A DNA stretch of 30,265 nt from Thaumarchaeota archaeon UBA160 (GTDB taxonomy: Archaea > Thermoproteota > Nitrososphaeria > Conexivisphaerales > UBA164), in NCBI GenBank assembly GCA_002506605.1, contig DAXX01000067.1, positions 1 to 30,265 of the forward strand. The letters run 5' to 3'. The position numbers and the translations under genes are program-made. Shown here piece after piece: positions 1 through 30,265 of the stretch. The notes under the pieces are model-generated. The model was not told where the DNA came from. It saw only the letters and a list, made by a program, of their open reading frames with translations, and did not search any database. How positions within the stretch are numbered: the first letter of the stretch is position 1; each line of letters begins with the position of its first letter.

Positions 1-2
1 TA

Positions 3-1193
3 GCACTAGGAATAGCTCTAAAAAAGGGTTTGGTAAAAATCTTACAAGATGTCATTATTCCAGTTTCAGATAAACAACTTAAGACAACAGACATTTACAA
101 GATTTTGGAAAAAGTTTCAAGCGGACCTGTTTTAATCAAAAATTTAACCAAAGAAGAAATTTCGGAACTCGAAGACCTCAAGAAAAGACCAAAATTTGTT
201 AAATTTTTTTCAACAAAAGAAATTAAGGTTAAAATAGCAGAAGGTGCAAAAATAGATCCAAAAATTCTCACAGGCGAAGAAACAACTCTTTTAACGGCTA
301 GCATTTTAGCCAGCGGTAAATGGCAAGAATTAAAGTTTTCTGAAATAGATCTTTCACAACCAGTCCCTCCAGTATACTCCGCAAGGATTCATCCTTTATC
401 TGAACTTATAAGCCTTATAAAAGAAATTATGGAGAGTCTTGGGTTTACAGAAATCGAAGGTCCGGTTGTAAGGTCTTCCTTCTGGAACTTTGATGTGCTT
501 TTTACACCACAAGATCATCCAGCCAGGGATATGCACGATACATTTTATTTGAAAGGCATAACCATAGAAGAAAAAGATTCTGATATTGTAAATAAGGTTA
601 AGAGCGTTCATGAAAATGGATGGATTACTGGTTCAACTGGATGGGGGTATGTCTGGGATCAAAAGGCAGCTTGGAGAGCCCTTTTAAGAACGCATACGAC
701 AACAATAACTTCAGAAGCTATTTACAGAGGTATGAGAGGTAGAGTATTTACTGTAGGTAGGGTCTTTAGAAACGAAAAGCCAGATTTCAAGCACCTAGTT
801 GAGCTTCATCAGCTTGATGCTATAGTAATTGAAGAAGAGGCTAACGTAAGAAAGCTCATGGGTTTTCTCACAGCTTTTTATAGAAAGTTAGGTTTTGAAA
901 AAGTAAAGTTCTGGCCTACATTCTTTCCTTATACTGAGCCATCTATGCAATCCATGATTTATTCTGAAAAGCTTAACGACTGGATAGAGCTTTGTGGCAT
1001 GGGGATTTTCAGGCCTGAAGTCACAAAACCTTTAGGATACGATGGTCCTGTTCTAGCTTGGGGCATGGGGCTAGAAAGGCTAGCCATGCTTATTTATGAT
1101 GTTGAAAACATTAGAGAGTTTTATGAAAACAGGTTGAGCTTCCTAAGAAATTACAAAAGTATTAACCTTAAGCTTAAAGGGTCCCTTGTATAG
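3..1193 (+). CDS. pheS: Phenylalanyl-tRNA synthetase alpha subunit (5'-truncated by window edge)
   Basis: Motifs WNFDVLFTPQDHPARDMHDTF, RTHTT, GRVFRNE, FFPYTEPS, AWGMGLERLAM. The frame is open from position 3 (ALGIALKKG...), so the true start lies left of the window. Confidence 0.97.
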   Translation, partial: ALGIALKKGLVKILQDVIIPVSDKQLKTTDIYKILEKVSSGPVLIKNLTKEEISELEDLKKRPKFVKFFSTKEIKVKIAEGAKIDPKILTGEETTLLTASILASGKWQELKFSEIDLSQPVPPVYSARIHPLSELISLIKEIMESLGFTEIEGPVVRSSFWNFDVLFTPQDHPARDMHDTFYLKGITIEEKDSDIVNKVKSVHENGWITGSTGWGYVWDQKAAWRALLRTHTTTITSEAIYRGMRGRVFTVGRVFRNEKPDFKHLVELHQLDAIVIEEEANVRKLMGFLTAFYRKLGFEKVKFWPTFFPYTEPSMQSMIYSEKLNDWIELCGMGIFRPEVTKPLGYDGPVLAWGMGLERLAMLIYDVENIREFYENRLSFLRNYKSINLKLKGSLV

Positions 1194-1292
1194 AAACCAT
1201 TCTGTGCTTACAAACCTTGAACAATTTTAACTCTAACATGAATGATGAGTCTAAAGTCCCTTCTGTAAGGGAGTGATGGATGCCCCCTTATA

Positions 1293-1436
1293 GAAATGCT
1301 TTAACAGATAATCAAGAAATGCATATCAAAGATGCGCCTTTGGATGCAGGCGAAAAGCTAGCTGACATACAGCTCCAAAGGTGCGAGCTCTCTGGATAAA
1401 GCGAAAAGCCCCAACTGACTAATCGAAGTAGTCCAC
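1293..1436 (+). mobile_element. Decayed IS200/IS605 (tnpB) right-end / omegaRNA-like remnant, family 1, copy 1
   Basis: 1342-1415 matches 30170-30243 at 64/74 nt ungapped. Ends ...AAAGCGAAAAGCCCCAAC...AAGTAGTCCAC, resembling tnpB right ends (TGAAGCRRGAAGCCCC...GTAGTTCAC, recalled). No transposase ORF. Confidence 0.6.
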
Positions 1437-1507
1437 ACATCTTCTTATGTTTACTTGAAATACGCTCTAGAACACAAACCTAAAACCTTTACTTAATGTG
1501 TTGCAAC

Positions 1508-2626
1508 TCATGTAAAATCTGAATGCATCATTTTTATATCAGTTTCGCTTATATTTTCTTTTTCAGCTACGTAATGTATGAAGCTTTCTAAGAAAAACAA
1601 AGTCCTCAGCTCAAAAGCTGAATACTTTGGGTCTTGGGGAAAGTAACTGCTTCTTAGTCCTTTTAATTTAAATATCTGTCTACCAGGTATTATCAGAGTA
1701 AGATCTGAAACATTTGCAAGTTTAGACTCCTGAAAAGACGTCACAACAGCAACCTTTGCACCCTTAGTTTTTGCTTTCTCTGCTAACGTCGCAAAAAACT
1801 CTGATGCAGACCCAGAAATTACTAGCACGACATCATTGCGCCTTACGGCAACGCTCCCTTTATCAAGCCAATAGTTAACCAACCTCTCTGCATTGCCTTT
1901 CGAAAGATGTCTAAGTCTTGTAGAAAAGAATCTACCAACTATGCCACTCAGCCCTTCCCCCAAAATGGTCGTTTTTTGTTTAGCGTATTCTGAAGCTTTT
2001 GGTAAAATTTCATAAAGCTTTTCATAATATTCGGACGGGGGCTCAAATTCATTTATTATAGCTATCAGATTTCTGTATGCTTTGATAAGTTCTTCGCCCC
2101 TTATATATGATATAAGAGAAAGAAGGAACAAAAGGGCTCTGAGCTCAAAAAGCGTGCCCAAGGGCGTCAGTGGTGCTGTTGGCGTTCCTAACAGATTGTT
2201 TATAAAATAATCAGATTCCCTCCACTTTTTAGCGCCCGGGATCATGATTACCCTGTCTGAAAGAAGCGCAAGCGGGCTTTTTTGATCGCTTGTTAATGAA
2301 ACTATAAATGAGCCACCCTCCTTTGCTACTTTAGCTACTTCAAGAGTATATTGGGTTGCTCCACTACCAGATATTGCTATCAATAAATCACAAGGACCAA
2401 ATATGTATGGTACATCGTTCGGGCCAAACGTCTGATCTATTCCTATATTTCTTAAAAATTTAGCAAAAGCATCAGCGATATCTCCCGATCTCCCTGTTCC
2501 AAAAACTATAACCCTTTTCGAATTGGTTATTCTCTCTAAGATCCAACTTACATCGTCCTTTGGTTCATATTGAGACACAGCATCTATTAATCTTTTATAG
2601 CTCACAGAATATAGTCTTATTATCAT
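1508..2626 (-). CDS. Tandem SIS-domain protein, duplicated 3-hexulose-6-phosphate isomerase (PHI/HxlB)-like
   Basis: Two PHI-like units: GTGRSG..AISGSGAT..SLTS..SPLA..PLGTLFE and GEGLSG..VISGS..VVTS..SKLA..YSAFE. C-terminal MMHSDFT resembles the PHI terminal His motif. Confidence 0.8.
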   Translation of the reverse strand: MIIRLYSVSYKRLIDAVSQYEPKDDVSWILERITNSKRVIVFGTGRSGDIADAFAKFLRNIGIDQTFGPNDVPYIFGPCDLLIAISGSGATQYTLEVAKVAKEGGSFIVSLTSDQKSPLALLSDRVIMIPGAKKWRESDYFINNLLGTPTAPLTPLGTLFELRALLFLLSLISYIRGEELIKAYRNLIAIINEFEPPSEYYEKLYEILPKASEYAKQKTTILGEGLSGIVGRFFSTRLRHLSKGNAERLVNYWLDKGSVAVRRNDVVLVISGSASEFFATLAEKAKTKGAKVAVVTSFQESKLANVSDLTLIIPGRQIFKLKGLRSSYFPQDPKYSAFELRTLFFLESFIHYVAEKENISETDIKMMHSDFT

Positions 2627-2693
2627 AGATATAAAATTATCAAGATGAATTTTATGAAATAATGTTTTTATTTTTAGTTTTTAAGCTATTCTG

Positions 2694-3389
2694 TTAAAGT
2701 AAAGTAAAATACATTTTTCTCCAAACAAAAACGTCAAGATGTAGCTGGTCTATACCAGATTTTATAGAAATATTTTTCCAAGCTAGAAGCGCACAGCTTA
2801 TATTGTTTTGTTCGCTTATCAAACCTAAACTTTTTGAAACTTTTAATACCCTGTTATCTAGAGGTATTGGTATTTTTTGAGGAACATTTGCATGGATGCC
2901 TTCTGTGATTAAACCGTAATGAAACATTTTACATGCAAAAGAAATTGTCTTCTGATATGAAACCCCATAAATTTTTATAAGATTTTCATATAATTTGCCT
3001 AAATTTTGTTTATAATCTTTAATTTGCGATGAAAATATAACGTCCTTATTTTTTAAAGCACGTAGCCTCTTGATTTTAGCATTTCTAGCTAGCTCTTTGT
3101 TTTCAATCAAAAAAGCTTCAACGCTTTTATAAGGATCTAAAGGGTCTATGTCAAGACTTGACAAGCGATTCCAATATGTTTCTCCACTAGTCTTAAGACG
3201 ATAAGCTACCAAGCTAGACGCAACTATAAACCTATAAAAGCATAATTCATCGCACTTTGATTTTATCTTTTTTAAAGCTTCTAGCTGAGGATCTCCCAGT
3301 TCAAGCCAATAATAGTAGTCTAGGTCAATAGATTTAAAAAAATTAGAAATGAGATCTACTTTTTCGTTATCGATCTTACATTTTTCCAT
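2694..3389 (-). CDS. Archaeal 8-oxoguanine N-glycosylase/DNA lyase (AGOG family)
   Basis: DPQLEAL, LVAYRL...GETYW, KIKRL, QKTISFACKM (catalytic Lys), IPIPLDNRV (catalytic Asp), HLDVFVW. ATG at 3389 preferred over the 3428 ORF start because it directly follows the upstream stop. Confidence 0.85.
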   Translation of the reverse strand: MEKCKIDNEKVDLISNFFKSIDLDYYYWLELGDPQLEALKKIKSKCDELCFYRFIVASSLVAYRLKTSGETYWNRLSSLDIDPLDPYKSVEAFLIENKELARNAKIKRLRALKNKDVIFSSQIKDYKQNLGKLYENLIKIYGVSYQKTISFACKMFHYGLITEGIHANVPQKIPIPLDNRVLKVSKSLGLISEQNNISCALLAWKNISIKSGIDQLHLDVFVWRKMYFTLL

Positions 3390-3390
3390 T

Positions 3391-4905
3391 TCAATATGTT
3401 GGGTAAACTTTAAGCAGCATACCTTCAACCAGTATAGGCAATTTCCTTTCGGCTATGCTTATAGCGTCTGATAATTTAGAACTTCTTTCAGCATATATTT
3501 CTAAAAGAGGATCATTTTTGTTTACCTTATATCCTTGTTTTTGATAAAGGACGACGCCTGCGCCCTTGTCGATCGGCGCGCCTGCAGCTCTTGAAATTTC
3601 AACTATAGCTTCATTGTCTACAGCTGTTACGTACCCATCACTCTCAGCTTTGATGACATGCCTATAACTACCAACTGGCAGATCGTCAGGTTTGATATTG
3701 GGATTGCCGCCTTGAGCTTCAATTATTTCTTTCATTTTTTGATACGTTTTTCCACTCAATATCATGTCCATGGCAGCTTCATATCCTTGTCCTTTTTGAA
3801 CGATCCCTGTTGCCTCTAAAAGTATGCCTGCAAGAGATGCTGATTTTGAAAGCAAACTCATACTTGCTTGAGATGGATTCATCAAAGCTGAAAGGGCTTC
3901 CTTAGCTTCAAGTGCAGGCCCAACAGCCCTCCCGATAGGTTGCCCTCCATATGTTATTCCTGATCTAACATTTGCTCCTAGACTTTTTCCAAGCTCATAG
4001 AAATCTTTTGCAAGCTTTTCTGCTTCAGCGATATCATTCAGTTTAGTTCCCTTTCCAACAGGTAAATCAAGAGCTATCACTTTTGCTCCTACCGCAAGCT
4101 TCTTTGCGAGCACGCTTGCCATCATAAGGCCCCTAGGATTTATCCTTAATGGGTTTTCGATTTTTATTAAATGATCGTCAGCAGGCGCAAGGTTCAGCGT
4201 TCCTCCCCAAACTATACAGCCATGAGTTTTAGTTACTATTGACTTTATCTCGTTCAGGCTGAATTTAACGTTTGCAAGAACCGACATAGTATCGGCTGTA
4301 CCGGAAGGACTCGTTATTGCGCTGCTGCTGGTCTTTGGAATATAAAGGTCGGTGAGCGCTATAGTAGGCACAATAAGCAAAGTCACCTTATTGCCCGGCA
4401 CTCCACCTATAGAATGTTTGTCGACCGTAAAACCTGGAAGCTCTAATTTTTCTCCGCTTTCAACCATGGCTAACGTAAGGTTCTTTATTTCTTCGAGATC
4501 AAGCCCTACATAGTTTATTGCAAATATAAATTCTGCAATTTCTAGATCACTTAACTCGTTATCCACGATATCTTTTATTATTTCTCTTATTTCGTTTTCA
4601 GTTAACCTTTCTCCTTTTACTTTTTTTCTTATGTATTCAACTGCGAACGGCGTTTGCTCATATTGAACATTAATTACATCTCCGTCCCTTATTTCAAGAG
4701 TTTCTGAAAGATCTTCATATATACCGATTATACCTTGCGGCACAAGGCTCTTAGTTGTTTCTACTATGCACGTTGAAGATTTTGAATTTGATGTAACCTT
4801 TACTCTATCATTAAGTTCTATACCAATCTTTTGAGCATCTTCTTCGTTGATTATTACTGACCTTTTTCCAGCTTTAACATCTATAATCTTTGCTTTAAGT
4901 TCCAC
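3391..4905 (-). CDS. AMP phosphorylase (archaeal thymidine-phosphorylase family, pentose bisphosphate pathway)
   Basis: N-terminal extension typical of AMP phosphorylases, DKHSIGGVPGNK, PKTSSSAITSPSGTAD, WGGTLNLAPADD, GAPIDKGAG. GTG at 4905 is the likely start (ORF track gives TTG 4917). Confidence 0.92.
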   Translation of the reverse strand: MELKAKIIDVKAGKRSVIINEEDAQKIGIELNDRVKVTSNSKSSTCIVETTKSLVPQGIIGIYEDLSETLEIRDGDVINVQYEQTPFAVEYIRKKVKGERLTENEIREIIKDIVDNELSDLEIAEFIFAINYVGLDLEEIKNLTLAMVESGEKLELPGFTVDKHSIGGVPGNKVTLLIVPTIALTDLYIPKTSSSAITSPSGTADTMSVLANVKFSLNEIKSIVTKTHGCIVWGGTLNLAPADDHLIKIENPLRINPRGLMMASVLAKKLAVGAKVIALDLPVGKGTKLNDIAEAEKLAKDFYELGKSLGANVRSGITYGGQPIGRAVGPALEAKEALSALMNPSQASMSLLSKSASLAGILLEATGIVQKGQGYEAAMDMILSGKTYQKMKEIIEAQGGNPNIKPDDLPVGSYRHVIKAESDGYVTAVDNEAIVEISRAAGAPIDKGAGVVLYQKQGYKVNKNDPLLEIYAERSSKLSDAISIAERKLPILVEGMLLKVYPTY

Positions 4906-4930
4906 GTTAAAAAGCAATACCAGGTATACT

Positions 4931-4944
4931 ATTAAAGCTTTAAT
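4931..4944. promoter_or_regulatory. Perfect 14-bp palindrome ATTAAAGCTTTAAT, candidate bidirectional TATA element or operator
   Basis: Seen directly. Centre is about 30 nt from ATG 4968 and about 32 nt from GTG 4905, giving a TTTAAT box on each strand. Confidence 0.5.
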
Positions 4945-4967
4945 GCTAAACCATCCAGTGTTATGTT

Positions 4968-7094
4968 ATGCTGTTTGAGGATGCTATAAAAATAAGAAAT
5001 GAAACAGGCCTAGACCCTACAAACAATATTGAATTAAAGGAAAGATTTTATGCAATTAGTGAGCCTAAATTTGAAAAAAATGATTTTTTAAATTATAATG
5101 AGTTAAGGGGGTATCTCATTAAGCAAGTGAGCGATTCATACGGTGGATATCCTTCTACTTATCATGAGCCGATTAAAGGAAACAAGATAAGCTCAATATT
5201 TTCAGATTATTTTGGACAGTGGGAATTCGATTTTTTAGATTTTATTGAAAGCATAAAGAATCCGAAAATAAATCCTCCTGAAGGTAAAGGTTATATAACG
5301 TTTAATGTAACGAACAGGTTCATATTAAGGTTTGTAGAAAGCAAAGCGCCAATAGCGGTTGCAAGCGTCAAAATTGCTGAGTTCATGAACCTTAAAATGA
5401 ACTCTTTGCCAATAAAGATAGGAAATTCTTTTTATAGACTTTATTTTTCTGAAGAAGTTAAACCGCCTCTGTTTTTTGATGGCAATAACGCTTCATATGA
5501 ACAAAAAGGCAAGTTAACAAGCTTTGGCGAACTCCTTCTTCCGATAACAGCATGCCAAGAAATTTTTATGCACAAATGTGAAGCTGCTGTAAAAAGCTTT
5601 GATGACGCTTTAGAAAAAGCAAGAATGACGGGGCAGTTGGATCCATACTTTTCTTTTCCTAGGTCTATTTTTAAACTAAAGCTAATCGACGATAAAAGAA
5701 TACAGCTAAGTCAATCATCGCTTCAGGCACTAATTGACTCTTATGTACCGTTTGTAAAAGAAAAAGATAGCATAAGACTTACAGAGCAAGACGAAAGATC
5801 TAAAGCGATTCTTTATATATTAAAGAATGGTCTAGGTGGGATAAATATATTTGAACCTTATAGGGGCACGATCAAACTGTTCATCAGAGTTGACAAAGAT
5901 ATTCATGAACTAAACAAATATGATGGCCTTCTAGCTCCAAGAGAATTAAGTCATAATTCAGGTTTTAAGTTAAGATTCTGTGAAAAATGTAATAGAACCA
6001 CACCTTTCAGAAAGTGCGAACGCTGTGGCAGTAAGACCGTCGAAATATATTACTGTAAAAAGTGTGAAATTTATACAAAAGGAGAAACATGTCCGCAATG
6101 CGGTTCAAGAACAATAGAGCCTCATGTTGCTGAAATTAATATAAAGGAAAGTTTGAACTACGCTGCAGGCCGGCTTAAAATAACTAATTTAAGGGAGCCA
6201 AAACTTCCTAAAGCCCTACTTAGCGAACCTGAATTACCTGATAAATTATTGTTAAGGCAGAAAAACTCATTGCTTACAAGCCAGTTTGGAATGATTTTGA
6301 CTCCCATAAAATTGCAGGCAGGAAACGTAAACGCAAACGAAATTGAAATGCCAGCAAAATTTGAACCCCTTATAAAAGAAATCAAATCTTTCATCAATGA
6401 AGAGCTTGCCATCGTTTACGAAAAAAATTTAAATTATGAGGAAATAGGATCGCACCTTATTTTATTTAACAAACCTCTTAACGCCGGCATTGAGCTTAAA
6501 ATAAAGGGTTACAGACAGGGGAATGAAGCTATAGTGAATCCAAATGTGATAGAATTTGCTGATTTAGGTGTTCTTGACAACCAAGCTTATTTTGCTTTAA
6601 GCGAGGACGTTGCATTAAATTGCATCTGCCAAAAAACTAAAGGAATAATCATCTACAAATCTTCAGAAAACGCCGATTTGATTCCAATTAAACTGGACTA
6701 TATGAGAACGCCTATATATCAACAAAGCTTGAGTGAAATCATAAAAGGTATAATAAATTTGCTTTCTATTATATATCCGGATTCTGCAAACGAAATAGAT
6801 TCAGTTAATTTGATAAAAAAAGTTGAGAATTTATTCGTTAGGCAGTCATACATTTGTGAAAAATGTGGCAAGAGATTAAGGGTGCCTCCTTTAAACATGA
6901 GATGTCCAAGGTGCGGCTCAAAACTCGCTCCAAGATTTACATCTTCTGACTTGAACAATTTTATTCTGCAATTGAATCAGCTTTCAGAAAATTTTCAGGG
7001 TTCTCAGTACAAAGAAATTATAGACATTTATGTTAATAGTATAAAAAGCATCTTTAGGGCATCAAGCCAGATGAGTCTTGGTGATTTTTGGTAA
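4968..7094 (+). CDS. polC: Degenerate DNA polymerase D large subunit (DP2) homologue, predicted catalytically inactive
   Basis: Colinear with DP2: N-terminal AIKIRNETGLDPTNNIE (cf. AKKARSQGKDPSTDVE); CEKC..CERC and CKKC..CPQC; EPELPDKLLLRQKN (cf. EPLEKGLLRAKN); SHLILFNKPLNAGI (cf. GHLVIGLAPHTSAGI); RQSYICEKCGKRLRVPPLNMRCPRCG (cf. [26 protein letters not shown]); terminal QMSLGDFW. Catalytic RRNCDGDED is absent and the protein is 708 aa versus about 1100+ aa. Confidence 0.85.
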   Translation: MLFEDAIKIRNETGLDPTNNIELKERFYAISEPKFEKNDFLNYNELRGYLIKQVSDSYGGYPSTYHEPIKGNKISSIFSDYFGQWEFDFLDFIESIKNPKINPPEGKGYITFNVTNRFILRFVESKAPIAVASVKIAEFMNLKMNSLPIKIGNSFYRLYFSEEVKPPLFFDGNNASYEQKGKLTSFGELLLPITACQEIFMHKCEAAVKSFDDALEKARMTGQLDPYFSFPRSIFKLKLIDDKRIQLSQSSLQALIDSYVPFVKEKDSIRLTEQDERSKAILYILKNGLGGINIFEPYRGTIKLFIRVDKDIHELNKYDGLLAPRELSHNSGFKLRFCEKCNRTTPFRKCERCGSKTVEIYYCKKCEIYTKGETCPQCGSRTIEPHVAEINIKESLNYAAGRLKITNLREPKLPKALLSEPELPDKLLLRQKNSLLTSQFGMILTPIKLQAGNVNANEIEMPAKFEPLIKEIKSFINEELAIVYEKNLNYEEIGSHLILFNKPLNAGIELKIKGYRQGNEAIVNPNVIEFADLGVLDNQAYFALSEDVALNCICQKTKGIIIYKSSENADLIPIKLDYMRTPIYQQSLSEIIKGIINLLSIIYPDSANEIDSVNLIKKVENLFVRQSYICEKCGKRLRVPPLNMRCPRCGSKLAPRFTSSDLNNFILQLNQLSENFQGSQYKEIIDIYVNSIKSIFRASSQMSLGDFW

Positions 7095-7460
7095 TTACAC
7101 AACGAAAATATCTACGGTTATTTTTTGTGACTTTATGTACGGTTTCCCGTTTCTGTTTATTATGCTAGCCTTACCATGGGCTGAGATTACATAAACCTTT
7201 TTTTCCCCATAATATGCGTCCATGTTAATAATAAAATTTCCTGTTTTCATATCAAGGGTTTTTTCTTTCTGGACCAATCTAATGCTGTCTTTCTTTATGT
7301 CATCATTACCGATCAAATTGAGAAGCTCCTTTTTTAATCTGTTTTCAAATGATGTGCTTTTTTTTGATTTAAAGAATCCATAAATCTCTTGTTCTATCGA
7401 GATAACTTTGAGATCCTTCACTTTTTCAGTTCTAAGATCCTTATTTTCTATATTTTCCAT
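7095..7460 (-). CDS. Hypothetical protein (121 aa)
   Basis: ATG-started ORF filling the gap between DP2 and metE, with AT-rich upstream promoter-like sequence. No family recognised. Confidence 0.65.
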   Translation of the reverse strand: MENIENKDLRTEKVKDLKVISIEQEIYGFFKSKKSTSFENRLKKELLNLIGNDDIKKDSIRLVQKEKTLDMKTGNFIINMDAYYGEKKVYVISAHGKASIINRNGKPYIKSQKITVDIFVV

Positions 7461-7537
7461 TGAAGATTAAAGTTGTTTAGAATAATTATAAATTTATTCT
7501 TTAAAACAAAAGGCATCAGAAAAATTATTAAACTATC

Positions 7538-8467
7538 TTGTATAAACAGTTGTTATTGAAAAGTATAGAAGCATACTTTTTCGGCATATTTCCTAGGTCT
7601 GAAAAGCTTATAGATATAACGCGTACAAAACAAAACTATTATGAAGATCTTTTGATGGAGTCGATCAAAATAGTTGAGTACCAAAAATCGCGAGGTTTAA
7701 AGATTATCAGCGATCCGCAAATAACGTGGGAAGATACGTTTAGGCCTTTAGCGTTATCAGCTGACGGCATAAGCGTTAACGGGCTTAACAGATATTTTGA
7801 GACAAACACGTTTTATAAAGTTCCAGTTATAAGTTCAAAACCTATTATTAAAGAAGGCTCATTAAAAAAATACCTCACTAGAGGTTCATCTTTAATATCG
7901 TTCCCTGACCCTTTTACATTTTCATGTTTAAGCAAAGATAAGTTCTATGGAGATAAAAAAGCATTAATCCGGGGGATAGGAGAACTTTTAGCGTCTTTCG
8001 CTTCAGAGGTTAATAAAGAAGGCTATAAATACCTAATATTAAAGGCCCCTTCATATGGCAATTGCGAATTCAAAGGTTATGAAGAAAGTATAAAAGATGC
8101 TTTATCCATGATCAAAAGCTCTTTTAAAGGAGAAGTCATAGCTCACGTTTATTTTTACAAAAATATGGAATCGCTAAACTTTTTAGCTTCATCTGCTATT
8201 GACGTTATAGGGGTTGACATGTATTCGTTTCAGATTGACGAAGTGAAAAAAATGGATAACAAAGGAAAAGGGTTAGCATTAGGCGTCATAAACGGCCTTA
8301 ACACCAAAATGGAAAAGAAAAAGACCATAATTGATATGATTGAAAAAATAAACCTTAATGTCAATAAGTTATATGTATCAAATAACGTTGACTTTGAATT
8401 TTTACCTCAAAAATTTGCATTAAAAAAAGTAGATTTGCTTTCAGAAATATCAGGTGATATTTTATGA
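7538..8467 (+). CDS. Cobalamin-independent methionine synthase, N-terminal-half-like subunit (split MetE)
   Basis: GIFPRS, ISDPQITWED, RYFETNTFYKVP, PDPFTF, GLALGVING. Lacks the Zn ligands. Overlaps the next gene by ATGA. Confidence 0.8.
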   Translation: MYKQLLLKSIEAYFFGIFPRSEKLIDITRTKQNYYEDLLMESIKIVEYQKSRGLKIISDPQITWEDTFRPLALSADGISVNGLNRYFETNTFYKVPVISSKPIIKEGSLKKYLTRGSSLISFPDPFTFSCLSKDKFYGDKKALIRGIGELLASFASEVNKEGYKYLILKAPSYGNCEFKGYEESIKDALSMIKSSFKGEVIAHVYFYKNMESLNFLASSAIDVIGVDMYSFQIDEVKKMDNKGKGLALGVINGLNTKMEKKKTIIDMIEKINLNVNKLYVSNNVDFEFLPQKFALKKVDLLSEISGDIL

Positions 8468-9468
8468 ATATTTTTAAAACACAAGAAATAGGTAGCTTAA
8501 AAAAGCCAACCTGGCTTTTAGAATTTTTAAGATCAAATCATTCAGAGGACGAGAAAAAAGCCGCTCTTGACGATGCTTCTTTCGTAAATTTAAAAATGCT
8601 TGAATATATAGGATTGGACTTCGTTTATGATGGTGAAGCACGAAGGGTTGAAATGTATGAGCTTCCTGTAAAGTATATACATGGTTTTGAATTTGTAGGG
8701 CGAGTTAGATCATGGGACAACAAATACTATAAAAAAGCTAGGGTTGTTGATAAAATATCTTATGTAAAAAACTATCATTTTGAAGAGTTTGTTTTTGTAA
8801 AAGAACACGCTTCAAAGACGCCAAAGATACCGGTAACAGGCGCTTACACGTTAATGGACTGGTCTTATGATGAATACTACAACTCTAGGGAGGAGCTCGC
8901 GATGGACCTAGCTAAAAACGTAATCAACAGAATACTGAAAGAGTTAGAGGGCGTAGGAATGCAAGTTGTGCAGATAGACGAGCCCGCTGCTACAACGCAT
9001 CCATCAGAAATGGACATGTTTGTTGAAATATTTAACGAGCAAGTTAAAGGGATTAACGCCAAGGTTAACACTCATATATGTTATAGTGGTGATGAATATG
9101 CAAGCCTTATGCCGGTGATTCCTGATTTGAAGGCAACACACTTTGCTCTTGAGTTTGCAAACAGAGACTCTACAAACCTTGGGATTGATGATGATTCAAG
9201 GCCGGGTTACAAAGCTCTTAAAGCTTTCAAAGAATATGCGGGCGACAAGGAAATAGGAGTTGGCGTCCTAGACGTTCATTCTGACTATATAGAGCCTCCA
9301 GAGCTTATAAGAGATAGAATTCTTTATGCGGTTAAGATATTAGGGGACCCATCAAAGGTTTACGTTAACCCTGATTGCGGTTTAAGAACAAGAAGAAGAG
9401 ACATAGCTTTCGCAAAGCTAAAAAACATGATTAAAGGAGTCAAACTGGCCGAAGAAGCGCTAAGATGA
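8464..9468 (+). CDS. metE: Cobalamin-independent methionine synthase catalytic subunit (MetE C-terminal half)
   Basis: EIGSL.KP, DGEARR, QIDEPA, Zn ligands THICY / LEFA / NPDCGLRTR. SD-like GGTGA upstream. Confidence 0.92.
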   Translation: MNIFKTQEIGSLKKPTWLLEFLRSNHSEDEKKAALDDASFVNLKMLEYIGLDFVYDGEARRVEMYELPVKYIHGFEFVGRVRSWDNKYYKKARVVDKISYVKNYHFEEFVFVKEHASKTPKIPVTGAYTLMDWSYDEYYNSREELAMDLAKNVINRILKELEGVGMQVVQIDEPAATTHPSEMDMFVEIFNEQVKGINAKVNTHICYSGDEYASLMPVIPDLKATHFALEFANRDSTNLGIDDDSRPGYKALKAFKEYAGDKEIGVGVLDVHSDYIEPPELIRDRILYAVKILGDPSKVYVNPDCGLRTRRRDIAFAKLKNMIKGVKLAEEALR

Positions 9469-10145
9469 AAGTTACATTCATATTAGCGGAAGCCGCGCTA
9501 GAAACTTTACCGGTCAGCCTTCAAAAAGATCCTAGAGTTATAAGTTCATGTAAAAAGTTTGGTAAAAAACCAGAAAATTGTTTGCTAGATAAATCACTTC
9601 ATTACTGGGCGATGGATAAGTTAAAAGACAAGGAAAAAAGAGGCAGGCCTGATATAGCTTTTAGGGTTGTCCAGGATGTGACTTCATCGCCGCTCTATAA
9701 ATCTGGCATGCTAAATTTTTTTATTCACACTTATAACGATTATGTAATTGAGTTTGGTGATAATGTAAGGCCGCCACATGCCTATTTTAGGTTTGAGGGA
9801 CTTATAGTCGACCTATTTAAAAAGAAAACAATAAAAGATGCAAATGGTAAAGTTTTGCTCCAAGTTAGACATGGAAAGGTTAAAGATGTTTTGAACGGAA
9901 TGGGATTGAGCTCAGCTGTAGGTTTTGAAATTAATGGCGAAAAATCTACATATGAGCAGGCAGCCGCAGAAATAGTCGCAGGTGGCGCATTTATTATAGG
10001 GGGCTTTCCTTCCGGCAATTTTTCAACAGAAACCGCTTCGATTTTTTCTAAAAAGCTATCGTTATCACAGGAAACTATAGAGACAGATACTGTAGCTTGT
10101 AGAGTGATATATGAACTTGAAAAAATTCTTCTGTTTAAAAAATGA
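9465..10145 (+). CDS. nep1: 16S rRNA pseudouridine N1-methyltransferase Nep1/Emg1
   Basis: LAEAALE, LLDKSLHYWAM, RGRPDI, FFIHT, RPP..YFRFEGL, IIGGFPSGNF (SPOUT). Confidence 0.93.
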   Translation: MKVTFILAEAALETLPVSLQKDPRVISSCKKFGKKPENCLLDKSLHYWAMDKLKDKEKRGRPDIAFRVVQDVTSSPLYKSGMLNFFIHTYNDYVIEFGDNVRPPHAYFRFEGLIVDLFKKKTIKDANGKVLLQVRHGKVKDVLNGMGLSSAVGFEINGEKSTYEQAAAEIVAGGAFIIGGFPSGNFSTETASIFSKKLSLSQETIETDTVACRVIYELEKILLFKK

Positions 10146-10147
10146 TT

Positions 10148-10178
10148 AAAGTTTTTGAAAGTTTTTGGTAAAGTTTTT
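10148..10178 (+). repeat. Three direct copies of AAAGTTTTT between nep1 and thermosome
   Basis: Copies at 10148, 10158 and 10170. May act as oligo-T terminators for nep1 and/or the thermosome promoter. Confidence 0.55.
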
Positions 10179-10219
10179 AAATGCTATAACTTATATTACC
10201 ATAGTCAGGTGATGTAATA

Positions 10220-11899
10220 ATGTCTACTGTTCAAACTCCTTATGGTCCAATCTTGGTTTTAAAAGAAGGAACAACAGAAACTAAAGGCTACGATGCTATA
10301 AGAAACAACATAGAGGCAGCGTTAGTGATAACTGAGATCATAAAGACCTCTTTAGGTCCTAGAGGAATGGACAAGATGTTAGTGGATACTCTTGGTGACG
10401 TAACAATAACAAATGATGGAGCAACAATGCTTAAGCAACTGGATGTTCAGCACCCCGCGGCAAAAATTTTGGTGGAGATTGCAAAAGCTACCGACGCTGA
10501 AGTTGGAGATGGTACGACATCTGCAGTAGTGTTTGCTGGGAAACTTCTTGAAGAAGCAAGGAAGCTACTCGACAAGAACGTTCATCCAACAAACATAGTT
10601 GACGGTTATCAGTACGCTTCAAAAAAAGCCATTGAAAGGCTTTACAAAATAGCAATAAAGATATCTCCAGAAGACAGAGAATGGCTTGTAAAACTTGCAA
10701 AAACAAGCATGAGGTCTAAGATAATAGCGGAAGAATCGGATTATTTGGCGAATTTGGTTATTGATGCTGTCTTCCAAGTTGCTGAGAAGAGAGACGACAA
10801 TACATACAAGGTAGATGTAGATAACATTTCAGTTTTAAAGAAACAAGGAGGTTCTATGGCCGATTCCACCCTTGTCAAAGGAATAATAGTTGATAAGGAA
10901 GTTGTTCACAGCGGCATGCCAAAGATGGTAAAGAACGCAAAGATAGCGCTCTTGAACGCGCCTCTTGAAATCGAGAAAACAGAATACAGCGCAGAAATAA
11001 GGATAAGCGACCCCTCAAAGATGAAGGCTTTCTTGGATCAGGAAGCTGTCATGCTTAAACAGATGGTCGACAAAATAAAAGAGGTAGGCGCAAACGTAGT
11101 GTTTTGTCAAAAAGGTATTGATGATTTAGCCCAGCACTATCTAGCTAAGTCAGGGATATTAGCTGTAAGAAGGGTAAAAGAAAGCGATATGGGAAGGCTT
11201 GCAAAAGCTACAGGAGGCAGAATTGTTACTAACATTGAAGATCTAACTCCGGCTGACTTAGGATATGCAGAACTTGTTGAAGAAAGAAAGGTTGAAGAAG
11301 ATAAATGGGTCTTTGTAGAAGGTTGCAAGAATCCAAAGGCAGTAAGCATTTTGATAAGAGGCGGAAGTCAAAGGGTTGTAGACGAAGCTGAAAGGTCAAT
11401 ACACGATGCTATAATGGTTACAAAAGATGTGCTTGAAAACCCGCTTGTAGTTGCGGGAGGAGGGGCACCTGAAGAAGAAATGGCTCAGTACATAAGAGAA
11501 GAAGCAAAGAAGATGCCAGGCAGGGATCAGCTTGCGGCGCTTGCATACGCTGATGCTCTAGAAGAATCTATACCATTGACTTTAGCCGAAAATGCTGGAA
11601 TGGATCCTCTTGATGTACAAGTTGAGCTCAGAGCGGCACACTCAAAAGGAAACATATGGTACGGCGTTGATGCATATAGCAACAAAGTTGAAGATATGGC
11701 AAAGCTTGGAGTCTTTGAGCCTGCCATAGTAAAGGAACAGGTTATAAAAGCCGCAACTGAAGCAGCAACAATGATACTTAGAATAGACGATGTTATAGCC
11801 GCAAAGCTTTCTAAACCTCCATCAGGCGGAACAGGAAGCAAGCCTCCAAGCGGAGAAGGGGGAGAGGAAGGCGGCTCTACGCCGAACCTACCAGAATAA
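10220..11899 (+). CDS. ths: Thermosome subunit (group II chaperonin)
   Basis: SLGPRGMDKML, TNDGAT, GDGTT, GGGAPE, AENAG, ILRIDD. SD-like GGTGA upstream. Confidence 0.98.
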   Translation: MSTVQTPYGPILVLKEGTTETKGYDAIRNNIEAALVITEIIKTSLGPRGMDKMLVDTLGDVTITNDGATMLKQLDVQHPAAKILVEIAKATDAEVGDGTTSAVVFAGKLLEEARKLLDKNVHPTNIVDGYQYASKKAIERLYKIAIKISPEDREWLVKLAKTSMRSKIIAEESDYLANLVIDAVFQVAEKRDDNTYKVDVDNISVLKKQGGSMADSTLVKGIIVDKEVVHSGMPKMVKNAKIALLNAPLEIEKTEYSAEIRISDPSKMKAFLDQEAVMLKQMVDKIKEVGANVVFCQKGIDDLAQHYLAKSGILAVRRVKESDMGRLAKATGGRIVTNIEDLTPADLGYAELVEERKVEEDKWVFVEGCKNPKAVSILIRGGSQRVVDEAERSIHDAIMVTKDVLENPLVVAGGGAPEEEMAQYIREEAKKMPGRDQLAALAYADALEESIPLTLAENAGMDPLDVQVELRAAHSKGNIWYGVDAYSNKVEDMAKLGVFEPAIVKEQVIKAATEAATMILRIDDVIAAKLSKPPSGGTGSKPPSGEGGEEGGSTPNLPE

Positions 11900-11914
11900 A
11901 AATTTTATTTTTTC
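11900..11914 (+). terminator. T-rich tract between convergent thermosome and ACT genes
   Basis: Oligo-T run immediately after the thermosome stop codon, typical of archaeal intrinsic termination. Confidence 0.35.
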
Positions 11915-12601
11915 TCATTCTTTTAACTTTTCTTTTGAATAATTTATAAGATGAGTTATTTCTTCAAAAGCTTTTGATGCATCTTCATCCTTCACCACTA
12001 TAAGCGTGTCTGTATAGGTGCTGGACGTATCCTCTATATTTATTCCGGCAGAACTTATAAACCTGTAAATAAGTTCTATGCAACCTGGAGTGTTCAGTAT
12101 TTCTGCAGGGCTATGTATTACTATAAGCGTGAGACCGTCCTTTATTTCCAGAAGCTGTAATCTGTATTTAGAAAATCTTTTTAATGCTTCGGTTTTAGAT
12201 AAACCATATGTAACCAACGTTAGGGCGCTAGAAGTTTTTGAAATATGAATAATCTTATCAGAAATGTTCATGCTGCTTTCTATTATCTCTTCTGCCTTTT
12301 CATTTTTAAAAACAATCTTTAAAGCATCAGTTATTATTGTTATGTTGCTTTTAGATAGGACCTTAAAGGCTTCAAGCTCATCGTACCGTTTAGCGCTTTT
12401 GTACCTTTTTAAAGCAGATACGATAGCCTCTTCGGTAACGGCATAACCCTGCCTCTCAAGGCGTTTTTTGATAATCCTTGCTAAAGCGCTCAGGTTAGCG
12501 TAGCCCATCATCAACGCATGCTCATACGAGAGATTAGAAGATACTATTGAATGTACAAATTTTGTTATAGATTGACCATTTTTGGTCATTAACTTACCCA
12601 T
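11915..12601 (-). CDS. ACT-domain protein with N-terminal helical (possible DNA-binding) region
   Basis: C-terminal ACT-like IHSPAEILNTPGCIELIYRFISSAGINIEDTSSTYTDTLIVV; N-terminal GYANLSALARII. ATG 12601 (or 12589) preferred because the 12697 ORF start overlaps argG. Confidence 0.75.
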   Translation of the reverse strand: MGKLMTKNGQSITKFVHSIVSSNLSYEHALMMGYANLSALARIIKKRLERQGYAVTEEAIVSALKRYKSAKRYDELEAFKVLSKSNITIITDALKIVFKNEKAEEIIESSMNISDKIIHISKTSSALTLVTYGLSKTEALKRFSKYRLQLLEIKDGLTLIVIHSPAEILNTPGCIELIYRFISSAGINIEDTSSTYTDTLIVVKDEDASKAFEEITHLINYSKEKLKE

Positions 12602-12621
12602 TACTATAAATAATGACCAAA

Positions 12622-12633
12622 AAGTATAAAAAC
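12622..12633. promoter_or_regulatory. Shared TATA element (AAGTATAAAAAC) between divergent ACT gene and argG
   Basis: TATAAA at 12625-12630 lies about 27 nt from both ATG 12655 (+) and ATG 12601 (-). Confidence 0.45.
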
Positions 12634-12654
12634 TTTGCCAAATTGGTTTTTTGT

Positions 12655-13854
12655 ATGGGAAAAACAGTATTGGCCTATTCAGGAGGATTAGATACAACGA
12701 CCTGTATAGCTTGGATAAAAGAAAAATATGGAAATGAAGTCATAACAGTTACTGTCGACGTAGGTCAGCAAGAAGATTTTAAAGAGATAGAGGAAAGAGC
12801 ATACAAAGCAGGCGCTTTAAAACATTACTTTTTAGATGCCAAAGATGAATTTGCAAATGAATATATTTCCGTAGCTATAAAGGCAAACGCTCTTTATGAA
12901 AAAAAATATCCGCTAAGCACATCCTTAGCGAGGCCGTTAATAGCGAAGAAAGTTGCAGAAATAGCAAAGAAAGAAAACGCTGATTCTGTGGCTCACGGAA
13001 GCACAGGAAAAGGTAACGATCAGGTCAGGTTTGACGTAACTTTAAAAGCTATCTACCCTGGTGTTAAAATAATAGCTCCAGTTAGAGAATGGAACATGAG
13101 CAGAGATGAAGAGCTAAAATATCTTCTAAGTAAAGGCATACCCTATAAACCGTCTAGAAGCGAATTTAGCGTTGATGAAAACCTTTGGGGGAGATCTATA
13201 GAAAGCGGTAGACTTGAAGATCCGTATTTTGAGCCTCCGGAGGAAGCTTTCGCATGGACAGTTTCGCCTGAAAAAGCACCTGACAAACCAGAGTACCTAG
13301 AGATAGGTTTTAAAAAAGGTGTGCCGGACACGCTCAACGGAAAAAGAATGAAGCTTTCTGAAATGATTGCGTATCTTAACCAAGTAGCTGGGAAAAACGG
13401 TGTAGGAAGGATAGATCATATTGAGGATAGGGTTGTCGGTATAAAGTCGCGTGAAGTTTATGAGACGCCGGCGGCGCTTGTTTTAATCGAGGCTCACCAA
13501 GAATTAGAAAAATTAACATTGCCAAAAACTATACTCAGGTTTAAACCATATATAGAAGAACAATGGTCTTACATGATATATGACGGCTTATGGGCAGACC
13601 CTTTGAGGAACGCGCTTGAAGCGTTCATAAATGAAACCCAGAACAACGTTGAAGGCGAAGTTAAGGTAAAGCTGTTTAAAGGTAATGTAAGTATAGTAGG
13701 CAGAAAGTCTGACAAATCGCTGTATAAGCACGAGCTCTCAACCTACTCCTCAGCATCAACGTTTGATCAAAAACAGGCGGTTGGCTTCATTAACCTTTTT
13801 GCATTACAAACTTTAGTTTACAACGAGGTAAATGAGGATGACGGACATTCTTAG
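12655..13854 (+). CDS. argG: Argininosuccinate synthase
   Basis: VLAYSGGLDT, YPLSTSLARP, HGSTGKGNDQVRF, SVDENLWGRSIE, SREVYE. Start at MGKTVL (12655). Confidence 0.97.
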   Translation: MGKTVLAYSGGLDTTTCIAWIKEKYGNEVITVTVDVGQQEDFKEIEERAYKAGALKHYFLDAKDEFANEYISVAIKANALYEKKYPLSTSLARPLIAKKVAEIAKKENADSVAHGSTGKGNDQVRFDVTLKAIYPGVKIIAPVREWNMSRDEELKYLLSKGIPYKPSRSEFSVDENLWGRSIESGRLEDPYFEPPEEAFAWTVSPEKAPDKPEYLEIGFKKGVPDTLNGKRMKLSEMIAYLNQVAGKNGVGRIDHIEDRVVGIKSREVYETPAALVLIEAHQELEKLTLPKTILRFKPYIEEQWSYMIYDGLWADPLRNALEAFINETQNNVEGEVKVKLFKGNVSIVGRKSDKSLYKHELSTYSSASTFDQKQAVGFINLFALQTLVYNEVNEDDGHS

Positions 13855-15271
13855 GGGAAAAAGGCTGGAACCAATGGACGAGCTGGCGCTCAAGATAACG
13901 TCATCTGTGGAAGCTGATAAAAGAATACAAAAAGCGGTTGTGTACATAAACATGGCGCATGTCCTTGCTCTATATAACGCCAGAGCTATATCTAAAGAAG
14001 ATATGACAAAAATAATGAAGGCTTTAAGCGAAGAGCTTGGAGGTTTTCCTCTTGACTATAGGTATGAAGACGTTCATATGAGCCTAGAACAGGATCTAAG
14101 TTTGAAAATAGGAGACATAGCTGGTCATATAGGACTGGCAAAAAGCAGAAATGATCAGGTAGCAACCGCTATAAGGCTTGAGCTAAGGGAAGAACTTTTA
14201 TCTTTAATGGAATCTCTGGAAGCATTGATAGAAAATATACTGAATGTATCTTCTGAAAATGTAAAAACGTTTTTTATAACATTTACCCACCTTCAACCAG
14301 CTCAGGCAAGCACAGGAGCGCATTGGCTACTTTCATACGCTTGGGCTTTTCTAAGAGATATGGAGCGCCTAAAAATGGCTTATGCAATGGTAGACATGAG
14401 TCCAATGGGTTCCGCCGCCAATGCAGGATCTCTTGTTCCAATAGATAGGTATGAAGAAGCTGAGATGCTAGGTTTTTCTGGTTTGATAGAAAATACGCTT
14501 GACGCGGTTTCTGCTAGAGATTTTATATTTGATGCATTGTATAGCATTACAAGCATTTCTCTTAATCTATCTAAACTAAGCGCGGACATTATAGCTTTTA
14601 TGTCTTTAGGTATCTTAGACTTGGACGATAAATTTGTGTCAACCAGCAGTATAATGCCTCAGAAAAGGAATCCGGTTGTTGCAGAAATAGTTAGATCCAA
14701 AAGTTCTATTTTAATGTCCAATTTAATTGGAGCTATGGAGATAGTAAGAGGATTAAACTCTTCATATAACCTTGATCTGCAGGAAATTACACCCAAACTC
14801 TGGGCATCAATCGATGAAATATCAATGATCCTTAAGGTTATGTCAGGCATGGTTTTAGGAATAAAGTTTAATCAGAAGAAAGCAGAAGAGCTTGCTAAAA
14901 AAGCGTTCGTAACTGCCAGCGATCTTGCCGAGTTTATATCTTTAAAGTATAGTGTTCCGTTCAGAGAAGCTCACCATATTGTTGGAGAAGCGGTTAAGGG
15001 TTCAGAAGAGGGTGAGGAACTTGCATCAACGCTGATTGAGCTTCTTAAACAAAAAGGAATAAATGTGAACGCTGAAGAGATAAACAAAATTCTAAACCCA
15101 ACCATTTCAATTGAAAGTAAAATAACAGCTGGCGGCCCTCATCCAAAAGAAAGCTTAAGACAGATAAACATGATTAACCTTAAACTTAAAGAATTCGAAG
15201 ATTTTGTTAGCACGTCCAAGAGAAAGATTGAAAAAACTTATCAAATGATGATTAATAAGGGGTGGTATTAA
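13838..15271 (+). CDS. argH: Argininosuccinate lyase
   Basis: EDVH, KSRNDQVATA, FTHLQPAQ, SSIMPQKRNP, YNLDLQE, PFREAH. Confidence 0.97.
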   Translation: MTDILRGKRLEPMDELALKITSSVEADKRIQKAVVYINMAHVLALYNARAISKEDMTKIMKALSEELGGFPLDYRYEDVHMSLEQDLSLKIGDIAGHIGLAKSRNDQVATAIRLELREELLSLMESLEALIENILNVSSENVKTFFITFTHLQPAQASTGAHWLLSYAWAFLRDMERLKMAYAMVDMSPMGSAANAGSLVPIDRYEEAEMLGFSGLIENTLDAVSARDFIFDALYSITSISLNLSKLSADIIAFMSLGILDLDDKFVSTSSIMPQKRNPVVAEIVRSKSSILMSNLIGAMEIVRGLNSSYNLDLQEITPKLWASIDEISMILKVMSGMVLGIKFNQKKAEELAKKAFVTASDLAEFISLKYSVPFREAHHIVGEAVKGSEEGEELASTLIELLKQKGINVNAEEINKILNPTISIESKITAGGPHPKESLRQINMINLKLKEFEDFVSTSKRKIEKTYQMMINKGWY

Positions 15272-15272
15272 A

Positions 15273-15452
15273 ATGCCTCTAAAAGCAAAATGTAAAGAAT
15301 GTGGCGCAGATATAGAAATACCAGACGACGCTTTACCCGGAGAAATAGTCAGCTGCCCAGACTGTGGCCTTGAATACGAAATAGTTTCTATATCGGCAGG
15401 AAAGGTCGAGCTCAAACTGGCAGAAGATATAGGAGAAGACTGGGGAGAATAA
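15273..15452 (+). CDS. lysW: LysW amino-group carrier protein (59 aa, missing from the ORF track)
   Basis: Read directly: MPLKAKCKECGADIEIPDDALPGEIVSCPDCGLEYEIVSISAGKVELKLAEDIGEDWGE, with two CxxC and the terminal EDWGE. Confidence 0.97.
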   Translation: MPLKAKCKECGADIEIPDDALPGEIVSCPDCGLEYEIVSISAGKVELKLAEDIGEDWGE

Positions 15453-15459
15453 GCTACAA

Positions 15460-16317
15460 ATGCCGGATGTAACTATAATATTTGATAGGCTAAGATGGGA
15501 GGAAAAAGAGCTGTTCGAGAAAGGCAAAGAACTAGGGCTGGATATAAACATGCTTGACGTAAAAAGCGAGCCTAAAGAGCTTACAAACTTTACTCACGAT
15601 CCTCAAATTGCAGATATAGTATTGCAAAGAACTATAAGCCACTATCGGGGTTTATACTATGCAGCTATTCTTGAAAATTACGGACATACAGTAATAAATT
15701 CATTTATAACTTCATTGCTCTGTGGCAACAAATTGCTTACAACACTTTTGCTGGCTAAAAATGGCATACCAACTCCTAAGACTTATGCTGCTTTTTCTAT
15801 GGAGTCGGCTTTAAAAGTTATTGACAAGCTTGGGTATCCTGTAGTAATTAAACCGATAGTTGGTAGCTGGGGAAGAATGATAGCTAAGATTAATGATAAA
15901 GAGCAAGCGGAATCGATTTTAGAAACTAGAGAAATGCTTACAGATCCTCAACAACAAATTTATTATATTCAAGAATATGTAAAAAGACCTCCAAGAGATA
16001 TCAGAGGAATAGTAGTAAACGGGCGCGTAATTGCCGCAATCTACAGATATCAGCCAGAAGATGATTGGAGAACAAACATAGCAAGAGGAGGAAAAGCTGA
16101 GCAGATAAAAATAGATGGAGAATTAGAGGATTTAATGATAAAAGCTTCAATGGTAGTAAATGCGAAGCTGGTCGGAGTGGATGCGATGGAAACAGAAAAC
16201 GGTTATGTAATTCATGAATTAAATAACAACTTAGAATTTCATGGCGCTTTTCAAGCTACAGGGATTGATATAGCTAAAGAAATAATGTTGTACGTTAAGG
16301 AGCTGGTGAAAAACTAA
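15460..16317 (+). CDS. argX: LysW-glutamate ligase (ArgX-type RimK/ATP-grasp)
   Basis: ATP-grasp GSWGR, WRTNIARGG (not the TNT of LysX), and position after argG-argH-lysW. Substrate assignment is inference. Confidence 0.8.
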   Translation: MPDVTIIFDRLRWEEKELFEKGKELGLDINMLDVKSEPKELTNFTHDPQIADIVLQRTISHYRGLYYAAILENYGHTVINSFITSLLCGNKLLTTLLLAKNGIPTPKTYAAFSMESALKVIDKLGYPVVIKPIVGSWGRMIAKINDKEQAESILETREMLTDPQQQIYYIQEYVKRPPRDIRGIVVNGRVIAAIYRYQPEDDWRTNIARGGKAEQIKIDGELEDLMIKASMVVNAKLVGVDAMETENGYVIHELNNNLEFHGAFQATGIDIAKEIMLYVKELVKN

Positions 16318-17366
16318 TGACCAAAGTTTCAATAATAGGAGCTTCAGGATATGTTGGCGGAGAACTTATAAGAATTCTTGTAAAGCATCCAAATATAGAA
16401 TTTGCATCTCTAACTTCTAGACAGTATGCTGGAGAATATGTTCATAAAGTTCATCCAAACCTAAAGGGTATACTAAATATGAGGTTCACAGGCGAAGATC
16501 CTGTTACAGCAGCTTCAAAAGCAGACTTGGTTTTTCTAGCATTGCCTCATAAAGCGTCTGTAAAGGTCGTGCCGGAGATAATAAAATTGGGCGTAAAAGT
16601 AATCGACATGAGCGCTGATTTTAGGCTGAAAGATCCTGAACAGTACAAGATCTGGTATAACTATGAGCATCCCTATCCGGATTTGTTAAAAAAATTTGTC
16701 TACGGTCTTCCTGAGCTTCATAGAGAAGAGCTTAAAAACGCAAATTATGTTTCGGCTCCTGGTTGTATGGCTACATCATCTATAATAAGTTTAGCGCCTC
16801 TTTACAGATACATTGGCGATGTCCCGATAATAGTCGATGCAAAGATAGGTTCTTCAGGAGCTGGCGGAAAACCCTCCTTGTCAACGCACTATTCTGAAAG
16901 GTATGGAGTGATAAGGCCTTATAAGCCGGCTGGCCACAGACACGCTGCTGAGATAGAACAGGAAATCAGCAAGCTGGCTGGTAAAAAATTAAAAGTCGGA
17001 ATGAGCGCGCATGCAGTAAACATAGTTAGAGGCATACTGACCACATCGCATGTTATTACAGATCAGCAGGTAACTGTTCAAGAACTATGGAGGGCCTATA
17101 GGGAGTTTTATAAGAACGAGCCTTTTGTAAGATTTATGATGGATAAAACAGGCATTTACAAATACCCTGATCCAAAAGTAGTAGTTGGTTCAAACTTTGC
17201 TGATGTTGGTTTTGATGTCGACGCGCACTCAAGCCGAATAATAGCTCTAGGAGCTATTGACAATTTGATAAAGGGCGCTGCTGGAAGTGCCGTCCAATCT
17301 ATGAATTTAATGCTTGGATTGGATGAAAGGCTAGGCCTTGACGCTCCGGCAATACATCCGGTGTAG
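16317..17366 (+). CDS. lysY: LysW-gamma-L-aminoadipyl/glutamyl-phosphate reductase (LysY/ArgC)
   Basis: GASGYVGGEL, FLALPH, DMSADFR, YGLPEL, APGCMATS, GSSGAG, IDNLIKGAAG. Confidence 0.95.
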   Translation: MTKVSIIGASGYVGGELIRILVKHPNIEFASLTSRQYAGEYVHKVHPNLKGILNMRFTGEDPVTAASKADLVFLALPHKASVKVVPEIIKLGVKVIDMSADFRLKDPEQYKIWYNYEHPYPDLLKKFVYGLPELHREELKNANYVSAPGCMATSSIISLAPLYRYIGDVPIIVDAKIGSSGAGGKPSLSTHYSERYGVIRPYKPAGHRHAAEIEQEISKLAGKKLKVGMSAHAVNIVRGILTTSHVITDQQVTVQELWRAYREFYKNEPFVRFMMDKTGIYKYPDPKVVVGSNFADVGFDVDAHSSRIIALGAIDNLIKGAAGSAVQSMNLMLGLDERLGLDAPAIHPV

Positions 17367-17371
17367 AAACC

Positions 17372-18178
17372 ATGAATCAAATAGCAGTAATAAAAATTGG
17401 AGGAAGCTTGATTTCAGAAGGCGAATACATAAACGTTTTGAACGACATAAAAAATTCAGGATTACAAAATATTATACTAGTTCACGGTGGGGGAAATGAG
17501 GTCAGTAAAATGCAGAAAGCTCTCGGAAAGGAACCGGTTTTTGTAACATCCCCTGAAGGTATTAGAAGTAGATATACAGACTTGGAAACTCTTGAAATAT
17601 TTAACATGGTTATGAGAAACATAGGCACTAAAATAGCATCGCATTTGAACTCTTTGGGTTTCAAAGCCATTAACATTTCTGGAGTAGATGCTTCTTTTAT
17701 TAAGGCTGAAAGGAAAAAGAAACTTATAATAATTGACGAAAAAGGTAGAAGAAGGGTTATAGAGGGAGGGTATACGGGAAGGATAAAAGAAGTTGATGAA
17801 TCGTTTTTAAAAAACCTACTAAACTTGGGGCTTATTCCCGTTGTTAGCCCGATAGCTTCAGGTTATGAGGGAGAAATACTAAACGTAGATGGTGACCGCG
17901 GGGCATCAGCCATTGCAAGATCTGTAGGCGCCTCTAAATTGATAATATTTACAAACGTTGAAGGCGTCATAATCGATGGAAAGGTTTTAGATAAACTAAG
18001 CTTGAGCGAAGCAAAAGAAACATTAAAAAAAGTTGGACCAGGGATGGATAAGAAGCTTTTAGCGTGTATAGAAGCCGTTGAAAACGGCGTTGAAATTGGC
18101 TTAATAGCATCAGGAAAGAAAGATAAGCCTGTTGAAGCGGCATTAAAAGGCATAGGGACAAAGGTGGTCAAAGAATGA
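17372..18178 (+). CDS. lysZ: LysW-aminoadipate/glutamate kinase (LysZ/ArgB)
   Basis: VIKIGGS, VHGGG, SPEGIRSRYTD, GGYTG, LNVDGD, GPGMDKK. Confidence 0.95.
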   Translation: MNQIAVIKIGGSLISEGEYINVLNDIKNSGLQNIILVHGGGNEVSKMQKALGKEPVFVTSPEGIRSRYTDLETLEIFNMVMRNIGTKIASHLNSLGFKAINISGVDASFIKAERKKKLIIIDEKGRRRVIEGGYTGRIKEVDESFLKNLLNLGLIPVVSPIASGYEGEILNVDGDRGASAIARSVGASKLIIFTNVEGVIIDGKVLDKLSLSEAKETLKKVGPGMDKKLLACIEAVENGVEIGLIASGKKDKPVEAALKGIGTKVVKE

Positions 18179-19344
18179 GCGCTACCGAGGATTTGAGAAT
18201 GCTAAACACTTTTCAGAGGTATGGAATAAAAGTAATAAAAGGAGAAGGAGCTTATGTGTGGGACGATAGCGGCAAAAGATACTTGGACTTTATGCAGGGG
18301 TTTGGTGTTGGAATACTCGGTCATAAAAACCAAGCTATTATCAAAGCCATATATGATCAGTTAAATCAACTTGATATATGTCATGGATCATTATATAATG
18401 ATGCGAGAGAAAGATTTTTAGAAGAGTTTTTCAGGATAGCTCCTAAGTCTTTAAGTAGAGCGTTTCTGAGCAACAGCGGAGCAGAAGCTATAGAGCTTGC
18501 GTTAAAGCTTGCGAGAAAGTACACGGGCAAAAAAGGGTTCATATCTTTTACAGGCGCCTATCATGGTAAGACATTTGGAGCCCTTTCTGTAACATATTCA
18601 GAAAAGTACAAAGAAGGATTTGGGCCTCTGCTAGAGCCGGTAAGGTTTTTAAAATACGGTGACGTAAACGAACTGAACTTAGCAGACTTTAGCGATATAG
18701 CAGGGGTTATAGTCGAACCAATTCAAGGAGAATCTGGCATAATAATACCTCCAGATGACTTCCTTCCTACTCTTAGGGAATTAACTGAGAAAAAAGGGGT
18801 ACCTTTAATAATAGATGAAATACAATCAGGTATGGGGAGAACTGGCAAGTGGTGGGCGCATCAACACTGGAACATACAGCCTGATATAATGACAGCAGGA
18901 AAAGGAATAGGCGGCGGCATACCTATGGGCGTTACTGCAGTAAGAGAAGACATAGCTTCTGTAATAAAAGTAGGAGAACACAGCAGCACAATGGGCGGCA
19001 ATCCTATAGCTTCAGCTGCAGGGGCTGCTACAATAAAGGAAGTTGAAAAGCTTTTAGCCGATATACCGACTAAAGGTGAAAATTTTATGAAGGGCTTGAG
19101 AAAACTAAACAGCCATACTGTTAAGGAAGTCAGAGGAAAAGGTTTGATGATAGCATTAGACTTAAGGATAAGGTTCAAGGATGTGCTTTTTGCTCAGCTA
19201 AAAAACGGCCTCATATCTCTCTATTCGGGTCTTACAGTCTTGAGGTATCTTCCTCCTTACATCATTACTCAAAATGATATAGATAACGCGCTATCAATAA
19301 TCGAAAAAAGTCTTATGGAAATCGATAGTAAAAGGTTTATTTAG
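18175..19344 (+). CDS. lysJ: LysW-semialdehyde aminotransferase (LysJ/ArgD, class III PLP)
   Basis: NSGAEA, YHGKTFG, EPIQGESG, DEIQSGMGRTG, TAGKGIGGG, RGKGLM. Confidence 0.95.
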   Translation: MSATEDLRMLNTFQRYGIKVIKGEGAYVWDDSGKRYLDFMQGFGVGILGHKNQAIIKAIYDQLNQLDICHGSLYNDARERFLEEFFRIAPKSLSRAFLSNSGAEAIELALKLARKYTGKKGFISFTGAYHGKTFGALSVTYSEKYKEGFGPLLEPVRFLKYGDVNELNLADFSDIAGVIVEPIQGESGIIIPPDDFLPTLRELTEKKGVPLIIDEIQSGMGRTGKWWAHQHWNIQPDIMTAGKGIGGGIPMGVTAVREDIASVIKVGEHSSTMGGNPIASAAGAATIKEVEKLLADIPTKGENFMKGLRKLNSHTVKEVRGKGLMIALDLRIRFKDVLFAQLKNGLISLYSGLTVLRYLPPYIITQNDIDNALSIIEKSLMEIDSKRFI

Positions 19345-19379
19345 AAACTTTTTTAAGCTCTTGCTGCCGATATAGTGAT

Positions 19380-19790
19380 ATGGATGAAATAGACCTTAGG
19401 TTATTGGAACTTTTAAAAGAAGATGGCAGGGCTTCATATATTGACCTAGGTAAACAGCTGAACCTTTCAGAAGCAGCCGTAAGGAGAAGGGTAAAAAAAT
19501 TAGTTGATGATGGAATAATAAAGAAGTTTACAATTGAAATTAAAGAAAGAGAAAGAGCCATGGCTTTAACTTTGCTTTCAACATCTCCAAATATACCTAC
19601 TTATGAGGTAGCGGCAAATATATCAAAAATAAAAGGCGTCGAAAAAGTTTACGAAATAACAGGCCAGTATGACATAGCTGTTTTAATATCAGCTCCGAGT
19701 ATAGCAGAAGTGAACAAGGTTATAGACGATATTAGAAAAGCTAACGGCGTAATTAATACTAATACCGTCATAATTCTTAGAGAGCTTTAA
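19380..19790 (+). CDS. lysM: Lrp/AsnC family regulator (LysM-like)
   Basis: MDEIDLRLLELLKEDGRASY..LSEAAVRRRVKKL HTH, RAM-domain YEITGQYD, and position inside the lys cluster. Confidence 0.85.
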   Translation: MDEIDLRLLELLKEDGRASYIDLGKQLNLSEAAVRRRVKKLVDDGIIKKFTIEIKERERAMALTLLSTSPNIPTYEVAANISKIKGVEKVYEITGQYDIAVLISAPSIAEVNKVIDDIRKANGVINTNTVIILREL

Positions 19791-19837
19791 TATTTTTTAA
19801 CGAAAAACGTTATAAAGTAAAGCGTTATAACCTCCTT

Positions 19838-21034
19838 ATGCAAGACGAATTAAGAGACGTTTTAGAAGAAAGTTTAGGGTTCGCACAAATATATAACGGA
19901 GGTTTTTTTAATAAAAAGGTGAAGATTCTTGATTCTACGTTGCGCGAAGGAGAACAGGCTCCAGGCATATCTTTTACAAAAAGGCAGAGGTTACAGATAG
20001 GATGGATGCTAGATTATTTTGGAGTAAATTCTATAGAGATTTCTCCGGTTGTTTCCGATTCGCATTTTGAATCCTGTAAAGAGCTTGTAAAAGCTAAGCT
20101 CAGCGCAACCATAGTGGCTCATGGAAGGGCACTAAAAGAAGATATAGACGTTGCGTTAAGGTGTGACGCGTCGTTTTATGCTATGTACCACTCTGTTTCT
20201 GACATACATTTAAAGTACAAATTAAATGTTTCAAGAGAAGAAGCCTTAAATAGAACTCTTACGGCGCTTGACTATGCAAAGTCTCATGGGCTTCAAGTGA
20301 GGGTCACGTTGGAAGACGCTAGCCGAGCAGACCCAACATATTTGAGAGATTTTGCAAGATCTCTTTATGAAGCAAACGTGGACAGATTAAGCATACCGGA
20401 TACAGTGGGAGCCATGAAACCTAGCGGTATGTACAGGCTAGTAAAAAGTGTAAAAGAGGTCGCTCCGGTACCGATCGACGTTCACTGCCATAACGATATG
20501 GGTCTTTCCCTTGCAAATGCGCTTGCTGGATATGAAGCAGGAGCAGATCAGGTTCATACTACAATTGGAGGGCTTGGCGAAAGGACAGGCATAACAGATT
20601 TGGCCCAATTTGTGCTAGCGCTTTATGTTCTATATGGTGTAAAATTGGACGTTAGGTACGAAATGCTAAACGATGTTTATAAGGTACTGGAAGAGTACAT
20701 AGATTACAAAATACCTCCGAATCAACCTATAATGGGTGAAAACGCCTACAAACACAAAGCCGGTACACATATAGCTGCAATTTTGAACAACGCCATAGCT
20801 TATGAGCTGGTTACACCTGAGTTCTTAGGAAAAAAGAGAAAAATAGTATTTAGCGAACTCATAGGTAAAAACGGGGCATCTTTCCTTCTTAAGGTTTTAG
20901 GGGTAGAAAGCGATGAGGCTTTAGCAAAAATGGTAGCGCACGGTGTTAAAAGCCTCCAAATGGGCGATCTTTTTGAGCTAGAGCTCAATAATGAAATAAA
21001 GCAAAGAATTTTAGCTTCTGGTGAAAGAAAATGA
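19838..21034 (+). CDS. Homocitrate synthase (DRE-TIM, LeuA/HCS family)
   Basis: DSTLREGEQ, PDTVG, HCHNDMG, GGLGERTG, HKAGTH. No regulatory domain. Specificity inferred from context. Confidence 0.8.
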   Translation: MQDELRDVLEESLGFAQIYNGGFFNKKVKILDSTLREGEQAPGISFTKRQRLQIGWMLDYFGVNSIEISPVVSDSHFESCKELVKAKLSATIVAHGRALKEDIDVALRCDASFYAMYHSVSDIHLKYKLNVSREEALNRTLTALDYAKSHGLQVRVTLEDASRADPTYLRDFARSLYEANVDRLSIPDTVGAMKPSGMYRLVKSVKEVAPVPIDVHCHNDMGLSLANALAGYEAGADQVHTTIGGLGERTGITDLAQFVLALYVLYGVKLDVRYEMLNDVYKVLEEYIDYKIPPNQPIMGENAYKHKAGTHIAAILNNAIAYELVTPEFLGKKRKIVFSELIGKNGASFLLKVLGVESDEALAKMVAHGVKSLQMGDLFELELNNEIKQRILASGERK

Positions 21035-21879
21035 AGATAACAATACTTCATGATCTCATAAGATGGGAAGAGAAAGCGCTCTATCAAGCTTCTTTAAAAA
21101 GAGGCCTTGAGGTTAGCCTCATAGATATAAAAGATGAACATTTTGATATAACCAAAGATTATGATAGCAAGTTTGGAGAAGTTGCATTGCAAAGGACAAC
21201 TAGCTACTACAAAGGGCTTCACAGCGCGGCTATAGTAGAAAGCTTGGGGGTGAAGGTAATAAACAATTCGCAGATCCTCATGATAACAGGTAATAAGCTT
21301 TTTACAACAGTAAAACTAAAAGAGAACAATGTGCCAACGCCTAGAACTATAGTGGCATTTTCTCCTGAAAAAGCTATAGAAGCGTTTAAAGAGCTCGGCG
21401 AAAAAGCTGTTATAAAACCTGTTGTAGGATCGTGGGGAAGAATGGTGGCGTTGCTTGACAGCTATTATTCAGCAAAAGCGGTATTTGAAGAACGCGAGTA
21501 TATGGATCCTATATACCAAGTTTATTATTTGCAAGAATACGTGAAGAGGCCTCCTAGAGATATAAGGGCATTTGTAGTTGGCGATCAAGTAATTGCCGCA
21601 ATTTACAGGAATCAAGCCGCTGGAGACTTCAGAACGAATACAGCGCTAGGTGGAAAAGCCGAAAACTGCCCCATAACCAAAGAGATAGAAGATCTTGCTT
21701 TAAGAGCAGCAAAAGCTATAGGAGATGGTGTTTACGGCGTGGACATGATGGAAACAGAAAAAGGTATTGTTGTGCATGAGGTAAACGGAACTGTTGAATT
21801 TAAGAATTCGGTTTCTGTAACTGGAGTTGATATACCAGATAAGATAGTCGAATACGCCACAGAGGTAGCTAAAAGGTGA
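21031..21879 (+). CDS. lysX: LysW-alpha-aminoadipate ligase
   Basis: ATP-grasp, SYYKGLHS, GSWGR, FRTNTALGG. Follows homocitrate synthase. Confidence 0.85.
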   Translation: MKITILHDLIRWEEKALYQASLKRGLEVSLIDIKDEHFDITKDYDSKFGEVALQRTTSYYKGLHSAAIVESLGVKVINNSQILMITGNKLFTTVKLKENNVPTPRTIVAFSPEKAIEAFKELGEKAVIKPVVGSWGRMVALLDSYYSAKAVFEEREYMDPIYQVYYLQEYVKRPPRDIRAFVVGDQVIAAIYRNQAAGDFRTNTALGGKAENCPITKEIEDLALRAAKAIGDGVYGVDMMETEKGIVVHEVNGTVEFKNSVSVTGVDIPDKIVEYATEVAKR

Positions 21880-22934
21880 ATTTTCCAGATCCTGTGGTTT
21901 TTCTTCTTGAAGCTTTAAAAATATACTCGCCTTCTACTAAAGAATCAGAAATTTCTAACTTCATATATAATTATATAAAGTCAATCGGATATAACGACGT
22001 ATCACAAGATAAAGCGGAAAATGTGATCTTAAAAGTAAAGGACGGTTCGCCAAAAGTGTACATGATAGGCCATATGGATACAGTCCCTGGTGAGCTACCC
22101 GTATTTTATGATGGAAACAATATTTATGGTAGAGGCGCAGTTGACGCCAAATCATCTCTTTCGGCACTTCTTCACGCTGCAATAAATTTAAAGGATGTTC
22201 CGTGTGGTATAAAATTTATTGCCGTAACAGATGAAGAGCGTTTGAGCGAAGGCATGAATGAAATAATTAAACATGAAGAAAAACCAGATTACGCCATATT
22301 TGGCGAGCCAACAGGAATAAATAACGTGGCAGTAAGTTATAAAGGGAGGTTGCTAGCCAAGCTTAACTTTAAAGCAAAGCCGTATCATTCGTCTTCACCT
22401 ATCGAAGAGAAAACAGCCTTTGAATTAATGATTGAAAAAATAAATGAAATACAAAACAAAGTAAGAGGACTTAACGCTAACGTTACTTCATATTTCGACA
22501 GTATAACAGCGCAGGTTGTTCAGTGCGGTTGCGGCGACTCTACTAATAAAACTCCAGCAGATGCGTTTGTATACATTGATATAAGAGTTCCTCCAAAGTT
22601 TAACACATTTGACCTTGAAAAAATTTTGCTTGGCGATAACTATCAAATAGAAGATAGGCTTGAACCTTTCAGTACCTCCCCATCAAACGAGCTCCCGCGT
22701 TCTTTTTTTAGAGGAATATATAAAATTCTAAACGTCAAAGCTAGCTTTGTAAAAAAGCTTGGAACATGCGATGGAAATGTTTTAAGATCATATTATGAAA
22801 TCCCAATAATTGCGTATGGGCCTGGAGATTCAAAACTGTCACATACAGATCAGGAAAGGATTTCTGTGAATGAATACTTGACCGCAATAAAGGTTATAGA
22901 AGAATCCATAAGAGAACTATGTAAAAATCGTTAG
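21876..22934 (+). CDS. lysK: LysW-lysine/ornithine hydrolase (LysK/ArgE, M20 family)
   Basis: GHMDTVPG, GRGAVDAKSS, DEE, GEP, YGPGDSKLSHTDQE. GTG start overlaps the lysX stop. Confidence 0.92.
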   Translation: MNFPDPVVFLLEALKIYSPSTKESEISNFIYNYIKSIGYNDVSQDKAENVILKVKDGSPKVYMIGHMDTVPGELPVFYDGNNIYGRGAVDAKSSLSALLHAAINLKDVPCGIKFIAVTDEERLSEGMNEIIKHEEKPDYAIFGEPTGINNVAVSYKGRLLAKLNFKAKPYHSSSPIEEKTAFELMIEKINEIQNKVRGLNANVTSYFDSITAQVVQCGCGDSTNKTPADAFVYIDIRVPPKFNTFDLEKILLGDNYQIEDRLEPFSTSPSNELPRSFFRGIYKILNVKASFVKKLGTCDGNVLRSYYEIPIIAYGPGDSKLSHTDQERISVNEYLTAIKVIEESIRELCKNR

Positions 22935-22972
22935 AAAAATATTAATTATCAGCAAATTCTTAATACTGGGAT

Positions 22973-23602
22973 TTGAAAGTAAAAGCGGTTTTCTTTGATA
23001 TGGATGGAACTTTAATTAAAGAAAACTCTTGGGATCTTATATATAAGAGCGTAGGGCTTGACACATCTCCATATCTTAAAGACTATTTGGATGGCAAAAT
23101 ATCATATGAAAAACTTGTGGAACTTGACGTTCAATATTGGAGAAAAAACGGCAAAGATGTAAACAAAAGCATGATAGAAGAGCTCACAAAAAGGATAACT
23201 ATAAGAGATGATGCGCTTATTGTATCTAGCAAGCTTAAGAAACATGGAATACATCTTGTGATGGTCACAGCTGGTCTTTATGAATTTGCAGCTCGCGTTG
23301 GCAGAGAACTCAAATTTGACCAAATATATGCGAACAAGTTTGTATACGACGAAAGGGGATTCATAAAAAAAGCAATAATAGAAGTAGAACCTTTGCATAA
23401 ATACAGATTAGTAGAAAGGTATCTAAAAGAAAAAGGCCTAACCGCTGAGGAAGCAATATCTGTAGGAGACACCATTTATGACGAAAGTATGTTCAAGGCA
23501 ACTGCACGTGGCTTTTTATTAAATGATAACTATGCTATTGTTAATCAGGAAAAACACGTGATCAAAAGTCTTACTGAACTTTTAAATTATTTAAGCCTTT
23601 AA
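22973..23602 (+). CDS. HAD-superfamily phosphatase, phosphoserine-phosphatase-like (subfamily IB)
   Basis: FDMDGTL, VTAG, ANKF, K, VGDT..D. Confidence 0.85.
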   Translation: MKVKAVFFDMDGTLIKENSWDLIYKSVGLDTSPYLKDYLDGKISYEKLVELDVQYWRKNGKDVNKSMIEELTKRITIRDDALIVSSKLKKHGIHLVMVTAGLYEFAARVGRELKFDQIYANKFVYDERGFIKKAIIEVEPLHKYRLVERYLKEKGLTAEEAISVGDTIYDESMFKATARGFLLNDNYAIVNQEKHVIKSLTELLNYLSL

Positions 23603-24041
23603 TAAACTATTCTAATTTCGACCCCAGCTCCATTTAAGCTTGAGTAAGCTTTTGTTTGCAAATAATTTACATACCTTTGTATGTGCATCTAGTGCTATAA
23701 TTTTGATGTGATAATTAGATAATCATTTAACAGAAGCTAACTGATTTTTTGTAAGATTGAGTTTAAGTTCTGTTACTTTTATAAATCAAATTATTAATAT
23801 TGGTTAAATTGCGCTTCACCTTAGTAATGCATTTCGTTCATCCCATTATAGAAACTGAACTAGCTGTAAACGTAAAAAAGGCTTGCGCGTTTCGTTAAGC
23901 TCAGCACCATAAAGCTGACAGGAACGATCCGCACCTTAACTTTTATCTGAAAATCTTATTTGACCGGCATTAGATTATTAACGTTAAAAAATTATATAAT
24001 AGCTTTTAAATTGGATTATGCTATACTAACAACAAGAAATA

Positions 24042-25004
24042 ATGGAAGAAATAGAAGCATTAGTTAAAAAATATTTTAACGTAGAAGATTTAGTTTACAT
24101 TGAGAACGGTTATGAATTTGAAATTAAGTGCGATGAGCCTTCTTTTTTAAAAAATAACTTCATCAGCCTTTATAATGAGATAAAAAAATTAGAATACGTA
24201 CCAAAGCTCGAAAAATTAGGTTCTAAATACATATTAACAATTACGAAAAAGACAGAAAAAACACCCAAACATAATATCTACCAAATATTTTTGCTTTTAG
24301 CTTCGTTTGGGACTATACTTTTAGATGGTTATTATAAGTTGGGAAGTTATAGTGAATTAATGATAGCTTACGAAGCGCCTATTTTAGCTATGTTAATTTT
24401 GCATGAAGCTTCTAAATACATGATATTTTATTTTAGAAAGGCGCAGCGCACTGCTTCCTATGTTATTCCTGGAATTCCCGGAATCATTCCTATGATGGGC
24501 TTTATAAACGCAAAATCAGGTGAAACAGTTAATCGCGACGCCATGTTTGATGAAGCATTTTATCCGTTCATAGCTGCTCTTTTAGGCGTTATCATTTTTT
24601 TAGTATTTAGCCTGAAGGTTAATTTGAATTTCCAAAAACAATTGGCTGAGCCTTTCTTAATGCAATTTTTTCATGGAGTTTTTAATAGCAAAAACCTTTT
24701 TTTAGAAGGCTCAGCAGTAGGTATAACTATTTTATTTATTAATTTTCTTCCGGTAACAAGCCTAGACGGTGGGTTTTTGATATCAAGCTTAGGAAAGAGT
24801 TCTTTAGTTTTAGATCTATTAAGTATAATCATAATGAGCTTTTTAGGCTACTTTGTGCTGGCCTTAGCTGTGATTTTTGTACAGAACGTTAGAACTACAG
24901 AGCTTCTGGATTCTGTATCGCCTCTTTCGAAAAAAAGAAAAATCGTTTACATCATATCGTTCGTTATAATCATAGCTTTGTTTGCAATTTTTGGAACCAT
25001 ATAA
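24042..25004 (+). CDS. M50 (site-2 protease) family membrane protein with degenerate zinc motif
   Basis: Soluble N-terminal domain, PGIPGIIPMMG, NFLPVTSLDGG and multiple TM segments. HExxH appears as HEASK. Confidence 0.8.
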   Translation: MEEIEALVKKYFNVEDLVYIENGYEFEIKCDEPSFLKNNFISLYNEIKKLEYVPKLEKLGSKYILTITKKTEKTPKHNIYQIFLLLASFGTILLDGYYKLGSYSELMIAYEAPILAMLILHEASKYMIFYFRKAQRTASYVIPGIPGIIPMMGFINAKSGETVNRDAMFDEAFYPFIAALLGVIIFLVFSLKVNLNFQKQLAEPFLMQFFHGVFNSKNLFLEGSAVGITILFINFLPVTSLDGGFLISSLGKSSLVLDLLSIIIMSFLGYFVLALAVIFVQNVRTTELLDSVSPLSKKRKIVYIISFVIIIALFAIFGTI

Positions 25005-25335
25005 AAAATTTATAGTACATAATTTTGGCTAATGGTTGATGTGTTTTAGTTTGGCAAAACTTGACAAAAATTTTGATCTTTTTGCGCTTTGATAAATGCA
25101 ATTGAACTTGAGACGCGACAAATACAGCGCGAATGTATTTGGAATGTATAGTATAACATATCTAAGTTATGGACTTCCATAACGTTAAAGGTATCCTGTT
25201 CATGCAAAGCGCTCGAAATTTACAACTGCATTCAAATTTTTATGCTGAGGCAGCTAGTAAATTAGTACAATTTACAATTAACTTTCTTTCATTTATTGCG
25301 CTTTATTTTGGATAAGCAGATGTTTAAAATTTTAG

Positions 25336-26580
25336 TTATAAGCTGTTAATATAGGATTTTGATCTATTTATCATATTTTTATTTATAGCATTTAAGTATA
25401 GTTGTTTGTTTTCTTCATTTAATTTGTCCCAGTATACATGCGGCCATATAGCATCAGCGTGCGCCTTTATCACATCTTGATATCTTAGCATGTCGTTGAA
25501 TATAACCTCCATTACTTGATCCATGGAATATTTTGGTTTAAATCCCAGTTTCTTTAAAGTTCTATGAGATACAGAATATTTATGTCTTTGTTTTTCGACT
25601 CTTGGATCAGGTATCCTTACATACTCTGGTTCAAATCCATATTTTTTCACAATTTTCTCAACCCTTCTTGCAAGTTCAAGAGTATTATGAATTTCTTCCA
25701 TCTGATTGACTACGCGGTATTCTCCTTCATCTGCGGGTTTTTGGCCAAGAAGGAATAAGCAATCTATACTATCTTGGAGGGAAAGAAAGCTACGTCTCAT
25801 CAAACCCGTACCATAAATGAGCATTTTATTAAATGCTATGACCTGTGCAAAGTACTTGTTAATAACTGTACCCCATACGCCATCAAAATCGAGCCTTGTG
25901 TTTAATCCATCGTTAACTAGATCGTCTGTCCTGCTGCCATATACGACTCCCTGTTGAACATCTGTGGCCCTTATTCCCCATATTTTGTTTGCAAAAATTA
26001 TGTTATATGTGTCAAAAACTTTGCTTACGTGATACCAAGATCCAGGATCCCTAGGTATCATAATCCTGTATTTTTTACCATGATATGTAACGTTCATCCA
26101 TCCTTCTTCGATTTTATATCTTGGCGTTCCATACTCGCCCATTGTACCCATTTTTATTATGTGCGTTTTTGGCGAATGCTTTTTTATTGCAAATATAAGG
26201 TTAAGATTCGTTAAGACGTTGTTAACCTCTGTATACGCAGCGTGATCTATATCTATCATAGAATATGGCGCGCTCCTTTGCTGCGCAAGGTGATAAACGG
26301 TGTGAGGTTTGTATTTTTCTATAAGCTTGTCTACAAATTCATAAACGGTTAGATCGCCGACTATAATCTTTAGGTTGTTTTTACCGTATGCTTTTTCATA
26401 GGCTTTTACTCTTTCTTCAGGAGAACCAATGGGCAAAGCGCTTGTTCCTCCAACTTCTTCTACAAGTTTTCTAGTTATCAGGTTATCAACTCCTATGATT
26501 TCTTCGTCAAGCTCTTTTGCAAGCCTTACGGATAAGGGCCATCCTATGTATCCGTCAGCTCCAAAAACCATTATTGTCAT
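25336..26580 (-). CDS. sqdB: UDP-sulfoquinovose synthase (SQD1/SqdB/Agl3)
   Basis: GADGYIGWP, HLAQQRSAPYSM, KMGTMGEYGTP, PGSWYHVSK, QGVVYG, RLDFDGVWGTVINKY. Confidence 0.92.
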   Translation of the reverse strand: MTIMVFGADGYIGWPLSVRLAKELDEEIIGVDNLITRKLVEEVGGTSALPIGSPEERVKAYEKAYGKNNLKIIVGDLTVYEFVDKLIEKYKPHTVYHLAQQRSAPYSMIDIDHAAYTEVNNVLTNLNLIFAIKKHSPKTHIIKMGTMGEYGTPRYKIEEGWMNVTYHGKKYRIMIPRDPGSWYHVSKVFDTYNIIFANKIWGIRATDVQQGVVYGSRTDDLVNDGLNTRLDFDGVWGTVINKYFAQVIAFNKMLIYGTGLMRRSFLSLQDSIDCLFLLGQKPADEGEYRVVNQMEEIHNTLELARRVEKIVKKYGFEPEYVRIPDPRVEKQRHKYSVSHRTLKKLGFKPKYSMDQVMEVIFNDMLRYQDVIKAHADAIWPHVYWDKLNEENKQLYLNAINKNMINRSKSYINSL

Positions 26581-26669
26581 TTATGACTTATCAATTACAT
26601 TTGTAGTTTATAAACTTTATTTTATGTTATACAATTAGCTGCTTTAATTGTACCTGCATTTGAGCAGAA

Positions 26670-26871
26670 TTCTCTTTCTGTAAGATGACATATGTGACTC
26701 TTCCTAGAAACGCTATTACAATCAAAAAATGCATGCCAAGATATAAATGCAAAAGCGAGACGTTCTGGAACGATTGCGCTTAAACATCCATGCTTAATAC
26801 ATAAAAAGAATTATTTAAAGATAAACGTGTCTATAAACTGAGAAACCTAAACGCTAACCCAAGCAGTTCAC
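26670..26871 (+). mobile_element. Decayed tnpB 3'-end / right-end remnant, family 2, copy A
   Basis: 26756-26838 matches 28128-28210 at 67/83 nt ungapped. Broken TnpB-like peptide (SLSVR..NAITIKK..MP). Ends TATAAACTGAGAAACC...AAGCAGTTCAC, alignable to the end of family 1 copy 1. Confidence 0.5.
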
Positions 26872-26946
26872 TTTGATATTAATTTATAAATTAGCTAAAA
26901 AATTTGAGCATCAAAGCTAAATAAAAATAGATTGTTAATATTAAGC

Positions 26947-27828
26947 ATGAAAGTAGGTTTTATTGGGTTGGGCATTATGGGTTCTTCAATGGCGTACAAC
27001 ATATTTAAAGGCGGATATGACCTTATCGTTTACAACAGAACAGAGTCAAAAACAAAAATCTTTAAAGAAGCAGGGGTTCCAGTTGCAAAAACACCTAGAG
27101 AAGTTGCTGAAAAAAGTGACGTTGTTATTATTATGGTAACAGACGCTCCTGACGTGGAAAGCGTCATTTTTGGGGAAAATGGCATTATCGGTGGCGCTCA
27201 CGAAGGGCTCATAGTAATTGATATGAGCACAAATTCTCCTGAATATGCTGAAAGGTTCGCGAGCGAGCTTGCAAAGCTTAAAGTGGAGTTTCTTGACGCG
27301 CCTGTTACTGGAGGGGATGTTGGGGCCAAAGAAGGTAAGCTTACCATAATGGTAGGAGGAAAAAAGGAAGTATTTGAAAGAATTAGGCCGATTTTTGAAA
27401 CTATGGGTAAATTGATAATTTATGCGGGACCTGTTGGATCTGGGCAAAAGATGAAGCTTGTTAACCAGATAGCTGTTGCACTTTCTGACGTAGCCATGAT
27501 AGAAGCTATAGAGCTAGCCAAATTTTTTAACATTGATATAGAGCAAGTTTATAAGGTCCTAAGTACAGGAGGTGCAAGATCCTTCACGATAGAATCATAT
27601 ATGCCTAGGCTTATGAAAGGGGACATGGAACCTGGATTTAAGCTTTCCCATTTGAGAAAAGATATTGGATATGCTCTTGAGGAAGCAAAAAAAGAAAAGA
27701 TTCCACTATTTGCAACGTCTTTAACCTATCAGATGCTATTATCTGCAGAAAATCTTGGATATGGAGAAAAAGGCATACAAGCGCTTATAAAGCTTTACGA
27801 AACGCTTTCTAAAGAAAAACGCGCTTAA
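26947..27828 (+). CDS. NAD(P)-dependent oxidoreductase, 3-hydroxyisobutyrate dehydrogenase / tartronate semialdehyde reductase family
   Basis: MKVGFIGLGIMG, YNRT, DMST, DAPVTGG, MVGG, GSGQKMKLVNQ, GF..HLRKD. ATG 26947 preferred. Confidence 0.92.
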   Translation: MKVGFIGLGIMGSSMAYNIFKGGYDLIVYNRTESKTKIFKEAGVPVAKTPREVAEKSDVVIIMVTDAPDVESVIFGENGIIGGAHEGLIVIDMSTNSPEYAERFASELAKLKVEFLDAPVTGGDVGAKEGKLTIMVGGKKEVFERIRPIFETMGKLIIYAGPVGSGQKMKLVNQIAVALSDVAMIEAIELAKFFNIDIEQVYKVLSTGGARSFTIESYMPRLMKGDMEPGFKLSHLRKDIGYALEEAKKEKIPLFATSLTYQMLLSAENLGYGEKGIQALIKLYETLSKEKRA

Positions 27829-28020
27829 CCTTATCGTTTTAGATTCTTTTATAAGCTACATTATTAATATAATTCTAGAGTACGCTTTTATTCTAAGAGG
27901 AGGGGTTAAAGAATTGAAGCCTACTTTTGTAAAGTAGGAATGTATAACTTCCTTTGTGAACGATTCTTTTTGGATCAATGTCAAATATTAAAAAGAACGC
28001 AATGATCAGGCAAAAAGGAA

Positions 28021-28215
28021 ACCTTGCAGAAAATAAAGCTTTACGAGACAAAAACTTATGAGCTAAAGTTTGGTAGGATGCGGTTCAGTCCTTATAATAT
28101 TGAAAGAAAAGCCTTGCCAGCGGACGACGAGATGCTCTGGGATTATTGCGCCTAAACCTGCATGCTGAATACATGAAAAGAATTATTTGAATGTAAGCGT
28201 GTATATGAACCTATA
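28021..28215 (+). mobile_element. Decayed tnpB 3'-end remnant, family 2, copy B
   Basis: Repeat of copy A. Upstream frame reads KIKLYETKTYELKFG..SPYNIERKALPA, resembling an eroded TnpB C-terminus (zinc ribbon, N.I.K.ALPA). Confidence 0.5.
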
Positions 28216-28246
28216 AGCTTTGATAGCTAGTCAGGGTAATTTATTT

Positions 28247-28321
28247 CGGGCCCGGCGGGATTCGAACCCGCGACCTTCGGCTCCGGAGGCCGACGCTCTA
28301 TCCTGGCTGAGCTACGGGCCC
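28247..28321 (-). tRNA. tRNA-Arg (anticodon CCG), intronless, CCA not encoded
   Basis: GGGCCCG/CGGGCCC acceptor stem, D arm AGCTCAGCCAGGATAGAGC, anticodon arm TCGGC-CTCCGGA-GCCGA, T loop GGTTCGAATCC, discriminator G. Confidence 0.97.
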
Positions 28322-28839
28322 TTTATAACCGTTATAAGTTCCATATATCCATATACATTATTAACAAAATCCTTCAGTTTAAATATTGGTACGATAGGCA
28401 CATTATATAAGATTTTGAATTCGCTCTCATATAATGTGACTATTAAAGGTATGATCTGTTTTTTAGAAAAGGTCAATGTAGAAGTTAAAAGTAAAGCCCT
28501 AGCTTTTTGCGCATTAACGCTCTTCTTTAAAGAAGAAGACGGCATCCTTTTCCAGTGTTTGCAGTCTACAGCAAAAACTAAATTTTGATTGTATGCAACA
28601 ACATCTATCTCCTTTCTGTTTATTCTAAAGTTAGTTAGTGTCAAATATCCAATACTTTGAAATATGATTTCAGTTAATTTTTCAAAGGATTTCCAGTTTA
28701 GTTTAGTTGCTAGCTCCTCTATTGAAATCCTTTTTGAAAAAAACGATTCTAAAAGTTTGTTGTCAGGAATGGCTTGCCTTATAGCTTTTATAGTATCTTC
28801 ATCAAAGCTTTCTGGCCATGACGTAAGCGTCTTCACCAT
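28312..28839 (-). CDS. Mrr-like / restriction-endonuclease-fold PD-(D/E)xK protein
   Basis: WKSFEKL (helix Glu), EIDVVA, VDCKHW. The start is uncertain because it overlaps ard1 by 38 nt. Confidence 0.75.
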   Translation of the reverse strand: MVKTLTSWPESFDEDTIKAIRQAIPDNKLLESFFSKRISIEELATKLNWKSFEKLTEIIFQSIGYLTLTNFRINRKEIDVVAYNQNLVFAVDCKHWKRMPSSSLKKSVNAQKARALLLTSTLTFSKKQIIPLIVTLYESEFKILYNVPIVPIFKLKDFVNNVYGYMELITVIKGP

Positions 28840-29281
28840 CGCTATAATAGTATTCGATTGTTCTGACCTTTACAAAGTTTAATTTTTCATAAACCCTTAT
28901 TGCTTCCTCATTTGTAACTCTGACTTCAAGATAAACTTCTTGGCATCCCCTGCCTTTCATTCTTTCAATGGCTGTCTGTAGTAATGCTGTGCCTAATCCC
29001 TTCCTTCTATGCTCTGGCAAAACTGCTATTGAAACTACATGCCCCTGCTTTACTATTGAAAAGCCAAAATGTGAAAGCCCTCTTTCTATCCTGTTCATTA
29101 TATATCCTACCGCGTTCTTATCAAGCCATGCTATAAGAAAACCTTCGGGGAAATTTCTATAAATTTCCATATAAAATTCAAAAGTGTAGTGTTCAGGCAA
29201 AGTCTTTTCATTTATTTTCACCGCTTCTAATACATCGTCCGGATTAGCTTCACGTATTTCATACGCTCCAACTTTTATCAA
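28802..29281 (-). CDS. ard1: Archaeal N-terminal protein acetyltransferase (Ard1/RimI, GNAT)
   Basis: INEKTLPEHY, GYIM.RIE.G, GHVVSIAVLPEHRRKGLG, YLEVRVTN, YYSDGEDAYVM. Confidence 0.92.
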   Translation of the reverse strand: MIKVGAYEIREANPDDVLEAVKINEKTLPEHYTFEFYMEIYRNFPEGFLIAWLDKNAVGYIMNRIERGLSHFGFSIVKQGHVVSIAVLPEHRRKGLGTALLQTAIERMKGRGCQEVYLEVRVTNEEAIRVYEKLNFVKVRTIEYYYSDGEDAYVMARKL

Positions 29282-29333
29282 CGCTCTAATAATTTACATG
29301 CATATATTTAATAAGCTTTTATAATTAAGTGCA

Positions 29334-30008
29334 TCAAACAGGGCCTGGATTACATAAATTAAGATATGGACACTTTCTGCATTCCCAGATTTTTCCGTTT
29401 TGGTAAGATTCAGGTGGCGGTGGTGAGTTAATCGAGATATAATAATCAAGCATAGCTACTCTTTCGTAAAGCTTTTTCATCATTTCATCATTTTTTATTA
29501 TTTTAAAAACTCTGATTTCTCCACTTCTTTTGTTCCAATAAAGCAAATATCCTTCTTCAAATTTTAAAGCCTGCATATATGCATGCAACTGCAACATATG
29601 GCTTTCATAGGGGCTATCTGGTATTTTACTAGCGCTTTTAACTTCTATAAGGTACTTTTTTCCCTCGATGTCAGCAATTATAATATCTATCCTTCCGCTA
29701 AGTTTTATTTTGTCTGTTAGTTCGAGGCTTATCTTTTCTTCAACGCTTTCTACCTTCACTATTTCTCCAAACGCTTTAGCAACCAATTCGTGAACTCCTT
29801 TTCCAGTCATAAATATGGCCAGTTCTTCAGAGGTTACAGATTCTCCCACAGTATAAATATAAAACTGCTTTCTAAGGCAAGATCCTATATATGAAGGGTA
29901 ATATATACCTTTTGTTGTTTGATGTTCAGATTTTTCCTTTCTCCAAAGAGAGGTAAGTCCATCTTTCAATAGGCGTTCCAGCTTATTTTCCTCGGGATCT
30001 TTGCTCAT
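29334..30008 (-). CDS. cas4: Solo Cas4-like PD-(D/E)xK exonuclease with Fe-S staple
   Basis: YPSYIGSCLRK (Cys1), GKGVHE, GRIDII, IEVKS, QLHAY, and C-terminal ECRKCPYLNLC (Cys2-4). No cas1/cas2 or array in the window. Confidence 0.85.
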   Translation of the reverse strand: MSKDPEENKLERLLKDGLTSLWRKEKSEHQTTKGIYYPSYIGSCLRKQFYIYTVGESVTSEELAIFMTGKGVHELVAKAFGEIVKVESVEEKISLELTDKIKLSGRIDIIIADIEGKKYLIEVKSASKIPDSPYESHMLQLHAYMQALKFEEGYLLYWNKRSGEIRVFKIIKNDEMMKKLYERVAMLDYYISINSPPPPESYQNGKIWECRKCPYLNLCNPGPV

Positions 30009-30072
30009 TGAACGAAAATTATTTGAACCGAAACTTATAAATTGTGCTTTTAACTTAACGGAATGTTAAATA

Positions 30073-30252
30073 GGCAAAACCCCTGATCCGAAAGGAAAAA
30101 ATAAATGGCGCGTTATTTGCCAAAAATGCTTTTATAAGAAATCAAAAATTTAGTAACAATATGCCTGCGGGACGCGGGCGAAAAGCTAGCTGACATATAA
30201 CTCCAAAGGCGCGAGCTCTCTGTATGAAGCGAGAAACACCAACAAGCAGTAC
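30073..30252 (+). mobile_element. Decayed IS200/IS605 (tnpB) 3'-end / omegaRNA-like remnant, family 1, copy 2
   Basis: 64/74 identity to 1342-1415. Upstream frames give WRVICQKCFYK and MPAGRG (TnpB-like tail). Ends TATGAAGCGAGAAACACC..AAGCAGTAC. Confidence 0.6.
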
Positions 30253-30265
30253 GCTGACTTCCTCC

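Follow-up and report, generated by a model that had tools for sequence, protein, structure and literature searches.

In most archaea outside Crenarchaeota, PolD is considered the main or essential replicase. The locus described here raises the question of whether a PolD large subunit (DP2) can lose its catalytic residues and still be kept under selection, and what such a protein would do. It lies in a window (the whole stretch of DNA analyzed, 30,265 nucleotides from Thaumarchaeota archaeon UBA160) that derives from a hot-spring metagenome. The open reading frame (ORF) at 4968..7094 on the plus strand is as uninterrupted as the original prediction had it, with an ATG start, zero internal stops and 708 codons for amino acids. 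Its features are listed below, the domains being mapped with reference to a canonical thaumarchaeal DP2 of 1124 aa and the Pfam domains it contains.

4926..4939, +, TATA-box-like A/T-rich stretch, a possible promoter ~30-40 nt 5' of the ATG, by sequence reading only
4968..7094, +, whole ORF (P0001), a miniaturised, catalytically dead DP2 homologue; 708 aa plus stop
4968..5285, +, aa 1-106, what remains of the DP2 N-terminal domain (canonical ~270 aa), from the map against canonical DP2
5286..5963, +, aa 107-332, shortened central region with what is left of the first double-psi beta-barrel
5964..6122, +, double zinc ribbon, aa 333-385; matched by HMM to DP2 profile positions 628-737
6225..6263, +, helix whose E422, K426 and R430 are invariant in dead and canonical DP2 alike
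6282..6668, +, aa 439-567, what is left of the second double-psi beta-barrel, the once catalytic one, from VIA-align
6528..6623, +, former catalytic loop, aa 521-552, with ADL-GVLDNQA for KRR-DCDGDxD, from the MAFFT alignment
6723..7058, +, helical bundle near the C terminus that holds the third zinc finger, the predicted DP1-docking domain
7068..7091, +, aa 701-708, PIP-box-like peptide QMSLGDFW at the C terminus, from sequence and family conservation

The intergenic gap 5' of the ORF is divergent, spans 50 nt and holds the TATA-box-like stretch. Counts in a scan for bacterial-type promoters and terminators were at background, although this type of scan is not meaningful for an archaeal host. 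The neighboring genes encode an AMP phosphorylase-like protein, an AGOG glycosylase and MetE, and form no replication operon; the AGOG 8-oxoguanine glycosylase gene adjoins the ORF on the opposite strand. A search for expression data on the gene returned the DNA runs of one hot-spring study and 0 RNA runs. In public databases these proteins are labeled hypothetical (NCBI) or Nop10 or DNA polymerase II large subunit (JGI), a misleading annotation, and genome surveys will therefore score PolD as absent or as active.

The ORF encodes a true homologue of DP2, as originally claimed, but an extremely diverged one, with HMM scores far under the family cut-offs: 82.5 bits (E 1.4e-23) against 1269 for the NCBIfam DP2 model NF003103, and 45.2 bits against 702 for TIGR00354. 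Pfam PolC_DP2_central reached 15.8 bits, below its threshold of 24.3, and PolC_DP2_cat and PolC_DP2_N had no match in the ORF. Pfam by itself would overlook the family, since it returns zinc-ribbon matches and a single sub-threshold DP2 match. Alignment to the DP2 profile was limited to aa 333-438 and 622-707, the same stretches over which phmmer against the PDB matched Pyrococcus abyssi DP2. Structure extended the homology to the entire protein. The AF2 model (pLDDT 87.9, pTM 0.85) had P. abyssi DP2 chains as its top Foldseek matches (E 8e-26 for 9f2a_B), and VIA-align superposed model residues 1-705 on residues 17-1189 of the P. abyssi chain (Z 21.2, 593 residues aligned). The architecture of two double-psi beta-barrels is thus colinear with solved DP2 by AF2, Foldseek and VIA-align, which bears out the claim of colinearity from start to end. 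Relative to canonical DP2, ~400 residues have been lost overall, ~100 of them from the catalytic domain. The central region was delimited from aligned blocks that pair query 107-326 with canonical 316-609, from AF2 strands and from the VIA span. VIA-align matched aa 439-567 both to DP2 and to the active-site barrel of the RNA polymerase largest subunit (e.g., Rpb1 343-511, Z ~6).

The register of the catalytic loop was taken from MAFFT alignments bridged by intermediate relatives. These alignments reproduced the predicted loss of the RR and DGD residues: ADL stands at the KRR position, and the three catalytic Asp positions read L, N and A. The Asp triad of the second barrel (DxDxD in KRR-DCDGDxD) is therefore missing from the ORF, and no Asp or Glu is conserved family-wide within the former catalytic loop. 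The predicted 32-aa peptide AIVNPNV...DVALNC is indeed encoded, but it starts at 6528, one codon before the 6531 first given. The landmarks flanking the loop, the P523 equivalent and D547..N551 (LLxD..LN), are conserved, as had been anticipated. D547, E458 and E479 are also conserved in the family.

Outside the active site, the modules of DP2 have been kept. All three Cys4 zinc fingers are present with 12/12 Cys; the cysteines of the double ribbon (C338/341/350/353 and C363/366/375/378) and of the third finger (C630/633/646/649) are invariant in 31 sequences, and all 12 are among the 71 residues invariant across the family. The C-terminal bundle matched DP2 profile positions 1008-1096 by HMM and the Pol epsilon C-terminal domain 5vbn_B by VIA-align (Z 6.9), and the Pol alpha C-terminal domain was among its structure matches (Foldseek/VIA-align). 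In the PIP-box-like tail, which has low pLDDT in the AF2 model, S703 and F707 are invariant and Q701 is nearly so. The C-terminal PIP motif of DP2 in canonical PolD contacts PCNA and primase (PMC8096248).

The gene for the small subunit, DP1, was found in the same genome, on contig C54 (L004:880-2154). Its product matches Pfam DNA_pol_E_B (57.8 bits) and scores 117 bits on NF003118 against a cut-off of 445. All five phosphoesterase motifs of DP1 have been lost: DxH, GD, GNHD, H and GHxH read DLM, GN, GHFD, N and GGGK. The N-terminal GFQ.HPD block is retained; in PolD, the DP1 N-terminal domain binds Gins51, and CMG is stimulated (PMC9023282). Relatives of family f3 have a DP1 without this domain. 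The predicted complex of DP1 with aa 580-708 of the DP2-like protein gave an ipSAE of 0.88 (best control, 0.00). Of 80 solved complexes, 58 attained this value, as did 2 of 110 mismatched pairs, and model memory of solved PolD complexes may contribute to it. The predicted interface on the DP2-like protein comprises residues 606-697.

Both genes are retained under selection. The dN/dS of the DP2-like gene was 0.10-0.15 in unsaturated pairs, with 0.01-0.05 for the C-terminal domain and 0.10-0.19 for the former catalytic region; these estimates come from pairs with dS 0.2-0.4, distant pairs being saturated (dS >1.3 or undefined). Orthologues were intact in 8/8 congeners and also in sister genera, of which there were three (28-81% identity). 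Because dN/dS is low, the gene is not decaying, and simple decay was rejected. The DP1 and DP2-like genes co-occur. A DP2-like match was sought in families f2, f6 and f11 and was not found, and DP1 was likewise missing in f2 and f6. Across the order, relatives labeled Conexivisphaerales and other Nitrososphaeria show graded erosion: a full-length DP2 whose motif is damaged (one Asp lost), a full-length dead form, one of 830 aa and, at the far end, forms of ~700 aa. In g11, the DP2 motif reads DCGGDxD and DP1 has lost motif III. A dead form of ~700 aa is also expected in Conexivisphaera calida, a relative in culture; a literature search combining Conexivisphaera and PolD found nothing.

A second, canonical DP2 was found neither in the genome itself (68% complete) nor in the congeners (91-92% complete). 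No PolB was found in the former either, an absence that is uninformative because of the incompleteness of the genome, and congeners were used instead. They carry an intact PolB1 resembling Sulfolobus solfataricus Dpo1 (E 5e-225, above the NF004417 cut-off), with motifs A and C and ExoI present and no zinc-finger domain at its C terminus, and additionally a PolB2-like gene. Since purifying selection on the DP2-like gene goes together with coexisting PolB1 in congeners, the original prediction of a non-catalytic DP2 kept by selection alongside a PolB replicase fits these data, the PolB part holding for the congeners.

The most likely role of the DP2-like protein, which we infer with fair confidence, is that of a non-catalytic DP1-DP2 adaptor of the replisome. 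A vertically inherited DP2 would have become a pseudo-polymerase by losing ~400 residues and the catalytic Asp triad, while retaining the two-barrel scaffold, the three zinc fingers, the DP1-docking bundle and the terminal PIP box. It would pair with the equally dead DP1 as a non-catalytic heterodimer in the replisome. The contacts of this heterodimer may be those of canonical PolD, in which the DP2 tail binds PCNA and primase while the N-terminal domain of DP1 binds GINS within the CMG helicase, and DNA synthesis in the organism would be carried out by PolB1. The PolB part of this reading draws on the congeners and not on the organism's own genome. Docking to GINS is not a universal reason for retention across the order, because DP1 in f3 is devoid of the N-terminal domain. 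The location of the DP2-like gene outside replication operons counts against an adaptor. A stronger version, which we put forward tentatively, is that the dead DP1-DP2 pair is essential and has a purely structural role, as a hub linking PolB1, primase and PCNA with the CMG helicase. If this were true, the order-wide series would record the stepwise change of a replicase into a scaffold after takeover by PolB.

A protein that still synthesizes DNA, through a non-canonical active site made of other acidic residues (e.g., D535, E520, D547 and E458), is very improbable. The confidently predicted two-barrel fold, the conservation of D547, E458 and E479, and the lack of a PolB in the organism's own incomplete genome would all suit such an enzyme. 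However, the Asp positions are occupied by L, N and A, KRR is gone, ~100 residues are missing from the catalytic domain, the partner exonuclease DP1 is dead too, and congeners have an intact PolB1. Judged by alignment conservation, D535 is not conserved beyond the genus, N or F standing at this position in sister genera, and the conserved acidic residues are probably not a substitute site, as they are conserved in canonical DP2 as well, outside the triad. We give hardly any credence to a functionless relic heading for loss as in the Nitrosocaldales. Erosion is graded within the order, and other lineages of the class are without DP2 (f2, f6 and f11, and Nitrosocaldus, which lost both subunits), as a relic would lead one to expect; but the intact orthologues, the low dN/dS down to the tail, the 71 invariant residues with 12/12 Cys and the confidently predicted fold have already largely refuted this explanation.

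Two further proposals leave the pair functional. It is unlikely, if conceivable, that dead DP1-DP2 was exapted away from the fork for repair, transcription-related work or RNA binding, by means of its RpoP/Nop10-like ribbons and barrel surfaces. The resemblance of the zinc ribbons to Nop10 and RpoP points that way, but it is generic to all DP2 (PMC7544198); the adjacent glycosylase gene and the f3 DP1 that lacks the GINS-binding domain would also agree with exaptation, but no conserved neighborhood indicates another pathway, and the best-conserved parts are the replisome-docking modules, namely, the PIP tail and the C-terminal domain predicted to bind DP1. We likewise consider it doubtful that the pair acts as accessory subunits of PolB1, replacing crenarchaeal PBP1/PBP2 and tethering PolB1 to PCNA or CMG, an arrangement that would directly parallel eukaryotic PolB and B-subunit, minus the fusion. 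In congeners, PolB1 is found alongside the dead pair, ammonia-oxidizing (AOA) thaumarchaea are reported to be without PBP1/PBP2 (PMC5817080), and eukaryotic and some archaeal PolBs bind DP1 homologues through a DP2-derived C-terminal domain (PMC7544198, PMC12680538). On the other hand, congener PolB1 has no zinc-finger C-terminal domain, and PolB with such a domain is absent from the group according to Kazlauskas et al. (PMC7544198). This proposal is moreover a sub-case of the adaptor reading and not a true alternative to it.

The DP2-like form is not new in kind. Kazlauskas, Krupovic and Venclovas (2020) recorded an inactive DP2, NAY82641.1, and DP1, NAY82623.1 (section 20, Supp. Figs S15 and S16), in a group with inactivated DP1 and without active DP2 or PolB with the C-terminal domain; their account covers three genomes in one paragraph and two supplementary alignments, and calls conclusions premature (PMC7544198). 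These proteins are the DP2-like protein and DP1 of a genome of the same genus (G006), to whose DP2-like protein the window ORF is 70% identical over the full length. The ORF is thus orthologous to the published inactive group (NAY82641, NAY82623), the same protein family in the same genus. According to the original prediction, such a form is not known to have been characterized; it had in fact been recorded, in that brief account, but we found no functional characterization of it in the literature. What is new here are the selection estimates, the structural model, the predicted DP1-DP2 interface, the conservation of the PIP tail, the co-occurrence with PolB1 and the order-wide erosion series. 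That both subunits are selected after the destruction of both active sites suggests a separable, non-catalytic role for PolD in the replisome. Should C. calida carry the dead form, the adaptor idea could be tested by biochemistry and proteomics.

Compared with canonical DP2 (P. abyssi 6hms, 6t8h and 8ppt), the protein shares the colinear fold, the two double-psi beta-barrels, the three zinc fingers, a C-terminal DP1-binding bundle (here predicted) and the terminal PIP motif; it differs in its length (708 versus 1100-1270 aa), in the absence of the Asp triad and KRR, in an N-terminal domain of ~100 aa and in a catalytic domain shorter by ~100 aa. The original prediction had cited Nitrosocaldus as reported to lack DP2; loss of both PolD subunits is published for it (PMC5817080, PMC7603488). 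The organism is not a Nitrosocaldus, its named relatives being Conexivisphaerales, Nitrososphaerales, Nitrososphaeria or Thaumarchaeota MAGs. The likeness to Nitrosocaldales (Daebeler 2018, Abby 2018, Sheridan 2020) is that of thermophilic Nitrososphaeria relying on PolB rather than PolD; whereas the Nitrosocaldales lost both genes, the lineage described here retains both, inactive and under selection. A precedent is the inactivated archaeal PolB family reportedly described by Rogozin et al. in 2008, likewise a conserved, catalytically dead homologue of a replicative polymerase, although the folds are unrelated (palm-domain PolB there, two-barrel here). Eukaryotes offer a further parallel, having kept the C-terminal domain of DP2 and, in the form of the B-subunits, a dead DP1. 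As in Pol alpha, delta and epsilon, a DP2-type zinc-finger bundle, with binding here predicted, accompanies a dead DP1 homologue; unlike in eukaryotic PolBs, the docking domain sits on a dead two-barrel core and is not fused to PolB. As with the non-catalytic C-terminal half of Pol epsilon, a once-catalytic module would have been retained as a scaffold, and a structural hub of this kind would correspond in archaea, though unfused, to the non-catalytic Pol epsilon/Dpb2 module.

The window holds a 708-aa ORF that starts with ATG and runs without interruption, as the original prediction had it; it resembles DP2, the large subunit of PolD.

4968-7094, forward strand: DP2-like ORF
7095-7460, reverse strand: 121-aa ORF abutting the DP2-like stop codon, with no Pfam match
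2694-3428, reverse strand: AGOG-type 8-oxoguanine DNA glycosylase gene, two genes upstream of the DP2-like ORF

A divergent AMP-phosphorylase-like gene adjoins the ORF across a 50-nt gap, and the further neighbours are archaeal housekeeping genes (PheRS alpha, a SIS-domain protein, the AGOG glycosylase, MetE, Nep1 and a thermosome subunit). The source assembly (855 kb, 72 contigs, 68% complete) derives from a hot-spring metagenome, and its named relatives are MAGs labeled Conexivisphaerales, Nitrososphaerales, Nitrososphaeria or Thaumarchaeota. Public labels for the DP2-like proteins are "hypothetical protein" at NCBI and, inconsistently, "Nop10" or "DNA polymerase II large subunit" at JGI.

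Pfam returned only zinc-ribbon matches and one sub-threshold match to PolC_DP2_central. The DP2 profiles matched significantly yet far below their cut-offs: NF003103 gave an E value of 1.4e-23 and 82.5 bits (cut-off, 1269), and TIGR00354 gave 45 bits (cut-off, 702). Only the zinc fingers (aa 333-438) and the C-terminal zinc finger with its bundle (aa 622-707) could be aligned to the HMMs, and phmmer against the PDB matched the DP2 of P. abyssi and T. kodakarensis at these same two stretches. By sequence alone, the ORF barely qualifies as a DP2. Its predicted structure settles the identity. An AlphaFold2 model built from a 31-sequence alignment (A1) had a mean pLDDT of 87.9 and a pTM of 0.85, and DP2 chains were its only strong Foldseek matches in the PDB (E, 8e-26 to 5e-15). 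VIA-align placed 593 residues at Z 21.2, model 1-705 to chain 17-1189; because this alignment covers the model from 1 to 705, the proposed start-to-end colinearity with DP2 is correct. Taken alone, residues 439-567 matched the active-site double-psi beta-barrel of the RNA polymerase largest subunit (Z ~6), and residues 604-697 matched the Pol epsilon C-terminal domain (Z 6.9; both VIA-align).

We compared the ORF with a canonical DP2 of 1124 aa, in which Pfam places the N domain at 21-292, the central domain at 303-667 and the catalytic domain at 702-998. Of the ~270 aa of the N-terminal domain ~100 remain, the central domain has lost ~100 aa, canonical residues 750-785 and 900-976 are missing from the catalytic domain, and the last ~140 aa are full length. 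Homologues gathered from 30 related genomes were aligned with this ORF. Twelve Cys, those of three zinc fingers, are invariant in 31/31 sequences, as are E422, K426, R430, G441 and D547. The last eight residues, QMSLGDFW, match the PIP-box pattern; in this putative PIP box, which is disordered in the prediction, Q701 is nearly invariant across the family and S703 and F707 are invariant.

In other families of the class, three canonical DP2s of full length read ..HxAKRRD(C/A)DGDxD..LLxDxLLNF at the catalytic site. An alignment bridged by intermediates places the ORF unambiguously: KRR has become ADL, and L, N and A occupy the D-x-D-x-D positions, within the local sequence GVLDNQA. The landmarks around them persist, namely the flanking Pro of the loop, D547 and N551 (the last in 90% or more of the 31). 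The reported loss of RR and DGD within a kept register stands. The catalytic-site peptide quoted with that claim is present, but its start, given as 6531, was off by one codon; the true span is 6528-6623. Sister genera do not conserve D535, the only Asp within the loop. None of the acidic residues conserved across the family (E422, E458, E479, E520, D547 and others) falls within the loop, and two of them, E422 and D547, are also invariant in canonical DP2.

Erosion of DP2 across the order (g, genus; f, family of class Nitrososphaeria)
Canonical DP2, other families of the class: ~1124-1139 aa; PolC_DP2_cat 448 bits; DxDGDxD
g11 (f4): full length; TIGR00354 750-838 bits; PolC_DP2_cat 292 bits; DCGGDxD in two species
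g8 (f4): full length; TIGR00354 438 bits; PolC_DP2_cat 225 bits; Asp triad absent
g7 (f4): full length; TIGR00354 314 bits; Asp triad absent
g10 (f4): full length; TIGR00354 305 bits; Asp triad absent
g2 (f1): 833 aa; TIGR00354 66 bits; PolC_DP2_cat 75 bits; DGD motif absent
f3: ~700 aa; TIGR00354 ~23-30 bits or none; PolC_DP2_cat 32 bits; 8-aa loop deletion
g1 (the window's genus): ~708 aa; TIGR00354 ~30 bits; PolC_DP2_cat none; GVLDNQA
g3 (f1): ~715-722 aa; TIGR00354 none; DGD motif absent

In the two g11 species with DCGGDxD (loci L049 and L076), the first catalytic Asp is Gly and the TIGR00354 cut-off is still passed. Another g11 locus (L077, G034:C4:348900-352800) has DP2 split into 998-aa and 191-aa frames, the frame changing just ahead of the C-terminal domain. 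Either the contig is misassembled here or the gene is truly split, which would release the DP1-docking domain.

Intact orthologues of 705-724 aa are present in 8/8 congeners (48-81% identity), and sister genera carry versions of 685-722 aa (28-32% identity). Nei-Gojobori dN/dS, for pairs with unsaturated dS (0.2-0.4), was 0.10-0.15 for the whole gene, 0.01-0.05 for the C-terminal domain and 0.10-0.19 for what was once the catalytic region. Simple decay of the gene is thereby excluded. Canonical DP2 was absent from congeners 91-92% complete. Only five relatives at E <1e-30 were found among 1.84 billion representative proteins, and the family is therefore narrow; among 151 genomes of the class, the ~700-aa forms are confined to families f1 and f3 of this order. 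DP1, the small subunit, and DP2-like genes co-occur across genomes, and neither was found in families f2 and f6.

The suggestion that the protein coexists with a PolB replicase was borne out in congeners, 7/8 of which encode a PolB of 846-848 aa; the window's own genome, at only 68% completeness, yielded none. The congeners' protein is PolB1 (S. solfataricus Dpo1, 1s5j, E 5e-225; above the NF004417 cut-off); its ExoI, motif A and motif C are intact, and it lacks a zinc-finger C-terminal domain. The congeners also carry a 600-aa PolB2-like protein. That of G007 (L073:882-2681) has no detectable exonuclease domain and may be active, because the motif A Asp and YGDVDS of motif C are retained.

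The window's genome encodes one DP1 homologue, unlinked to the DP2-like gene.

Contig C54, L004:880-2154, forward strand: DP1 homologue, 425 aa

It scored 57.8 bits with Pfam DNA_pol_E_B and 117 bits with NF003118 (cut-off, 445). The N-terminal domain is kept, and none of the five Mre11-type phosphoesterase motifs survives (DxH reads DLM; GD, GN; GNHD, GHFD; H, N; and GHxH, GGGK). Judged by these motifs, the partner subunit is dead too. Motif III (GNHD) is gone in every order member examined, and the other motifs erode progressively. When DP1 was modelled with DP2 residues 580-708, the predicted complex scored 0.88 (best control, 0.00), a mark reached by 58/80 solved complexes and 2/110 mismatched pairs; this supports DP1-DP2 binding, although it may partly echo the model's memory of solved PolD complexes. 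The interface in this prediction extends over residues 606-697, the zinc-finger bundle. The DP1 and DP2-like genes share a contig in congeners G003 and G006, ~19-21 kb apart.

In family f3 DP1s (L063-L068, e.g., L063:865-2034) the N-terminal domain, which binds GINS, is missing wholly or for the most part; these proteins measure 380-400 aa in genus g6, and the g9 member, at 429 aa, has a short stub of the domain left. Of the five motifs only III is altered (GNHD to GECD), the other four being retained. DP1 has thus eroded along a different path from that in the window's genus.

The DP1-docking bundle and the PIP tail are the most strongly constrained parts of the DP2-like protein, and the N-terminal domain of DP1 is kept. 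In canonical PolD, the C-terminal PIP motif of DP2 binds primase and then PCNA (PMC8096248). The N-terminal domain of T. kodakarensis DP1 binds Gins51, and CMG is stimulated by PolD, while PolB does not bind GINS (PMC9023282). We infer that the dead DP1-DP2 heterodimer probably persists as a replisome adaptor, in which the DP2 tail would contact PCNA and primase and the DP1 N-terminal domain would contact CMG; DNA synthesis would fall to PolB1. What the pair is retained for may vary across the order, because family f3 DP1 is without its N-terminal domain.

The observation of a catalytically dead DP2 is thus confirmed and its interpretation as a selected form supported. As to novelty, we found no functional study of the inactive form in the literature. 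The form itself was published briefly in 2020: the G006 proteins are identical to NAY82641.1 (DP2-like) and NAY82623.1 (DP1), the first of which is shown in Supplementary Figure S16 and the second in Supplementary Figure S15 of Kazlauskas, Krupovic & Venclovas 2020. This kind of inactive DP2 was therefore already on record, which reduces the novelty claimed, and the ORF is a further member of it. Its biology is interesting and testable. In family f11, DP2 was found in 0/5 genomes, an absence that resembles the published loss of PolD in Nitrosocaldales.
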